Assembly (NCBI GenBank): GCA_018400015.1
Contig: JAGYNB010000002.1
Coordinates: 52,402-116,401, forward strand
Direction of reading: 5' to 3'
DNA length: 64,000 nucleotides
Source: Candidatus Omnitrophota bacterium
Lineage (GTDB): Bacteria > Omnitrophota > Gorgyraeia > Gygaellales > Gygaellaceae
Part shown: piece by piece, positions 1-64,000 of the stretch
Numbering within the stretch: position 1 is the stretch's first letter
How the letters are laid out: the number at the start of each line of letters is the position of its first letter
Notes under the pieces: generated by a model
What the model was told of the DNA's origin: nothing
The model's database searches: none
The model's input: only the letters and a program-made list of their open reading frames with translations
Made by a program: the position numbers and the translations under genes

Positions 1-1137
1 GTAAAAAGAATAGCAGTTTTAGGTTCAACGGGAACTATTGGAAAAAAGGCTTTAGAGATTATCTATCAGTATCCGGATAGGTTCAAACTAAAAGCGATCG
101 CATGCTGGTCAAATATAAGAGAGTTAGAAAAACAGATTAGAAGATTTGATCCAAAGATAGTTGCCGTAGGAGATGTTCAGGCGGCTAAGAATTTTAAAAC
201 GAAGAAAAAACTTTTTATCGGCCAAGATGGTATCGATAGTATCGCTAGCTTAGGTGATGTGGATATCGTGCTTATTGCTATTAACACAACAAGCGCTTTA
301 TCGAGTGTGTTAGCTGCTTTAAAATCAGGTAAAGATGTTGCTTTGGCAAATAAAGAAGCTTTAGCTATGGCCGGTTCGGTAATTATGCAAACTGCCAAAA
401 AGCATAACGCGCAGGTTTTGCCGATCGATAGCGAACAATCCGCGATATGGCAGTGTTTACAAGGACATGATAAAAGTTTATTGAGAAGAGTCTATCTTAC
501 GGCATCGGGCGGTTCTCTTTATAGAGTTGCTGCCAGCCGTTTCGCTAATCTTACAAAGAAAGAGGTCCTTGCTCATCCGCGTTGGAAAATGGGTGCGAAA
601 ATTACTGTTGATTCGGCAACTCTGATGAATAAGGCTTTGGAAATTATCGAAGCAATGTGGCTTTTTGGCTTGAATTTTGAGCAAATAAAAGTTTTGGTTC
701 ATCCAGAAGCGATAATTCATTCCATGGTGGAATTTGTTGACGGTTCTATAATCGCTCAGTTGGCAGTTACCGATATGCGGCTTCCTATACAGTATGCCCT
801 TGGATACCCACAGAGGTTCAACAGTAAACAGAATATAGATTTTTTAAAGCTTGGGTCTTTGCATTTTGATAAGCCGGATTTAAAACGGTTTCAATGTTTG
901 ATGTTAGGTTATGAGGCAGCAAAAACCGGAGGTAGCTTGCCGTGCGTATTGAATGCGTCCGATGAGGTAGCGGTGAACGCTTTTTTAAAGGATAAGATAC
1001 CATTTTTGGCAATACCTGAGGTTATCGAAAAAGTTATGCGTAAACACAAAGTTATTAAAAACCCAGACCTTGACAGTTTATATAGAATAGATAACTGGGC
1101 AAGGATAAAGACGCAGGAGTTATTATGTCGTTTTTGA
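1..1137 (+). CDS. dxr: 1-deoxy-D-xylulose 5-phosphate reductoisomerase (5' partial; frame 1 from base 1)
   Basis: Translation from base 1 gives VKRIAVLGSTGTIGKKALEI, the Dxr N-terminal NADPH-binding motif; the rest of the ORF matches the Dxr family. Confidence 0.9.
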   Translation, partial: VKRIAVLGSTGTIGKKALEIIYQYPDRFKLKAIACWSNIRELEKQIRRFDPKIVAVGDVQAAKNFKTKKKLFIGQDGIDSIASLGDVDIVLIAINTTSALSSVLAALKSGKDVALANKEALAMAGSVIMQTAKKHNAQVLPIDSEQSAIWQCLQGHDKSLLRRVYLTASGGSLYRVAASRFANLTKKEVLAHPRWKMGAKITVDSATLMNKALEIIEAMWLFGLNFEQIKVLVHPEAIIHSMVEFVDGSIIAQLAVTDMRLPIQYALGYPQRFNSKQNIDFLKLGSLHFDKPDLKRFQCLMLGYEAAKTGGSLPCVLNASDEVAVNAFLKDKIPFLAIPEVIEKVMRKHKVIKNPDLDSLYRIDNWARIKTQELLCRF

Positions 1138-2213
1138 TTTTTCTTGTTATTTTAAGTGTGATGATATTGGTTCATGAAGCCGGACATTTTATTGTTGCCA
1201 GACGTCAGGGGATGAAAGTTGAAAAATTCTCTCTTGGCTTTGGTAAAAAGATTTTTTCATTTAAAAGAAATGATACAGAATATTCTTTAGGCTTAGTTCC
1301 TTTTGGGGGTTATGTAAAAATAGCTGGTTTTTCCGATACGGAAAAAACAGGCAGCAAGGAAGATTTTCTCGCGCATTCCGTGGGTTCACGTGCTAAAGTT
1401 ATTTTTGCCGGACCTTTTGTAAATTACATTTTTGCTTTTTTGTGTTTCTGGGTAATTTTTATGATCGGGTTCCCGCGCGCAACTTCTAAGGTTGGAGCTT
1501 TATTGGAAGATTTCCCTGCACAGAAAGCAGGTATAGAAAAGGGCGATAAAATAGTTAAAATTGACGGAATCGATGTTAGATATTGGGATGAACTGCAGGA
1601 AATTATTTATAATACCAAAAAAGATGTTTTACCTGTTGAGATAGAAAGAGAAACCGATATTATTGCTTTAGATATTTCTGTAAAAAGCGAAGAGGTAAAG
1701 GATATTTTTGGTAACAGCGTAAAGCTTAATGTAATCGGGATAAAAGCAAGCGATGATTTTATTATTTCAAAATATAATCCTTATCAGGCGTTTTTGAATG
1801 GTTTTATGCATCTTATAGATCTGACAAAATTGACTTATTCGAGTCTTTGGTGGATGATTACGGGAAAAATATCTTTTAGGGAATCAGTTACTGGTCCAGT
1901 AGGCATTTATGATATGACCAGGCAAGTTATCCAGATAGGTTTTACCGCTGTGTTAAATTTAGTTGGCGTTTTAAGCATGAGTTTGGCCATTTTTAATCTT
2001 TTACCTTTTCCTATACTTGACGGCGGTCATATATTCTTTTTGTTTATAGAAAAATTGCGTGGCAAAAGATTAAATCAAAAGATTGAAGAATTTATCAGTA
2101 ATATAGGCTTAAGTTGTATAGTTGCTTTAGCTATATATGTAGTTTATAACGACCTTATGCGTTTTGGCCATATAGGTAAGATTTTGCAATTTTTTAAGGA
2201 TTGGTTTAAATGA
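1125..2213 (+). CDS. rseP: RIP metalloprotease RseP (site-2 protease, PDZ domain)
   Basis: HEAGH zinc motif within a TM helix, PDZ-like middle section, C-terminal LDGG motif. Confidence 0.85.
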   Translation: MSFLIFLVILSVMILVHEAGHFIVARRQGMKVEKFSLGFGKKIFSFKRNDTEYSLGLVPFGGYVKIAGFSDTEKTGSKEDFLAHSVGSRAKVIFAGPFVNYIFAFLCFWVIFMIGFPRATSKVGALLEDFPAQKAGIEKGDKIVKIDGIDVRYWDELQEIIYNTKKDVLPVEIERETDIIALDISVKSEEVKDIFGNSVKLNVIGIKASDDFIISKYNPYQAFLNGFMHLIDLTKLTYSSLWWMITGKISFRESVTGPVGIYDMTRQVIQIGFTAVLNLVGVLSMSLAIFNLLPFPILDGGHIFFLFIEKLRGKRLNQKIEEFISNIGLSCIVALAIYVVYNDLMRFGHIGKILQFFKDWFK

Positions 2214-3271
2214 AAAAGAGAACACGCGTTGTTAAAATCGGCAATATTAAGATAGGCGGTAAGAACCCAATTGCTATACAGGGGATGGTCAAGACCGCTA
2301 TTAAAAATAAGACCCTAGCTTTAAAAGAGATAACGTCTTTATTCGAAACAGGATCTGATATAGTAAGGTTTGCGGTAAAAGACAGCGAAGATGTTCAGGC
2401 GGTAAAGTATATTAGAAAAAGAATTAATTCTCCTCTTGTTGCCGACATTCATTTTGATTATAGACTTGCTTTAATGTGTATAAAAAATGGAATAGATAAG
2501 ATTCGGCTTAATCCCGGCAATATTCAACAAGAATTTCAAATCAGGCAAGTTGCCCTTTTGGCAAAGAAATCAAATGTACCGATAAGGATAGGTGTTAATT
2601 CTGGCTCTCTTGCCAAGAGTAGTTTAATTAAAAATAAAGCATCTCTTATGGTAAAGAGCGCCCTTGGCTATATAAGAATTTTAGAAAAAAATAATTTCAA
2701 AGATATTGTGGTTTCATTAAAAGCCGAAGATGTTAATACTACAATCGAGGCATATAGAAAGTTTTCTCGAAAGTGCAATTATCCGCTGCATCTTGGAGTT
2801 ACTGCTACAGGGAGTTTGGTGTCTGCAATTGTAAAGTCTAGCATTGGCATAGGGGTACTTCTAAGCGAGGGCATTGGAGATACTTTCAGAGTATCCATGA
2901 CCGGTGCGTCAACTGATGAAATTGAGGTAGCAAAAAAGATACTCAGCAGTTTAAGCTTGCGTAATTTTGGCCCAGAAGTTATCAGTTGTCCTACGTGCGG
3001 ACGTTGCAGCGTTAACTTAGGAATAGTTGTAGAAAAACTGGAAAAGATCTTATCAAAGAAAAAAGAGCGTTTTTTAAGACCCGGTATGAAAATTGCAGTT
3101 ATGGGCTGTGAGGTCAATGGTCCAGGAGAAGCAAGTTCAGCCGATTTGGGGGTTGCTTTTGGCAATAATGGTGCTATATTATTTAGAGACGGTGTTATTG
3201 TAAAAAGAATAAAAAAAGAGGATGTTTTAACGATATTAACCAAGGAATTGGAGAAATATTATGAAACATGA
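2210..3271 (+). CDS. ispG: 4-hydroxy-3-methylbut-2-enyl diphosphate synthase (GcpE)
   Basis: TIM-barrel GcpE N-domain, C-terminal CPTCGRC Fe-S motif; ATGA overlap with rseP. Confidence 0.9.
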   Translation: MKKRTRVVKIGNIKIGGKNPIAIQGMVKTAIKNKTLALKEITSLFETGSDIVRFAVKDSEDVQAVKYIRKRINSPLVADIHFDYRLALMCIKNGIDKIRLNPGNIQQEFQIRQVALLAKKSNVPIRIGVNSGSLAKSSLIKNKASLMVKSALGYIRILEKNNFKDIVVSLKAEDVNTTIEAYRKFSRKCNYPLHLGVTATGSLVSAIVKSSIGIGVLLSEGIGDTFRVSMTGASTDEIEVAKKILSSLSLRNFGPEVISCPTCGRCSVNLGIVVEKLEKILSKKKERFLRPGMKIAVMGCEVNGPGEASSADLGVAFGNNGAILFRDGVIVKRIKKEDVLTILTKELEKYYET

Positions 3272-4535
3272 TTTAAATAGCGTTAAAAATTTGATTAAGC
3301 ACCAGTTTATTACCGAATACAGCCATATGTTTAAGCAGGGGCCCGACAGGACAAAAGAAAGAATTAAATCATGTATTGAAGAGATTATTGTTAAATTGTT
3401 TACAGATAAGGAAGATGCTCCGAATAAGGAAGAAAAAGATAAATTGATAAAGGAACTTACAGTGGATTTCTTGGCTTTTGGCCGTTTAACTCCTCTTATG
3501 GAAGATGATTCCATAACGGAAATTATGGTTAATGGTCCTACTAAGGTATTTGCGGAAAGAAACGGTAAAACAGAATTAACTGATGTAAAATTTGATACAG
3601 AATCCCAGCTTATGCATTTAGTACAGAATATGCTTGCGCCCACACGCAGAAGAGTGGATGAGTCCAATCCTTATACGGATTTGATGCTTTCGGATAACTC
3701 TAGGGTCAATATTGTGCTTGAACCCGTATCTTTGCAGGGGCCTTTGATTACAATTAGGAAATTTATGAAGGGTATTGAGAAGATTGAAGATCTTATTGCT
3801 TTTGATTCGTTAGATGATAACATGGGTAAATTCTTGACTGCGGCAATAAAGAGCAAGTTAAACATGGTATTTGCCGGAGCTACCGGAGCCGGTAAAACCA
3901 CCACATTGAATGTATTGTCTCATTATATACCCGTAAACGAGAGAATAATTACAATTGAAGATGCCGCTGAGCTTAATCTCTCGCAGGAACATGTGGTTAG
4001 ACTTGAGGCAAAATTACCAAATATCGAGGGTAAAGGAGAGATTAGTATCAGGGATTTGTTTAAGAATTCTTTGCGTATGCGTCCTAGTAGAATTATTTTA
4101 GGCGAGGTAAGGGGAGCTGAGGCGTTGGATTTACTTCAGGCGATTTCATCAGGCCATACAGGATCGCTGACGGTCATTCATGCCAGCAGTCCTTTTGATG
4201 TTTTAGCGCGTCTTGAGACAATGATACTTATGGCCGGAGTGGGAATTAGTCCTACTGTTGTGAGACGTCAGCTTGCTAATTGCATTGACGTTATTATTCA
4301 GCATGAGCAATTATCTGACGGTTCTAGAAAGCTTACACATATATCCTGTGTTAAAGGAATGAGCGATGGTGAAGTGGATTTAGTAGATTTATTTAAATTC
4401 GAGCAGGCTGAGATATCTGATGATGGAAAGGTGACAGGAACTTTTCATTGTTCTGGAGAGAGGCCAGATGTATTAAACGAAAAGTTTAAAAAATATAATC
4501 TTGATATAAAAGACTATATTCCGGAAAAATATTAA
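3261..4535 (+). CDS. CpaF/TadA/VirB11-family secretion ATPase (orphan)
   Basis: ITEIMVNGP N-domain motif, Walker A GATGAGKTTTLN, Asp box IITIEDAAEL, His box GHTGSLTVIHAS. Confidence 0.75.
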   Translation: MKHDLNSVKNLIKHQFITEYSHMFKQGPDRTKERIKSCIEEIIVKLFTDKEDAPNKEEKDKLIKELTVDFLAFGRLTPLMEDDSITEIMVNGPTKVFAERNGKTELTDVKFDTESQLMHLVQNMLAPTRRRVDESNPYTDLMLSDNSRVNIVLEPVSLQGPLITIRKFMKGIEKIEDLIAFDSLDDNMGKFLTAAIKSKLNMVFAGATGAGKTTTLNVLSHYIPVNERIITIEDAAELNLSQEHVVRLEAKLPNIEGKGEISIRDLFKNSLRMRPSRIILGEVRGAEALDLLQAISSGHTGSLTVIHASSPFDVLARLETMILMAGVGISPTVVRRQLANCIDVIIQHEQLSDGSRKLTHISCVKGMSDGEVDLVDLFKFEQAEISDDGKVTGTFHCSGERPDVLNEKFKKYNLDIKDYIPEKY

Positions 4536-4540
4536 TAATT

Positions 4541-5785
4541 ATGTATTATTCAAAAAGCTTTATCAATACATTAAGAGATTCGCCTCAAGACGCAGAGATT
4601 CCAAGTCATAAGCTGATGATTCGTGCTAGTCTAATCAGCATGCTTATGGCCGGAGTTTATAGTTATTTACCTTTAGGTTTAAGTGTGCTTGAGAACATAA
4701 AGAAAATAATCAGAGAAGAAATGAATGCTATTGGCGCAGAAGAAGTGCTTCTGCCGGCATTACAGCCAATGGATTTGTGGAATAAGACTTCCCGTTTTGA
4801 GCTTATGAAAGAGATTATGATAACTTTTAAAGATAGGCGCTCTAAAACTGTCTGTTTGGGTCCGACACACGAGGAGGTAATAACTGATTTAGTTGCCAGA
4901 TTCCTGCAATCCTACAAACAGCTTCCGTTTTGCCTTTATCAGATTCAAACTAAGTTCCGCGATGAACTGCGTCCAAGATTCGGCCTGGTAAGGTCTTGTG
5001 AGTTTATTATGAAAGATGCATATAGTTTTGATATAAATGATGAGTCTTTGGATAAAAGCTATCAGCTTCAGCATGAGGCCTATTGCAGGATATTTAATCG
5101 CTGCGGTCTTGATTTTGCCGCTGTAAGCGCAGATTCAGGAGCAATGGGTGGCAGTGTTTCGCATGAATTCTTAGCTATGACTTCATCTGGTGAAGATAAA
5201 CTATTGGTTTGTCCCAAATGCGCTTTTAAGAAGAATTTCTCGCAAGACAATCAACAATGTCCAGAATGCAAGATAACGATGGAAATTAAGGCTGCTTTGG
5301 AAATCGGTCATATATTTAAACTAGGCACTAAATATTCCGATGTGCTTTCTGCGAAGTTTCTGGATAAAGACGGTGTGCAAAAACCTGTGGTTATGGGTTG
5401 TTATGGTATTGGTGTCAGCAGGATCATAGCTGCTGTTATAGAGCAGAATCATGACGATAAAGGTATTGTTTGGCCAAAAGAGATAAGTCCCTTTTCCGTG
5501 ACTATATTGGCGTTAAATCCGCAGGAGGAAAAGATTATAAAATCCGGCCAGGATTTGCATAATGCATTGGAAAAAGAAAATATCAGCTGTTTAATGGATG
5601 ATCGCGATGAAAAAGCGGGAATAAAATTTAACGATGCAGATCTTCTAGGTTTTCCTATAAGGATTACTCTGGGTAAACAATTTTTAGAGAGCGCTTTAGT
5701 TGAAATTAAAATGCGTAATTCTCAAGAAGTGATAAAGGTGAAAAAAAACGCAGTGATAAAAAAAATAAAGGAACTATTAAAGTGA
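4541..5785 (+). CDS. proS: prolyl-tRNA synthetase, short bacterial type without INS editing domain
   Basis: Class II motifs, GHIFKLGTKYS, C-terminal anticodon-binding domain; only 414 aa; CPKC..CPEC insert. Confidence 0.85.
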   Translation: MYYSKSFINTLRDSPQDAEIPSHKLMIRASLISMLMAGVYSYLPLGLSVLENIKKIIREEMNAIGAEEVLLPALQPMDLWNKTSRFELMKEIMITFKDRRSKTVCLGPTHEEVITDLVARFLQSYKQLPFCLYQIQTKFRDELRPRFGLVRSCEFIMKDAYSFDINDESLDKSYQLQHEAYCRIFNRCGLDFAAVSADSGAMGGSVSHEFLAMTSSGEDKLLVCPKCAFKKNFSQDNQQCPECKITMEIKAALEIGHIFKLGTKYSDVLSAKFLDKDGVQKPVVMGCYGIGVSRIIAAVIEQNHDDKGIVWPKEISPFSVTILALNPQEEKIIKSGQDLHNALEKENISCLMDDRDEKAGIKFNDADLLGFPIRITLGKQFLESALVEIKMRNSQEVIKVKKNAVIKKIKELLK

Positions 5786-6240
5786 GAAACGATTTAGATT
5801 CGGTTTTAGATAATGTTTTAGGGGAGTACTCAAGAAATAATAATCTTGATTTGGTGGATGTTCATGTTAACAGAACAAGGCAATCTTTTAATATAAGGGT
5901 TCTAATCGATAAACCCGAAGGAGGTATTACTCTCGGAGAATGCAGTCAGGCAAATAAGGAAATTAGAGAAGAGTTAGAGAATAAGGGTTTTCTTTCGGGG
6001 AATTTCTTTCTTGAAGTTTGTTCTCCGGGCATCGACAGGCCGCTTTATAAAGAAGCGGATTATAAAAGAGTAAAAGGCAAGAAACTAAAATTTATATTAA
6101 AAGATGAATTTGATAAAACAAAAGAATTAGTTGCTGATTTAATAGAGGTTAAGGATAATTCGCTTGTTATCAATCAAAACAACGGTGAAATAATTATCAA
6201 TTTAAAAAACGTAATAAAAGCAAAGCAGGTAATAAAATGA
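5782..6240 (+). CDS. rimP: ribosome maturation factor RimP
   Basis: DUF150-like sequence, conserved position immediately upstream of nusA, GTGA overlap with proS. Confidence 0.75.
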   Translation: MRNDLDSVLDNVLGEYSRNNNLDLVDVHVNRTRQSFNIRVLIDKPEGGITLGECSQANKEIREELENKGFLSGNFFLEVCSPGIDRPLYKEADYKRVKGKKLKFILKDEFDKTKELVADLIEVKDNSLVINQNNGEIIINLKNVIKAKQVIK

Positions 6241-7397
6241 GCACAGAATTGTTATCAGTATTAGAACACATTGAAAGAGAAAAAGGAATAAGTAAGGACA
6301 AGCTTATTGAGGCTGTTGAGCTGGCTTTGGTCAGTGCGGTAAAAAAGATGGTTGATGTAAAACCGGGCATAGATGTAAAAGTAACACTAGATAGAGAAAC
6401 AGGTAAGATTAAAGCTTATGTAGGCAAAAAGGAGTTTAAGTCTGTTGAGCTCGGGAGGATCGCTGCGCAAACCGCAAAACAGGTCATAATTCAGCGTATT
6501 AGAGAGGCTGAAAAAGAACTGGTTTTCAATGAATTTCAGAATAAAGTGGGTCAGATTGCAAGCGGAACAGTATATCGGTTTGAGAAAGATAATATTATAG
6601 TCGACCTTTTGGGTAAAACAGAAGCATTTTTACCAAAAAGAGAACAGTGTTTTAACGAGGCTTTTAAACAGGGTGAGCGTATTAGCGCATATATACTAGA
6701 TGTAAAACAGAATGCAAAGGGGCCGTTGATAATCCTTTCTCGTTCGCATCCTAACTTTGTAAGAAAATTATTTGAATTGGAGGTTCCCGAAATTTACGAA
6801 GGCATAGTGGAAATTAAGTCGATTTCTCGTCAGCCAGGAGAAAGAACAAAGATTGCCGTATGGTCTAAGGACGAAAAGGTTGATTCTTTAGGTTCCTGCG
6901 TGGGTATGCGCGGTACAAGAGTAAAGAATATCGTAAATGAATTGCACGGTGAAAAGATTGATATTGTTCGTTATAAAGACGATATTAAAGAATATATAAT
7001 TGAAGCATTATCGCCTGCTAAGATTTCAGAAATCAAGCTTGATAAAGATAATAAAAAAGCAGAGATTATAGTTGCCGATGATCAGCTTTCTTTGGCAATA
7101 GGTAAACACGGTCAGAATGTTAGGCTCGCTTCGAAATTGGTCGGATGGGAGCTTGATATTAGAACCAGAGAAACTGCCGGTATGGACAAAAAAGATATAA
7201 CCCGTTCCAAAGAAAAGGATTTGAGCAATCTTGAAGGTATTGGTGAAAAGCTGCAGGGTGTGCTTATTGAAGGTGGTTTTGATTCTGTTGAGAAGATCTC
7301 CAATGCCGATATAAAGGATATCACTTCTTTAAAAGGTATTGGTAAGGCAAAAGGTGAGAAGATTATCAAGGGCGCCAAGAAGTTAATGAAAGGTTAG
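6237..7397 (+). CDS. nusA: transcription termination/antitermination factor NusA
   Basis: N-terminal NusA domain, S1 and KH domains (GMRGTRVKNI); rimP-nusA-infB synteny. Confidence 0.9.
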   Translation: MSTELLSVLEHIEREKGISKDKLIEAVELALVSAVKKMVDVKPGIDVKVTLDRETGKIKAYVGKKEFKSVELGRIAAQTAKQVIIQRIREAEKELVFNEFQNKVGQIASGTVYRFEKDNIIVDLLGKTEAFLPKREQCFNEAFKQGERISAYILDVKQNAKGPLIILSRSHPNFVRKLFELEVPEIYEGIVEIKSISRQPGERTKIAVWSKDEKVDSLGSCVGMRGTRVKNIVNELHGEKIDIVRYKDDIKEYIIEALSPAKISEIKLDKDNKKAEIIVADDQLSLAIGKHGQNVRLASKLVGWELDIRTRETAGMDKKDITRSKEKDLSNLEGIGEKLQGVLIEGGFDSVEKISNADIKDITSLKGIGKAKGEKIIKGAKKLMKG

Positions 7398-7401
7398 TGT
7401 A

Positions 7402-9498
7402 TTGAAAAAAGCGACAAAAAAGACAACTAAAAATAAAGAAACGAAAACTTCTAAAAAGTCTACTGTTAAGAAACCAGCTAAGAAAGCACCTGTTTTAAAA
7501 AAGAAAAAAACTAAAGACTTAAAAGCTGCGTCAAAGCCTAAGGCTAAGGCCAAGACAACTGTCCATAAGAAAAAACATCCCTCTTTAGTAAAGAAGGAAG
7601 AAAGAAAACATCTTCATTCTGTTAATATTGAGGTAGCATCTAATGATGAAAAGCCGGTTGTGAAGACGGTTTTACCCAATCCGGAAGTAGATAAACCTAA
7701 AGAAGAAAGTATTAAATCAAACGCCCGTATTTTGGAAATGGATTTGCCGCTTAATGTAAAAGACCTTTCCGTGAAACTACAGGAAAAGCCGAGCGTGCTT
7801 ATTAAGCGCCTTCTGGATAAAAGAATTTTTGTTACGTTAAACCAGTATTTAAGCGAGGAGATACTACAGGTCTTAAAAGATGAATTTAATTTTGATGTAA
7901 AACCTACCGTTACACATGAAGATAGGTTGTTAGACGAACATGAAAAAACCGATGATGATAAGAATTTAAAACCGCGTCCTCCGGTAGTAACTTTTATGGG
8001 GCATGTTGATCATGGTAAGACATCGCTTTTGGATAGAATTAGAGAAAGTAATCTTGCTGATAAAGAACACGGTGGCATAACGCAGCATATTGGAGCGTAC
8101 GAGGTAAATGTAGCCAATAAGAAAAAGCATGGACATATTTCATGTATTACTTTTTTGGATACTCCTGGTCACGAAGCGTTTACGGAATTAAGGGCAAGGG
8201 GTTCTAAGGTTACTGATATAGTAGTATTAGTAGTTGCCGCAGATGACGGAGTGATGCCGCAGACAATTGAAGCGATTGACCATTCAAAGTTAGCAGAAGT
8301 ATCGATTATTGTTGCAGTGAACAAAATCGATAAACCAGGCGCTAATGTCGACAAGATTAAAAAGCAGCTTAATGAACTAGGGCTTATTCCTGAAGATTGG
8401 GGAGGCAAAACTATATTTGTTAATGTGTCTGCAAAGACGGGTGAAGGAATTGAAGATTTGCTGGAAATGATTCTTTTGGAGTCAGAAATGTTGGAGTTGA
8501 AGGCAAATTATGATAAATTAGCCAGTGGTGTCGTGCTTGAGGCAAAGGTGTCAAAAGATAGAGGTAATGCCGTAACTGTTTTAGTTCAAAGCGGCACTAT
8601 GAACATTAATGATTTTATTTTAGCAGAGAGCCATTACGGTAAGATTAGGGCTATGTTTGATGAATTTAGAAATAATAAAGAGCAGGCCGGTCCATCTGTA
8701 CCTGTAGAAATATTAGGTTTTACAAGTCTTCCTCAGGCAGGAGAAAAATTCTTTTGTAGCCTTGATGAAAAATTGATTAAAGAATTAAGCAATAAACGTC
8801 AATTGGAAAATAAAGCAAAAAAAATGGTAGCCCAGAAAAAGATTAGCCTGGAAGAGCTTTCCGAGCAGATAAAATCAGGCAAGAAAGTAAAAGAACTCAA
8901 AATTATTATAAAAGCAGATGTACAGAGTTCTTTAGATGCGATAAATAAAACCTTGGCCGGTCTTAGCCACGAAGAGATAAAAATAGACATTTTACATAAA
9001 GGTGTTGGCGCAGTGAATACATCGGACGTATTGATGGCAACAGTTTCCGGTGCTTTGGTTATTAGTTTTAACGTGGGCATTGATGATTTAGCTAAGGAAA
9101 GGGCGGTTAAAGATAGCATTGAGGTACGCAGCTATAATATCATTTATGAGTTAGCTAATGAGTTGAAGCAGGCCTTAGAAGGTATGCTTGAGCCAAAGTA
9201 CAAGAAGATTTTTGTTGGAAGAGCATTAGTAAAACAGGTTTTTAATACTTCTAAATCAGGGGTTGTTGCAGGTTGTCTGGTTCAAAAAGGGAAAATAATG
9301 CGTAAGACCAAAGCGAGTATTGTTAGAAACGGAACAATAGTTTATGAAACTGAACTCGCATCTCTAAAACGTTTTAAAGATGATGTTAAAGAGGTTACCG
9401 AAGGCACGGAATGCGGTATATCTTTAAATGAGAAAGATATAAAAGCAGGAGACATAATAGAAATTTACCAGTCGCAGCAGATACAGAGAAAATTATAG
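7402..9498 (+). CDS. infB: translation initiation factor IF-2 (TTG start)
   Basis: Lys-rich N-terminus, G-domain GHVDHGKTSLLD, DTPGHEAF, NKIDK. Confidence 0.9.
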   Translation: MKKATKKTTKNKETKTSKKSTVKKPAKKAPVLKKKKTKDLKAASKPKAKAKTTVHKKKHPSLVKKEERKHLHSVNIEVASNDEKPVVKTVLPNPEVDKPKEESIKSNARILEMDLPLNVKDLSVKLQEKPSVLIKRLLDKRIFVTLNQYLSEEILQVLKDEFNFDVKPTVTHEDRLLDEHEKTDDDKNLKPRPPVVTFMGHVDHGKTSLLDRIRESNLADKEHGGITQHIGAYEVNVANKKKHGHISCITFLDTPGHEAFTELRARGSKVTDIVVLVVAADDGVMPQTIEAIDHSKLAEVSIIVAVNKIDKPGANVDKIKKQLNELGLIPEDWGGKTIFVNVSAKTGEGIEDLLEMILLESEMLELKANYDKLASGVVLEAKVSKDRGNAVTVLVQSGTMNINDFILAESHYGKIRAMFDEFRNNKEQAGPSVPVEILGFTSLPQAGEKFFCSLDEKLIKELSNKRQLENKAKKMVAQKKISLEELSEQIKSGKKVKELKIIIKADVQSSLDAINKTLAGLSHEEIKIDILHKGVGAVNTSDVLMATVSGALVISFNVGIDDLAKERAVKDSIEVRSYNIIYELANELKQALEGMLEPKYKKIFVGRALVKQVFNTSKSGVVAGCLVQKGKIMRKTKASIVRNGTIVYETELASLKRFKDDVKEVTEGTECGISLNEKDIKAGDIIEIYQSQQIQRKL

Positions 9499-9502
9499 CA
9501 AG

Positions 9503-10489
9503 ATGAAAAAAAGAATTTTAAGCGGAATGAGGCCTACGGGCCGGCTGCATATAGGGCATTTAGCGGGAGCACTTGATAATTGGGTTAAGCTACAGGATGA
9601 ATTCAATTGTTTTTTTATGGTTGCTGATTGGCATGCTTTGATGAGTGAGTATGAAAATCCGAAAGAGCTTAAAAAAAACATTCTTGATAATGTCTGTGAT
9701 TGGTTAAGCTGCGGTTTAGATCCTGAAAAGGCAGTTATTTTTGTTCAATCCCACGTAAGCGAACATCTTGATCTGGCAATGATTTTTTCTTGTATTACGC
9801 CTTTGGGTTGGTTGGAGCGCTGCCCTACATATAAGGAGCAAATAAAGGAGCTTAAAGGGAAAGATATCAACAATTATGCCTTTTTAGGTTATCCGGTGTT
9901 ACAGGCAGCGGATATCCTGCTTTATAAAGCAGAAGTTGTTCCTGTAGGCAAAGATCAGCTTCCTCATTTGGAGTTGACCCGGGAAATAGCCAGAAGATTC
10001 AATAATATTTATAAAAAAGAACTTTTTCCTGAGCCAAAGGCACTGTTAACAGAGTCTGCAAAACTCACCGGGCTTGATGGCAGAAAGATGAGTAAAAGTT
10101 ACGATAATACTATTAATCTATCCGATAGTGAGTCTGAAGTTGAAAAAAAAGTTATGCAGATGATAACGGATCCAAAGCGTATTAAGCTATCCGATGCCGG
10201 CAATCCGGATGTATGTAATGTGTTTAGTTATTATAATGTTTTTTGTCCTGAAAGAGAACAAGAAGTAAAAGACCGTTGTATTAACGCAAAAGTCGGTTGC
10301 ACTAAATGTAAAAAACAATTAGCTAGTTGTCTCAGTGATAAATTAGCTCCTATTCAAAAAACAAGAAAAAGAATTCTTCAGGATAAAAGCTATCTTGATA
10401 AAATCTTGAAAGCGGGCTCGGTAAAAGCAAAGGAATCTGCTTCCTCAACAGTAAAACAGACAAAAGAACTACTGCATTTTTATGTATAA
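9503..10489 (+). CDS. trpS: tryptophanyl-tRNA synthetase with C-terminal Cys cluster
   Basis: HIGH-type motif (GHLAGAL), KMSKS present; C-terminal C..C..C-x6-C-x2-C cluster. Confidence 0.85.
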   Translation: MKKRILSGMRPTGRLHIGHLAGALDNWVKLQDEFNCFFMVADWHALMSEYENPKELKKNILDNVCDWLSCGLDPEKAVIFVQSHVSEHLDLAMIFSCITPLGWLERCPTYKEQIKELKGKDINNYAFLGYPVLQAADILLYKAEVVPVGKDQLPHLELTREIARRFNNIYKKELFPEPKALLTESAKLTGLDGRKMSKSYDNTINLSDSESEVEKKVMQMITDPKRIKLSDAGNPDVCNVFSYYNVFCPEREQEVKDRCINAKVGCTKCKKQLASCLSDKLAPIQKTRKRILQDKSYLDKILKAGSVKAKESASSTVKQTKELLHFYV

Positions 10490-11234
10490 AATCAAATTAG
10501 ATATATTCGAAGGCCCTTTAGATCTACTCTTATATCTTGTCAAGAAAGAACACGTCAATATTTGCGATATACCGATTGTTAACATAACCGAGCAGTATCT
10601 TAAATATCTAGAATTGATGAAATTATTGGATTTAAATATTGCCGGAGATTTTTTAGTTATGGCGGCAACGCTTATTAACATTAAATCTAAAATGCTTTTG
10701 CCTCAAGAGAAAAGCGAGGAAGAGCCAGAAGAAGAGGATCCGCGTTCAGAGCTTGTGCAGAGGTTGCTTGAATATCAGAAGTTCAAGGAAGTGGCGAATG
10801 AACTGCGTGACAAAGAAGAGAACCGGCAAAAGGTTTTTGTTAGGCCCCGGGATAAGCAATTGCAGGATCAGCCTCCGGAAGTATATTTTGAAGCAAGTGT
10901 ATTTGATTTAATATCTGCTTTCTCCAAGGCATTAAAGCAGGTGCCTAAAGAGGTGTTTTATCAGGTTATAAAAGATGAATTTACCGTAGAGGAGAAAATA
11001 CATCAGCTTTTGCATATGCTTGTTAAGAAGCCTCAGGTAGGTTTATTCGAATTGTTCAACAGTGCTAAAAGCAAATTGGAAATAGTTGCATATTTCTTGG
11101 CTGTTTTGGAACTTATTCGTTTAAAAGAAATAGTTGTAATGCAGGAGCAGACTTTTGATAACATAGTTTTATTCTTGAATAGGGATAATGTAGCGCCAAT
11201 AGCAAAAGATGAAAGAGAAAGTGCTCAGCAGTAA
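10482..11234 (+). CDS. scpA: segregation and condensation protein A
   Basis: N-terminal FEGPLDLLLYLV motif typical of ScpA. Confidence 0.8.
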   Translation: MYKIKLDIFEGPLDLLLYLVKKEHVNICDIPIVNITEQYLKYLELMKLLDLNIAGDFLVMAATLINIKSKMLLPQEKSEEEPEEEDPRSELVQRLLEYQKFKEVANELRDKEENRQKVFVRPRDKQLQDQPPEVYFEASVFDLISAFSKALKQVPKEVFYQVIKDEFTVEEKIHQLLHMLVKKPQVGLFELFNSAKSKLEIVAYFLAVLELIRLKEIVVMQEQTFDNIVLFLNRDNVAPIAKDERESAQQ

Positions 11235-12240
11235 TAATATTGTTCAGCAGAACGAAACAGAAGAAGATGTAGTTTTTAATCTTTCTATTCGCCCTACTAA
11301 GCTTTCTGAGTTTGTGGGGCAGAAAGAGGTAGTTAATAATTTAAAGGTTGCTTTACAGGCTGCAAAACAAAGAAGCGAGCCTATCGAACATGTGCTATTA
11401 TCCGGTCCTCCGGGATTGGGGAAAACATCTTTAGCACATATTATTGCTCATGAAATGGATTCAAAGATTACCGCTACTTCCGGACCGGCAATTGCCAGGG
11501 CGGGAGATTTAATCGGTGTTTTGACCAATCTGGAAAAAGGCGATATCCTTTTTATTGACGAGATCCATAGGCTCAGCAAGACAGTGGAAGAGTTTTTATA
11601 TCCGGCAATGGAAAATTTCCAGATTGATTTTATTATTGATAAAGGTCCTTATGCCAAGACAATTAAGTTTAACTTAAAGCCTTTCACTTTAGTCGGCGCG
11701 ACAACGCGTTCAGGGCTTTTGGCAGCGCCTTTACGCAGTAGATTCGGTATGTTTTATAATTTGAATTTCTACGATATTGATCAACTTGCTTTGATTGTAA
11801 GGCATTCAGCTGGTAGCCTTTGTGTAAAGATAGACAAAGATGCTTCATTAGAGATCGCCAGGCGTTCTAGAGGCACACCGCGTATTGCTAACAGATTGTT
11901 GCGCAGAGTGAGGGATTACTCTCAGGTGAAGAAAATTGATACGATAGATAAATCAACGGTGATCATTTCTTTAGAAGAGTTAAATATTGATAATGCCGGG
12001 CTTGACGATTTGGATAGAAGAGTTTTAAAGACAATAATAGATATTTATAATGGTGGGCCTGTTGGGATAGAGTCAGTTGCTGCTACTTTAAATGAGGAGA
12101 CCGATACTATAGTTGATACTATAGAGCCTTATCTTTTACAGGCAGGATTTTTAAAACGAACTCCTCGCGGACGGTCAATTACCAAAGCTACTTACGCGCA
12201 TTTCGGTATTAAAAAAGAGAAACAAGAAGAATTATTCTAA
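11209..12240 (+). CDS. ruvB: Holliday junction DNA helicase RuvB
   Basis: Walker A GPPGLGKTSLAHIIA, RuvB winged-helix C-terminus. Confidence 0.9.
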   Translation: MKEKVLSSNNIVQQNETEEDVVFNLSIRPTKLSEFVGQKEVVNNLKVALQAAKQRSEPIEHVLLSGPPGLGKTSLAHIIAHEMDSKITATSGPAIARAGDLIGVLTNLEKGDILFIDEIHRLSKTVEEFLYPAMENFQIDFIIDKGPYAKTIKFNLKPFTLVGATTRSGLLAAPLRSRFGMFYNLNFYDIDQLALIVRHSAGSLCVKIDKDASLEIARRSRGTPRIANRLLRRVRDYSQVKKIDTIDKSTVIISLEELNIDNAGLDDLDRRVLKTIIDIYNGGPVGIESVAATLNEETDTIVDTIEPYLLQAGFLKRTPRGRSITKATYAHFGIKKEKQEELF

Positions 12241-12269
12241 CGACACTTTTATTTTGGTGAAATTTGTTT

Positions 12270-12809
12270 ATGAAATTGTTGCTTCATACCTGTTGTGCCC
12301 CTTGCTTAGTGTATCCTTTAGAAAGATTAAAGGAAAAGTTTTATGTAACCGCATTTTTTTATAATCCAAATATCCACGGTTTTATTGAATATAGAAATAG
12401 ACTAAATTCAGTTAAGGATTTTTCCTTAAAAGAGTCTTTAGATGTTATATGCCCGGATTATCTGCCGGAAGAGTTCTTTGATAACGTTGATACAAAAGTT
12501 ATGCCGCAAAGATGCAGGCTTTGCTGGAGTTTGCGTCTTGAGAAAGCTGCAGTGTTTGCCAGAGAAAATGGGTACGATTATTTTTCCACAACGCTTTTAG
12601 TCAGTCCTTACCAGAGCCAGGAAATTATCAAGGAAGTCGCCCAAGAGATATCAGATAGGCTTAAGGTTAAGTTTTATTATGAAGATTTTCGCTTTGGATT
12701 TAAAAAGAGCCATGATTTTGCAAGGGCAAATAATATGTATATGCAAAAGTATTGCGGTTGTATATTTTCCGAGATGGATAGGTTCAAAAAAAAGAAAAAA
12801 AATGCTTAA
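12270..12809 (+). CDS. queH: epoxyqueuosine reductase QueH (DUF208)
   Basis: LLLHTCCAPC motif characteristic of QueH; adjacent to queA and tgt. Confidence 0.75.
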   Translation: MKLLLHTCCAPCLVYPLERLKEKFYVTAFFYNPNIHGFIEYRNRLNSVKDFSLKESLDVICPDYLPEEFFDNVDTKVMPQRCRLCWSLRLEKAAVFARENGYDYFSTTLLVSPYQSQEIIKEVAQEISDRLKVKFYYEDFRFGFKKSHDFARANNMYMQKYCGCIFSEMDRFKKKKKNA

Positions 12810-13017
12810 CTTCGCAAAGATTATAATTATTTCAGGCATAGTTATCACTTTAATCGGGTTAATATTGTTATTTTTAGGTAAATTTTTTAATCTTGGCAAG
12901 TTGCCTGGAGATTTATTATTAAGAAAAGGCAATTTTACTTTTTATTTTCCTCTTACTACCTGTTTAATCGTAAGTTTAGTTTTATCAGCCATTTTTTGGT
13001 TATGGATAAAAAGATGA
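12802..13017 (+). CDS. small membrane protein, DUF2905-like
   Basis: Two TM helices and an LPGDLLLRKGNF motif; probable start MLNFAKI, internal to the tracked ORF 12679..13017. Confidence 0.5.
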   Translation: MLNFAKIIIISGIVITLIGLILLFLGKFFNLGKLPGDLLLRKGNFTFYFPLTTCLIVSLVLSAIFWLWIKR

Positions 13018-14158
13018 ATTTAATATTTAAGTTGTTTATTTGTTTATTTTTAGCTAGCTCGGTAGTTTTGATTAACCAAAGTGTCGTTTTTGCTCAAAAT
13101 CAGACTATCCGCGTAATGATACAGGATGATGTTGAAAGCTTTTCTTTTGTAGTGAGAAAAAATTATAAGTTATATGATGTAAGGAATAATAGACTTATAA
13201 AAGAATCAAAAAGTTATTTTAAAGATGAAGTAAGCGTAGTAAATGAGAATACAATCAAGATGGGCAAAAGTATTTTTAAATTAAGTCAAATTAAGGTAGA
13301 TTGTTCCGCTGAAGGGCAGTTTTTTCTGAATAAAAGAAGGTACAAGGGGGATTTAAATATAATTTTAAAAGAAAATGCTAAATTTGCCCTTGTTAATGTA
13401 GTTGATTTGGAAGATTATTTAAAAAGCGTTGTTCCTTCGGAAATCCCTTGGTACTGGCCTTATGAAGTATTAAAGGCGCAGGCGGTTATTGCCAGGACGT
13501 TTGCGGTATATAAAATAGGTCAAAATGCAAAGAATATTTTTGATGTTACCGCAGATACCTATTCTCAAGTGTATGGTGGTGATACCTCGCGTAGGTTCCG
13601 CGCGAGCATTGCTGTAGAAAAAACCGATGGTCTTGTTTTAAAATGTAATGGGAAAATATTCCCGGCTTTTTTCCATGCTACTTGCGGCGGGTATACTGAA
13701 AATCCTGAAAATCTCTGGGGGCCATCGGTAGATTGTATAAAAAGCGTTAAGTGCGGTTATTGTAAAACCTCTCCTCATTATAAATGGCTGAAGAGTTTAA
13801 CAGCTGATGAGATTACCGGACTTCTGCAGAAAAAAGGCATCAATGTAAAAGGTATAAAAAATATAAAGATTATTAAGCTTAATAGCAGTAACAGAGTGGA
13901 AAAATTATTGTTCGATTGTTCTGACGGGCAAAAGTCAATAAATGGAAAAGATTTCAGAAATGCACTTGGTGCTAATATCATAAAAAGTCTAAATTTCACG
14001 ATAACAAAGGATGCGTCCGGATTTAATTTTGATGGTTTAGGCTGGGGGCATGGGGTGGGGTTTTGTCAATGGGGCGGTTATTTTATGGCCCGTTCTGGAA
14101 AAGATTTTAAAGAAATTCTAACTTATTATTATCCTTCTAGTTTAATCGAATATTTAAA

Positions 14159-14162
<4 letters not shown>
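12996..14162 (+). CDS. SpoIID/LytB-domain protein (secreted)
   Basis: Signal/TM N-terminus and the SpoIID core motif AQAVIARTFAVYK. Confidence 0.75.
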
Positions 14163-16259
<2,097 letters not shown>

Positions 16260-16267
16260 GCAAACAA

Positions 16268-16981
16268 ATGCGCATAGATATTGTTACGATTTTTCCTGAT
16301 ATGTTTAAAGCTGTATTGGATGAATCCATAATCAAAAGGGCCCAGAACAAGAAAAAGGTTAAGATATATGTTCATAATCTGCGCGATTATACTCAGGATA
16401 AACATAAGAAAGTAGACGACCGTCCTTTTGGCGGAGGCCCGGGTATGGTCATGAATGCACAGCCTTTTTTCGATGCCGTAGAATCAATTAAGAAAAAAAC
16501 ACGTTTTAAGAAAAATCTTACCAGGGTAGTTCTTTTAAGCCCCAAAGGTAGAAAGCTTACTCAGAAAGTAGCAATGAGATATTCTCATTTTAAGCATATT
16601 ATTATGTTATGCGGTCATTATGAGGGAATAGATAATAGAGTAAGCGATTATCTTATTGATGAGGAGGTTTCCATTGGGGATTATGTTTTGACTGGAGGGG
16701 AGCTTCCGGCCATGGTATTATTGGATTCTTTGGTGAGGTTAATACCGGGAGTGCTGGGGGATAAAAAATCCTTGATTTTTGAGAGTTTTCAGGGTAATCT
16801 ATTGGAGTATCCGCAGTATACACGCCCAGCAAATTACGCAGGTATGAAGGTGCCTTCCGTTTTGCTGTCAGGAAAACACAATGATATAGAATCTTGGCGT
16901 AAGAAAAAGTCTTTAGAGGCTACAAGGAAAAAAAGACCGGATCTATTAAAAAATAAATATTTTTTAAGGAGAGAAAAATGA
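16268..16981 (+). CDS. trmD: tRNA (guanine37-N1)-methyltransferase
   Basis: [13 protein letters not shown] and GGGPGMVM motifs. Confidence 0.9.
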
Positions 16982-17319
16982 ATAAAATCAGAAAATTAGA
17001 ATCAACTTTTCTAAAAAAGGATATGCCTGAATTTGGTATCGGAGATGAAGTTAAAGTGTTGGTGAAGATTCCCGAAGGAGACAAGATAAGATTGCATCCT
17101 TTTGAAGGCACTGTGATTGCCAGAAAAGGTGCAGGGATTAATGAGATCTTTACCGTGAGAAAGATATCTTTTGGTGAGGGTATTGAAAGGGTTTTTCCTA
17201 TACATTCACCAAGCGTGGATTCTATTAAGGTGGTACATAAAGCCGTAAAGGTTCGCCGAGCGAAGTTGTATTATTTAAGAGATAAAAAAGGCAAGAAAGC
17301 AAAGATAAAGCAAATTTAA
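16978..17319 (+). CDS. rplS: 50S ribosomal protein L19
   Basis: L19 family sequence; conserved trmD-rplS synteny. Confidence 0.9.
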
Positions 17320-17324
17320 TTTTT

Positions 17325-17906
17325 ATGCTTTATTATGAAAAGAAAGCCAAGAAAGATGGTTTTCGTATTGTTGCAGGCATAGATGAAGCAGGCAGAGGCC
17401 CTTTGGCTGGACCTGTTGTTGCAGCAGCTGCAGTATTAAAAAACCTCCATTTTAAAACAAGAATAGACGATTCTAAAAAACTTTCCTCCGCACAGAGGGA
17501 AAAGGCTTTTTCAGAGATTTATGAAAATTGTTTTATTGGTGTAGGTATAGTAAACGAATTACTAATTGACATAATTAATATTCGTAGAGCCACTTTTTTA
17601 GCTTGTGAATTGGCAGTTAATGATCTTCATTTAAAGCCGGACTATCTACTTTTAGACGGAGCGATTAATCTGCGATTGAATATTCCAGAGAAGACTATTA
17701 TTGCTGGAGATTCTAAAAGCATATCTATTGCTTGTGCTTCAATTGTTGCTAAGGTTACCCGCGATAGGATCATGCATATATACGATCATATCTATCCAAA
17801 ATACGGCTTTGCCAGACATAAAGGATATGCCACTAGTTTTCATGTAGGCATGCTTAAAAAATTCGACGCTTGTCCTATTCATAGAAGAAGTTTTTCATAT
17901 ACTTAA
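17325..17906 (+). CDS. rnhB: ribonuclease HII
   Basis: VAGIDEAGRGPLAGPVV catalytic motif. Confidence 0.9.
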   Translation: MLYYEKKAKKDGFRIVAGIDEAGRGPLAGPVVAAAAVLKNLHFKTRIDDSKKLSSAQREKAFSEIYENCFIGVGIVNELLIDIINIRRATFLACELAVNDLHLKPDYLLLDGAINLRLNIPEKTIIAGDSKSISIACASIVAKVTRDRIMHIYDHIYPKYGFARHKGYATSFHVGMLKKFDACPIHRRSFSYT

Positions 17907-17910
17907 AAAT

Positions 17911-19605
17911 ATGCTTACCAACTTACAGATTGCTAAACAAGCCAAATTAAAACCTATTAGTGTTATTGCCCGTAATATTGGTTTAAGGAATAAAGATATT
18001 ATTCCTTATGCTAATTATGCGGCCAAGGTGGATCTAGATAGCGTAAGGCCGATATTAAGAAAACATAAAGGAAAATATATATTAGTTACCGGGATAAATC
18101 CTACACCGTTTGGTGAAGGGAAAACCGTTACTTCCATCGGTTTATCTATGGCTTTGGCAAAAAAAGGCAATCAAAAATCAATAGCCTGTATTAGACAGCC
18201 TTCCTTGGGGCCGATTTTTGGTATTAAAGGTGCTGGTACAGGAGGAGGGTTTTCGCAGGTTGTGCCTAGGGAAGACTTGAATCTGCATTTTACCGGAGAC
18301 CTTCATGCAGTGGGCGTTGCCCATAATCTATGCGCAGCTTTTCTGGATAATCATATCTATAGGGGAAACGCTTTAGATATTGATGCAAGAAATATATTTC
18401 TAAGAAGGGTAATTGATATTAATGATAGGGCCTTGCGCAACATCAAGATCTCCGTAGGATTAAAAAATAATAGTTTAGCGAGAATTAGCGGTTTTGACAT
18501 GACAACCAGTTCGGAAGTGATGTCGATCCTGTCGTTATGCAAAAGTTTTAAGGATTTAAGGAAACGTTTAGGAAGAATGACCTTGGCTTTATCACATAAG
18601 AAGACTCTGATTACCGCAGACGATCTTAAGGTGTCTGGGGCAATGGCAGTTTTGTTAAAAGATACTATAAAACCTAATCTGGTGCAGACTGTTGAGAATA
18701 CGCCGTGTTTTATGCATACCGGTCCTTTTGCAAATATATCACACGGGAATACCTCTATTTTAGCTGATAAATTGGCGCTAAACTTGAGCGAATTCGTAGT
18801 GACTGAATCAGGTTTTGGCACTGACTGCGGAGCAGAAAAGTTTTTTGATATTAAATCACGCATCTCAGGCGATATTCCGGATTGTGTCGTTTTGGTTTGT
18901 TCGGTGAGGGCAATAAAAATGCACAGTAATAAAATTGCTGTTTATCCGGGAAGGCCATTGGATAAAAGACTATATCAAGAGAATTTGGGGCTTCTAAAAA
19001 AAGGTATTTGTAATTTAAAGAGGCATATTGAAAATATTAGGCTTTTTGGTTTGTCTTGTGTTGTAGCAATCAATAGATTCGATAGCGATACAGATGAAGA
19101 AATAGATTTCTTAATAAAATCATCTTTAGAGTTTGGCGCAGATTTTGCCGCAGAAAATAGATGTTTTTCGAAGGGGTCAGAAGGTGCTTTGGAATTAGCA
19201 GGTTGTGTTATAAAAGCAAGCAATAAGAGTAAGAATTTCCGTTATTTGTATGATTTGGATATGTCAATTAGGGAAAAGATATCCATTATCGCAAAAAAAA
19301 TCTATGGTGCCAGAAGTGTTAGGTTTTCTCGCTTTACAGAAGAAAAAATAAGGTTGTTTAATCGCTTGAAATTTGATAAACTACCCGTGTGTATAGCTAA
19401 AACTCATTTATCGCTGTCGCATGATTCTTTACGTAAAGGGGCGCCGACAGATTTTGTTATACCGATAAATGATTTAAGGCTTCAAAGCGGAGCTGGTTTT
19501 TTATATGCTTTAGCCGGCAAGATAAACACGATGCCGGGATTGCCCACAAGACCCATAGGTGAATTGATGGATATCGATTCAAAAGGGAACCCAAAAGGTT
19601 TTTAG
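17911..19605 (+). CDS. fhs: formate--tetrahydrofolate ligase
   Basis: GINPTPFGEGKTVTSIGL P-loop and full-length FTHFS similarity. Confidence 0.9.
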   Translation: MLTNLQIAKQAKLKPISVIARNIGLRNKDIIPYANYAAKVDLDSVRPILRKHKGKYILVTGINPTPFGEGKTVTSIGLSMALAKKGNQKSIACIRQPSLGPIFGIKGAGTGGGFSQVVPREDLNLHFTGDLHAVGVAHNLCAAFLDNHIYRGNALDIDARNIFLRRVIDINDRALRNIKISVGLKNNSLARISGFDMTTSSEVMSILSLCKSFKDLRKRLGRMTLALSHKKTLITADDLKVSGAMAVLLKDTIKPNLVQTVENTPCFMHTGPFANISHGNTSILADKLALNLSEFVVTESGFGTDCGAEKFFDIKSRISGDIPDCVVLVCSVRAIKMHSNKIAVYPGRPLDKRLYQENLGLLKKGICNLKRHIENIRLFGLSCVVAINRFDSDTDEEIDFLIKSSLEFGADFAAENRCFSKGSEGALELAGCVIKASNKSKNFRYLYDLDMSIREKISIIAKKIYGARSVRFSRFTEEKIRLFNRLKFDKLPVCIAKTHLSLSHDSLRKGAPTDFVIPINDLRLQSGAGFLYALAGKINTMPGLPTRPIGELMDIDSKGNPKGF

Positions 19606-19606
19606 A

Positions 19607-20095
19607 ATGTATATAGAGAAAAGTATAAAAAAATATATTGAAGATTTATCTTCCCGTAAATCCACACCCGGTGGCGGTTCTGCCGCTGCCTTGACCGCGT
19701 GTTTGGGGGTTTGTTGTATGTGTATGGCCGCTCGTTTTAGTATTGGCAAAGGGAAAAACAAGGGTTTTGAAAGAAAAATAAAATCGATAATAAGCAAACT
19801 TGAAAAAATAAGGAATAGACTCAAGAGATTGGTTGATTTGGATATCGTAGCATATAATAAATACTCCCGGTCGCGCAGTAAACCTTTAGAGGTAAGACAG
19901 TTACTGTTAGAAAAAGCTGCAGCAGTACCAAAAGAGGTTTGTCAATTATGCTATGAGGCTTTGCTTTTGGCTCCAGAATTGGCAGAAAAAGGCAATTTTA
20001 ACCTTATCGCCGATGTGGAAGTCGGTGTTGAGTTGTTGGAGGCCGCTTTTAAATCTGCACTTATAAACGTAAGAATAAATAATGAAACTGCTTGA
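19607..20095 (+). CDS. fchA: cyclodeaminase/cyclohydrolase-family protein (methenyl-THF cyclohydrolase FchA-like)
   Basis: FTCD_C-like TPGGGSAAALTA motif; lies between fhs and folD. Confidence 0.7.
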   Translation: MYIEKSIKKYIEDLSSRKSTPGGGSAAALTACLGVCCMCMAARFSIGKGKNKGFERKIKSIISKLEKIRNRLKRLVDLDIVAYNKYSRSRSKPLEVRQLLLEKAAAVPKEVCQLCYEALLLAPELAEKGNFNLIADVEVGVELLEAAFKSALINVRINNETA

Positions 20096-20918
20096 AGGTA
20101 AGACTATAGCTGAAGAGATTAAAGCATCCTTAAAAAAGGATATCAATAATTTTAATCAGCAGCCTGTTTTAGCCAGCGTAAGATTGGGAGATAATTCTTC
20201 TGTGGAAAGCTATGTAAGAGCCCAGCAAAAATGCGCTCAGGAATTAGGGATTGATTATAAGTTAAAATCTCTGTCTACTCAGACTACACAAGAACAGTTA
20301 ATAGAATCTATCATTGAGTTTAATAGAAACAAAAATATAAACGGTATTATTATACAATTGCCTTTGCCGGAACATATCGATGTAAGAGGTATTTATTTAG
20401 CCGTTTCGCCGGGAAAAGATGTGGAGTCTATGCATCCTGAGAATTTAGGAAAGCTTTTTTTCCCGCAAGAGACAATCGCTCCCTGTACGGCAACCGCAGT
20501 AATGGAATTATTAAAATCTATTAATTTTAAGCTTTACGGGAAAGAGGTTGTTGTAGTTGGCCACAGTATGATCTTAGGGAAGCCTTTGTCGATAATGCTG
20601 TTAAATAATTATGCTACAACTACCGTTTGTCATATTGCAACATATAAGGCAGAGCATTTAATAGAGCACATAAAACAGGCTGATGTTTTAGTCGTTGCCG
20701 TGGGGAAAGCAAATTTTATAAAACAGGATTGGGTAAAAAAAGATGCGGTAGTTATTGATGTAGGGATAAATAGTCTAAATGGTAAAATAACCGGAGACGT
20801 GGATTTCGAAAGTGTCAGCAAGAAAGCGAGTTTTATCACTCCTGTTCCAGGAGGAGTAGGACCTTTGACTTCGGCGATATTAATGCGTAATTTAGTTAGA
20901 TTAGCGAAAAGAAAATGA
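20082..20918 (+). CDS. folD: bifunctional methylene-THF dehydrogenase/methenyl-THF cyclohydrolase
   Basis: FolD family, C-terminal PVPGGVGPLT. Confidence 0.9.
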   Translation: MKLLEGKTIAEEIKASLKKDINNFNQQPVLASVRLGDNSSVESYVRAQQKCAQELGIDYKLKSLSTQTTQEQLIESIIEFNRNKNINGIIIQLPLPEHIDVRGIYLAVSPGKDVESMHPENLGKLFFPQETIAPCTATAVMELLKSINFKLYGKEVVVVGHSMILGKPLSIMLLNNYATTTVCHIATYKAEHLIEHIKQADVLVVAVGKANFIKQDWVKKDAVVIDVGINSLNGKITGDVDFESVSKKASFITPVPGGVGPLTSAILMRNLVRLAKRK

Positions 20919-21574
20919 TAGTTACAAAACAAAAAAGTTTTCAAGATATAATGGAAGCGCTAAAAAATAAAACCAATATATTTATTATTGGTTGTGGGGA
21001 ATGTGCTACGACTTGTAAAACTGGTGGAGAAGATGAGGTTAAACTTCTCTGTGCAGAGTTATCTAAAAACAACAAGAACATAACCGGTTTTGTTATTCCT
21101 AAAGCTCCTTGTGTTGTCAGCCAGACAAAAAGAGACTTGTCAAAGTTTCGCGCGGAGTTGGAAAGATCAGACTGCATTTTAGTTATGGCATGTGGTTTGG
21201 GTGTTCAGGCTGTTATACAAAGCAAGCGTTTTAACTCAAAAGTTGTCAGCGGTTGCGATACGTTGTTTGCCGGTTCGATGACTTCATTGGGTGAGTTCTT
21301 TGAATTTTGTTCTTCGTGCGGAGAGTGTTTATTAAATATTACCGGTGGTCTTTGTCCCGTAACGCGGTGTCCAAAATCATTATTAAACGGCCCCTGCGGC
21401 GGTGCAAAAGACGGAAAATGTGAAGTAGATAGAACCAAGGATTGCGTATGGATATTGATTTATGAGCGTCTTAAAGAGTTGGGAGAACTTGATAATATCA
21501 AGTCCATAGTCAAGGCAAAAAATCATCGTAAGAATTTACGACCGGGAGTAAGGTCTTTAAAAAAAGAAAATTAA
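20915..21574 (+). CDS. metV: methylene-THF reductase C-terminal-domain protein (MetV-like, Cys-rich)
   Basis: Several CxxC pairs (IGCGECATTC, CSSCGEC, CPVTRCP); sits immediately 5' of metF as in acetogens. Confidence 0.65.
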   Translation: MIVTKQKSFQDIMEALKNKTNIFIIGCGECATTCKTGGEDEVKLLCAELSKNNKNITGFVIPKAPCVVSQTKRDLSKFRAELERSDCILVMACGLGVQAVIQSKRFNSKVVSGCDTLFAGSMTSLGEFFEFCSSCGECLLNITGGLCPVTRCPKSLLNGPCGGAKDGKCEVDRTKDCVWILIYERLKELGELDNIKSIVKAKNHRKNLRPGVRSLKKEN

Positions 21575-21576
21575 TT

Positions 21577-22446
21577 ATGAGTAAATTAGAAGCAGCTTTT
21601 AAAAACAATAAATTTGCAATTACAAGTGAAATCGGTCCGCCCAAGGGTGTTTCTTTTGAACAGATTTTAAAGGAAAATATTTCTTTAAGAGAAAGAGTGG
21701 ATGCGATTAATGTTACTGATTTGCAGAGTTCTGTTATGCGTTTGGGTTCATTGGCATTTTCTAAGATTTTATTGGATAATGGCATAGAACCGGTTTTTCA
21801 GCTTACCTGTAGAGATAGAAATAGGCTTGCTTTGCAGTCAGATCTTCTGAGCGCGGCAGTTTTAGGCATTGAAAACGTTCTCTTATTGACCGGAGATCAC
21901 CCTGTTTTGGGTGACCATCCAGAGGCAAAACCTGTATATGATTTAGACAGCGTACAACTTTTAGATTGTGCGAAAGGCCTTATAAATGGAGTTGATCTTT
22001 GCGGTAATAAACTTACCGGTAGTCCCAAATTATTTTTAGGCGCAGTTGTCAACCCGGGTGTAGAGACAATAGACCTGGAATTATTAAAGATGGAAAAAAA
22101 GGTAAAAGCAGGGGCGCAGTTTTTTCAGACTCAGGCAGTTTATGATTTATCCAGTTTTGAAAGGTTTATGAAAAAAGCAATTACTTTTGGTGTTCCGATA
22201 ATGGCAGGTATAGTACTTTTGAAATCTGCCAATATGGCCAGATACTTGAACGATAATGTTGCCGGTATAAATGTACCGGATGGATTGATTAAACGCATGC
22301 AAGATTCAAAGGATAAAGTCAAAACGTCAATTGGAATTGCTTCAAGCTTGATAAAGGAGCTGAAGGGCAATTGCCAGGGCGTACATATTATGCCTATCGG
22401 TTGGGATAAACACGTAGTAGCAGTTTTAGATCAGGCCGGTTTATAA
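21577..22446 (+). CDS. metF: 5,10-methylenetetrahydrofolate reductase
   Basis: MTHFR TIM-barrel similarity (LTCRDRNR, FFQTQAVYD motifs). Confidence 0.8.
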   Translation: MSKLEAAFKNNKFAITSEIGPPKGVSFEQILKENISLRERVDAINVTDLQSSVMRLGSLAFSKILLDNGIEPVFQLTCRDRNRLALQSDLLSAAVLGIENVLLLTGDHPVLGDHPEAKPVYDLDSVQLLDCAKGLINGVDLCGNKLTGSPKLFLGAVVNPGVETIDLELLKMEKKVKAGAQFFQTQAVYDLSSFERFMKKAITFGVPIMAGIVLLKSANMARYLNDNVAGINVPDGLIKRMQDSKDKVKTSIGIASSLIKELKGNCQGVHIMPIGWDKHVVAVLDQAGL

Positions 22447-22448
22447 TT

Positions 22449-23321
22449 ATGAATATCTTAATTATTGGAAGTTCTGCTGCAGGTATTGAGGCTGCAGGTA
22501 TGATTGTTTCCGCAGATAAATCTCACAATGTTACCATAGCAAGCGAGGATTCGGTTTTGCCCTATTATCGGTTTAAACTCGCGGATTTTCTTTTTAGTAA
22601 GGCTTGTGAGAACGGGTTTTATTTTAAGGATCAAACTTTCTTTGATAAGAACAAGATAAAATTATTATTAGGTAAGAAAGCAATAAGCTTGGATACGAGA
22701 CGTAAAAGAGTCAAATTAGATGATAATGGCTATCTGGATTTTGACAGGCTTTTGGTTGCCACAGGAGCCAATTGCGTATTGCCGGATATTAAAGGCATAA
22801 ATAAAAAGAATGTTTATGGATTAAGGAGTTTTTCCGACGTGGAAGAGATAAAAAAGAACTTGCCGGTATCTGATACAATATTTTTGGTAGGCAATGAAGC
22901 ATATTTACAGGATATGGCTTCAAATTTAAGCTCTCAGGGAAAAGAAGTTTTCTTGATTACTCAAAATAATGAACTTTTGAATAATATTAAGCAAAGCGAT
23001 AATTTAAGGTTTGTCCTTGATGATGAAATATCTGAAATAATCGGAGAATCTCAGGTTCAGGCAGTTAAGCTTAAAAGTGGTAAAGTCTTTGCCTGTTCTT
23101 TATTGATATATAATGGTAATTTTAGTCCGAACATATCATTATTGAAAGGCTCGCCGGTTGATTTATCCGATAATGGGGTAATTGTAGATGAAAATATGCG
23201 TACTAATTTAGATTTTATTTTTGCCGCTGGAGACGTGGTTGCAAATGAGACAATATCAAATCGTACTTGGGAAAATGCGCTCAAACAGGGCAGGAAAGCT
23301 GGCTTGGCAATAGTTTTATAG
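22449..23321 (+). CDS. truncated pyridine-nucleotide-disulfide oxidoreductase-family flavoprotein (LpdA/Nox N-terminal-like)
   Basis: Rossmann N-terminus IIGSSAAG, LVATGANCVLPDIKG and AAGDVV motifs; no dimerisation domain; GxGxxG motifs degenerate. Confidence 0.6.
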   Translation: MNILIIGSSAAGIEAAGMIVSADKSHNVTIASEDSVLPYYRFKLADFLFSKACENGFYFKDQTFFDKNKIKLLLGKKAISLDTRRKRVKLDDNGYLDFDRLLVATGANCVLPDIKGINKKNVYGLRSFSDVEEIKKNLPVSDTIFLVGNEAYLQDMASNLSSQGKEVFLITQNNELLNNIKQSDNLRFVLDDEISEIIGESQVQAVKLKSGKVFACSLLIYNGNFSPNISLLKGSPVDLSDNGVIVDENMRTNLDFIFAAGDVVANETISNRTWENALKQGRKAGLAIVL

Positions 23322-23370
23322 TTCATTTCTTTATGCCGCACGATAGATTAACAATCCCTGATCTCTTATA

Positions 23371-25419
23371 ATGACAAATAAATTTTCTTTAGAAAAATCG
23401 TTATCAATAGTAGAAAATAATACCAAAAGATTTTTTCAAGAATATATAATTGGTAATTCCAATATAAGATTTTCTTTTGATGATATTGAAAATGCTTTTC
23501 CTTTGTTTTTGTGTTTTTTTGGCAATAGGATTATCAGTAAGAAACAATTAAGCTTGGCTCTCGATAAGATATCTTGCATGCAGAATAAGACGGTGAAAAA
23601 TACGAAAACATTAAAATTGAGTGAATATGTTAGAAGGCTTGGTTTGATTGCTTTATTTTATGAAGAGATTCGTATATATTGTCAAATTATATTAAAACAT
23701 ATAGAATTAGAAAAAGCAATTTATAGTGATGAACGAATCAGGAACCTCGGCATAGGTTTATTAGATAATTCCTTAAGCGGCTTTATTATAGTGCCAAAGA
23801 AGACAAAAGATAAAAGTTTAGCGGATAACATAATAAGACGAAATCTGTTTTATAATGATAATATTTACAGAACCGTTCAGTGCTTAGTCAGGATTAGTTT
23901 GATGTTTGGTTGTAAAAATAAAATAAACCGGCAGTCTGTAATTAATTACTGCGCGCAGAACATACCGGCTGCAACTGTTTTGTTTGGTGATGCAAAACCC
24001 GAATATATTGCGCAAGCATTGGGTGGATTGAATTTTTCTTTAGCGGTTATTGCAAATAAAAACTTAGCAAGCGTTAAATATATTAAAGCAAAAGATGGTT
24101 TTGATAATGTTGTATTTTTTAAGAACAATGATGAAATTATCGATAAGGCAATCGAAACAAGAAATATTAGGATTAATCCTGATTTAAGCCGTTTTCCTGT
24201 AGGCTTTTCAGATACTTTTCAAGGGCAAATAATTAAAGATAAGGATCTATTGATTGATTTTCCTGTTGGATCAACCTGTGAATTGTTGGTAGATAAACCA
24301 TCTTCTTTTGTACATGACGGGAAGATTGAATTAATTGGGCATGAGTTAGATAAAATAGTTTACAATGATAAAAACAACAGGTTTTTTATATTGTTAGAAG
24401 TGGCGTTTAAAAATGAAACTAGTCGATTTAATGCTGTTCTAGAAAGGCAAATACACAGGTTTATAAATTATATAGATGGTGTAAGCCATCGGGGGCAGAA
24501 GGATTTTTTTAGCTTATCAATTAGCAAAGACGCATTCAGAAAAGGTTTGAGATTGAAAGACATTGCTTTTTTTATTTATGCAATGTTGCATAAAGAGTAT
24601 CATAGTATCGTTAGTAAGGTCCAGATAAAAATAGTTACAGACAAAAAAGAATTTGAAAAACAACTGAAAAAAACTAAAGTCATATACAGCAGTCGTTTAT
24701 TGAAAAGCTTTAAGTTAACAGATACATATGTCAAAGAATTTTATTCGTGTTCGATATGTAGCAGTTTTGTTTTAAATCATGCCTGCATTATTACTCCTGA
24801 ACATCCCGGTCTTTGCGGTTCTTATTCATTTGATGATGCAAGGATTGCTTTTAGGATTGATCCTTCCGGCGCTAGTCGTCCTATAAAAAAAGGCAAAATT
24901 ATTAGCCGCAGGCTTGGGCAATGGCAGGGGATAAACGAATTTGTCGCTAAGACAAGCAAAGAGAAAATTAAGAATATTAATCTTTATTCTATAATGCAAT
25001 CTCCACATACTTGTTCTGCGTGTTTTGAGTGTATAGTTTTGGTATTGCCGGAAGTCAACGCAGTTATGGCAGTAAGCAGAGATTATAATGGTAATACTCC
25101 TATGGGGCTGGGATTTACAGAATTGGCAGAGTTGTTTGAGTATGACAAACAGTCTCCCGGGATGATCTGTTCTAGCCGGATTTTCTTATTGAGTAAAAAA
25201 TTCATTGCTGCAGAGGGGGGTTTGGATAGGGTTGTTTGGATGAATAGCAGCTTAAAGCAATTTCTCCTAAAACACAATGGTTTTTATTTTAAAAATGATC
25301 AACTGAAGAACAGTTTAAGGAAAATTGCAGATGAGCATAACTGTATAACCTTAAAGGGGCTAGGAGAATTCATAAGTAGGGTAAAGCATCCTTGTCTGGG
25401 TATGAAGAATATTATCTAA
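23371..25419 (+). CDS. acsB: acetyl-CoA synthase (CO-methylating ACS, AcsB/CdhC family), full length with N-terminal CODH-interaction domain
   Basis: FYSCSICSSFVLNHACIITPEHPGLCGS reproduces the C-x2-C-x8-C-x9-C A-cluster [4Fe-4S] motif; ERQIHRFINY, VHDGKIELIG and LLSKKFIAAEGGLDRVVWM match conserved ACS blocks. Confidence 0.8.
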   Translation: MTNKFSLEKSLSIVENNTKRFFQEYIIGNSNIRFSFDDIENAFPLFLCFFGNRIISKKQLSLALDKISCMQNKTVKNTKTLKLSEYVRRLGLIALFYEEIRIYCQIILKHIELEKAIYSDERIRNLGIGLLDNSLSGFIIVPKKTKDKSLADNIIRRNLFYNDNIYRTVQCLVRISLMFGCKNKINRQSVINYCAQNIPAATVLFGDAKPEYIAQALGGLNFSLAVIANKNLASVKYIKAKDGFDNVVFFKNNDEIIDKAIETRNIRINPDLSRFPVGFSDTFQGQIIKDKDLLIDFPVGSTCELLVDKPSSFVHDGKIELIGHELDKIVYNDKNNRFFILLEVAFKNETSRFNAVLERQIHRFINYIDGVSHRGQKDFFSLSISKDAFRKGLRLKDIAFFIYAMLHKEYHSIVSKVQIKIVTDKKEFEKQLKKTKVIYSSRLLKSFKLTDTYVKEFYSCSICSSFVLNHACIITPEHPGLCGSYSFDDARIAFRIDPSGASRPIKKGKIISRRLGQWQGINEFVAKTSKEKIKNINLYSIMQSPHTCSACFECIVLVLPEVNAVMAVSRDYNGNTPMGLGFTELAELFEYDKQSPGMICSSRIFLLSKKFIAAEGGLDRVVWMNSSLKQFLLKHNGFYFKNDQLKNSLRKIADEHNCITLKGLGEFISRVKHPCLGMKNII

Positions 25420-25437
25420 GCAGGATTATTTTTTTAC

Positions 25438-25467
25438 TTGACTTGACCGTATTTTATGAGGTATATT
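25438..25467 (+). promoter_or_regulatory. sigma70-like promoter (TTGACT-18-TATATT) for the TPR gene
   Basis: Hexamers read in the 59-nt gap upstream of ATG 25479. Confidence 0.35.
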
Positions 25468-25478
25468 ATAGTTAAATT

Positions 25479-26432
25479 ATGCGTAACTATTTGAAATTCT
25501 TTTTTTTAGGTGTTTTTCTGGTAGTATTTATTTTCTCTATCAGCAGCGTTTGTTTAGCTGATAGCAAAGACGAAGCACTAAATTTACGCAATAAAGGTCT
25601 TTTAGCTCAAGGGACAGGAGATATCGATAAGGCTCTTGAATTTTATCTTCAAGCCCGTAAGAAATGGTCTTCTTGGCCGGTAATTTATAATGATATCGGC
25701 GTTATTTATGAGTTGCAAAATAGAATAAACGAAGCTGAATCCGTATATCTAAAGGCCATACAATTTGACCCTTATTATCCTTCCAGTTATACCAACATGG
25801 CTTTTCTTTATGAGAAGAAGCAGGATTTTAAGAACGCTATTTTCTATTGGGGAAAAAGAAGTCAGTTGGGTAATTCTGATGATCCGTGGGTAAAGACTGC
25901 ACGCGAAAGAATTGCAATTCTAAGGGGCAAGATCGGTTTACAGGGTTCTGATTCTGCTGAGGCATTTGTAAAACAAAGAAGCAGGGATATTCCTGTTGAC
26001 AATAGACATATTTTCCCTTTTAGCGATATTGAAGATACTGAATCTATAGATGACCTCACCAGAAGCGAAAAGCTTGCAAAGATCGAAAAAGATAAGATCA
26101 GAGCAGGATGGTTTCGCGATAATGGTTTTTCTGTTTTAGAGACAGAGCAACTGGAGGGTGTTGAGGAATTAGAAGATGCTATTGAAAAAGAAGACAGGCT
26201 TGAATATTTACAGCAAATGAAAAAAGACAATAATTTACTGCAGGATTTAGATAGCGAGGAATCGTTAGGGTTATTAAGAGAATTGTTAAAAGATGCAGAT
26301 CCGCAAGTAAGAAAAAGCGCTGAAGATGCCCTTTGGTATAATAGCCAGGGTTTTGGAATGTTAGCAGAAGAAGAGGCAGAGCGTATCACGCAGATGCGCA
26401 GTTTACCTTCAAGTAAATCACAGACAGAATAA
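25479..26432 (+). CDS. secreted/membrane-anchored TPR-repeat protein with acidic C-terminus
   Basis: N-terminal hydrophobic segment, TPR-like repeats (AIQFDPYYP..), acidic DE-rich tail. Confidence 0.6.
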   Translation: MRNYLKFFFLGVFLVVFIFSISSVCLADSKDEALNLRNKGLLAQGTGDIDKALEFYLQARKKWSSWPVIYNDIGVIYELQNRINEAESVYLKAIQFDPYYPSSYTNMAFLYEKKQDFKNAIFYWGKRSQLGNSDDPWVKTARERIAILRGKIGLQGSDSAEAFVKQRSRDIPVDNRHIFPFSDIEDTESIDDLTRSEKLAKIEKDKIRAGWFRDNGFSVLETEQLEGVEELEDAIEKEDRLEYLQQMKKDNNLLQDLDSEESLGLLRELLKDADPQVRKSAEDALWYNSQGFGMLAEEEAERITQMRSLPSSKSQTE

Positions 26433-26490
26433 TTAGTGCTAATCTCTAAAATTTAAAAGAGTAATGGTTTATTCCTTCCATTAGTTTTAT

Positions 26491-29013
26491 ATGAAAAATC
26501 CTAAAGAGTTAATATTGATTGACGCGAATTCTTTTTGTTACCGTGCTTTCTATGCGATAAGGCAGCTGCAGACGAGCTATGGACAGCCAACTAATGCTGT
26601 TTATGGTTTTGTTGCAATGATAAATAAACTGCTGGAAGTTTTTAATCCGGAATATGTGGCTGTTTGTTTTGATATCTCCAGGAAGACGTTCCGCAGCGAG
26701 AAATTCAAGGATTATAAATCGAACAGACCGCCCATGCCGGATGATTTGGTTTCGCAAATAGGGCTGATTAAGGAGTTGGTAAAAAGTTATAATTTTTGCC
26801 TACTAGAACGCCAAGGATATGAGGCTGATGATATTATTGCCAGTATGTGTAAGAGATTTAAAAATGAAGGTATCAAAAATATAGTTATTAGCTCTGATAA
26901 AGACATGCTGCAGTTGGTAGATGATGGTACGGTTATTTATAATCCCCAAAAAGAAAAAGGGGTTATGTTTGATGAGAAGGCTGTTATTGAAAGGTATGGT
27001 CTACGCCCCAGTCAAATAGTTGATTATATTAGTTTAATTGGAGATAATGTCGATAATATACCGGGTGTTAAGGGTATTGGAGAAAAGACCGCTCTAACAT
27101 TGCTGCGTGAATTTAAAACAATAGATAAGCTTATTGAAAACTTGGATAAAATCCAAAAGCCAAAGCTAAAAGAATCTATTTATCATGCTAAAAAGCAGCT
27201 TGCTTTAAACCGTGAGTTAGTGACTTTGGATTCTGATATAGAAATATCTCTATCTTTAGATGATTTAAAGGTAAAAGAACCGGATCTTAAGATGCTTGCC
27301 CAGCTATACAGACGCCTAGAGTTTAAGAGTTTATTAAAACAGTTACCTGTAAATGATGAAATCGAGATTATTAAAGTTAAAGAAGACCAGAAATCTTTTA
27401 TCCAGCAGATGAGAGGGAAAAAGTCTATTTCTTTTTTGATTGAGGAAGATTCTTTTTATTTGTCTTTTAATTCCTCTGATATCTGGAAATTTGATCGCAT
27501 ATTCAAAGAGCTAAAATCGCTGTTGGAAGACAAAGGCATTTTAAAAATTACCCATGATGTTAAAAAAGCTTATAAAGTTTTATCAAGAAATAAAATTACC
27601 ATCAATGGCGATATTTTCGATACATTGCTTGCCGGATATCTTTTAGATACTGGCAAAAGCGCATACCCGATAAAAGAAGTGCTTTTTGATTATCTGGAAA
27701 AACAGGTCAATAATGATTTTGAAGCTTCGATTCATTTGTTGTCATTGAAGGAAGTTCTTTTGAAAAAACTAAAAGCAAATAATTTGGAGAAGATTTTTTT
27801 GGAAGTAGAATTGCCTCTTGCCAAGGTTTTATCCAGCTTGGAAGAAGAAGGTTTCTCAATTGATACCAAATTCTTAGCTGAATTATCTAAAGAGTTTGAA
27901 AAAAGACTAAAGAAAATAACGCAGAAGATCTTTGATGTAAGCGAAGATGAGTTTAATATAAATTCACCAAAACAGTTGCGCGTAATCTTATTCGAGAAGT
28001 TAAAACTTCCTGTGGTGAAAAAGACTAAAACAGGCCCCTCAACAGATGAGGAGGTTTTACATGTATTATCTTCTAAACATGAATTGCCAGCACTTTTATT
28101 AGATTATCGTCAGATAACCAAATTAAAATCTACATATGTTGATGTGTTGCCTAGTTTGGTTGATAAAAAAGATAAGATCCATTGTAATTTAAAGCAGTTT
28201 GGGACAAGTACAGGGAGGTTATCTTGTGAAAACCCGAATTTACAGAATATACCTATAAAGACAGCTATGGGTAAAGAAATCAGACGGGCGTTCGTGTGTT
28301 CTAAAAAAGATAATGTTCTCATTTCAAGCGATTATTCGCAGATTGAGTTGAGGATGTTGGCACATTTGTCTCGTGATGAGAATTTAATCAAGGCGTTTAA
28401 TAAAGGTGATGATATTCATAAGTTCACAGCTTCTTTGGTATATGATATTAAAGAAGAAGATGTTGATAGCAAGATGCGTGATGTGGCTAAAAGAGTAAAT
28501 TTTGGCATAATCTATGGAATGAGTGCTTTTGGTCTGGCGAAAGATTTAGTTATTACCAATCAGGAGGCCCAGAATTTTATCGATACGTATTTTTTAAGGT
28601 ATCCCAAGGTCAAAGAATATATTCAAAATCAGATTGAATTTGCTGAAAAAAACGGTTATGTTGAAACGATTCTTGGCAGAAAAAGATTCTTGCCTTTTAT
28701 CAAAAGCAAGATTAACGCTCAAAAGCAGTTTGCCCATCGCCAGGCGATCAATACCCCTGTCCAGGGCTCAGCTGCCGATTTGATGAAGTTAGCAATGATA
28801 AATATTCAAGAGACGATTATTAAGAAGGACTTATCTTTGAAAATGATTTTACAGGTTCATGATGAGCTGATATTCGAGACGGATAAGAAAATAGCTAACG
28901 AGGCCGTGGATTTTATTCGCAGAAGCATGGAGCAGGTTTACAAGATAGACGTACCGATAAAGGCTAATTTAAAACAAGGTCATAATTGGTTCGATATGAA
29001 GAGTGTTAATTAA
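26491..29013 (+). CDS. polA: DNA polymerase I (5'-3' exonuclease + vestigial 3'-5' exo + polymerase)
   Basis: 5' nuclease and H3TH motifs, motif A (ISSDYSQIELR), motif B (RDVAKRVNFGIIYG), motif C (QVHDE); exo domain resembles the Taq-like inactive form (DTLLAGYLLD). Confidence 0.9.
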   Translation: MKNPKELILIDANSFCYRAFYAIRQLQTSYGQPTNAVYGFVAMINKLLEVFNPEYVAVCFDISRKTFRSEKFKDYKSNRPPMPDDLVSQIGLIKELVKSYNFCLLERQGYEADDIIASMCKRFKNEGIKNIVISSDKDMLQLVDDGTVIYNPQKEKGVMFDEKAVIERYGLRPSQIVDYISLIGDNVDNIPGVKGIGEKTALTLLREFKTIDKLIENLDKIQKPKLKESIYHAKKQLALNRELVTLDSDIEISLSLDDLKVKEPDLKMLAQLYRRLEFKSLLKQLPVNDEIEIIKVKEDQKSFIQQMRGKKSISFLIEEDSFYLSFNSSDIWKFDRIFKELKSLLEDKGILKITHDVKKAYKVLSRNKITINGDIFDTLLAGYLLDTGKSAYPIKEVLFDYLEKQVNNDFEASIHLLSLKEVLLKKLKANNLEKIFLEVELPLAKVLSSLEEEGFSIDTKFLAELSKEFEKRLKKITQKIFDVSEDEFNINSPKQLRVILFEKLKLPVVKKTKTGPSTDEEVLHVLSSKHELPALLLDYRQITKLKSTYVDVLPSLVDKKDKIHCNLKQFGTSTGRLSCENPNLQNIPIKTAMGKEIRRAFVCSKKDNVLISSDYSQIELRMLAHLSRDENLIKAFNKGDDIHKFTASLVYDIKEEDVDSKMRDVAKRVNFGIIYGMSAFGLAKDLVITNQEAQNFIDTYFLRYPKVKEYIQNQIEFAEKNGYVETILGRKRFLPFIKSKINAQKQFAHRQAINTPVQGSAADLMKLAMINIQETIIKKDLSLKMILQVHDELIFETDKKIANEAVDFIRRSMEQVYKIDVPIKANLKQGHNWFDMKSVN

Positions 29014-29026
29014 AGAAGGAAACTAC

Positions 29027-30439
29027 ATGAAAATACTTTTTTGTTCCAGCGAAGTTGTGCCTTTTGCAAAAACCGGGGGCTTAGCTGATGTTGCCGGAGC
29101 ATTGCCTGTTGCTTTAAAAGAGCTTAAACATGATATTCGCGTGGTAATGCCAAAGTATGCTTCAATTGATAAAAATAAATTTTCTCTAAAGAAGGTTAAT
29201 AAGTATTTATTTACTTCTAAAATCTCTGACAAGGTAACGGTTTATTTTATCGACCACGATAGTTTTTTTAAGCATGATGGTTTATATGGCGACAAAAAAG
29301 GCGATTATCCTGATAACCTGGAAAGATTTTCTTATTTCTCAAAGAAGGCAATAGAGCTGATAAAAGAAGTTAAATTTGTTCCTGACGTAGTACATTGCAA
29401 TGATTGGCAGACGGCTTTGATAATCGTTTATTTAAAAACTTTGTATAAAAAAGATCCTGTCTATTCAAAGATAAAGACTGTCTTTACGATTCATAATCTT
29501 GCTTACCAGGGGCTTTTTGGAAAGGAAAGTTTTTCTAAGCTAGGGTTAGACGAGAAATATTTTCATGTAGATTACCTTGAATATTACGATAAGATTAATT
29601 TCTTAAAAGGCGGTTTAGTTTTTAGCGATATAATTACTACTGTCAGCGAAGCCTATTCAAAAGAAATTCAGACTAAAGAATTCGGCTGCGGCCTGGAAGG
29701 GTTATTAGCTAAACGTAAAGACGCTCTTTTCGGTATAATCAATGGGCTTGATTATAATTTATGGAATCCCGCACAAGATGCGCTTATTTACAAAAAATAC
29801 TCAGGTAAAAGTTTAAAGGATAAGCATGAGAATAAAATTAAGTTGCAGGCAGAGTGCGGGTTTACAAAAAATAAAGACATTTTAACCTGCGGTATGGTCT
29901 CCAGGCTTGCTGAGCAAAAAGGAGTAGATGTTTTGAGCGATTCTTTAGATGAGCTGATGAAGCTTAATCTACAGGTTGTTATTTTAGGGACTGGGGATGT
30001 GAAGTACCACGATATTTTATTAGATTTAGCGCAAAAACATAAAGACAGTTTACGCGTATTTTTAAAATTTGATAACAAAATTGCTCATAGGATATATGCA
30101 GCAAGTGATTTATTTCTTATGCCTTCTCGTTATGAACCATGCGGACTGGGGCAAATGATAAGTTTAAAGTATGCCACGATTCCTTTAGTTTTTAAAACCG
30201 GCGGTTTGGCTGATACGATAATTGATTTTCATAAGGATAAAGCTAATGGTAATGGGTTTGTATTCGAGAATTTTTCTAAATATGATTTTATCTCAACCGT
30301 AAAAAGGGCAATGGATGTTTTTAAAAAAGATAAATTCAAAGTTCTTATAAATAGAGCTGTTAAAAGCAATTTTTCATGGCAGGCATCTGCAGTAAAATAT
30401 ATAGATTTATTTAAGCGTTTACTAAAAGAGAAGGTATAG
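29027..30439 (+). CDS. glgA: glycogen/starch synthase
   Basis: MKILFCSSEVVPFAKTGGLADV N-terminal ADP-glucose-binding motif. Confidence 0.9.
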   Translation: MKILFCSSEVVPFAKTGGLADVAGALPVALKELKHDIRVVMPKYASIDKNKFSLKKVNKYLFTSKISDKVTVYFIDHDSFFKHDGLYGDKKGDYPDNLERFSYFSKKAIELIKEVKFVPDVVHCNDWQTALIIVYLKTLYKKDPVYSKIKTVFTIHNLAYQGLFGKESFSKLGLDEKYFHVDYLEYYDKINFLKGGLVFSDIITTVSEAYSKEIQTKEFGCGLEGLLAKRKDALFGIINGLDYNLWNPAQDALIYKKYSGKSLKDKHENKIKLQAECGFTKNKDILTCGMVSRLAEQKGVDVLSDSLDELMKLNLQVVILGTGDVKYHDILLDLAQKHKDSLRVFLKFDNKIAHRIYAASDLFLMPSRYEPCGLGQMISLKYATIPLVFKTGGLADTIIDFHKDKANGNGFVFENFSKYDFISTVKRAMDVFKKDKFKVLINRAVKSNFSWQASAVKYIDLFKRLLKEKV

Positions 30440-30446
30440 GCGTTTT

Positions 30447-31037
30447 ATGGTTATTGGCGTTACCGGAGGGTTTGCATGCGGCAAGAGCACTGTAAGTAAG
30501 ATGTTTCGTAATTTGGGTGCGAAGCTTATCGATGCAGACAGAATTGCACACAACGTTTTACAAACGCCTATTGTAAAGAAACATTTAGTCAGGCGTTTTA
30601 GAAAAGATATTTTGGATCTTAAGAATGATATCGATAGAAAAAAATTATCGAAGATTGTTTTCTCAAAACGCAGCGACCTGAATTTTATTAACAGAGTTAT
30701 TCATCCAGAAGTAGTTAAAAGGATAAAATCGCTTATAAAGTTATCGGGTGAGAAAATATGCGTTTTGGACATACCACTGTTGTTTGAAGCAAAATTAGCA
30801 TATTTAGTTGATTATATTGTTGTAGTTAAATGCTTAAAGTGCAGTCAGATTAAAAGAGCAGAAAATAACAATTTTGATATAGAGCGAGTTAAGAAAATAA
30901 TCCAGGCTCAGATGCCTTTAAAATATAAAGTGAAACAGGCTGATTATGTAGTAGATAATAGCTATTCGTTAAAAAAGACCAATATGGAGGTTAAAAGAAT
31001 ATGGCAGGACATGGTTCAAAAACAGAACAAGAAGTAA
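30447..31037 (+). CDS. coaE: dephospho-CoA kinase
   Basis: P-loop [13 protein letters not shown]. Confidence 0.85.
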
Positions 31038-31039
31038 AG

Positions 31040-32287
31040 ATGGATATCAGTAATCTTAAAGACAAAAAAGTAACTGATCTTAATAAAATCGCCAGGGATT
31101 TGCATGTTAATGGTGCTAGCGTTTTGAAAAAGCAGGATTTGATCTTTAAAATATTGCAGGCCCAGGCGGAAAAAGCCGGACTCATGTTTGGAGAAGGGAC
31201 TCTAGAGATCTTACCCGAAGGTTTTGGGTTCTTAAGATCGGCAAATTATAATTATTTGCCTTCTCCGGACGATATATATATTTCACCATCTCAGATACGC
31301 AAGTTCGATTTAAGAACTGGTGATACTGTAAGTGGTCAGATCAGGCCACCTAAAGAAGGAGAAAAGTATTTTGCGCTTTTAAAAGTTGAAGCGGTTAATT
31401 TTGAAAATCCTGAGAATTCGAAAGAGAAAGTATTGTTTGATAATCTTACACCGCTTTATCCGCAGGAAAAGTTCGTTTTAGAGACCAAGCCGGAAGAGGT
31501 GTCTATGCGGGTTATGAGTCTTTTGACTCCTTTAGGCAAGGGACAGCGTGCTTTGATTGTTGCACCGCCTTATAGCGGAAAGACTGTATTGTTACAAAAA
31601 ATCGGCAATGCGATAATGAGTAATCAACCTGATGCCACATTGATGGTGCTTTTAATCGACGAGCGTCCTGAAGAGGTTACGGATATGCAGCGCAATGTCA
31701 AAGGTGAAGTTATAAGTTCCACCTTTGATGAGGCACCTGAGCGTCATGTGCAGGTAGCGGAAATCGTTTTAGAAAAGGCAAAAAGGCTGATTGAACACAA
31801 GCGCGATGTTGTAATTCTACTTGATAGTATTACCCGTTTAGCGCGTGCCTATAACTCTGTAATGCCCCATAGCGGTAAGATTTTATCAGGCGGCATTGAT
31901 TCCAACGCATTGCAAAAACCAAAGAGGTTTTTTGGTGCAGCACGCGCTTTGGAAGAAGGAGGTTCTCTTACTATAATTGCCACGGCTTTAGTTGATACCG
32001 GAAGCCGCATGGACGATGTTATCTTTGAAGAGTTCAAAGGTACAGGCAATATGGAACTGCAGCTTGATAGAAACCTATTCCAGCGCAGAATATATCCGGC
32101 AATTGACATCAAGCGTTCCAATACACGACATGAGGAACTGCTTCTTAAGGAAGATGAACTTACTAAAATCTGGATACTGCGTAAGGTTTTAAATGATTTA
32201 AATTCCGTAGAGGCTATGGAGTTATTGATACAAAAGCTTGCTAAGACAAAGAATAATAAGGATTTTTTAAACAGCATGAATCAGTAA
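31040..32287 (+). CDS. rho: transcription termination factor Rho
   Basis: Rho N-domain, [20 protein letters not shown]-binding motif, Walker A PPYSGKT; start chosen at MDISNLK after the coaE stop. Confidence 0.9.
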
Positions 32288-32301
32288 AAAAGGAAAATGT
32301 T

Positions 32302-33513
32302 ATGAGAAAAAAAGTTGTTATTTTCTTTGTTTTTATATTTCTTGCTGTTTTTTCCTTTGCCCAAGAAGTAGAGGAAATCCGTATTGTTACCTATTATCCA
32401 GCGCCATACGGAAGTTATACCGAGCTTGCGGCAAGCAGGATGAAGATTGGTCCTACTTTTTCCCAAAGCGGCACAAGCGTTGGTAATGGTAATTTGATTG
32501 TGGAAAATAATGTCGCAATCGGAACTGCTACTCCAATATCTGGTGTAGCAGGTTCAGATAAGATATTAACTATTGCCGGAACCAACCCTACAATAAGATT
32601 TAATGATTTAGATGTAGGTGAAAACGATATGGAAATTCACGTGCAAAACGGGGAAATGGGTTTTTATAATCTGAGCACACTTATTATGATGTTAAAAAAC
32701 AATAATCTTGGAATTGGAACTTCTAACCCAACAGAAAGACTTCATGTTGCAGGTAATATTTTAACAACCGGTGATATTGATATTCGTGGGTCAGATATTA
32801 ATTATGGTGCGAATTCAGAGCTTCGTTTATTTGCTAATTCACCTTCTGGAACCAATCGCCGTCTTTATATCTGTGGTTATGATAGCAGTTCATCATCTGT
32901 TAAGTGCGCAAATATGTGGGTGAATGGTTCTGGGGAATTTCACCTTAATGGAAGCACTAATGATGCTTTTAATATAAATGCTCAAGGGGGTCCGCTGCTT
33001 CTTTATTCGGGAACTGGAAGTCAAATGATTTTTCATTCTACGAATTATTATCAATGGAGAAATGGCAATACCAATGCTGAGATTATGCGTTTAGACGCTT
33101 CATCTGGCAACCTCGGCGTTGGCGATACCACTCCTACAGAAGCTAAAATAGTTGCCAGAGGCGGTACGGTTGCAGGTGAAGGCGCTTATAATAATTTATC
33201 ATCTCATTCTAGTTTAAAAGACAGGTTTAAGGATATCAATGTATTAGATAAGATAAGCTCGCTTAGGATAAAAGAATGGCAGTATAAGGATGATACCGCA
33301 GAAAGGATCAATGATTACGCGAGACATCTGTATCCTTTTGCCGATGATTTTTATAAAATGTTTAGTATTGGAAAAGATGACCGCTCCATAAACGCTTTGG
33401 ATGTTGCCGGTGTTGCCTTAAAAGGTGTGCAAGAGTTAAATAAAAAAGTTGAAGATTTAGTTGTAGAAAATAAACTGTTAAAAGAGAAAATAAGTCAGTT
33501 GGAATCAAATTAA
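32302..33513 (+). CDS. secreted tail-fibre-domain protein with C-terminal endosialidase-chaperone (peptidase S74-like) domain and coiled coil
   Basis: Signal peptide; repeats NLGIGTSNPTERLHVAGNI and NLGVGDTTPTEAKIV; C-terminal SLKDRFKDIN...WQYKDD...SINALDVAGVALKGVQEL resembles the S74 intramolecular-chaperone domain. Confidence 0.6.
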   Translation: MRKKVVIFFVFIFLAVFSFAQEVEEIRIVTYYPAPYGSYTELAASRMKIGPTFSQSGTSVGNGNLIVENNVAIGTATPISGVAGSDKILTIAGTNPTIRFNDLDVGENDMEIHVQNGEMGFYNLSTLIMMLKNNNLGIGTSNPTERLHVAGNILTTGDIDIRGSDINYGANSELRLFANSPSGTNRRLYICGYDSSSSSVKCANMWVNGSGEFHLNGSTNDAFNINAQGGPLLLYSGTGSQMIFHSTNYYQWRNGNTNAEIMRLDASSGNLGVGDTTPTEAKIVARGGTVAGEGAYNNLSSHSSLKDRFKDINVLDKISSLRIKEWQYKDDTAERINDYARHLYPFADDFYKMFSIGKDDRSINALDVAGVALKGVQELNKKVEDLVVENKLLKEKISQLESN

Positions 33514-33546
33514 AATACGAATTAACCAAGAAAGGAAAGGGAAAAA

Positions 33547-33750
33547 ATGAAAAAAGAGATCCACCCAAAATACAAGGATTGTACGATTATTTGTGCTTGT
33601 GGAGAGGTGATTCATACGCGTTCCACAAAAGACAATATCCGCGTGGATATATGTTCTAAGTGTCATCCGTTCTTTACGGGAAAGCAGAAATTCATTGATT
33701 CTGCCGGACGCGTTGAAAAGTTCAGAAAAAAATACAATAAGAACAAGTAA
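33547..33750 (+). CDS. rpmE: 50S ribosomal protein L31
   Basis: MKKEIHPKY start and CxxG..CSKCHPF zinc motif. Confidence 0.9.
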
Positions 33751-34799
33751 TGTTTGAAAAGTTTGAGGCATTGGAAAAAAGATACGAAGAGCTTGAGCAT
33801 CTTTTGGCTTCGCATGAGCTGATGAAGGATCAGGAAAAATATCAGGCTTTAGCCAAAGAGCTTGCTTCTATTGCCAAGATAGTTTCCAAATATAGAGATT
33901 ATAAAAAATCATCTGTTGAGAAGATTGATCTTGAAAAGGTCTTGTCAGAAAAGCACGAGGCTGATTTTATTCAGCTTGCCGAAGAAGAGCTTAAAAATAT
34001 CCAGAAGAAAGTTGTAGAATCAGAGGCTTCTCTTAAGGAATTTTTAGAAAGCGAGAATGACGTTCCCGATAGGGAAATAGTTCTTGAAATTCGTGCTGGA
34101 ACAGGCGGCCAAGAGGCAAGCCTTTTTGCCGGAGATTTATTCCGCATGTATACTAAATATGCCCAGTCAAAATCATGGACTGTGGAGTATCTATCAGGCC
34201 ACCCAACCGAATTAGGGGGGTTTAAGGAAGCGATTTTCGCGATTAACGGCAAAGGTGCTTATAAAAGGCTTAGATTCGAGTCTGGGGTACATCGTGTACA
34301 GCGTGTTCCGCAAACTGAGGCTTCTGGAAGGATTCATACGTCTACCGCGACTGTAGTAGTTATGGTTGAGCCGGAAGAGGTAGAGTTAAATATAGAGCCT
34401 AAGGATTTGCGCATTGATGTATACCGGTCTTCCGGACATGGCGGACAAAGTGTTAATACTACAGATTCAGCTGTACGCATTACCCATATTCCTTCAGGTT
34501 TAGTTGTTACTTGTCAGGATGAGCGTTCGCAGATAAAAAATAAAGCAAAGGCAATGAAGGTGTTGCGGGCAAGGCTTTTAGACCGCAAAGTTCAAGAGGA
34601 GCAGAAAAAAGCCACACAGATGAGGAAGTCTCAAATCGGTACAGGCGATAGAAGTGAAAAGATCCGTACCTATAATTTTCCCGAGCGGCGCGTTACCGAC
34701 CACCGGATCGGTTTTACCATTCATCAGCTGGAGAAAATAATAGAAGGAGAATTGGATTTGGTAATAGAGGCATTATTAAAAGAAGATTCCAGAAAATGA
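33750..34799 (+). CDS. prfA: peptide chain release factor 1
   Basis: GGQ motif ([13 protein letters not shown]); tripeptide region reads PQT. Confidence 0.9.
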
Positions 34800-35593
34800 G
34801 AGAAAGAGATCTGATACTAACCGATATTTTAGATTGTAGCCCAATTGATTTATATACTAAAAGAGTTGGTTTAACTGCTGCCCAAGAAAAAAAACTGGAT
34901 TTTATCTTAAAAAAAAGAGCGCAAGGGATTCCTTTACAGCATCTTTTGGGCAGGACTTATTTTTACAATTTACCTTTTTTGGTTAAGGAATCGGTTTTTA
35001 TTCCTCGTTTTGAAACAGAGATTTTGGTGGAAAAAGCCATTGAATTATCAGGAGATTATAAAAACTCAGAGAAAATAGATATTCTTGATATATGTTCAGG
35101 CTCAGGTAATATCTCCATTTCTTTAGCGCATAATATAAAGAATTCTCAAGTCACGGCAATAGATATTAATAAAAAAGCCATTGAGCTCTCAGAAAAAAAC
35201 GCTTGTTTGAATCATGTAGATGGGAAAATCAATTTTTTATGTGAGGATGTTTTTAAGCTAAAAGAACTTAATAGGCGGTTTGATATTATTGTGAGTAACC
35301 CCCCATATTTAAGGGATGAGGAAGTATTCAATTTGTCTGAAGAAGTATTGCATGAGCCAAAGGAAAGTCTTTTTGCAGGAGACGGATTGAGGTTTTTTCG
35401 TCATGTTTTAAAAATAGCCCCGGATTTATTAAAACAGGAAGCATATATTATTTTTGAAATCGGACATGATCAGGCTGAACAGTTAAGAAAAATCTCATTT
35501 TTAAATAAGTGTTTTACTTTTTATGAAATGATAAAAGATTACTGCGGGTTCGATAGGGTAGTAGTGATCAGATACAGAAAGAAAAATGGATAA
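34796..35593 (+). CDS. prmC: release-factor glutamine N5-methyltransferase PrmC/HemK
   Basis: NPPY motif and SAM-binding fold; prfA-prmC synteny. Confidence 0.85.
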
Positions 35594-36851
35594 ACTTATT
35601 ATTGAAGGCGGTATATCCTTAAGTGGAGAGGTTACTGTTAGCGGGGCAAAAAATTCATGTCTTCCTATAATGGCAGCAACTCTTTTGACAAGCGAGCGTT
35701 GCGTTATCAAGAATGTCCCTGATCTAAGAGATGTGCATACAATGGTAAAGATTTTACGTTCTTTAGGTGCTCAGGCTGATTTTAATAATAATAGCGTTAC
35801 GATAGAAGCTAAAAACGTCAACAACCTCAAAGCTGATTATAAACTTGTTTCAACGATGAGGGCTTCTTTTTGTGTGTTGGGGCCATTATTGAGTAGGTTT
35901 AAGAAAGCAAAAGTTTCTTATCCAGGAGGATGTGTATTTGGGTTAAGACCGGTTAATCTGCATATAAAAGGATTATTAGCTTTGGGTGCTGAAATCAAAA
36001 CTCAGTCTGGCTATGTTATTGCTACAGCAGGAAAAAAATTTAAAGGTGCAACTGTATACCTGGGAGGGGAATTTGGTTCTACAGTCTTAGGAACAATAAA
36101 CGTAATGATGGCTGCAGTATTATGCAGAGGGAAAACCATTATTCAATCTGCTGCCTGTGAACCAGAAGTAGCAGATACTGGTAATTTCTTGAAGAAAATG
36201 GGCGCAGATATTACCGGGCTGGGTACTCCTACGATTGAAATTACGGGTGTACGTTTTTTAAGAGGTGTTGAATATAAGGTTATTTCTGATAGAATAGAAG
36301 CTGGTACTCTTATGCTTGCTTCTGCGATTACCAACGGGAATGTAGCCATAAAAGGCACTGATCTATCGTTTCACTCCGCATTGGTTGACCGTTTAAGGAG
36401 TGCCCGTGTTAAGATTAAGCAAATTGGCACCAGTAGTATAAATATAAAAGGCGCTTTTTACAGGAAGCCTGTAAACATTACCACACAGCCTTATCCGGGA
36501 TTTCCTACGGATATGCAGGCGCAGTTTATCAGTTTGATGAGCGTGACAAGCGGCGTGAGTGTGGTTATGGAAAAGATTTATCCGGATAGATTCATGCATA
36601 TTGCCGAACTTAATCGTATGGGCGCAAGAATTAGAAAAGAAGGTTCCTGTGCGATTATCGAGGGAGTAAGGAGCTTGAGTGCTGCAGAAGTTATGGCATC
36701 TGATTTAAGGGCTTCGGCTGCTTTGGTTTTGGCTGGTCTCGTTGCAAAAGGAAAAACCAGAATAAACCGTATTTATCATTTGGACAGAGGATATGAGGCA
36801 CTAGATGTAAAACTTAATTCTTTAGGCGCGCGAATAATTAGAAGGAAATAA
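35586..36851 (+). CDS. murA: UDP-N-acetylglucosamine 1-carboxyvinyltransferase
   Basis: Full-length MurA similarity (KNSCLPIMAATLL...). Confidence 0.9.
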   Translation: MDKLIIEGGISLSGEVTVSGAKNSCLPIMAATLLTSERCVIKNVPDLRDVHTMVKILRSLGAQADFNNNSVTIEAKNVNNLKADYKLVSTMRASFCVLGPLLSRFKKAKVSYPGGCVFGLRPVNLHIKGLLALGAEIKTQSGYVIATAGKKFKGATVYLGGEFGSTVLGTINVMMAAVLCRGKTIIQSAACEPEVADTGNFLKKMGADITGLGTPTIEITGVRFLRGVEYKVISDRIEAGTLMLASAITNGNVAIKGTDLSFHSALVDRLRSARVKIKQIGTSSINIKGAFYRKPVNITTQPYPGFPTDMQAQFISLMSVTSGVSVVMEKIYPDRFMHIAELNRMGARIRKEGSCAIIEGVRSLSAAEVMASDLRASAALVLAGLVAKGKTRINRIYHLDRGYEALDVKLNSLGARIIRRK

Positions 36852-37420
36852 TGGTTTTAGTTATAGATAATTACGATTCTTTTACCTATAATCTTGTTCA
36901 GTATATAGAAGAACAGGGTTTTTCGGCTAAAGTGTACCGCAACGATAAAATATCTTTAAAAAAGATTGCCAAGTTAAAGCCAGAGAAGATTATTATTTCT
37001 CCAGGTCCGGGCAGGCCGGAAGATTCAGGAATAACCTGTAGCTGTATAGAAGAGTTTTCTAATAAAGTTCCCTTACTTGGCGTTTGTTTGGGACACCAGG
37101 CAATAGCTTATGTTTTTGGAGCAAAGATTGTTCAGGCTAAAAAACTGATGCACGGTAAAACTTCATTGATCTATCATAATAAAAAGACGATTTTTAAAAA
37201 TCTGCCAAATCCCTTTGAAGCAACTCGCTATCATTCATTGATTGTGGATAAAAAAAGTCTCCCTGAGTGTTTCGAAGTAATTGCCCAGACTAAAGTAAAA
37301 GAAATAATGGCTATTAAACATAACAGTCTTTCTTTGTGGGGTGTTCAGTTCCATCCGGAGTCTGTTTTGACCAAATGCGGCAAGAATCTGTTGAAGAATT
37401 TTTTAGTATTGAGAAATTAA
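36851..37420 (+). CDS. trpG: glutamine amidotransferase of anthranilate/aminodeoxychorismate synthase (TrpG/PabA)
   Basis: Class I GATase motif GVCLGHQ, with His and Glu of the catalytic triad. Confidence 0.85.
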   Translation: MVLVIDNYDSFTYNLVQYIEEQGFSAKVYRNDKISLKKIAKLKPEKIIISPGPGRPEDSGITCSCIEEFSNKVPLLGVCLGHQAIAYVFGAKIVQAKKLMHGKTSLIYHNKKTIFKNLPNPFEATRYHSLIVDKKSLPECFEVIAQTKVKEIMAIKHNSLSLWGVQFHPESVLTKCGKNLLKNFLVLRN

Positions 37421-37427
37421 AATTATT

Positions 37428-38447
37428 ATGACAATAAAAAAATATTTAAATAAAATTGTTTCTAAAACTGATTTAAACAAATCAGAAGCCAAAAGTTTGT
37501 TTAACCATATTATGAAAGGTAAACTTTCTGATATCGAACTTGCTGCCGTATTGACTGCTTTAAAGATAAAAGGCGAATCGCCTTCTGAAATTGCAGGAGC
37601 TGCTTTAGCCATGCGCGAAAATATGCTTAAAGTGCATAGACCCAAGAAAAGCATTGTGTTAGATACTTGTGGTACGGGAGGTTCGGGTAAAAACACTTTT
37701 AATATTTCAACCGCTGTTGCTTTTGTAGTAAGCGGGGCGGGCATTAGTGTTGCTAAACACGGCAATAGAGGTGTATCCAGTAATTTCGGCAGTGCAGACG
37801 CCATAGAATCCTTAGGAATAAATATTAATTTAACTCCTGAACAAGCAGAATATATTCTAAAGAAAACAGGAATTGTATTTTTGTTTGCACCGCTTTTTCA
37901 TCCGGCAATGAAACATGCTGTAAACGCAAGAAGAAATCTTAAAACAAGGACGATATTTAATCTATTAGGTCCGTTGTGTAATCCGGCGTTGGCCGATGTA
38001 CAGCTTATTGGTGTATATGATGCTGCGCTTACCGAATTAATCTGCAAGACGTTGAAACAACTAAAGGTTAAAAGGGCTTTTGTTGTTCACGGTATGGATG
38101 GCCTTGACGAAGTGACGATTTCCGCAAAAACCAAGGTAAGCGAACTTAACAACAACAGAATAAAGACTTTTTATTTAAGCCCAAAGGATTTTGGCTTAAG
38201 GAAACATAATTTAAATAGTGTTACCGTTAAGAACAAGCTTCAAAATAAAAAAGCTATCATTGGTTGTCTTAATGGTAAGCCGGGAGCGAAATTAGATATT
38301 GTATTGATGAATGCGGCATTAGCGTTAGTTCTATCAGGCTGTGCTAATGGTTTTAAACATGGGTTGCGCTTAGCCGAAGAATCTATACAAAATAAAAAAG
38401 CATTAAACAAACTTAATCTTATTAAAAAATATTCTAATAACTTATAA
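37428..38447 (+). CDS. trpD: anthranilate phosphoribosyltransferase
   Basis: GTGGSGKNTFNISTA and KHGNRGVSS motifs. Confidence 0.9.
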   Translation: MTIKKYLNKIVSKTDLNKSEAKSLFNHIMKGKLSDIELAAVLTALKIKGESPSEIAGAALAMRENMLKVHRPKKSIVLDTCGTGGSGKNTFNISTAVAFVVSGAGISVAKHGNRGVSSNFGSADAIESLGININLTPEQAEYILKKTGIVFLFAPLFHPAMKHAVNARRNLKTRTIFNLLGPLCNPALADVQLIGVYDAALTELICKTLKQLKVKRAFVVHGMDGLDEVTISAKTKVSELNNNRIKTFYLSPKDFGLRKHNLNSVTVKNKLQNKKAIIGCLNGKPGAKLDIVLMNAALALVLSGCANGFKHGLRLAEESIQNKKALNKLNLIKKYSNNL

Positions 38448-39238
38448 TGAAAAAACAAGCATTTTTAAAGCAGATAATTAAGCAGAAGAAAATCCGCATA
38501 GAAGAAAGCAAAAATATGCTTTCCTTGGAAGAGATTAAACAAAAGTTGAGTCAGGCTCCCAAAACCAAGGATTTTAAAAAAATCATTTTTAAGCCTCAAG
38601 AGGTTAGTTTGATTGCTGAGATAAAGAAAGCATCTCCTTCTCAGGGTATTATCAGAAATGATTTTGACCCAGTATCGATCGCTAAGACTTATGAATCTTG
38701 CGGTGTACAGGCTGTTTCCGTTTTGACCGAAGAGGATTTTTTTAAAGGATGTATTGAGAATATAAAATTGGTTAAAGATAATACACAGATGGCAATATTA
38801 AGAAAAGATTTTATTTTAGACCCTTATCAGGTATATGAATCGCGAATTTTTGGTGCCGATTGCATTCTTTTAATCGTTTCTATATTAAAAAAAGACCTTT
38901 TAATCGAGCTTTTGGATTTGGCTTATAGTCTGGGAATGCATTGTTTAGTTGAGGTGCATAACGATGTAGAGTTAAAAAGAGTTTTGTCTTTAAAAAAGGA
39001 TTTTATTCTTGGGATTAACAATCGTAATTTAGAAACTTTTGAAGTAGATATTAAAACCAGCGAGAAAATGCTTCCTTTTATACCAAAAGGCAATACAATA
39101 GTTGTTGAAAGCGGCATAAAAAATTATCAGGATGTTTTATTTCTAAAATTCTTACGTGTGAACGCCGTTTTAATCGGTGAAACGTTTATGAGGTCTGATG
39201 ATATAGCCGGTAAAGTAAAAGAGGTAATGAATTGGTAA
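38447..39238 (+). CDS. trpC: indole-3-glycerol phosphate synthase
   Basis: IGPS TIM-barrel motifs (IAEIKKASPS, GINNRNLETF). Confidence 0.85.
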   Translation: MKKQAFLKQIIKQKKIRIEESKNMLSLEEIKQKLSQAPKTKDFKKIIFKPQEVSLIAEIKKASPSQGIIRNDFDPVSIAKTYESCGVQAVSVLTEEDFFKGCIENIKLVKDNTQMAILRKDFILDPYQVYESRIFGADCILLIVSILKKDLLIELLDLAYSLGMHCLVEVHNDVELKRVLSLKKDFILGINNRNLETFEVDIKTSEKMLPFIPKGNTIVVESGIKNYQDVLFLKFLRVNAVLIGETFMRSDDIAGKVKEVMNW

Positions 39239-39849
39239 AGATAAAAATATGCGGCATAACTAATTTTGAAGATGCTTTAAAAGCAGTTGATTTAGGAGTG
39301 GATATTCTCGGTTTTAATTTTTTCAAACGAAGCCCGCGCTATATACCGCCAAAAGAAGCGGAAAAAATAATAAAGAAACTGCCTTGTTTTATATACACCG
39401 TGGGAGTTTTCGTTAACGATGATCCCAAGTATATAAATAAAACTATTGATATTACGGGAATTCAAGCCTTGCAGTTCCACGGTAACGAGACTGTTGAGTT
39501 TTGCGATAAGTTTGATTATCCTGTGATCAAAGCATTTCGCGTAAGGAATAAGGCGAGTTTCAACGATATTCCTAATTATAATGTCGACGCATACTTGCTT
39601 GATACTTATGAAGCAAGAAAATTTGGAGGAACTGGTAAAACATTCAATTGGAGGCTTGTTAAAAACTTAAAAAAGACAAGTCTTCCGATTTTTATTTCCG
39701 GCGGACTTAATCCGAAGAATGTTGTACAGGCTATTAAAGTGACCAATCCTTACGCCGTAGATGTAAATTCAGGGATAGAAAAACATCCGGGTAAAAAAGA
39801 CCCCAAACTTATGAAAGAGTTTGTTTATAAGGCAAGAGGGACAATTTAG
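39232..39849 (+). CDS. trpF: phosphoribosylanthranilate isomerase
   Basis: PRAI family (KICGIT.., FISGGLNP). Confidence 0.85.
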   Translation: MVKIKICGITNFEDALKAVDLGVDILGFNFFKRSPRYIPPKEAEKIIKKLPCFIYTVGVFVNDDPKYINKTIDITGIQALQFHGNETVEFCDKFDYPVIKAFRVRNKASFNDIPNYNVDAYLLDTYEARKFGGTGKTFNWRLVKNLKKTSLPIFISGGLNPKNVVQAIKVTNPYAVDVNSGIEKHPGKKDPKLMKEFVYKARGTI

Positions 39850-39873
39850 TATCCTCAGAACAAAGGAGAAAAA

Positions 39874-40602
39874 ATGGTATTTCTTCTGGTATTATTGATG
39901 GCAGCGACAGCAGGGTTGTCGTTTTTTATTATCATGAATATCAATTCCTCAGAGCAGGATCAAAAATTAGCAATCAAGAGACTTCAAGATGACGTTAAAA
40001 GGAAATCTCACGAGCTTGAAGATACCCAGATTCACCTAAAAGAGTTTATCGATAAGCACCAGCAGAAAGAAAACGACAGGGAAGCCGTAAACGAACAGTT
40101 GAAGGAGCTTCATAAGCTGCGTGATATGTTAAAACAAAGAGAAACTGAGATTGCAAAGCTTACAAGGACAAATGAAGGTTTGAATAATGATTTATCTAGC
40201 GCCAAAAAGAATATGGAAAAGTTAAATACAGAGCTTGCTAGCGTCAATGAAGTATACAATGGTCTAAAAGAGCAGTACGCTGAATTGGAAAAAGAGATGG
40301 AGACTTCTAAAGATAAACCTACAGAATTTAAACCAAAACCGGCAATAGAAAAGGAACCGCCAAAAGATTTGCCAACACAAGAGAAGATTATTTCTAGTAA
40401 TACGGAAAAACCCAATGAAGCAATCAATAAAAAACCCATATTGGGAAAAGAGAACATATACACGCTTTCTAAGGATGATTCGGTTTCTTTAGATAAAGAT
40501 AAAACTTTGGACGATGTTTCTAAGAATGAAGATAAAACTTTCAAGAAGGAAGAAGAAGACAATCTCGATAACGGGGATAATAAATTATCAAGTAATCAAT
40601 GA
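39874..40602 (+). CDS. membrane-anchored coiled-coil protein of unknown function
   Basis: One N-terminal TM helix, about 130 aa of heptad-like coiled coil, low-complexity K/E/D-rich tail; no recognisable enzymatic motif. Confidence 0.5.
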
Positions 40603-41765
40603 ATAAAAAAGGATATTTTGGAGAATTTGGTGGTAGTTTTGTTCCGGAGACCCTGGTCGCTTGTTTAAAAGAGTTGGATGCCGAATATAGTAAGGCCAGA
40701 AGGAGCACTGCTTTTAGAAAAGAGCTCTCATATTATCTGAGCGATTTTGCCGGTAGGCCTACGCCATTATATTTTGCTTCCAATATAAGTAGAATCTTAA
40801 AACTAAAGGTGTATCTTAAAAGAGAAGATCTTTTGCATACTGGAGCACACAAGATAAACAATACTCTTGGCCAGGTGATTTTGGCTAAACGTATGGGTAA
40901 AAAAAGGATCATTGCTGAAACGGGAGCTGGCCAGCATGGAGTAGCAACAGCCACAGTGGCAGCTTTATTTGGTTTGACCTGCGATATTTACATGGGACAG
41001 GAAGATATTGTCAGACAAAGGCTCAATGTTTTCAGGATGCAGCTTTTGGGCGCCAATGTTATACCTGTAAAAAACGGTTCGCAAACCTTAAAGGACGCAA
41101 TGACCGAAGCCTTGCGTGACTGGGTCACAAATGTCAGAGATACCTATTATATAATCGGTAGCGTTGCCGGTCCGCATCCTTATCCTGTAATGGTAAGAGA
41201 TTTTCAGGCAGTTATCGGAGAAGAAACAAAAAAAGAGATTGTAAAGATAACAAAAAGGCTTCCCGATTATCTTGTTGCTTGCGTAGGCGGTGGTAGTAAT
41301 GCCATGGGTTTATTCCATCCTTTTTTTAAATACAAAAAAGTAAAGTTTATCGGGGTTGAAGCAGCTGGACTAGGGATTGGTTCTAAATATCATTCTGCTA
41401 CTTTGGTTGCCGGTAAATTAGGGGTTTTGCATGGTTCCAAGTCGACAGTTTTACAAGATAAATATGGACAGATAAAAATCGCACATTCTGTAGCAGCAGG
41501 GCTTGATTACCCAGGCGTGGGGCCAGAGCACTCTTTTTATAAGAAGATAAAAAGAGCTCAATATGTTGCTGTAACAGATAATGAAGCATTGGAGGGTTTT
41601 AAATTTCTAAGCGAGAAAGAAGGAATCATTCCTGCTCTTGAAACCGCTCATGCTATAGCTTATCTAAAGAAGCTCTCAAAGAAAGCCAAGAAAAACTCAC
41701 TTGTTGTGCTTTGTTTGTCCGGCAGGGGCGATAAAGACATGGATATAGTCTATAAAAGAATCTAA
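40599..41765 (+). CDS. trpB: tryptophan synthase beta chain
   Basis: [12 protein letters not shown]-lysine motif and GGGSNAMG. Confidence 0.9.
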
Positions 41766-41766
41766 T

Positions 41767-42567
41767 ATGAAGATGAATAGGATTCAAAGAAAATTTATTG
41801 ATTTGAAGAAGAAGGGCAAGAAAGCTTTTATTGCTTTTTTGACTGCAGGATTTCCTTCGATAGATAAGACCTATAAACTTGTTCTTGATTTTGAAAAAAG
41901 GGGAGTTGATCTTATTGAGATCGGTGTTCCTTTTTCCGATCCTTTAGCCGATGGTCCAGTGATTCAGAAAGCCTCAAGTTTTGCTTTAAAAAAAGAAGTA
42001 ACTTTGGAAAAAATATTGTTTTTGGTAAAAAAAATAAGGACGAAAAGCCAGATTCCGATTTTGCTAATGAGCTATTACAATCCGATATTGCATTTTCCAC
42101 AGGAGCGTTTTATTGAACACGCTCATCAAGCAGGGGTAGATGGATTGATTATTCCCGATCTTCCACCGGAAGAGGCTGCAGTTATTTTAAAGAAAGCTAA
42201 TAATTTCAATGTTGATATAGTTTTTTTTGCCGCCCCTACGAGTTCTAATTTTCATATAGAGCGGGTTTCTCACTTTTCAAAAGGTTTTATTTATTATATA
42301 AGTGTTACCGGGGTAACTGGCGTAAGAAATAAGCTTGCGGTTGATTTAGCAAAGAATATAAAAAAAATTAAACTCCTGACAAAGAAACCGGTTTGTATTG
42401 GTTTTGGTATTTCGTCAGCTAAACATGTAAAGGAAGTTTCTCGATTCTGCGATGGTGTTATTGTTGGTAGCGCAATCGTAAGTAAGATCGCAGAAAATAT
42501 CAATACTTCCGATATGGTCAAAAAAGTCGGTAAATTTGTAGAAACTCTTGCTAACGCAACAAAATAA
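41767..42567 (+). CDS. trpA: tryptophan synthase alpha chain
   Basis: TrpA TIM-barrel similarity (GVPFSDPLADGP). Confidence 0.85.
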   Translation: MKMNRIQRKFIDLKKKGKKAFIAFLTAGFPSIDKTYKLVLDFEKRGVDLIEIGVPFSDPLADGPVIQKASSFALKKEVTLEKILFLVKKIRTKSQIPILLMSYYNPILHFPQERFIEHAHQAGVDGLIIPDLPPEEAAVILKKANNFNVDIVFFAAPTSSNFHIERVSHFSKGFIYYISVTGVTGVRNKLAVDLAKNIKKIKLLTKKPVCIGFGISSAKHVKEVSRFCDGVIVGSAIVSKIAENINTSDMVKKVGKFVETLANATK

Positions 42568-42574
42568 TCAAGAT

Positions 42575-43846
42575 ATGGAACACCATTTAGAAACCTTAAA
42601 TAACGGTTTGCGCGCAATTTGTGTAAAAGAACCAGATAAAAGATCCGTTTCCTTGGGTATTTGGTTTAATGTCGGTTCGCGCTATGAACATGAAAAGGAA
42701 AAAGGAATTGCCCATTTTATCGAGCATATGTTGTTTAAAGGTTCAAAGCGGTTTGATAAAGATCAAATTAAGCGTTCTATAGAAGGAGTAGGGGGAACTT
42801 TAAACGCTTTTACCAGCGAAGAGTTTACTTGTTATTTGGCAAAAGTGCCTTATCAGCATTTAGATTTGACTTTGGATGTGTTAAGCGATATGTGTCTTAA
42901 TCCAACATTGGATCCCCAGGAGCTGGAAAAAGAAAGATTAGTAATTTTAGAAGAAATCAAAATGTATAAAGATCATCCGGCAATCTATGTAAATGAGTTG
43001 CTGGATCGTTTGATGTGGCCGGACTGTTCTTTGGGAGACCCGGTTATCGGATATGAAAATATCCTTTTGAACATGACAAAAGATGACCTTGTTAATTTTA
43101 GGAATAGGTTTTATGCTCCTAACAACACCGTTATTTCAGTTTGCGGTTATTTCGATATCGATAAATTTAACAAAAAAGTTTCTTCTGTGTTCTCTGGATA
43201 CAAACCGGCAGAATTGAGAATGTTTGAAAAGGCGGTTATGAATAATCATTCCCCTCAGGTAAAAATATTAAAGAAAGACACAGAGCAGACTCATTTGGCT
43301 CTTGGGTTTTATTCTTCTAAAAGAAAAAGCCCTGATAGGTATGCTTTAGCAGTGTTGAATGTGATCATGGGTGCAAATATGTCCAGCAGGCTGTTTGACG
43401 TAATAAGGGAAAAAGAAGGTCTTGCTTATTCAATTTCCAGCTCTTTAAGGAAATTTCACGATGCGGGATTATTTTTAGTGCGTTCTGGTATAAAGAATGA
43501 GAATTTAACTAAGTGTGTTAAGTTGTTGTTAAAAGAACTATCAAAAGTAAAAAAAGAACTAGTACCGGAAAATGAGTTCAAAAGAGCCAAAGATTTCCTT
43601 ATAGGGCAGCTGGAGCTGTCTTTAGAAGATACGTTAGAAAAGATGATTTTCGCAGGGGAATCAATCATGGCTTTAGGAAAGTTTGATTCTTTGGATACGA
43701 TAGTAAAGAAAGTTCAGGCTGTTACGCAAGATGAAGTTAGGGATTTGGCAAAAACAATTTTTGATAAATGTAAGCTGAATATGGCCATAATCGGACCGCA
43801 CGAAACCGATACCGCAGATTTAATTATAAAGGAGATAATGTTATAA
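42575..43846 (+). CDS. M16-family zinc peptidase (insulinase-like)
   Basis: HFIEHMLFKGS inverted zinc motif HxxEH. Confidence 0.8.
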   Translation: MEHHLETLNNGLRAICVKEPDKRSVSLGIWFNVGSRYEHEKEKGIAHFIEHMLFKGSKRFDKDQIKRSIEGVGGTLNAFTSEEFTCYLAKVPYQHLDLTLDVLSDMCLNPTLDPQELEKERLVILEEIKMYKDHPAIYVNELLDRLMWPDCSLGDPVIGYENILLNMTKDDLVNFRNRFYAPNNTVISVCGYFDIDKFNKKVSSVFSGYKPAELRMFEKAVMNNHSPQVKILKKDTEQTHLALGFYSSKRKSPDRYALAVLNVIMGANMSSRLFDVIREKEGLAYSISSSLRKFHDAGLFLVRSGIKNENLTKCVKLLLKELSKVKKELVPENEFKRAKDFLIGQLELSLEDTLEKMIFAGESIMALGKFDSLDTIVKKVQAVTQDEVRDLAKTIFDKCKLNMAIIGPHETDTADLIIKEIML

Positions 43847-43848
43847 CA

Positions 43849-44868
43849 ATGCAAGACTTATTTAATCTCCCAGTTATTTTTATTACGCTTGCTGTATTGG
43901 TTATACTTTCGATGTTTTTTGCCCTTTCGGAAACAGCATTCGTGGCGTTGAATAAATTACGGTTAAGACAGCTTTTGAAGAAAAAAGTTAAGGGAGCTCA
44001 AAGTGCCCAGAGAGTTTTTTCAAAAATGGACCAGTTGATTTCTTTGATTCTCATAGGCAATAATTTTGTGAATATTGCAATCTCTGCTTTGGTGACAAGC
44101 GTATTTATGTTGATTTTTGGCCCAAAGTGGGGCGTAATAATCGCTACAGTATGTGTAGGCATATTTATAGTTATATTTTGTGAGATCATACCGAAACTGT
44201 TTGCCGTACAGCATTCCAAGAGAACGGCTTTGTTTTTAGCCCCGCTTTTGGAGCATCTAATAAAGATCTTCTCTCCTTTAGTAACTGTTTTTGCGTCTTT
44301 TAGCAACTTTGTATTAAGGATTTTTGGAGGTAAACCTCAAAAAAGGGTTCCTTTGATATCAGAAGAAGAACTGCGCATAATGATTGAGTTGGGACGAGAA
44401 GAAGGCGTTGTTACCGAACAGGAACTTAAAATACTTCATAAGACTTTTGAATTTAGTGATTTAAAGGTTAAAGATATTCTTATTTCTAAAGATGATATTG
44501 TGGCAATTAACATTAAAGACAACGCTTCGGAATTGATGCGTGTGCTTGTTGAGGAGGGACATTCTAGGATTCCGGCTTACGAAGGTTCGATTGATAATAT
44601 CAAAGGTATAATATATGCAAGAGATTTACTTTACCTTTTAAGCCATAAAGATTTATTTTTAGTTTCTGATATAGTGCATCCGGCATATTTTATAGGTGCA
44701 GATAAGAAAATCAGTGAATTATTAAAGGAATTTCAGCAAAAAAGGCTGCAGATTGCAATTGTTACCGATAGCACCGGTCGTACGCTGGGGTTGGTGACCT
44801 TAGAGGATTTATTGGAAGAGATTGTTGGAGAGATAGAAGAAGATACTTATAATATTCCCGTAAAATAG
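43849..44868 (+). CDS. hemolysin-family/CNNM transporter-associated protein (DUF21 + CBS pair + CorC_HlyC)
   Basis: Four N-terminal TM helices, CBS domains, C-terminal transporter-associated domain. Confidence 0.75.
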   Translation: MQDLFNLPVIFITLAVLVILSMFFALSETAFVALNKLRLRQLLKKKVKGAQSAQRVFSKMDQLISLILIGNNFVNIAISALVTSVFMLIFGPKWGVIIATVCVGIFIVIFCEIIPKLFAVQHSKRTALFLAPLLEHLIKIFSPLVTVFASFSNFVLRIFGGKPQKRVPLISEEELRIMIELGREEGVVTEQELKILHKTFEFSDLKVKDILISKDDIVAINIKDNASELMRVLVEEGHSRIPAYEGSIDNIKGIIYARDLLYLLSHKDLFLVSDIVHPAYFIGADKKISELLKEFQQKRLQIAIVTDSTGRTLGLVTLEDLLEEIVGEIEEDTYNIPVK

Positions 44869-44898
44869 TACGGTCTTGGATTGTAATAGAGCCTATTG

Positions 44899-44927
44899 TT
44901 GACATTGATTTTAAATTGTGGTAGTAT
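44899..44927 (+). promoter_or_regulatory. sigma70-like promoter TTGACA-17-TAGTAT (TG-extended -10)
   Basis: Near-consensus hexamers in the 94-nt gap; AAAGGAG RBS precedes ATG 44963. Confidence 0.45.
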
Positions 44928-44962
44928 CTTCCTATACTATCAATAGAAAGGAGTTGTTTGCT

Positions 44963-45109
44963 ATGGAACAAGGATATTGCGTAAAATGTAAAGCAAAAAA
45001 AGATATGAAAGATGAACAGAAAGTAACCCTTAAGAACGGCCGTTTGGCTCTTAAAGGAAAATGCTCCACTTGCGGTACAAGCATGTTCAAGATTTTAGGT
45101 AAAAAGTAA
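44963..45109 (+). CDS. small zinc-ribbon protein (DUF5679-like)
   Basis: CVKCKAKKDM...KGKCSTCGTSMFKILGKK, two CxxC pairs; good RBS. Confidence 0.6.
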   Translation: MEQGYCVKCKAKKDMKDEQKVTLKNGRLALKGKCSTCGTSMFKILGKK

Positions 45110-45117
45110 CAAGCAAG

Positions 45118-45501
45118 TTGATAACTTCTAGAAAAAAAGCATACTTAGCAGGAAAGTTAGCGTTAGATAAGAAAGTTAAGGACCTTACGATTTTGGATAT
45201 GCGTAAGGTCTGTAATTTTTGCAGTTATTTTGTAGTGCTTACGGTTAAATCCACCCCCCAGTCCCAGGCGGTTAAGGACGCAATCGTTGAGGGGTTTGGC
45301 AAACAGGGTATAGATTACCGTATTAATGGAAATAACAGCGATTGGGTGTTAATTGATTCTTATGATGTAGTAGTGCATATTTTTGATGAAAACGCCAGAG
45401 ATTTCTATAGCCTAGAACGTCTTTGGCAGAATGCAAGCCAGTTAAAATTACCCGCCTCGATTAAAAATGGTCCAAAAAAAGTTAGAAGAAAATCTCGTTA
45501 A
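45118..45501 (+). CDS. rsfS: ribosomal silencing factor RsfS (Iojap)
   Basis: RsfS family similarity (DYFVVLTVKS..., WVLIDSYDVVVHIF); non-ATG (TTG) start. Confidence 0.8.
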   Translation: MITSRKKAYLAGKLALDKKVKDLTILDMRKVCNFCSYFVVLTVKSTPQSQAVKDAIVEGFGKQGIDYRINGNNSDWVLIDSYDVVVHIFDENARDFYSLERLWQNASQLKLPASIKNGPKKVRRKSR

Positions 45502-47116
45502 GGCTATAAAAACAGTATTGGCGGAACTTTCTCTAACCGAGCCTTCAATTATAAATGAATTATCTTTAGATATTCCTGATTCGGTTTTTGGAGATTTATC
45601 TTCTAATATTGCCTTTAAACTTACCAAGTATTTAAAAAAACCTCCCGTTGTAATTGCCAAAGATTTATCTCAAAGGCTATCATCATTAATTGAAAGCGAC
45701 GCATTCTTATCTAAGAATATAGATAAGGTAAATGTTTCCGCATCCGGTTTTATAAATTTTTTGTTTAAAAAAGATTTTTATATCGATTTGTTGAAAGAGA
45801 TATTAAAAACCAAAGGTAACTTTGCCAGGGATGATTTTGGCAGAGGTAAAAAAGTACAGATAGAGTTTGTTAGCGCTAACCCCACTGGGCCGCTTTCTAT
45901 AGCACATGCAAGGCAGGCGGCAATCGGAGACGCTTTATGCAATCTTTTTAAGTTTTTTGGTTTTTGCGCTGTAAAAGAATATTATATAAATGATGAGGGT
46001 AACCAGATCAATATTTTAGCTCAGTCTACACAGGCGAGGATTAAAGAATTATTAAAAGAGCCGGTGGAATTTAAGGATGAGTTTTATCAGGGAGAGTATA
46101 TTTTTGATATCGCTAAAAGCGTATTGAACAGCAATCTTAAGAAAAAAGACGATTTAAATTTTTTGGCTGATTATTCAGTTAAGTACTTGCTTGATGTAAT
46201 AAAAAAAGACCTGAAAGATTTTGGAGTGGTTTTTGATATATGGTTTTCTCAGAAGAAGCTTACCCTTAATAATGTCCTTAAACTAATCGAGCGTCTTCGA
46301 AAAAAAGATTATATATATGATTTAGACGGTGCCGTATGGTTTAAATCTACTGTTTTTGGCGATGATAAAGATAGGGTTGTTGTAAAGAAAGATAATACTC
46401 TCACTTATCTTGCCTGGGATATACTTTACCATGAAAATAAATTTAAGCGAGGATTTAAGGAAATTATAGATATCTGGGGGCCTGATCATCATGGTTACAA
46501 AGCTCGGATGAATTCAGCTGTACAGGCTTTGGGTTTTCAAAAAGAACAATTGTCTATTTTGATAATTCAATTAGCTACAATCTATAGGGGTGGCAAACCG
46601 GTTTCAATGTCAACAAGAAGGGGCACTTACATATCCTTAAGGGAAGTCTTAGATGAAGTGGGCAAAGATGCTGCAAGATTCTTTTTTATGATGCGTAGAA
46701 TCTCAAGCCACTTAGATTTTGATTTGGAGTTGGCAAAGCGTCAGACTCCGGAAAACCCTGTATATTATGTTCAGTATGCCCATGCACGCATTGCCAATAT
46801 AATCAAGAATGCTTCCAGCTATAAGCTGGGCTGTGATATGGAGTTATTAAACGAACCAGAAGAATTAAATTTAATGCGTACGCTTTTAAAGTATTCTTTT
46901 GTTTTAAGGCAGTGTGTTAGCATTAAAGATCCCTGTAATCTCACTGGTTATCTGCAGGAGCTTGCTGCAGCATTCCATAAGTTCTACGATAAACATAAGG
47001 TTTTGCTTGATGACAGCGGTTTGCGCAATGCCAGAATAACTCTTATTGCCTGCGTTAAGATTATCTTGAGCAATTCTTTTTCCTTTTTAGGTATTAGTTC
47101 TCCTGAGAAGATGTGA
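45467..47116 (+). CDS. argS: arginyl-tRNA synthetase
   Basis: ANPTGPLSIAH(A)R, degenerate HIGH region; C-terminal DALR anticodon-binding domain. Confidence 0.85.
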   Translation: MVQKKLEENLVKAIKTVLAELSLTEPSIINELSLDIPDSVFGDLSSNIAFKLTKYLKKPPVVIAKDLSQRLSSLIESDAFLSKNIDKVNVSASGFINFLFKKDFYIDLLKEILKTKGNFARDDFGRGKKVQIEFVSANPTGPLSIAHARQAAIGDALCNLFKFFGFCAVKEYYINDEGNQINILAQSTQARIKELLKEPVEFKDEFYQGEYIFDIAKSVLNSNLKKKDDLNFLADYSVKYLLDVIKKDLKDFGVVFDIWFSQKKLTLNNVLKLIERLRKKDYIYDLDGAVWFKSTVFGDDKDRVVVKKDNTLTYLAWDILYHENKFKRGFKEIIDIWGPDHHGYKARMNSAVQALGFQKEQLSILIIQLATIYRGGKPVSMSTRRGTYISLREVLDEVGKDAARFFFMMRRISSHLDFDLELAKRQTPENPVYYVQYAHARIANIIKNASSYKLGCDMELLNEPEELNLMRTLLKYSFVLRQCVSIKDPCNLTGYLQELAAAFHKFYDKHKVLLDDSGLRNARITLIACVKIILSNSFSFLGISSPEKM

Positions 47117-48807
47117 TCATGAGAAGAGTCTGGAATATAAATAAAATAAGCGAAGACCTGGAAGATAATTTTGTCAAATCTTTATCAATTACTCCTATTC
47201 TGGCAAGAATCCTGATTAAAAGAGGGTTGACTACAGTAGATCAGGCAAAAGAATTTTTAAGTCCTAATCTTAATAAACTGCTTGATCCTTTTATGCTGCC
47301 AGATATGCAAAAAGCGGTTTTGCGTATTAAAAAAGCAATATCTGAGGATGAGAAGATACTCATTTTTTCAGATTACGATGTTGATGGTATAACTTCATGT
47401 GCGGTTTTAAAAAAAGTTATCTTATCCATGTCGGGTCAAGTATTGCATTATTTCCCGCATCGCATAAAACAAGGCTACGGTTTAAATAATGATGTTGTGA
47501 AGTTTTGTTCTCGCAATAAGATCAGTTTGTTAATTACTTTAGATTGCGGTACATCTGATAAAGAAATTATTGGTACGCTTACAAAAAAAGGTATTGATGT
47601 GATAGTAGTTGATCATCATTTACCTGTAGCTCAAAACGTATCTGAAGCCTATTGTTTAATAAATCCAAAACTTGATAATTCCGGGTACAGCTTTAAAGAT
47701 CTTGCTAGCGTGGGCTTGAGTTTTAAGCTTTCCCAGGCCTTGACAGGGAAAAAATTATGGGATGACTTGGATCTTGTTTGTTTAGGAACGGTTGCTGATG
47801 TTGTTCCATTATTAGGGGAGAACCGTATTATCGTAAAGGAAGGTCTAAAAAGACTAGAAGCTACGAATAAACCTGGTTTAAAGGCATTGTTGAAATTAAG
47901 TAATGTCAAGCCAGGCGTTTTAAGTCCGTTTCATATAGGTTTTATTTTAGGTCCGCGTTTAAATGCAGCAGGGAGGATGGATTCAGCCGAGATTGCTTTT
48001 AAGTTGTTGATGAGTGATTCTTTTGATAACGGTTTAAATTATGCAGATTTGCTCAATCAACATAATAGAAAAAGACAGAAGGTGGAATCCGATGTATATC
48101 GTCAGGTAGTAGAAAGCATAGAAAGGTATTTTGATTTTGATAAAGATAGAATAATAGTCGCACACGGCGAAAAATGGCATTTGGGTGTAACTGGTATCGT
48201 AGCCTCAAAGATAGCTGATAAGTATTACCGGCCTGCAATAATTATTTCTTTTGAAAACGGTTTCGGAAGAGGTTCGGCACGTTCAATCGAAAGTTTCCAT
48301 ATCTTGGATAGCCTTAAACAGTGTTCTGCTTTGTTAAAGGATTTTGGCGGGCATAAACGTGCTGCTGGTTTAAGCATTGAAGAAGATAAAATCAAACTTT
48401 TTAGCGAAAAGATAAATAATTTTGCAAGGAATGTTATAACTGATCTGGATCTATGTCGCAATATAGAAATAGACTCTTTTATAGATTTTGATTCTATTAA
48501 TCACGACCTGTTGAATGAGTTGGAGTTATTGGCTCCTTTTGGAGAAGGTAATCCACAGCCAAAGTTTTGCACAAAGTCCCTGTCTTTAAAAAATGTTCCG
48601 AGAATTCTTTCCAAAGAAACCCTTAAATTATGGTTATCCGATAACACAAGAGTTTTTCCTGCTATAGGTTTTGGTATGAGTTCTTTTTTGTCTACAGTAA
48701 ATAATGCCAAACAGATAGACCTTATTTATGGTATATCTAAAGATACCTGGCAGGGACAAGATAATATTATCTTGAAGATTAAGGATTTGAGGTCTTCTTC
48801 GGTTTGA
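47113..48807 (+). CDS. recJ: single-stranded-DNA-specific exonuclease RecJ
   Basis: DHH motifs (DYDVDGITS, VIVVDHHLP), DHHA1 domain. Confidence 0.9.
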   Translation: MIMRRVWNINKISEDLEDNFVKSLSITPILARILIKRGLTTVDQAKEFLSPNLNKLLDPFMLPDMQKAVLRIKKAISEDEKILIFSDYDVDGITSCAVLKKVILSMSGQVLHYFPHRIKQGYGLNNDVVKFCSRNKISLLITLDCGTSDKEIIGTLTKKGIDVIVVDHHLPVAQNVSEAYCLINPKLDNSGYSFKDLASVGLSFKLSQALTGKKLWDDLDLVCLGTVADVVPLLGENRIIVKEGLKRLEATNKPGLKALLKLSNVKPGVLSPFHIGFILGPRLNAAGRMDSAEIAFKLLMSDSFDNGLNYADLLNQHNRKRQKVESDVYRQVVESIERYFDFDKDRIIVAHGEKWHLGVTGIVASKIADKYYRPAIIISFENGFGRGSARSIESFHILDSLKQCSALLKDFGGHKRAAGLSIEEDKIKLFSEKINNFARNVITDLDLCRNIEIDSFIDFDSINHDLLNELELLAPFGEGNPQPKFCTKSLSLKNVPRILSKETLKLWLSDNTRVFPAIGFGMSSFLSTVNNAKQIDLIYGISKDTWQGQDNIILKIKDLRSSSV

Positions 48808-49033
48808 TGTACTTCTTGACTTTGCCTGCTTTAATGCACTTGGTGCAGACATTGACTGTTTTTATACTTTTTTTGTCAATTATGCGCACTTTCTGCAAAT
48901 TAGGCGAGAAGTATCTCTTATTCACACGGGCGATTTTACTTCCGGTACCGCCTTTTTTCTTATAGAGACCTTTACGAGAATGGGTTTTCCCCGCTACTTT
49001 TTTCTTTCCGCAATAAAAACATTGTTTAGCCAT
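48779..49033 (-). CDS. rpmB: 50S ribosomal protein L28
   Basis: MAKQCFYCGKKKVAGKTHSRKG...KRYFSPNLQKVRI matches the L28 family; start taken at MAKQ, internal to the tracked ORF. Confidence 0.8.
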   Translation of the reverse strand: MAKQCFYCGKKKVAGKTHSRKGLYKKKGGTGSKIARVNKRYFSPNLQKVRIIDKKSIKTVNVCTKCIKAGKVKKYIKPKKTSNP

Positions 49034-49092
49034 AGGTAAAAGTATATATAAAAAGATTTTTTTGTCAAGTTTTTTCAATAATTATAAATAGA

Positions 49093-49121
49093 TTGATTTA
49101 CTAATTGAGGCTTTGTATAAT
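49093..49121 (+). promoter_or_regulatory. consensus sigma70 promoter TTGATT-17-TATAAT directly abutting ATG 49131
   Basis: TATAAT at 49116-49121 sits 9 nt before ATG 49131; the tracked TTG start 49113 lies inside the -10 element. Confidence 0.4.
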
Positions 49122-49130
49122 GAACATACC

Positions 49131-50525
49131 ATGGCAATAAAATTAAAGTTTTGCGGAGGAGTGAGGACTGTTACGGGATCAAGCCATCTGTTGGTTACGG
49201 AAAAATCGCTTATTTTGATCGATGCAGGTATATTTTATGGTCATCGCGAAGAATTTTATTCCGTAAATTCATCTTTTTCTTATAAGGTGCATAAGTTAAA
49301 TGCAGTGGTTGTATCACATGCCCATATTGATCATTGTGGAAATGTGCCTAGTTTGATAAAAAGGGGTTTACGTTGTAGGATTTTCTCCACATCTGCAACT
49401 CGTTCTTTATGCCGGCTTATGTTGGCTGACAGCGGTAAGATCCAGGAAGAAGATATTAATTATCTTAATAAAGTTAATAAAAAATTAGGTCTGCCTTTTA
49501 GGCAGGCGCTATATACCAAAAAAGAAGGTGAGAAGTCAGTAAAAAAATTCCGTGGCATTGCTTACGGGCAGAAATTTAAAATTGCTAAAGATGTGACGCT
49601 TACTTTTGTAAATGCAGGTCATATTCTTGGATCGGCAGTAGTAGTTTTGGATATTATTGAGAAAAATAAAAGTTTAAGGCTTGGCTATGCCGTGGATTTA
49701 GGCAGAAGCGGTCTTCCGATTTTAGATGGCCCGGTAGCACCTGATGGGTTAGATTATTTGGTTATTGAAACTACCTATGGCGGTAGGTTTCATCCCCCGA
49801 TTGTGGACGCAAAAGAGCAGTTTAAGAATGTGATTAACCGTACTATTGAAGCAAGAGGCAAGGTTATTATACCTTCTTTTGCTCTGGAGAGAACCCAGGA
49901 AGTTATTTATTTTTTAAACGAGCTTTTGAAAGAAAAAGCGATTCCTTCAGTTCCTATATATGTGGATAGCCCATTGGCGATAGACATTACAGAAGTATTT
50001 AAAGATAATCTTGCTTTCTTGGATGAAAAAACACGCACCTTGATTAGGATGAAGCAGAGTCCTTTTGAATTTTTGAATTTAAAACGTACAAGAAGCCGCA
50101 GGGAATCAAAAGTATTAAACGAAGATAAGCGCCCGATGATTATTATTGCCGGTTCTGGTATGTGCGAATCAGGTAGGATTCTGCATCATTTGAAAAATAA
50201 CATCGAAGATTCGCGTAATACCGTTTTGATCGTAGGTTATACCGCTAAAGATACTCTTGGCGATCGGATAAGAAGGAAAGAGAGATTCGTTAAGATATTC
50301 GGTATTGAGCATCAGCTGAACGCAAATGTAGAGGTTATTGCGGGTTTTTCCGTACACGCCGACAGTAACGAACTGTTTAATTATGTAAAAAAATATCCTG
50401 ATTTGAAGCGGGTTTTTCTTGTTCATGGTGATGAAGATCAGAGCCAGGCATTTTACAATAGGCTTATCAATGATAACGTCCCTGTTTATAGGCCTGTGCA
50501 GGATGAAGAGGTAGTTCTTGGGTAA
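49131..50525 (+). CDS. beta-CASP family MBL-fold ribonuclease (RNase J/CPSF-like)
   Basis: HAHIDHCG metallo-beta-lactamase motif and C-terminal beta-CASP/RMMBL region. Confidence 0.7.
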   Translation: MAIKLKFCGGVRTVTGSSHLLVTEKSLILIDAGIFYGHREEFYSVNSSFSYKVHKLNAVVVSHAHIDHCGNVPSLIKRGLRCRIFSTSATRSLCRLMLADSGKIQEEDINYLNKVNKKLGLPFRQALYTKKEGEKSVKKFRGIAYGQKFKIAKDVTLTFVNAGHILGSAVVVLDIIEKNKSLRLGYAVDLGRSGLPILDGPVAPDGLDYLVIETTYGGRFHPPIVDAKEQFKNVINRTIEARGKVIIPSFALERTQEVIYFLNELLKEKAIPSVPIYVDSPLAIDITEVFKDNLAFLDEKTRTLIRMKQSPFEFLNLKRTRSRRESKVLNEDKRPMIIIAGSGMCESGRILHHLKNNIEDSRNTVLIVGYTAKDTLGDRIRRKERFVKIFGIEHQLNANVEVIAGFSVHADSNELFNYVKKYPDLKRVFLVHGDEDQSQAFYNRLINDNVPVYRPVQDEEVVLG

Positions 50526-52348
50526 TGGATGAGTTTTCTTTTCGTAACAATTTAACCGCAAAAAACAATTTTTGTTTTTTTGATACCAGTCTCACAGATA
50601 AGACCAACCAAAAAAGTTTTCTTTTTACAGATCCGGTAGATATATTAACTACAAATAAGACTTTAGAAGTAAGTAAAATCCTGAAAACAATCGAAAAGGC
50701 GAGAAGAAAATACTATCTTGCAGGGTTTTTAAGTTACGAGCTTGCTAGTTTTGTCGAACCTTCTATAGGAGAAAATAATTTATGTGGTTTTCCTTTGTTA
50801 TGGTTCGGGGTTTATAAGAAACCATCCATAATTGAAAATACGAGTAAATTAAATTACAGGAATAAAGAGTTTTCATATTTTACATCAGAACACAAACCTA
50901 ATATAACCGATGTTCAGTATTTGGAAAGAATCAAAAAAATCAAAGATTATATCCGAAAGGGGCAAACCTACCAGATAAATTTTACTTATAAGAATAAGTT
51001 TAAGTTTTTTGGCAATGCTTTGGATTTTTACCTTAACGTAAGAAAAAGACAGCCTACCAGTTACAGTGCGTTTATCAATTTTGGCGATAGCAGCATTCTT
51101 TGTTTTTCTCCGGAGTTGTTTTTTAAGAAAACCGGAGATTATATCTACACGAGGCCGATGAAGGGGACGATTGAAAAAGGAAAAAATCGTCTTCAGCAGA
51201 AGCATAACATTAGTTTTTTGAAAAAAAGCAAAAAAGATAAAAGCGAGAATATCATGATTGTCGATCTAATCCGTAACGACCTGGGTAGGATTGCCTTAAA
51301 TGAAACCGTTAAAACATATGATTTATTCCGGGTTGAAAGGTATAGGTCGATCTTGCAGATGACCTCTTCTATAAGGGCAAGATTGAATAAAGATATTTCT
51401 TTTTTGCAACTGGTAAAAAGCATATTCCCTTCGGGATCGGTTACGGGAGCACCCAAGGTAAGTTCTATGCGTTTTATTAAGAGTTTAGAAAATGAACCGC
51501 GTAAGATTTATACGGGCTCTATTGGTTTCATAACCCCTAAAAATAACAGCTGTTTTAATGTCGCTATACGCACCGTCTTGATAGATAAAAAAGAAAATAA
51601 TGCCGAAGTTGGTATTGGCAGTGGAATTGTTTATGATTCAAATCCAAAAAGAGAATTAAAAGAGTGCAGACTTAAAGCTAAATTCCTGACAGATATTGTT
51701 CAGCCTGAATTTAAGCTTATTGAGACGATATTTTTCTCACAAAAAGATGGATATTATTTACTTAAGTATCATTTGAACAGGTTGTCTAAGTCGGCAAAGT
51801 TTTTCAGTTATTTTTTTGATAGACATAATATTAGAAAAAAGCTTGATGATTTTGCCAGCAGGATAGGATCAAAAGAAGATTTATTCAAGGTAAGACTTTT
51901 ATTATCAAAACAAGGAAATGTTTCTCTGGAGGATTATAAGATAAAAATTAGCAACAAGCCTAGATATGTAAGAATAAGTACTGATAGGATAGATAAAGAT
52001 AATATTTTTGTTTATCATAAGACTACCAATAGAAGTTTTTATGACAACGGTCTTAAAAAAGCAAGAAAATCGGGCTTATTTGATTTTATTTATCTAAACA
52101 ATAACGAAGAGGTTTGTGAAAGTTCTATTGGTAACTTAGTTATAAAAAAGGGAAGTAGTTTTTTTACCCCACCTTTGAGTTGTGGTATACTTTGCGGTGT
52201 GTACCGGGAGTTTCTTTTAAGAGAGAGTTCTTTAAGTCGAAAAATAATCGAGAAGGTTATTTCGGCGCAAGATTTAGTAAACTGCGATAAAATTTTTATT
52301 ATAAATTCTGTTATAAAAATGCAGGAAGTAAAACTATTGACAAAATAA
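50525..52348 (+). CDS. pabB: aminodeoxychorismate synthase component I fused to aminodeoxychorismate lyase-like (class IV aminotransferase) domain
   Basis: Chorismate-binding motifs (PMKGTIEKG, SGSVTGAPKVSSM, GSIGFI); C-terminal PabC-like domain (GNLVIKKGSSFFTPPLSCGILCGVYR). Confidence 0.7.
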   Translation: MDEFSFRNNLTAKNNFCFFDTSLTDKTNQKSFLFTDPVDILTTNKTLEVSKILKTIEKARRKYYLAGFLSYELASFVEPSIGENNLCGFPLLWFGVYKKPSIIENTSKLNYRNKEFSYFTSEHKPNITDVQYLERIKKIKDYIRKGQTYQINFTYKNKFKFFGNALDFYLNVRKRQPTSYSAFINFGDSSILCFSPELFFKKTGDYIYTRPMKGTIEKGKNRLQQKHNISFLKKSKKDKSENIMIVDLIRNDLGRIALNETVKTYDLFRVERYRSILQMTSSIRARLNKDISFLQLVKSIFPSGSVTGAPKVSSMRFIKSLENEPRKIYTGSIGFITPKNNSCFNVAIRTVLIDKKENNAEVGIGSGIVYDSNPKRELKECRLKAKFLTDIVQPEFKLIETIFFSQKDGYYLLKYHLNRLSKSAKFFSYFFDRHNIRKKLDDFASRIGSKEDLFKVRLLLSKQGNVSLEDYKIKISNKPRYVRISTDRIDKDNIFVYHKTTNRSFYDNGLKKARKSGLFDFIYLNNNEEVCESSIGNLVIKKGSSFFTPPLSCGILCGVYREFLLRESSLSRKIIEKVISAQDLVNCDKIFIINSVIKMQEVKLLTK

Positions 52349-52364
52349 AAAATAATTGTATAAT
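52337..52364 (+). promoter_or_regulatory. sigma70-like promoter TTGACA-16-TATAAT for the por operon
   Basis: Consensus hexamers overlapping the 3' end of pabB, 45 nt upstream of porG ATG. Confidence 0.45.
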
Positions 52365-52408
52365 TAAAAATCGGTTTTGCCTTCAAGGTTTAAAAACTAA
52401 AAAACAGA

Positions 52409-52960
52409 ATGAAAGAGATTAGAATACATGCCCGTGCCGGTCAGGGCGCAATAACGACCGCGGTAATTTTAGGACAGGCTTATTTTCAGGAAGGGAAGTA
52501 TGTCTATGCCTTTCCGCATTTTGGGGCAGCCAGAATGGGTGCGCCTATGAATGCCTTTGTCCGCTTGGATGATAACCCTGTAAGGCTGAGAAGCCAGATA
52601 TATTATCCTAATTACCTTTTGGTTATAGATGATACTCTTTTGAGGGGTTTTAATTGTTTTGCCGGGTTTCAAGACCGGGGCATTGCTGTAATTAATACAA
52701 ACCAGGAGTCTTTGGCTACTGGTGTAAAAAAGACACAGAAAGCCTACTTTGTTCCAGGTAATGACATTGCTTTAAAGACTATAGGTAAGCCTTTAGGTAA
52801 TACTGCCATTTTGGGTGCTTTTGTTGCCGCAACCGATGAGCTAAAGTTGGATTCTTTATTAATTAGTATAGAAAAGCGTTTTCCTGAGAAGATCCGTAAG
52901 GTAAATATAGAAGCGGCAAAACAGGGTTACGAATTTGTAAAAAAAATAAGGAATAAATGA
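52409..52960 (+). CDS. porG: pyruvate/2-oxoacid:ferredoxin oxidoreductase gamma subunit
   Basis: HARAGQGAITTAVILGQA motif. Confidence 0.85.
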   Translation: MKEIRIHARAGQGAITTAVILGQAYFQEGKYVYAFPHFGAARMGAPMNAFVRLDDNPVRLRSQIYYPNYLLVIDDTLLRGFNCFAGFQDRGIAVINTNQESLATGVKKTQKAYFVPGNDIALKTIGKPLGNTAILGAFVAATDELKLDSLLISIEKRFPEKIRKVNIEAAKQGYEFVKKIRNK

Positions 52961-52961
52961 T

Positions 52962-53216
52962 ATGTTCGGTCCTTTAATAGCAAAACCAGGTTCAAGTCAG
53001 CATAATAAAACAGGTTCATGGCGAATAAAGTCTAGGCCAAAATTCTTAAAAAAAGAGTGTATTGGTTGTAAGCTGTGTATTTTAGTTTGTCCTGAAAGCT
53101 GCATTACGGGAAGCGATAAGGATACCATAAATTGCGATCTTGATTACTGTAAAGGTTGTGGTTTATGTGTAAAGATCTGTCCTAAAAAAGATATCATAAT
53201 GGAAGAGGAAAGATGA
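52962..53216 (+). CDS. porD: pyruvate:ferredoxin oxidoreductase delta subunit (2x[4Fe-4S])
   Basis: CIGCKLCILVCPE and CKGCGLCVKICP ferredoxin motifs. Confidence 0.85.
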   Translation: MFGPLIAKPGSSQHNKTGSWRIKSRPKFLKKECIGCKLCILVCPESCITGSDKDTINCDLDYCKGCGLCVKICPKKDIIMEEER

Positions 53217-54388
53217 GACAGTTTCTTGAAGGCTCACAGGCTATTGCTAAAATCGTATCTCTTTGTCGGCCGGGTGTGATATCGGCATATCCTATAACTC
53301 CCCAGACGCATATAGTTGAAGGCTTGGCACAGTATGTTGCCGATGGAAAGTTAAAAAGTGAATTTGTTAACGTAGAAAGTGAACATTCAGCAGCTTCTGT
53401 GGTATTAGGCGGTTCTGCAGCAGGATCAAGAGTATTTACGGCAACCAGCTCTCAAGGGCTGTTTTTGATGGCTGAGGTTGTATTTAATATTGCCGGTATG
53501 AGGCTTCCTGTTGTAATGGTTGTGGCAAACCGCGCGATATCAGCCCCTATAAATATTTGGAACGACCATCAGGACAGCATTTCTTTAAGAGATTCAGGTT
53601 GGATTCAGTTGTATGCTGAAAGCATACAAGAGGCAGTTGATGCTACAATTCTTGCATATAGAATTGCTGAGAATAAAGATATTCTTTTACCGGTTATGGT
53701 GTGTATGGACGGTTTTATACTTACTCATGGGTTAGAACCTGTTGATATGCCGCAGGAACAAGATGTTAAAAAGTTCCTTCCAGACTACAAGGCAATTCTG
53801 AAATTAGATGTTGATAAGCCTATAAGCATGGGTTTATTAGCCGATCCGGATTATTATCTGGAGACTAGGTATGCGATTCAAAAAACGCACGAAGATGTTT
53901 TAGGGCTTATTCCTAAATTATCCGAAGAATTCGAGAATGTATTTACAAGAAAATGTGTTGGTTTAGTAGAAGAGTACCATACTAAAGATGCGGATAAAAT
54001 TATTGTTGCTATGGGTTCTGTATGCGGAACGATAAAAGAAGCAGTTGATATAATGCGTTCTAAGAAAAAAAAGGTAGGGTTGTTAAAAATAAGTACCTAC
54101 AGACCATTTCCTTATAAGGAAATATGCCGGGTTCTTTCAAAGGCAAAATCAGTTGCCGTATTGGATAAGGCAGTTTCTTTAGGGGCATACGGTCCGTTAT
54201 ATGCAGATATAACCAGTGCTTTTTCAGGAAAATCTAAATCACCTAAAATTAGCGGTTTTGTAGCAGGTTTAGGTGGAAGAGATATTATGCTGGACACGAT
54301 TTATGCAATCTTTAAGAAGCTTAATGGTACGGCAAAACCTTGCGAATATGTCGATGTAAAACAGGAATTATTAAGAGATCATTTATGA
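53213..54388 (+). CDS. porA: pyruvate:ferredoxin oxidoreductase alpha subunit
   Basis: PorA family similarity, gene order G-D-A-B. Confidence 0.85.
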   Translation: MRQFLEGSQAIAKIVSLCRPGVISAYPITPQTHIVEGLAQYVADGKLKSEFVNVESEHSAASVVLGGSAAGSRVFTATSSQGLFLMAEVVFNIAGMRLPVVMVVANRAISAPINIWNDHQDSISLRDSGWIQLYAESIQEAVDATILAYRIAENKDILLPVMVCMDGFILTHGLEPVDMPQEQDVKKFLPDYKAILKLDVDKPISMGLLADPDYYLETRYAIQKTHEDVLGLIPKLSEEFENVFTRKCVGLVEEYHTKDADKIIVAMGSVCGTIKEAVDIMRSKKKKVGLLKISTYRPFPYKEICRVLSKAKSVAVLDKAVSLGAYGPLYADITSAFSGKSKSPKISGFVAGLGGRDIMLDTIYAIFKKLNGTAKPCEYVDVKQELLRDHL

Positions 54389-55278
54389 GTAAAGATACCG
54401 TTAATAACGAAAAACCTTATTTGTTAAAACCAGGGCATACTGCTTGTGCTGGCTGCGGGCAATCTTTGGCTGCGCGTCTTGTGATTGATGCAGCAGGTAA
54501 AAACACTATTGTGGTTAATAATACAGGATGTCTCGAGGTGTTTAGTACCAAATGTCCAGAATCAAGCTGGGATGTTCCTTGGGTGCATTCGCTTTTTGAG
54601 AATGCCGCTGCCGTAGCCTCAGGAGTAGAAGCCTCATTGAAGCATTTTAATAAAAAAGATAAAATAAATGTTATAGCTCAAGCTGGAGACGGCGGTACCG
54701 CGGATATCGGTTTACAGGCTCTTTCAGGCATGCTTGAAAGAGGTCATGATATATTATATGTTTGTTATGATAACGAAGCTTATATGAATACGGGAATTCA
54801 GCGTAGCGGTCTTACACCTTTTAGCTCCAACACAACGACAACTCCGCCAGGAAGCGAATCTAAAGGTAATTGGAGGCCGAAAAAACCAATTCATGAGATA
54901 TGTAATGCCCATGGGATACCTTATGTTGCAACTGCTACGATTGCCTATCCGCAGGATATACAGCAAAAGGTGAAAAAGGCTCTTTCTATTAAGGGGCCAA
55001 AATACATGCAGATACATGTACCCTGTCCTTTGGGGTGGAGATTTGATTCATCTTTGTCTTTAGAGGTTGCCAAGCTTGCTGTAGAAACCGGGCTTTATCC
55101 GATAATAGAATACGAACAGGGAGCCCTTTCCAGGGTCAGAAAAATTATCCCTAAGCCAGTAGTAGAATATTTGAAAACACAAGGAAGATTTAAACACCTT
55201 TTAAAAGACGAACAGGCAATATCTGGGGTTCAGAGGATTGCCGATATCAATATAGAAACATACGGTCTTAAAAGTTAG
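54385..55278 (+). CDS. porB: pyruvate:ferredoxin oxidoreductase beta subunit (TPP-binding)
   Basis: CAGCG.. and GDGGTADIG TPP/Fe-S motifs; start taken at MSKDTV, overlapping the porA stop. Confidence 0.85.
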   Translation: MSKDTVNNEKPYLLKPGHTACAGCGQSLAARLVIDAAGKNTIVVNNTGCLEVFSTKCPESSWDVPWVHSLFENAAAVASGVEASLKHFNKKDKINVIAQAGDGGTADIGLQALSGMLERGHDILYVCYDNEAYMNTGIQRSGLTPFSSNTTTTPPGSESKGNWRPKKPIHEICNAHGIPYVATATIAYPQDIQQKVKKALSIKGPKYMQIHVPCPLGWRFDSSLSLEVAKLAVETGLYPIIEYEQGALSRVRKIIPKPVVEYLKTQGRFKHLLKDEQAISGVQRIADINIETYGLKS

Positions 55279-55288
55279 TAAAAAGGAG

Positions 55289-55474
55289 ATGGCAATGAAA
55301 GTAACAGTTGATGAATCTTTATGCGTTGGTTGCGGTCTGTGTGAGACTAATTGTCCTGAAGTTTTCAAGATGGATAATGGCGTTGCCAAGGTGTTAAAAT
55401 CTGACGGTTCAGGATGCGATGTAAAATCTATGGCCGAGCAGTGTCCTGTAACAGCGATAAAGGTGGAAGAATAA
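55289..55474 (+). CDS. single-cluster [4Fe-4S]/[3Fe-4S] ferredoxin
   Basis: CVGCGLCETNCP ... CP motif in 61 aa. Confidence 0.8.
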   Translation: MAMKVTVDESLCVGCGLCETNCPEVFKMDNGVAKVLKSDGSGCDVKSMAEQCPVTAIKVEE

Positions 55475-55487
55475 TAAAATCACTCTT

Positions 55488-56336
55488 GTGAAAGAGGCAA
55501 GATTTTATAAGGCGTTAGATGGGGATAAGGTTCAGTGTGAGCTTTGTCCCCATTTTTGTTTAATAGAGCCTGATAAAATCGGGATCTGTAAGGTAAGAAA
55601 AAATATTAAAGGCAGGCTCTACTCGCTTAATTATGCAAAAATAAGTTCCCTCGCGTTAGACCCAATAGAAAAAAAACCTCTTTACCATTTTCATTCAGGA
55701 GAATATATTCTTTCAGTTGGCACATCCGGGTGTAATTTGAAATGTTTGTTTTGCCAGAACTGGAGCATATCACAAGAAACACCAGATTTAAAGCAAATTT
55801 CAAGCGAATTCTTGGTTCAGGAGGCCAAATCGAATGATTCTTTTGGTATCGCTTATACTTATAATGAGCCTTTTATCTGGTATGAGTTTGTGTTTGATAC
55901 GGCCAGACTCGCTAAGGAAAACGGTTTAAGAAATGTATTGGTTACAAATGGTTTTATAAATCCAAAGCCGCTTAAAGATATGTTGCAATTTATCGATGCG
56001 ATGAATATAGATTTAAAATCAATCGGTAATAATTTTTATAAAGATTATTGTAAAGCAAGCCTAAAACCAGTATTAGAAACGATAAAAACATCTTCTCGAT
56101 ATTGTCATGTGGAATTGACCAATCTTGTGATATCCGGTCTTAACGATAAAGAGGAGAATTTTATTCAGTTGAGAGATTGGATTTATGATAATCTTGGACC
56201 GGATGCGATTCTTCATATCTCTAGGTATTTTCCATGTTATAAGATGAATATAATACCCACCCCAATAGATACGCTTAAAAAAGCACAAGAGATAATTGGA
56301 AAAAAATTAAGATATGTATATTTGGGAAATGTTTAG
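55488..56336 (+). CDS. AmmeMemoRadiSam-system-type radical SAM enzyme (PFL-activase-like)
   Basis: N-terminal CELCPHFC and SGCNLKCLFCQNW radical-SAM CxxxCxxC cluster. Confidence 0.75.
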   Translation: MKEARFYKALDGDKVQCELCPHFCLIEPDKIGICKVRKNIKGRLYSLNYAKISSLALDPIEKKPLYHFHSGEYILSVGTSGCNLKCLFCQNWSISQETPDLKQISSEFLVQEAKSNDSFGIAYTYNEPFIWYEFVFDTARLAKENGLRNVLVTNGFINPKPLKDMLQFIDAMNIDLKSIGNNFYKDYCKASLKPVLETIKTSSRYCHVELTNLVISGLNDKEENFIQLRDWIYDNLGPDAILHISRYFPCYKMNIIPTPIDTLKKAQEIIGKKLRYVYLGNV

Positions 56337-57793
56337 TCTGTAAGGGCAGAAATATTGCTTTTTAGGTTAGCTTTTTCTCTTACCGAATTTAAAAGCTTCA
56401 AGTTGACGTTATTTTCTTCTTTTTCAAGTTCTGATTTTAGAAATTCCTCTTTTTTTTCAGCAAATTTATTTATATCCACCGGATAAAGTTTATCAAGCGA
56501 GATTATATAAAATTTGTTTTCAATCCTTAACGGAGGGCTTATTTCTTTATCTTTTAGTATAAAAGCGATATCGGAAAGCTCGTTGCTGTATCCTAATTTT
56601 GGGAACATCTTTGTTTGTCTGGTGAAGGTGTCAGTTGTGTAAGGTTTCTTTTTTAAAGATTTTGCCAATTGCTCGAACGTAATATTTGGGTTTTCTTTTT
56701 GTTTCTTTATCATTGCATCGTATAGGGAATTTATTTTCTCTAAAGCCAGTTTTGCTTTTTGTTCATTTATGATTTTGGTTATGAGCATATCTTTTGCTTT
56801 CATAAAGTCAATAGTATAGTCGGATTGTTTTTCTAAAACTTTTAGCATATAGTAACCGTTATTTATTTCCATAGGATTAGAGATTTTTCCAACCTCCATA
56901 AATGTAGAAATCGCAATTATTTGGTTTTCTGGATTATCGTTTAAAAGTAATTGATTATCAGCGATTTTTTCTCCCGTGGTTTTAAATACAAGGGAGTTAG
57001 ATTTGGCAAATTCTTCTAAATCAGTATCTTCATCGATGTTTTTTGCCAAGGAATCAAGTTTTTGTTTGAGGATTTCTTTTTCTTCTTTTGTCAATTGCTG
57101 CTTGTATGGTGAGCCTATGTAGGCAGCATTTATCATAACTTTATTTTGGAAATCGTTGATATTTTTTTCGTAGTAGTCTTTTAATTCCTCAATAGAGGGA
57201 TTTTTTATTTGGAAATCATCGCAATCTACGAATATGTAATCAATAGATACCTTTTCATATTGGTCTTTGTAACGAGAAAGAAGATCTTGGTCGGTAATTT
57301 TAATTTCAGATGTATTTTGGGAATAGAGCTTTTCAATGGTAAGCGCATCGCGAATTTCCTCTTCGAATTGTCGTTTTGATATATTAAATGTTGTTTGCAA
57401 TATTTGTTGGTAAAGGTATTTATCAAATACACCGTTTTTTTTGAAAAACGGCATTGAGGTTATTGTGTTTATTACTTCTTTATCGCTTACTTTTATTCTT
57501 CTTTTTCTCGCCTCGTTTAAAAGCAATAATCTGTCCCAGGACAGTTTATTTATGGTAAAAGGGTTTGGTTTTTGATTTATGCCTTTTAATGCGAATATAT
57601 GTTCTACCGCAAGTTTGCTTTTTAGGAATTTCTCTATAGATATTTTTTTGCCGAACATTTCTCCGGCATGTTCGCTTGACGATCTATTCTGAAGAGCGAA
57701 ATTCGCACCCCAGAATATAAAGGAAGGAACGATTAAAGCGGTTAAGACCCAAAATATTCCTTTTATGTGTTTTTTGCTTAATTTGCCGAACAT
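56333..57793 (-). CDS. PpiD/SurA-like periplasmic chaperone (N-terminal TM anchor)
   Basis: MFGKLSKKHIKGIFWVLTALIV anchor typical of PpiD and a SurA_N-like domain; no clear parvulin motif. Confidence 0.6.
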   Translation of the reverse strand: MFGKLSKKHIKGIFWVLTALIVPSFIFWGANFALQNRSSSEHAGEMFGKKISIEKFLKSKLAVEHIFALKGINQKPNPFTINKLSWDRLLLLNEARKRRIKVSDKEVINTITSMPFFKKNGVFDKYLYQQILQTTFNISKRQFEEEIRDALTIEKLYSQNTSEIKITDQDLLSRYKDQYEKVSIDYIFVDCDDFQIKNPSIEELKDYYEKNINDFQNKVMINAAYIGSPYKQQLTKEEKEILKQKLDSLAKNIDEDTDLEEFAKSNSLVFKTTGEKIADNQLLLNDNPENQIIAISTFMEVGKISNPMEINNGYYMLKVLEKQSDYTIDFMKAKDMLITKIINEQKAKLALEKINSLYDAMIKKQKENPNITFEQLAKSLKKKPYTTDTFTRQTKMFPKLGYSNELSDIAFILKDKEISPPLRIENKFYIISLDKLYPVDINKFAEKKEEFLKSELEKEENNVNLKLLNSVREKANLKSNISALTD

Positions 57794-57857
57794 AGTATAT
57801 ATTTATACACTAATTTAATATATTTGCAATAATTTTCTTTACAAAATATCCTTTAAT

Positions 57858-58775
57858 ATGTATAATGAGCGCAAACGAAATATGAAAATGAAGAAAAATA
57901 ATAATATTTTAAAGTTTGGTTTACCAAAGGGGAGTCTTCAGGAATCTACTTTCAAGATGTTGCGTAAAGCAGGGTTCAATATTTCTGTATCGTCGCGTTC
58001 GTATTTTCCTAGTATCGACGATAATGAGATTGAGTGTGTATTGTTGCGCGCTCAAGAAATGTCCCGTTACGTAGAACAAGGTGCTTTAGATTGCGGTATA
58101 ACTGGTAATGATTGGATTCTTGAAAATGGATCAAAAGTAGAAAAGATTGCCGATCTTGTTTATGCCAAGCAAAGTCTTATGCCTGTAAGATGGGTATTTG
58201 CGGTTCCGGAAAGTTCCTCTATGCGTAGCGTTCGTGATCTAAAAGGAAAGCTTATTGCCACTGAATTAGTTAACGCAACAAAGAAATTCTTAAAGAAAAA
58301 GAAAGTCAATGCCGAAGTGGAATTCAGTTGGGGAGCTACGGAAGTAAAAGTTGCGTCAAATCTAGTAGACGCGATAGTAGAACTTACCGAAACCGGCAGA
58401 AGCTTAAGAGCCAATAAATTAAGAATTATTGATACTTTGTGTACTTCTACAACACAGTTTATCGCCAATAAGTCTTCTTATAAGAATTCTTGGAAAAAAG
58501 AGAAAATTAATAATCTTAAATTGCTTTTAAACGGTGCTATTGCGGCTGAAGGAAAAGTCGGGCTAAAGATGAATGTTTGCGATAAGAATCTTAATAAATT
58601 GCTCAAGGTCGTTTCTGCTTTGAGAAACCCTACGATATCTAAATTAAGTAAGCCAGGCTGGGTGGCTTTGGAAGTAGTTATCAATGAGAGCATAGTACGA
58701 AAGATTATTCCCTCTTTAAAAGCAAACGGAGCAGAGGGGATTATCGAATACGCTCTTAATAAGCTTATATATTAG
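57858..58775 (+). CDS. hisG: ATP phosphoribosyltransferase, long form with C-terminal regulatory domain
   Basis: [10 protein letters not shown] and catalytic [12 protein letters not shown] motifs; true start may be one of the internal Met at 57882/57888. Confidence 0.8.
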
Positions 58776-58797
58776 TTTATATCAGGAGGAATTATTT

Positions 58798-58899
58798 ATG
58801 CCTTGCGGAAAAAAAAGAAAAAGAAGGAAAATCCGCACCCATAAGAGAAAGAAATCAAGAAGGCGTCTACGTCACGTCAAAAAGAGAGACTGGAACTAA
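58798..58899 (+). CDS. 33-aa hyper-basic peptide, putative ribosomal protein bS22/THX-like
   Basis: MPCGKKRKRRKIRTHKRKKSRRRLRHVKKRDWN; AGGAGG Shine-Dalgarno 8 nt upstream; not in the ORF track (<60 aa). Confidence 0.5.
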   Translation: MPCGKKRKRRKIRTHKRKKSRRRLRHVKKRDWN

Positions 58900-58921
58900 T
58901 TTCTCCTAACTTTGGCCACTG

Positions 58922-59920
58922 ATGTTCTTTTCTTTAAAGACAAGAATAATATTAAAGACGGCTTTACTGGTAGCGGCTTTTGTTGTTTTTGCGAAGTTAA
59001 CCTATGCAAAAACGAAAGTTGATAATGCTACTTTGTATAAGAATTATCTTTGTGGTGCTTATTCTAATTCACTTGGTGATTTAGAGAATGCAGAGTTCTT
59101 TTATAATCAGGCTTTAGCCATAGATAAAGATAGCATTGAGTTAAATTTAATGCTTTCTAATGTCTATATATATTCTGGAAATTTGTTAAAAGCCAGGGAT
59201 AGTTTAAGAAGAGTAACCGAACTTGATCCTGGTATTTTCTCTGCCAGGTTGTTTTTAGCTTTGGTTTATAATGCATTAGGCAATAATGCGGCAGCAAACA
59301 GCGAGTACGAAAAGTTGCTTTTGATTTTAGTTGATTCACATCCTGACAATATAGAATATAAACATTCTTTGGCGCAGATTTATTATAATAATGGAAGACT
59401 TGAGCAAGCCAGCGATATATTTAAAGATATTCTTGCGAAAGACCAAAAGGATTACAAAGCTAATTTTTTCCTTGGTTTAATATTTGAAGAAAGGGATAAT
59501 TTAAAGACTGCAGTTGAGTATCTAAAGAATGCGATTAATTATAAACCTGATTTTGCTCAGGCGTTGAATTCTTTGGGATATCTTTATGCTGATTGTGGTG
59601 AGAATCTTGAGGAAGCAGAGGAGTTGATTAAAAAAGCTTTAGAATTGGATCCGGAAAATCCTTTTTATCTTGATAGTTTAGGATGGGTTTATTATAAACG
59701 AGATAATTTTGAAGAAGCGATTTTTTATTTATCAAAAGCTGCAGGGTTAATGTCTGATAAAGTAATTTTTAATCATCTGGCAGATGTATACCATAAAAGC
59801 GGAAAGTTGGATAAAGCGACTGATTATTGGCAGAAATCATTAAACATTGATTCAAAGCAAAACGATATAAAAGAAATATTAAACAAGGTAAAAGTAAAAT
59901 TAAATGAAAACAAAAATTAA
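58922..59920 (+). CDS. TPR-repeat protein with N-terminal signal/anchor
   Basis: Hydrophobic N-terminus followed by multiple 34-aa TPR-like repeats. Confidence 0.6.
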   Translation: MFFSLKTRIILKTALLVAAFVVFAKLTYAKTKVDNATLYKNYLCGAYSNSLGDLENAEFFYNQALAIDKDSIELNLMLSNVYIYSGNLLKARDSLRRVTELDPGIFSARLFLALVYNALGNNAAANSEYEKLLLILVDSHPDNIEYKHSLAQIYYNNGRLEQASDIFKDILAKDQKDYKANFFLGLIFEERDNLKTAVEYLKNAINYKPDFAQALNSLGYLYADCGENLEEAEELIKKALELDPENPFYLDSLGWVYYKRDNFEEAIFYLSKAAGLMSDKVIFNHLADVYHKSGKLDKATDYWQKSLNIDSKQNDIKEILNKVKVKLNENKN

Positions 59921-60743
59921 TTACTCACAGCAAGATTTAGACCAGTTAAGTTGTTTAGCTAATAAAATTAGGTGTCATATTGTTAAGATGATTTCAATTG
60001 CTAAAAGCGGTCATCCAGGAGGAAGCCTTTCTTCTGCAGAATTATTGACAGCTTTATACTTTAAAGTTATGAAGCACGATCCAAAGCGTCCTGATTGGCC
60101 GGATAGAGATAGATTTCATCTTTCTAAAGGGCATTGTTGTCCATTGTGGTATGCAGTATTGGCAGAGTCAGGTTATTTTTCAGTTGAAGAATTAAATACC
60201 TTAAGGAAGCTTGGCACTACGCTTCAGGGTCATCCGGACAGACGCGCTAAAGGTGTTGATGTTGCTAGCGGTTCTTTAGGGCAGGGTTTATCCGTTGCGT
60301 TAGGAATGTCTTTAGCTGCTAAAATGGACAAGTTAGATTACAGAGTTTATTGTCTTATGGGCGATGGTGAAATTCAGGAAGGTAATATTTGGGAAGCGGC
60401 AATGGCCTGCGTTCATTATAAATGCGATAACATATGCGCATTATTGGATTATAATGGATTTCAGATAGATGGCAAGACAGAAGAAGTTATGAATCTTGAG
60501 CCATTATCTGATAAATGGCGTTCTTTTGGTTGGCATACAGTTACTATTGATGGTCATGACATGAAGCAGATACTCGATGCCTATAATGAGGCCTTGTCTA
60601 TCAAAACAAAACCTACGATTATTATTGCACGCACCACCAAAGGCAAAGGCGTAAGCTGTATGGAGAATATTTGTGATTTTCACGGGCGCGCTCCCAACGA
60701 AGAAGAAACAAAACAGGCTCTTAAAGATCTAGGGGAAAACTAA
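59904..60743 (+). CDS. transketolase, N-terminal (TPP-binding) subunit
   Basis: SGHPGGSLSSAE and GDGEIQEG motifs. Confidence 0.85.
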   Translation: MKTKINYSQQDLDQLSCLANKIRCHIVKMISIAKSGHPGGSLSSAELLTALYFKVMKHDPKRPDWPDRDRFHLSKGHCCPLWYAVLAESGYFSVEELNTLRKLGTTLQGHPDRRAKGVDVASGSLGQGLSVALGMSLAAKMDKLDYRVYCLMGDGEIQEGNIWEAAMACVHYKCDNICALLDYNGFQIDGKTEEVMNLEPLSDKWRSFGWHTVTIDGHDMKQILDAYNEALSIKTKPTIIIARTTKGKGVSCMENICDFHGRAPNEEETKQALKDLGEN

Positions 60744-60745
60744 CT

Positions 60746-61675
60746 ATGGAAAAAATGTACCAAAGAGACGTTTATGGCAAGACTTTAGTCGAGCTAGGTA
60801 AAAAATATAAAGATATTGTGGTTTTAGATGCAGATCTTTCTGGTTCTACAAGGACATCTCTTTTTGCCAAAGAATTCAAGGATAGATTTTTTAATTTTGG
60901 CGTGGCTGAGCAGAATATGATGGCAACCGCTGCTGGTTTAGCAAGTTGCGGAAAGAAAGTATTCGTTTCTACTTTTGCTATGTTTGCATCCGGACGGGCT
61001 TGGGACCAGGTAAGAAATAGCATTTGTTACAATAGGTTTAATGTAAAAATAGTTGCAACTCATGCCGGACTTACCGTTGGGCCTGACGGTGCAAGCCATC
61101 AGGCTTTGGAAGATTTAGCCTTGATGAGCGTTATTCCAGGAATGAGAGTTATTATTCCCTGCGATGGTCCGCAAACAAAAGATGCAATTGTTGCTGCTTA
61201 TGAAAATGAAGGACCATTTTATGTTCGCCTTAGCCGTTCAAAATTCCCATCGGTAGAAAATCTTACTGGTTTTGAGCTTGGTAAGGCACAAAGATTAAAA
61301 GAAGGAAAAGACATAACGATTTGTGCATGCGGAATTATGGTTGATGCAGCACTTAAAGCAGCAGATATTTTAAAAGCATCAGGCATAGATGCTCGCGTAG
61401 TGAATATCCATACGTTGAAACCGATAGATGAACAGGAGATTATTGATGCAGCCAGTCAGACTAAAGCAATTTTGGTTTGTGAAGAGCACAATATCATCGG
61501 CGGGCTTTTTAGTGCTGTTAGTCAAGTTGTTTGTGAAAATCAACCGACAAAAGTATGTTCTATATCCGTTAGGAATCGTTTTGGCCAGTCAGGAGAGCCA
61601 GATGAGCTACTTAAGAAATATCATTTAGATTCTAAAGATATAGTAGAATCGGCAGAAAAAATCCTTAAAGCTTAG
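60746..61675 (+). CDS. transketolase, C-terminal (pyrimidine-binding) subunit
   Basis: Tkt Pyr and C-terminal domain similarity, adjacent to the N-terminal subunit. Confidence 0.85.
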   Translation: MEKMYQRDVYGKTLVELGKKYKDIVVLDADLSGSTRTSLFAKEFKDRFFNFGVAEQNMMATAAGLASCGKKVFVSTFAMFASGRAWDQVRNSICYNRFNVKIVATHAGLTVGPDGASHQALEDLALMSVIPGMRVIIPCDGPQTKDAIVAAYENEGPFYVRLSRSKFPSVENLTGFELGKAQRLKEGKDITICACGIMVDAALKAADILKASGIDARVVNIHTLKPIDEQEIIDAASQTKAILVCEEHNIIGGLFSAVSQVVCENQPTKVCSISVRNRFGQSGEPDELLKKYHLDSKDIVESAEKILKA

Positions 61676-61685
61676 CTTTTTTATC

Positions 61686-62567
61686 ATGAAGCGTCTTTCC
61701 AAAAAAAGTCCTGCAAAAATAAACCTCTATTTGGATGTTCTTTCCAAAAGAAAAGACGGTTATCACAATATTCTTACTCTTTTTGAAAGAATCTCACTTT
61801 ATGATAGGGTTATTCTAGAAATCAAACACAATTACAGACAAATTAAGTTAATTTGTAATAAAAAAGGTATTCCAAGAAATAGCGATAATTTAGCTTATAA
61901 GGCAGCTGAACTTATAAGAAGAGATTTCAACATAGCCTCAGGTTTAAAAATTAAGCTTATAAAGAGTATTCCTTCTGGTGCCGGTTTAGGCGGAGCTTCT
62001 AGTAATGCTGCAACAGTACTTCTTGGCTTAAATAAGTTATATAATTTGAGATTATCTAAGAAGAAACTCTTTGGATATGCAGCAAAAATCGGTGCTGATG
62101 TAGGTTTTTTCCTTCTGGAGAAGAGTTTTGCTCTTGCAAAAGGCAAAGGAGATGAATTTTTGCCTATAAAGGGGCTAAAAAATGCTAAATTATGGCATTT
62201 ATTGTTTATTCCTAAGGCAAAAATACTTACTAAAAACGTATATAAAAGCCTTAATATTGCCAAGAATAAAAGTTTGACAAGATCTTTAAATAATGTTAGA
62301 CTAATGACTTACGCGTTAAGTAAGAATGATAACTCTCTTCTCTCGGGATTATTGTACAATAAGTTAGAGCAAGTAACTAAAAAGAAGCTTGTTAAGATCG
62401 AGAGAATAAAATATAAGCTAAAAGCGCTGGGCATTGATTTATGTTTAATGTCAGGCAGCGGGCCTGCAGTTTTTGGGATTATTAATACAAGAAAGGAGGC
62501 GCTAAGGCTTAAAAGAGGGTTCTCAGATATACGCAATACTGATATTTTCGTAGTCAGCACTTGTTAA
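61686..62567 (+). CDS. ispE: 4-diphosphocytidyl-2-C-methyl-D-erythritol kinase
   Basis: GHMP kinase motif PSGAGLGGASSNAA and KINLYL N-terminus. Confidence 0.85.
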   Translation: MKRLSKKSPAKINLYLDVLSKRKDGYHNILTLFERISLYDRVILEIKHNYRQIKLICNKKGIPRNSDNLAYKAAELIRRDFNIASGLKIKLIKSIPSGAGLGGASSNAATVLLGLNKLYNLRLSKKKLFGYAAKIGADVGFFLLEKSFALAKGKGDEFLPIKGLKNAKLWHLLFIPKAKILTKNVYKSLNIAKNKSLTRSLNNVRLMTYALSKNDNSLLSGLLYNKLEQVTKKKLVKIERIKYKLKALGIDLCLMSGSGPAVFGIINTRKEALRLKRGFSDIRNTDIFVVSTC

Positions 62568-62593
62568 TTTTCTTAATAAGGAGGCTTGTTCCT

Positions 62594-62989
62594 ATGGAGA
62601 TTACAGAGGTTAGGATTTTTCCTAGAGAAAGCGTTGATAAAAAACTTAGAGCTTACGCAGCTGTTACTTTTGATAATTCTTTTGTTGTTAGAAATATAAA
62701 AGTTATTCAAGGCAATAACGGATTGTTTATTGCAATGCCGTCGAGAAAAATAAAACAGTCATGTCCGAAATGTAATTTTAAAAATGAATCAAGGAGCAAA
62801 TTTTGCAATCAGTGTGGTGTGAGTTTACCAATAAAAGAAAAGCCTTTAACTCCAGGCGCTGATATGTTAAGCCAGATACAGGCCGAACATAAAGATATAG
62901 CCCATCCAATAACCCAAAGTTTCAGGGATTATTTGCAAAAAAGCATTCTTGAGGCATACGAACAGGAAAAGAATAAAATTCCTGCTTGA
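62594..62989 (+). CDS. spoVG: SpoVG-family protein with inserted zinc ribbon
   Basis: MEITEVRIFP...VIQGNNGLFIAMPS...DIAHPIT match SpoVG; CPKC..CNQC insert; AAGGAGG RBS. Confidence 0.75.
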   Translation: MEITEVRIFPRESVDKKLRAYAAVTFDNSFVVRNIKVIQGNNGLFIAMPSRKIKQSCPKCNFKNESRSKFCNQCGVSLPIKEKPLTPGADMLSQIQAEHKDIAHPITQSFRDYLQKSILEAYEQEKNKIPA

Positions 62990-63002
62990 AAAATTTTAAC
63001 TT

Positions 63003-63074
63003 TGCCCGGTAGTGTAATTGGTAACACACGAGAATTTGGGTCTCGCTTTTCTGGTTCGAGTCCAGACCGGGCAG
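63003..63074 (+). tRNA. tRNA-Gln (anticodon UUG)
   Basis: Manual cloverleaf: 7-bp acceptor stem (U1:A72), U8, D-stem GTGT/ACAC, anticodon stem CGAGA/TCTCG with loop ATTTGGG, T-arm TCTGG-TTCGAGT-CCAGA, discriminator G. Confidence 0.8.
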
Positions 63075-63092
63075 AATATGAAGGTAAAAATT

Positions 63093-64000
63093 ATGAAAAA
63101 TGTAACTACGGTAATTTTGGCCGCAGGTAAAGGCGTACGTATGAAGTCGCAGAAGCCAAAGGTTTTGCATAAGTTATGTGGAAAGTCTTTATTACAATAT
63201 AGTATTGATTTGTCGCTTAGATTGGGAATAAAACCAATATTGATATTAGGCAGTGATAAACAATTATTTTTAAAGTATATAGCTAATTTTAAAACGATAT
63301 TTCAGACAAAGCCTAAGGGTACTGCCGATGCGGTTAAGTCTTTAAAAAAGATTTCCCATGTGATTTCGTCAAACTTAGTTGTTTTGTATGGCGATATTCC
63401 TCTTTTAACCGCGGATACGGTGAGAAACCTTATTAATGCCCACGTAAAAAGTGAGGCAGCTGCTACTGTGTTAACCGCCTATATGGATAATCCTACAGGT
63501 TACGGCAGGATAGTAAGAGACAATCTTAGCAATATTTTAAAGATCGTTGAAGAAAAAGATGCAACTTTAGAGGAAAAGAACATAAAAGAGGTAAATACTG
63601 GAATAATTTGTTTTAAGAAAAAAGTGTTGTTTTCTTTTATAAATAGGATAAAATCTAACAACAGTAAAAATGAGTTTTATCTTACGGATATTTTTTCTAT
63701 ATTTAAAGAGCATAATATTAAGATCAATTCATTTTTATTGGAAGATAGCACTGAAAGTCTGGGAATTAACACTCAGAAAGATTTAGTTCAAGCTTCCAAG
63801 ACTATGCGTAGCCGTATTATCGATGGTTTCCTTGATAAAGGAGTAAGGATAATTGCTCCCGAGACTTTATTTATGGAGTCGGATGTGGAGATTGGAATTG
63901 ATACTGTAATTTATCCTTATGTGGTTATTGATCACAATGTAAGAATTGGTGCTAATTGTCATATTGGACCTTTTTGTCATATCAGAGAAGATACTGTTAT
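63093..64000 (+). CDS. glmU: bifunctional UDP-GlcNAc pyrophosphorylase / GlcN-1-P acetyltransferase (3' partial)
   Basis: N-terminal LAAGKGVRMKS nucleotidyltransferase motif, left-handed beta-helix hexapeptide repeats at the end of the window. Confidence 0.85.
   Translation, partial: MKNVTTVILAAGKGVRMKSQKPKVLHKLCGKSLLQYSIDLSLRLGIKPILILGSDKQLFLKYIANFKTIFQTKPKGTADAVKSLKKISHVISSNLVVLYGDIPLLTADTVRNLINAHVKSEAAATVLTAYMDNPTGYGRIVRDNLSNILKIVEEKDATLEEKNIKEVNTGIICFKKKVLFSFINRIKSNNSKNEFYLTDIFSIFKEHNIKINSFLLEDSTESLGINTQKDLVQASKTMRSRIIDGFLDKGVRIIAPETLFMESDVEIGIDTVIYPYVVIDHNVRIGANCHIGPFCHIREDTV

What the first reader, a model, noticed from the sequence alone, without database searches (positions are those of the whole stretch)
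32302..33513. Secreted tail-fibre-like protein with S74 chaperone domain inserted into the rho-rpmE-prfA-prmC-murA housekeeping cluster
The protein has a signal peptide and repeated LGIGTxxPTExLHVxGN-type beta-helix and fibre motifs. Its C-terminal autoproteolytic intramolecular-chaperone domain (peptidase S74-like) precedes a short coiled coil. Such modules are typical of phage tail fibres and endosialidases, yet this gene has no phage neighbours and is translationally embedded between rho and rpmE. It may be a domesticated adhesin or surface fibre, and possibly a self-cleaving one.
Basis: partly seen in the sequence, partly recalled or inferred. Interest (0 to 1): 0.5.

Follow-up and report, generated by a model that had tools for sequence, protein, structure and literature searches.

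The report
Secreted self-cleaving surface fibre gene
This gene, lodged between two core housekeeping genes of an uncultured Omnitrophota bacterium, most likely encodes a secreted three-chain surface fibre resembling the prey-recognition fibres of the predator Bdellovibrio, and belongs to a very large, shuffled gene family in this phylum.

Summary
ORF 32302-33513 (+) encodes a 403-aa protein made of a Sec-type signal peptide, a conserved N-terminal motif, three fibre loop motifs and a C-terminal S74 chaperone domain. The Ser301/Lys306 pair is invariant in homologues. The "coiled coil" is the last helix of the chaperone domain, not a separate module.

It is not a prophage remnant. About 20 kb on each side is housekeeping, and phage genomes match only the chaperone domain. 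The nearest solved relatives are Bdellovibrio MAT ("mosaic adhesive trimer") fibres.

rho and rpmE are directly adjacent in all 17 other Omnitrophota-like loci. Only this window and one close relative (L005) carry a fibre gene there. The neighbours are 65-96% identical between the two, the fibre 29%.

The gene is a recombinant. Its upstream DNA resembles L005, a ~75-nt core is shared by three loci, the next ~270 nt resemble a fibre at another locus, and the rest matches neither.

The N-terminal module defines a large family (1,535 clusters at E<=1e-10; every named member is Omnitrophota) with varied tips.

Verdict: a new member of a known kind. One Omnitrophica MAT was already listed in 2024. 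Self-cleavage, trimer formation and the binding target are inferred, not shown.

The parts
31001..32287 (+). rho (transcription termination factor): upstream boundary of the insertion slot
   Evidence: Pfam Rho_N, Rho_RNA_bind and ATP-synt_ab. 96% identical to the L005 Rho.
32290..32295 (+). Ribosome-binding site AAGGAA, about 7 nt before the ATG, in the 14-nt rho-fibre gap
   Evidence: Read directly from the sequence. No + strand terminator-like site in the gap.
32302..33513 (+). Whole fibre gene (403 aa plus stop codon)
32302..32361 (+). Sec-type signal peptide (residues 1-20; predicted cut SFA|QE)
   Evidence: n-region MRKK, hydrophobic core, small residues at -3 and -1. The equivalent cut site lies just before the conserved motif in all 13 aligned relatives. 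By inspection only.
32362..32451 (+). Conserved N-terminal module of the mature protein (QEVEEIRIVTYYPAPYGSYTEL...), the proposed cell-proximal anchor and also the DNA-level recombination junction
   Evidence: T30, Y31, Y32, P33, P35, G37 and Y39 are invariant. The profile finds 1,535 cluster representatives at E<=1e-10. A ~75-nt core is near-identical in the window, L005 and L001.
32512..32535 (+). Fibre capping-loop motif 1 (VAIGTATP, residues 71-78)
   Evidence: Aligns to Bd2133 loops.
32707..32730 (+). Fibre capping-loop motif 2 (LGIGTSNP, residues 136-143), which coincides with the second recombination breakpoint
   Evidence: Similarity to L001 ends here.
32851..33081 (+). Unique distal region (residues 184-260) with two Cys (191, 202): candidate specificity-determining tip
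   Evidence: No close homologue in any search. Predicted beta strands at 186-216.
33112..33135 (+). Fibre capping-loop motif 3 (LGVGDTTP, residues 271-278), just before the cleavage site
33202..33219 (+). Predicted autoproteolytic site S301-H-S-S-L-K306 (Ser nucleophile, Lys base)
   Evidence: S301 and K306 are the only invariant C-terminal columns in 15 homologues. The spacing matches the SDxxxK motif described in PMC10769870.
33202..33510 (+). C-terminal intramolecular chaperone / peptidase S74 domain (residues 301-403), including the terminal helix 365-402
33547..33750 (+). rpmE (ribosomal protein L31): downstream boundary of the slot
   Evidence: Pfam Ribosomal_L31. 96% identical to the L005 protein.

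Best explanation
The gene encodes a short member of the bacterial MAT-type (mosaic adhesive trimer) fibre proteins, made by an Omnitrophota bacterium. Proposed mechanism, step by step. (1) It is probably co-transcribed with rho, rpmE and prfA and translated from its own ribosome-binding site (inferred). (2) The Sec system exports it and signal peptidase cuts after SFA20, so the conserved QEVEEIRIVTYYPAPYGSY motif becomes the mature N-terminus (inferred from sequence). (3) The C-terminal S74 intramolecular chaperone brings three chains together and templates a short intertwined beta-helical shaft punctuated by three 'xGIGTxxP' capping loops (inferred from homology to solved S74 and MAT structures). 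(4) The Ser301/Lys306 pair then cuts the chain at Ser301. This releases the ~103-residue chaperone and exposes the distal tip (residues ~184-300) as the binding surface (inferred; the residues are present). (5) The conserved N-terminal module holds the fibre on the cell envelope through an unknown partner, and the tip binds a surface structure on another cell. Given the proposed predatory or parasitic lifestyle of Omnitrophota, that cell is most likely a host or prey (inferred by analogy with Bdellovibrio). At the genome level, the gene is one copy of a very large Omnitrophota family in which a constant 5' module is joined to interchangeable shafts and tips. Exchange happens at the conserved motif sequences. 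That explains why the rho-rpmE slot holds fibres only 29% identical in two genomes whose neighbouring genes are 65-96% identical.
Against: The Pfam score of the protein alone is marginal (24.7 against 22 bits). The residue after the nucleophile is His, not the canonical Asp (SHSSLK rather than SDxxxK), so cleavage competence is unproven. Both AF2 monomer models are poor (pLDDT 60 and 66; pTM ~0.3), and structural matches have low Z and TM scores. No trimer could be modelled. At 403 aa the protein is far shorter than Bdellovibrio MATs (~1,000 aa). Homology of its N-module to the ~130-aa MAT N-domain was not tested. How the fibre would cross the outer membrane, what anchors it and what it binds are all unknown. 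Co-transcription rests only on short gaps and the absence of terminator-like sites. The lifestyle of this particular organism is unknown. The genome also carries Wood-Ljungdahl and tryptophan biosynthesis genes, so it is not obviously host-dependent.
Confidence: 0.62

Rival explanations
1. It is a surface fibre with the same architecture and maturation, but it is used for something other than host or prey recognition, such as attachment to particles or biofilm matrix, cell-cell aggregation, or a variable coat that decoys or blocks phages.
For: S74 'tail fiber domain-containing' proteins occur in many non-predatory bacteria; hits include Reichenbachiella, Pyrinomonadaceae and Planctomycetes. 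PMC10769870 says MAT-like proteins occur in strains 'predatory and otherwise'. The window genome encodes autotrophic-type metabolism. Hypervariability fits phage or antigenic pressure as well as host-range diversification.
Against: The only experimentally characterised bacterial relatives are prey-handling fibres. Tips seen in the family (C1q, H-lectin, YadA head, dockerin) are typical cell- or glycan-binding modules. Omnitrophota are argued to be largely host-associated. None of this excludes the rival.
Confidence: 0.22
2. It is a remnant of a prophage or tailocin: a stranded phage tail-fibre gene with no present cellular role.
For: PHROG tail-fibre and virion-protein hits at E=7e-9 to 1e-6. 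Phage proteins share the chaperone domain.
Against: No phage, integrase or transposase gene lies within about 20 kb, nor in L005 or L001. No viral contig encodes a relative. Phage similarity is limited to residues 288-401 at 39% identity or less. The ORF is intact, has a signal peptide that phage fibres lack, and keeps its catalytic residues. The N-module family has over 1,500 clusters in Omnitrophota. GC content (37%) matches the genome (36%).
Confidence: 0.03
3. It is a trimeric fibre whose S74-like domain acts only as a folding and trimerisation module and is never cleaved, because the SDxxxK motif has degenerated to SHSSLK. The C-terminal helix bundle would then stay on the mature protein.
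For: His replaces the canonical Asp after the nucleophile. In this subfamily that position varies (H, Y, S, D). The Pfam score is low.
Against: Ser and Lys themselves are the only invariant residues of the domain across 15 divergent homologues, which points to selection on catalysis. The Ser-to-Lys spacing is canonical.
Confidence: 0.12

Closest known systems
Bdellovibrio bacteriovorus MAT (mosaic adhesive trimer) fibre superfamily, S74 subgroup, e.g. Bd3182 (Caulton et al. 2024, PMC10769870)
   Same: Both have a signal peptide, a conserved module right after it, a beta-helical shaft with the xGxGxxxPxxxL capping loops, and a C-terminal S74 chaperone with a Ser-x4-Lys site. Both families mix S74 and non-S74 tips among paralogues. 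Bd2133 and Bd2439 are the only PDB sequence hits and the top fold hits. One Omnitrophica protein is already listed as a MAT in Table S3.
   Different: It is 403 aa rather than ~1,000 aa, with only three loops. The conserved N-module is centred on a ~20-residue TYYPAPYGxY motif, and its homology to the ~130-aa Bdellovibrio N-domain is untested. The site reads SH, not SD. The family is far larger (over 1,500 clusters) and includes members of 90-160 aa. The copy studied sits inside the rho-rpmE operon. No experimental data exist.
Phage tail fibres and tailspikes with a C-terminal intramolecular chaperone (peptidase S74): K1F endosialidase (3GW6), T5 L-shaped tail fibre pb1 (4UW8, 8HQZ), phage S16 long tail fibre (6F45), phi29 neck appendage (3GUD)
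   Same: The C-terminal domain is homologous (profile E down to 3e-14), with the Ser-Lys pair and terminal helix. The overall logic is the same: fibre body, then a chaperone released after trimerisation.
   Different: This gene has no phage context. It has a Sec signal peptide and a bacterial N-terminal module in place of a baseplate- or tail-attachment domain. The body has no detectable phage homologue.
Myelin regulatory factor (MyRF) ICA domain (7DC3)
   Different: MyRF is a eukaryotic membrane-bound transcription factor. The relationship is at domain level only.
Trimeric autotransporter adhesins (YadA/UspA1 type)
   Same: Both are trimeric, modular, mosaic surface adhesins. A few N-module family members carry YadA_head or UspA1 repeats (P0010 and P0028).
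   Different: This protein has no C-terminal membrane-anchor beta-barrel. Trimerisation is assigned to the S74 chaperone, and the polarity is reversed (anchor presumed N-terminal).

Membership tests
Peptidase S74 / intramolecular chaperone auto-processing domain (Pfam PF13884) | Match to the family HMM above the curated threshold | tested here: met
   24.7 bits against a cut-off of 22, E=3e-5, residues 305-349. The family profile hits solved S74 domains at E=3e-14 to 1e-6.
Peptidase S74 / intramolecular chaperone auto-processing domain (Pfam PF13884) | Catalytic Ser and Lys five residues apart (S-x4-K) | tested here: met
   S301 and K306 are invariant in 15 homologues.
Peptidase S74 / intramolecular chaperone auto-processing domain (Pfam PF13884) | Canonical Asp after the nucleophile (SDxxxK, as quoted in PMC10769870) | tested here: not met
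   The sequence is SHSSLK. This position varies (H, Y, S, D) in the closest subfamily. Its importance for catalysis is not established here.
Peptidase S74 / intramolecular chaperone auto-processing domain (Pfam PF13884) | C-terminal position after a beta-helical body, ending in a long helix | tested here: met
   The domain is residues 301-403 of 403. Helix 365-402 appears in both models. Alignments to 6F45 and 7DC3 run through the helix.
Peptidase S74 / intramolecular chaperone auto-processing domain (Pfam PF13884) | Autoproteolytic release of the chaperone after trimerisation | not testable with these tools
   Needs protein expression with S301A and K306A controls.
MAT (mosaic adhesive trimer) fibre superfamily (PMC10769870) | N-terminal signal peptide | tested here: met
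   By inspection: MRKK, a hydrophobic core and SFA|QE, with the cut site conserved across relatives. No dedicated predictor was available.
MAT (mosaic adhesive trimer) fibre superfamily (PMC10769870) | Conserved beta-rich ~130-aa domain right after the signal peptide, shared by all paralogues | tested here: inconclusive
   A conserved module does follow the signal peptide and is shared by thousands of proteins. However, it is modelled at low confidence (pLDDT 55-68). Homology to the Bdellovibrio N-domain could not be tested: no Bdellovibrio full-length sequence was available and the AFDB library was unavailable.
MAT (mosaic adhesive trimer) fibre superfamily (PMC10769870) | Shaft with capping-loop motif V-G-G/N-pi-x-x-P-x-x-x-L, homologous to solved MAT shafts | tested here: met
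MAT (mosaic adhesive trimer) fibre superfamily (PMC10769870) | Intertwined trimer along the whole length | not testable with these tools
   Only monomer prediction was possible, and those models have pTM ~0.3.
MAT (mosaic adhesive trimer) fibre superfamily (PMC10769870) | Paralogues share the N-terminus but carry diverse S74 and non-S74 tips | tested here: met
   39 of 143 members have S74. Others have YadA_head, T4_gp36, Peptidase_G2, C1q, H_lectin, ApeC or dockerin, or no Pfam domain.
MAT (mosaic adhesive trimer) fibre superfamily (PMC10769870) | Cell-surface location and binding of prey surface molecules | not testable with these tools
   Experimental only.
Prophage- or tailocin-encoded tail fibre | Neighbouring phage structural, assembly or integration genes, or presence on viral contigs | tested here: not met
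   Housekeeping genes only, for about 20 kb on each side and in L005 and L001. No relative in IMG/VR. GenBank phages match only the chaperone domain.

The most novel reading that the evidence does not exclude
Omnitrophota as a phylum carry their own large MAT-like fibre system. Thousands of secreted proteins share a phylum-specific N-terminal anchor module (signal peptide, then E-E-I-T-L-T-T-Y-Y-P-A-P-Y-G-x-Y at the mature N-terminus) that docks onto one unknown envelope structure. Shafts and tips (S74 and many non-S74, from ~50-aa mini-tips to 600-aa fibres) are exchanged by recombination at the conserved core and loop sequences. Copies are seeded as single genes into constitutively expressed housekeeping operons such as rho-rpmE. 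This would be the host or prey recognition repertoire of these nanobacteria, with cassette-like diversification comparable to phage receptor-binding-protein shuffling.
Probability: 0.4. Interest if true: 0.65.

Novelty: new member of a known kind. Interest (0 to 1): 0.45.

Why it matters
Omnitrophota are widespread, uncultured, mostly ultra-small bacteria thought to live as predators or parasites. How they recognise partners is unknown; published work focuses on Tad and type IV pili and on giant proteins. No paper in the searchable library links Omnitrophota with S74 fibres, apart from one table row in the MAT paper.

This gene gives a concrete, small and tractable candidate for a recognition fibre. 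Through its N-terminal module it also gives a simple sequence handle for listing the whole fibre repertoire of the phylum.

The mosaic pattern at a fixed chromosomal slot is a clear example of receptor-binding-protein-style shuffling in a cellular genome. It could be used to infer host range or strain-level diversification from metagenomes.

Tried and rejected
- **Prophage remnant:** rejected on context and on the phage and viral searches.
- **Insertion footprint at the rho-rpmE slot:** no flanking direct or inverted repeats in the window or L005; everything found was 28 nt or shorter at about 70-75% identity, i.e. noise. A 142-nt repeat exists only at the L001 locus.
- **Paralogues in the window:** none found by tblastn or by motif scan of all six frames.
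- **Population-level variation among very close relatives:** the JGI metagenome scan returned Rho at 83% identity at best, so no further occupants of the slot were found.
- **Origin of the window:** exact look-ups of P0001 (the window protein) and P0006 found no contig on record.
- **Short-only hits:** these were a length artefact of the indexed search with an 81-aa query. The exhaustive search gives lengths of 90-614 aa.
- **Weak hits dismissed:** NCBIfam T9SS_sortase_N (E=0.033) lies on the signal peptide, and Pfam bZIP_1 (E=0.09) lies on the terminal helix. Both were treated as composition noise.
- **PF26696:** listed for a few short relatives, but the local Pfam copy gave no hit for it.
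- **AFDB fold search:** intended to compare the N-module with Bdellovibrio MAT N-domains, but the library was unavailable.
- **Trimer modelling:** not possible with the tool.

Full report
**1. What is in the sequence.**
- ORF 32302-33513 (+) encodes 403 aa.
- It begins 14 nt after the rho stop codon, behind an AAGGAA ribosome-binding site, and ends 33 nt before rpmE.
- No terminator-like site lies on the + strand in either gap.
- The gene order is polA-glgA-coaE-rho-X-rpmE-prfA-prmC-murA-trpGDCF.
- About 20 kb on either side is housekeeping or central metabolism: formate-THF ligase, FolD, MTHFR, ACS/CODH, trpBA, argS and recJ. There is no phage, integrase or transposase gene.
- GC content of the gene (37%) matches the window (36%).

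**2. Anatomy of the protein.**
- *Residues 1-20* look like a Sec signal peptide (MRKK, hydrophobic core, SFA|QE; no Cys). This is by inspection only.
- *The mature N-terminus* would be QEVEEIRIVTYYPAPYGSYTEL. In 13 relatives the predicted cut site always falls just before this motif, and T30, Y31, Y32, P33, P35, G37 and Y39 are invariant.
- *Three loop motifs* of the type N-[VL]-[GA]-[IV]-G-[TD]-x-x-P sit at residues 71, 136 and 271. Only 15 of 20,000 shuffles contain even one.
- *Residues 184-260* (two Cys) have no close homologue anywhere.
- *Residues 301-403* are a peptidase S74 / intramolecular chaperone domain:
  - Pfam gives 24.7 bits against a cut-off of 22.
  - S301 and K306 are the only invariant C-terminal columns in 15 homologues.
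  - A profile of the family's C-terminal domains hits solved S74 domains: 6F45 (3e-14), 8JOV, MyRF 7DC3 (1.6e-11), T5 tail fibre 8HQZ (1.8e-9) and phi29 3GUD.
  - The residue after the nucleophile is His rather than the canonical Asp.

**3. Closest known structures.**
- By sequence, the only PDB hits for the whole protein are the Bdellovibrio fibres Bd2133 (8OND, E=2.5e-5, aligning the loop regions) and Bd2439 (8OL4).
- Two AF2 monomer models are weak (pLDDT 60 and 66), as expected for a chain that should fold as an intertwined trimer.
- Foldseek against viral models gives 83 hits at E<=1e-3, most of those with a name being S74 or IMC tail-fibre proteins at 13-20% identity.
- These Bdellovibrio proteins are the MAT superfamily of Caulton et al. 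2024. A MAT has a signal peptide, a conserved N-domain, a trimeric beta-helix with V-G-G/N-pi-x-x-P-x-x-x-L capping loops, and either an S74 (SDxxxK) tip or another tip. MATs sit on the predator surface, and one binds prey glycans.

**4. It is not a phage remnant.**
- GenBank phages match only residues 288-401, at 39% identity or less.
- IMG/VR contains no relative.
- The syntenic homologue (L005) and the closest homologue (L001) both lie among housekeeping genes.

**5. The insertion is real and lineage-specific.**
- Rho's nearest relatives are Omnitrophota MAGs, at 85% identity or less among species representatives.
- In 11 Omnitrophota-like genome loci (L006-L008, L010-L015, L024 and one more of that set) and 6 metagenome loci (L089-L094), rho and rpmE are 13-272 nt apart. 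The same adjacency is seen in several other phyla.
- Only the window and L005 (Rho 96% identical) carry a fibre gene there.
- Unrelated insertions occur at the same junction elsewhere, for example an M23/LysM peptidase gene in L058.

**6. The slot's content is mosaic.**
- Between the window and L005, the neighbours are 65-96% identical in protein, while the fibre is 29%.
- DNA homology (77-78%) runs from polA into the first ~150 nt of the fibre gene, stops near 32450 and resumes just after the stop codon.
- A three-way alignment and a sliding identity profile show the following:

| Region (relative to ATG) | Window vs L005 | Window vs L001 |
|---|---|---|
| Upstream | 73-83% | 37-50% (background) |
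| nt 30-90, core encoding AQEVEEIRIVTYYPAPYGSYTE | 80-87% | 77-88% |
| nt 150-360 | 37-62% | 67-88% |
| Beyond ~nt 390 (second LGIGT loop) | background | background |

- L001 carries P0002, a fibre at a different locus in a Gygaella-type genome.
- The C-terminal third is closest (49-50% protein identity) to yet other proteins, P0003 and P0004.
- So the gene is a patchwork whose junctions coincide with the conserved motifs.

**7. A large Omnitrophota family.**
- A profile of the N-terminal module finds 806 indexed proteins. Every named one is from Omnitrophota.
- An exhaustive search of 1.84 billion cluster representatives finds 6,903 at E<=1e-3 and 1,535 at E<=1e-10. The module sits at the N-terminus, and lengths are mostly 90-614 aa. 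The weaker tail may include proteins that match only the generic loop.
- The named longer members are also all Omnitrophota, several annotated "tail fiber domain-containing protein".
- Of 143 top members, 39 end in S74. Others carry YadA_head, T4 gp36, Peptidase_G2-IMC, C1q, H-lectin, ApeC or dockerin domains. Most have no Pfam domain, and many of those have Cys-rich ends.
- Short members of 120-155 aa consist of the module, one loop and a mini-tip, several ending ...NGIITxxI.
- Another member is likewise a lone gene inside a housekeeping block, thrS-infC-rpmI-rplT-trkA-X-...-pheST, in a complete 1.55-Mb genome.
- A constant N-module with swappable S74 and non-S74 tips matches the layout of the MAT family.

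**8. Mechanism and what is inferred.**
- *Shown here:* the domain composition, the conserved residues, homology to S74 and MAT structures, the lineage-specific insertion, the mosaic structure, and the family's size and taxonomic range.
- *Inferred:* Sec export, trimerisation templated by the chaperone, self-cleavage at S301, anchoring through the N-module, passage across the outer membrane, binding of a host or prey surface, and co-transcription with rho and rpmE.
- The host or prey reading rests on analogy with Bdellovibrio and on the proposed lifestyle of Omnitrophota.
- A general adhesion role or a phage-decoy role is not excluded.

**9. Novelty.**
- NCBI already labels relatives "tail fiber domain-containing protein".
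- The MAT paper's Table S3 lists one Omnitrophica S74-tipped MAT. The gene is therefore a new member of a known kind.
- I could not find the following described in the searchable literature: the phylum-specific N-terminal motif, the size and tip diversity of the family it defines, the very short members, the motif-guided mosaicism, and the seeding of single copies into core operons. Pfam and NCBIfam have no match to the motif.
- Whether the N-module is homologous to the Bdellovibrio MAT N-domain is the key untested point.

**10. Verdict.** Interest is moderate at 0.45: the gene itself is ordinary for its class, but it opens a testable route to how Omnitrophota recognise other cells.

Noticed in passing
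L001:5808-5949 and L001:7296-7437: The closest homologue's gene (P0002, L001:6001-7245) is bracketed by a 142-nt direct repeat at 93% identity. The repeat is the 3' end of the upstream 120-aa membrane-protein gene, duplicated as a 47-aa ORF downstream, with a 39-nt inverted copy at 7269-7307. It looks like the footprint of a single-gene cassette insertion. No equivalent repeat exists at the rho-rpmE slot.
   Followed up: partly
L087:10001-12019 (CP070837.1, complete 1.55-Mb Omnitrophota genome): A 135-aa N-module protein (P0050) is followed 25 nt later by a 528-aa FGE-sulfatase-domain protein. 'FGE' is listed as a MAT tip domain in Bdellovibrio sp. ArHS (PMC10769870 Table S3). This may be a split or two-part fibre.
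   Followed up: no
Proteins P0035, P0038, P0137, P0134, P0052: Many very short (120-155 aa) Omnitrophota proteins consist of the signal peptide, the TYYPAPYG module, one GNVGIGT loop and a small tip that often ends ...(V/T)NGIITxxI. They could be mini-fibres, caps or adaptor subunits. A few relatives carry Pfam PF26696, for which the local Pfam copy gave no hit.
   Followed up: partly
L058:6265-7194; L057:6248-7464; L113: The rho-rpmE junction holds unrelated insertions in other phyla: an M23/LysM peptidase-like gene in an FCPU426 MAG (L058), and gaps of 1.2-1.6 kb in a Desulfacinum MAG (L057) and in metagenome locus L113. The junction may tolerate insertions repeatedly.
   Followed up: partly
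window:1-64000: Almost every ORF of 120 aa or more across the 64 kb is on the + strand. The only long minus-strand ORF not nested inside a longer + strand ORF is 56333-57793. Cumulative GC skew rises steadily across the profiled region (26-40 kb). This extreme co-orientation and tight packing help explain why an inserted gene looks 'embedded' in an operon.
   Followed up: no
window:17911-25419: There is a Wood-Ljungdahl-type gene block: formate-THF ligase, FTCD_C cyclodeaminase, FolD, MTHFR with its C-terminal partner, a pyridine nucleotide-disulphide oxidoreductase, and the ACS/CODH beta subunit. It lies just upstream of polA. This indicates acetogen-like carbon metabolism in this Omnitrophota genome.
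   Followed up: no
L086:587-1057 and L086:2524-2991: Two N-module genes (P0068, P0093) lie 1.5 kb apart on one contig. They are separated by small ORFs, including a RelB-like antitoxin, sit next to an AbiEii/DUF2204 gene, and lie upstream of gatCAB. So some family members occur in small variable islets rather than as singletons.
   Followed up: no

Follow-up and report, generated by a model that had tools for sequence, protein, structure and literature searches.

The locus described here lies in a window of 64,000 nucleotides, the whole stretch of DNA that was analysed, from the genome of a Candidatus Omnitrophota bacterium with a GC content of 36%. It contains a small open reading frame (ORF) placed between a histidine biosynthesis gene and a gene for a TPR-repeat protein. 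The features of the region are as follows.

57858..58775, + strand: hisG, ATP phosphoribosyltransferase, long form with HisG_C (Pfam HisG and HisG_C found on the orthologous genes)
58784..58789, + strand: Shine-Dalgarno sequence AGGAGG, with a spacer of 8 nt to the ATG of the small ORF
58798..58899, + strand: candidate bS22 gene, ATG to TAA, 33 codons and stop (TAA at 58897-58899), product MPCGKKRKRRKIRTHKRKKSRRRLRHVKKRDWN
58922..59920, + strand: gene of a TPR-repeat protein, a conserved neighbour downstream of the small ORF
59904-60743 and 60746-61675: split transketolase genes, following the TPR gene
61686-62567: ispE, following the split transketolase genes

The small ORF is separated by 22 nt from the stop codon of hisG and by a further 22 nt from the next ATG. 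The original prediction had placed an ATG-to-TAA frame of 33 codons 22 nt after hisG with AGGAGG 8 nt upstream, and these coordinates are confirmed; its estimate of about 60% Lys/Arg agrees with the count of 19 such residues in 33 (58%). The codons are mainly AAA, AAG and AGA. Among all ORFs of 20-70 amino acids in the six frames of the whole window, this is the sole case with a Lys plus Arg content of at least 40%. The neighbouring genes are metabolic and no ribosomal protein genes are found around the ORF; the TPR, transketolase and ispE genes are context and stand outside ribosomal function. The same order of the small ORF, TPR, transketolase and ispE region is found in loci L081-L096, L143, L151, L198 and L212. 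A search of Rfam gave no match at the locus at E <= 1, and for the whole window only a tRNA-Gln at the gathering threshold; no rRNA gene is present in the window. The predicted RNA fold across the ORF is not better than that of shuffled sequences (z=-0.66).

The Shine-Dalgarno sequence had been described as the strongest in the window. An AGGAGG does precede the ATG of the small ORF, but it shares this rank with a second AGGAGG at 62579, located 9 nt before the ATG at 62594. The hexamer occurs in 18 copies on the + strand of the window, and the copy at 62579 is the only other one placed ahead of a start codon. The ATG at 62594 opens an ORF beginning MEITEVRIF... (region 62579-62989), in the position of a SpoVG-family gene in related loci. 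In the ORF list the gene begins farther upstream, with a TTG at 62561, and this start is probably wrong.

Of the sigma-70-like promoter matches in the region, the best one, at 57838-57866 (TTTACA, 17 nt, TATAAT; 11/12), extends into the opening codons of the longest hisG ORF, and the alignments of most HisG relatives begin only at query residue 5-18. For these two reasons the true start of hisG may be an internal ATG, for example one of the methionines in MKMKKNN.... The scan for promoters and terminators gave no site between hisG and the small ORF, and its counts were not above those in shuffled sequences. The 22-nt gap, the lack of a terminator-like site within it and the conserved adjacency of the two genes make it likely that the small ORF is co-transcribed with hisG.

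The Shine-Dalgarno region at 58784-58794 (AGGAGGAAUUA) can pair over 11 bp with 58897-58907 (UAAUUUCUCCU), a segment that begins at the stop codon of the small ORF. The energy of this duplex is -13.2 kcal/mol, and about 2% of shuffled sequences do equally well. In the comparison of 18 loci the pairing is kept in the close relative L001 and is absent in the 16 other orthologous loci. It was rejected as a feature of the family and, being missing in these 16 loci, is probably a chance or very local feature.

The peptide of the window was compared with all protein chains in the PDB using phmmer. Three sequences matched, all of them bS22 proteins built into cryo-EM maps, and the matches run from residue 1 to the end. 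They are listed with the E-values for the single sequence and for a profile made from four Omnitrophota orthologs.

8FMW_V, Borrelia burgdorferi: E=1.2e-5 with the single sequence, 5.6e-10 with the four-ortholog profile
7JIL_5, Flavobacterium johnsoniae (PMC7797042): E=1.3e-4 with the single sequence, 1.3e-8 with the four-ortholog profile
9I5V_10, Porphyromonas gingivalis (PMC12123416): E=2.9e-3 with the single sequence, 1.5e-6 with the four-ortholog profile

A PDB search with alignment A2 is circular, because A2 contains the PDB sequences, and it was left out of the evidence. Since bS22-like peptides are low in complexity, a composition control was applied, in which the window peptide was shuffled 20,000 times and the best ungapped register was taken each time. 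The window peptide is identical to Borrelia bS22 in 20 of 28 positions. The shuffled peptides have on average 8.7 identities with the same protein and at most 14, and none of the 20,000 reaches 20. The identical positions are not limited to basic residues: M1, P2, C3, G4, I12, T14, H15 and H26 are common to both proteins. The scores of low-complexity peptides of 30 residues are fragile, though this fragility is addressed by the shuffle controls. Judged by its sequence, the window protein is a homolog of the bS22 built into the ribosome maps of Borrelia, Flavobacterium and Porphyromonas.

An AF2 model made with no alignment consists of one α-helix over residues 5-31 with a mean pLDDT of 87.5. 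The model fits bS22 but is weak evidence, since a helix is what modelling tends to give for any peptide of this kind, and a Foldseek search of the lone helix against the PDB gave no matches. The predicted layout of the peptide is a short N-terminal MPCG segment, the helix of residues 5-31 and a C-terminal tail KKRDW(N/G/A) that is specific to Omnitrophota. In an exact look-up in a collection of 15 billion proteins the window peptide is absent. HisG of the same genome is absent there too, and the genome itself is therefore probably outside this collection. No match was obtained among 1.84 billion representative proteins, a collection in which a query of 33 amino acids, at less than 30 bits, cannot reach E <= 0.001. 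In public collections the Omnitrophota orthologs are named only "hypothetical protein".

The nearest HisG in the contigs of one genome per GTDB species is 89% identical and belongs to the metagenome-assembled genome (MAG) Candidatus Gygaella obscura. The next-best relatives are 61-67% identical and come mostly from MAGs labelled Candidatus Omnitrophota. These matches place the window in an uncultured member of the Omnitrophota. A small ORF is also found behind hisG in loci L001 (Gygaella), L002, L003 and L005, and further Omnitrophota contigs with the same pair of genes were reached by exact look-up of the orthologous peptides. The Gygaella copy encodes an identical peptide with 5 nucleotide differences, all synonymous. 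Between L003 and the window there are 15 synonymous and 2 nonsynonymous codon changes.

Conservation of the reading frame and constraint relative to synonymous sites had been named in the original prediction as a check on the gene. Ten Omnitrophota orthologs keep the frame, and over 29 codons the variable sites number 12 in the first codon position, 9 in the second and 27 in the third. Of the nine comparisons with the window, eight show a saturated pS (0.75-1.0) versus a pN of 0.11-0.20. The ninth comparison is that of the Gygaella copy, with 4 synonymous differences within the 29 codons compared (pS 0.22, pN 0); here pS is not saturated because the relative is too close. The frame and the length of the ORF are kept in every ortholog examined. 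In all ten orthologous loci the start codon is closely preceded by a Shine-Dalgarno sequence with a GGAG core, GGAGG in nine of them and GAGGAG in L095, while the flanks of these loci are without evident similarity apart from those of the close relative L001. The ORF is a real gene: it encodes a protein, is subject to purifying selection and has a Shine-Dalgarno site of its own.

Metagenomes were scanned with a degenerate DNA pattern in which only the first 19 codons were specified. This gave 120 matches: 118 complete ORFs of 28-36 codons, and 2 that are truncated where the contig ends. Chance cannot be the source of this pattern and of the conservation described above. The Omnitrophota-type matches have hisG directly upstream in 7 cases out of 7, versus 0 of 113 for the matches of other types.

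Most of the matches to the metagenome pattern have an A-rich upstream region with no Shine-Dalgarno sequence, which is typical of Bacteroidota. ORFs of the bS22 type were also observed on contigs of high GC content (0.54-0.65), namely L104, L146, L175, L179, L209 and L115, and all of these but L209 have a clear GGAGG upstream. The high-GC contigs suggest that the family probably exists in further phyla that use Shine-Dalgarno sequences.

Two curated models cover the family. Neither NF047430 (ribo_bS22, an equivalog of the actinobacterial type with a cut-off of 34 bits), searched at E <= 10, nor PF08213 (COX24_C, AURKAIP1-COX24, DUF1713; cut-off 23 bits), the model proposed originally for the HMM search, matches the window peptide. 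Both results are uninformative and reflect a limit of the models, because solved bS22 proteins are missed too. With NF047430 the proteins of Borrelia, Flavobacterium and Porphyromonas are all unmatched and only that of M. smegmatis scores, with 62.6 bits. With PF08213 the Borrelia and Flavobacterium proteins are unmatched, P. gingivalis bS22 reaches 11.8 bits and an Omnitrophota ortholog 8.3 bits. Direct comparison by hhalign of the MPxG-type alignment with M. smegmatis bS22 gives a probability of only 1.9%. The likeness to mycobacterial and Bacteroidetes bS22 that was originally proposed holds for the Bacteroidota type, to which Borrelia is added, but not for a direct comparison with the mycobacterial protein.

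A connection to the wider family is provided by the position of the gene. In a scan of 80 hisG loci for small basic ORFs, 30 have a bS22-like ORF of 29-36 codons that follows hisG at a distance of 16-213 nt and on its strand. These ORFs belong to Verrucomicrobiales, Chthoniobacter, Limisphaerales, Akkermansiaceae, Lentisphaerota, Kiritimatiellota and more Omnitrophota. The ORFs of the Verrucomicrobiota type (the first four groups) read MGSLKK...RHKKRLRYKS and those of Kiritimatiellota MGS/TIKK.... None was found in those of the 80 loci labelled Opitutales, Puniceicoccaceae, Planctomycetaceae, Desulfobacterota, Nitrospirota, Acidobacteriota or Bacteroidota. In Omnitrophota there are two sequence types after hisG, MPCG... 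and MPWA..., while the Omnitrophota loci L026 and L028 have no such ORF within 400 nt after hisG.

The second Omnitrophota type, MPWARKQRKKKMNKHKRKKKLRKHRHKKKDWS, follows hisG in L020 (4012..), L021 (3583..) and L023 (3896..). It is found on 41 contigs under the name "hypothetical protein" and scores only 14 bits with PF08213. The labels of some MAGs in this set are inconsistent. The bS22 peptide of L004, labelled "Methylomirabilota", is the same as that of the Limisphaerales MAG L011; the "Cryomorphaceae" MAG L068 has a peptide of the Verrucomicrobiales type; and HisG of the "Woesearchaeota archaeon" MAG L031 is 65% identical to HisG of Omnitrophota. Mis-binning or mislabelling is the likely cause of these three cases.

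The positional orthologs of Verrucomicrobiota, Lentisphaerota and Kiritimatiellota (hereafter PVC) are within reach of the curated models: they score up to 31.3 bits with PF08213, above its cut-off of 23, and E=1.5e-6 with NF047430, and some of them carry the NCBI name "AURKAIP1/COX24 domain-containing protein". By hhalign, the Omnitrophota profile matches the PVC profile with 94% probability (E=1.3e-7), and the PVC profile matches M. smegmatis bS22 with 94% probability (E=1.4e-7). In controls with shuffled columns or sequences 0 of 200 reach either score. Searched against the PDB, the PVC profile finds Bacteroidota bS22, mitochondrial mS38 of several organisms and Borrelia bS22, while its matches to the mycobacterial and C. 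acnes bS22 are non-significant (E 0.56-1.2). Since direct profile signal to mycobacterial bS22 is lacking, membership in the wider family rests on this transitive link. By transitive homology of sequence the window protein is a member of the bS22/mS38 family, with the Borrelia and Bacteroidota forms as its nearest relatives. The original assignment to bS22 of the AURKAIP1/COX24 family is upheld by the PDB matches, which are to bS22 only, by the shuffle control, by the purifying selection on the gene and by the link through the positional orthologs to PF08213 and mycobacterial bS22.

Taken as a whole, the sequence comparisons make it very probable that 58798-58899 is the bS22 gene of this Omnitrophota genome, a member of the AURKAIP1/COX24 (DUF1713) family that includes mitochondrial mS38. 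The structures of homologs allow us to propose how the protein would act. The bS22 seen in the ribosomes of mycobacteria, Bacteroidota and Borrelia is a bent helix. It lies beside the decoding centre, where 16S h2, h27, h44 and h45 form a pocket, and its C-terminus makes a further intersubunit contact with 23S H68/H70 (PMC10618245, PMC7797042, PMC12123416). In Bacteroidota the helix is described between h44 and h45 and in contact with the 50S subunit (PMC7797042, PMC12123416, PMC13000457), and bS22 of F. johnsoniae is present in 70S complexes and lost from isolated 30S subunits (PMC13000457). By analogy, the Omnitrophota peptide, with its 58% or so of Lys and Arg, would form one helix (predicted for residues 5-31) and insert into the same rRNA pocket beside the decoding centre, and its C-terminal tail would reach 23S H68/H70 as an extra intersubunit contact. 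The tail KKRDW-N/G/A takes the place of the Lys run of the homologs and by its position would face the 50S subunit.

Deletion of bS22 is tolerated in M. smegmatis and increases aminoglycoside sensitivity, and Lys16 of that protein touches the h44 backbone (PMC10081302). Chaining of two ungapped hhalign alignments places Lys16 of the window protein at the position of M. smegmatis Lys16, and this residue is invariant across all alignments built here. Going by the homologs and the literature on them, the Omnitrophota protein may likewise stabilise h44 and shape the aminoglycoside pocket. Its gene would most likely be transcribed together with hisG.

Other explanations of the ORF have to be weighed against this assignment. 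A purine-rich spacer in an AT-rich genome could by chance be read as a series of Lys and Arg codons, and both the GC content of the genome and the codons AAA, AAG and AGA that make up most of the ORF are compatible with this. However, no other ORF of 20-70 amino acids in the window has such a content of Lys and Arg; the frame, length and Shine-Dalgarno sequence are kept in every ortholog, with variation dominated by the third codon position; the match to solved bS22 is far above the expectation from composition; and 118 of the 120 metagenome matches close at 28-36 codons. The probability of a chance frame is negligible. It is improbable, to a lesser degree, that the ORF encodes a real basic peptide with a non-ribosomal task, such as a nucleic-acid-binding or condensing peptide, a type I toxin or an antimicrobial-like peptide, which only resembles bS22. 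Ribosome binding of the protein in this organism is deduced from homologs, the neighbouring genes are metabolic, and two PVC orthologs match the model of the YonT type I toxin weakly and non-significantly (E=1.4-2.6). Against this, the identity to proteins of ribosome maps is full-length and position-specific, including P2, G4, T14, H15 and H26; a hydrophobic segment of the type I toxin kind is missing from the peptide; and neither an antisense or antitoxin-like feature nor an Rfam match is present at the locus.

The spacing of 22 nt on both sides, the conserved gene order and the possible pairing of the Shine-Dalgarno region with the 11 nt starting at the stop codon might also be expected of a regulatory mini-ORF, the translation of which, rather than its product, couples hisG to the TPR-transketolase-ispE genes. 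However, the amino acid sequence is conserved across phyla, also where the ORF is not beside hisG; the pairing, though present in L001, is missing in other orthologs; and the region folds no better than shuffled sequences. Such a role is very improbable. A His-leader or attenuator peptide was ruled out, as the ORF follows hisG rather than preceding it and contains just two His codons. The original prediction also used the terms THX-type and THX-like, and this part of it fails. The bTHX protein (Thermus THX or plastid PSRP4-type) is a different protein from bS22 and is located at a different ribosomal site. It is similar to the window peptide in size and basic charge only, and searches of the PDB at E <= 10, by single sequence and by profile, brought up no THX chain, all matches being to bS22 or mS38. 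There is next to no likelihood that the ORF encodes bTHX.

With bS22 as the preferred identity of the product, the conserved hisG-bS22 pair of Omnitrophota, Verrucomicrobiota, Lentisphaerota and Kiritimatiellota can be read in two ways. It may simply be inherited gene order. The alternative, which we consider unlikely, is a functional coupling in which bS22 is a regulated, sub-stoichiometric accessory of the ribosome. The supply of bS22 would then follow transcription of the first step of histidine synthesis, which consumes ATP and PRPP and is under histidine feedback control, and the composition of the ribosome near the decoding centre would shift with the amino acid and energy status of the cell. 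On the same reading the RDW tail of Omnitrophota could make a distinct bridge to the 50S subunit.

The bS22 protein is known from ribosome structures of Actinobacteria, Bacteroidota and Borrelia and is described as missing in many bacteria. The family itself, its place in the ribosome and the fact that annotation tends to miss it are already established, and the study of Borrelia foresaw that more such genes would turn up (PMC10618245). The present result extends a known family to Omnitrophota in a routine way and would not surprise ribosome specialists. A search of full-text literature found no paper with both bS22 and Omnitrophota. The Omnitrophota genes are left uncalled or named "hypothetical protein" because they are below the thresholds of NF047430 and PF08213; naming them makes the inventory of ribosomal proteins more complete for an uncultured phylum and adds this phylum to the phyletic range of bS22. 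Two features go a little beyond routine annotation: that hisG and bS22 are paired in PVC-related phyla, and that the two types of bS22 are bridged by sequence. The conserved linkage to hisG is a small new clue to the role of bS22. Because the PVC sequences tie the Bacteroidota/Borrelia type to the actinobacterial/mS38 type by sequence, these intermediates favour common descent of the two over convergence. A convergent origin of bS22 with respect to mS38 and eL41 was raised earlier (PMC12123416).

It is useful to compare the window protein with the characterized members of the family. Borrelia burgdorferi bS22 (bb0822, 8FMW chain V) has in common with it the MPCG start, the K-I-x-T-H-K-R-K-K and R-H motifs and a content of about 60% Lys/Arg. 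However, the two differ in length, with 28 residues in Borrelia and 33 in the window protein, and at the C-terminus, which is a basic run in Borrelia and KKRDWN in the window protein, and the Borrelia gene starts with GUG, whereas the window gene has ATG and a strong Shine-Dalgarno sequence. Linkage to hisG is not reported for the Borrelia gene, in contrast to the window gene, which adjoins hisG. Borrelia is not known to have histidine biosynthesis. The Borrelia protein was likewise unannotated until it was seen in a cryo-EM map (PMC10618245). Mass spectrometry in that study failed to detect bS22, and trypsin would reduce a peptide as basic as the window protein to fragments.

The Bacteroidota proteins (F. 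johnsoniae Fjoh_1533, 7JIL; P. gingivalis, 9I5V/9I5X) are identical to the window protein in 19-20 of 30 positions. They are of the same length class and have the same MPxGKKRK...THKRKK...RHKK layout. The differences are at position 3, which is Ser or Asn in Bacteroidota and Cys in the window protein, and in the tail, where the Lys run of Bacteroidota corresponds to RDW-x. In addition, most Bacteroidota-like metagenome matches have no Shine-Dalgarno sequence, while the Omnitrophota genes do.

Among more distant forms, eL41 of the eukaryotic cytosol is treated as a structural analog in the same pocket as bS22 (PMC10618245), and neither the sequence nor the profiles matched an eL41 chain in the PDB at E <= 10. 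Mitochondrial mS38, which the literature places in the same ribosomal pocket as actinobacterial bS22, is a much longer protein with the motif at its C-terminus, while the window bS22 is free-standing. Actinobacterial bS22 (M. smegmatis MSMEG_0945) has the same size and charge as the window protein and is linked to it via the PVC profile. The AURKAIP1/COX24 ORFs of the PVC phyla agree with the window type in their place after hisG, in strand and in size, and both contain a K-x-K-[MI]-x-K-H-K-R core and the R-H-K motif. They differ at the N-terminus, which is MGS[LVI]KK in the PVC ORFs and MPCGKK in the window type, and in annotation: the PVC ORFs pass the Pfam threshold and carry NCBI names, whereas the Omnitrophota proteins fall below it and are listed as "hypothetical protein".
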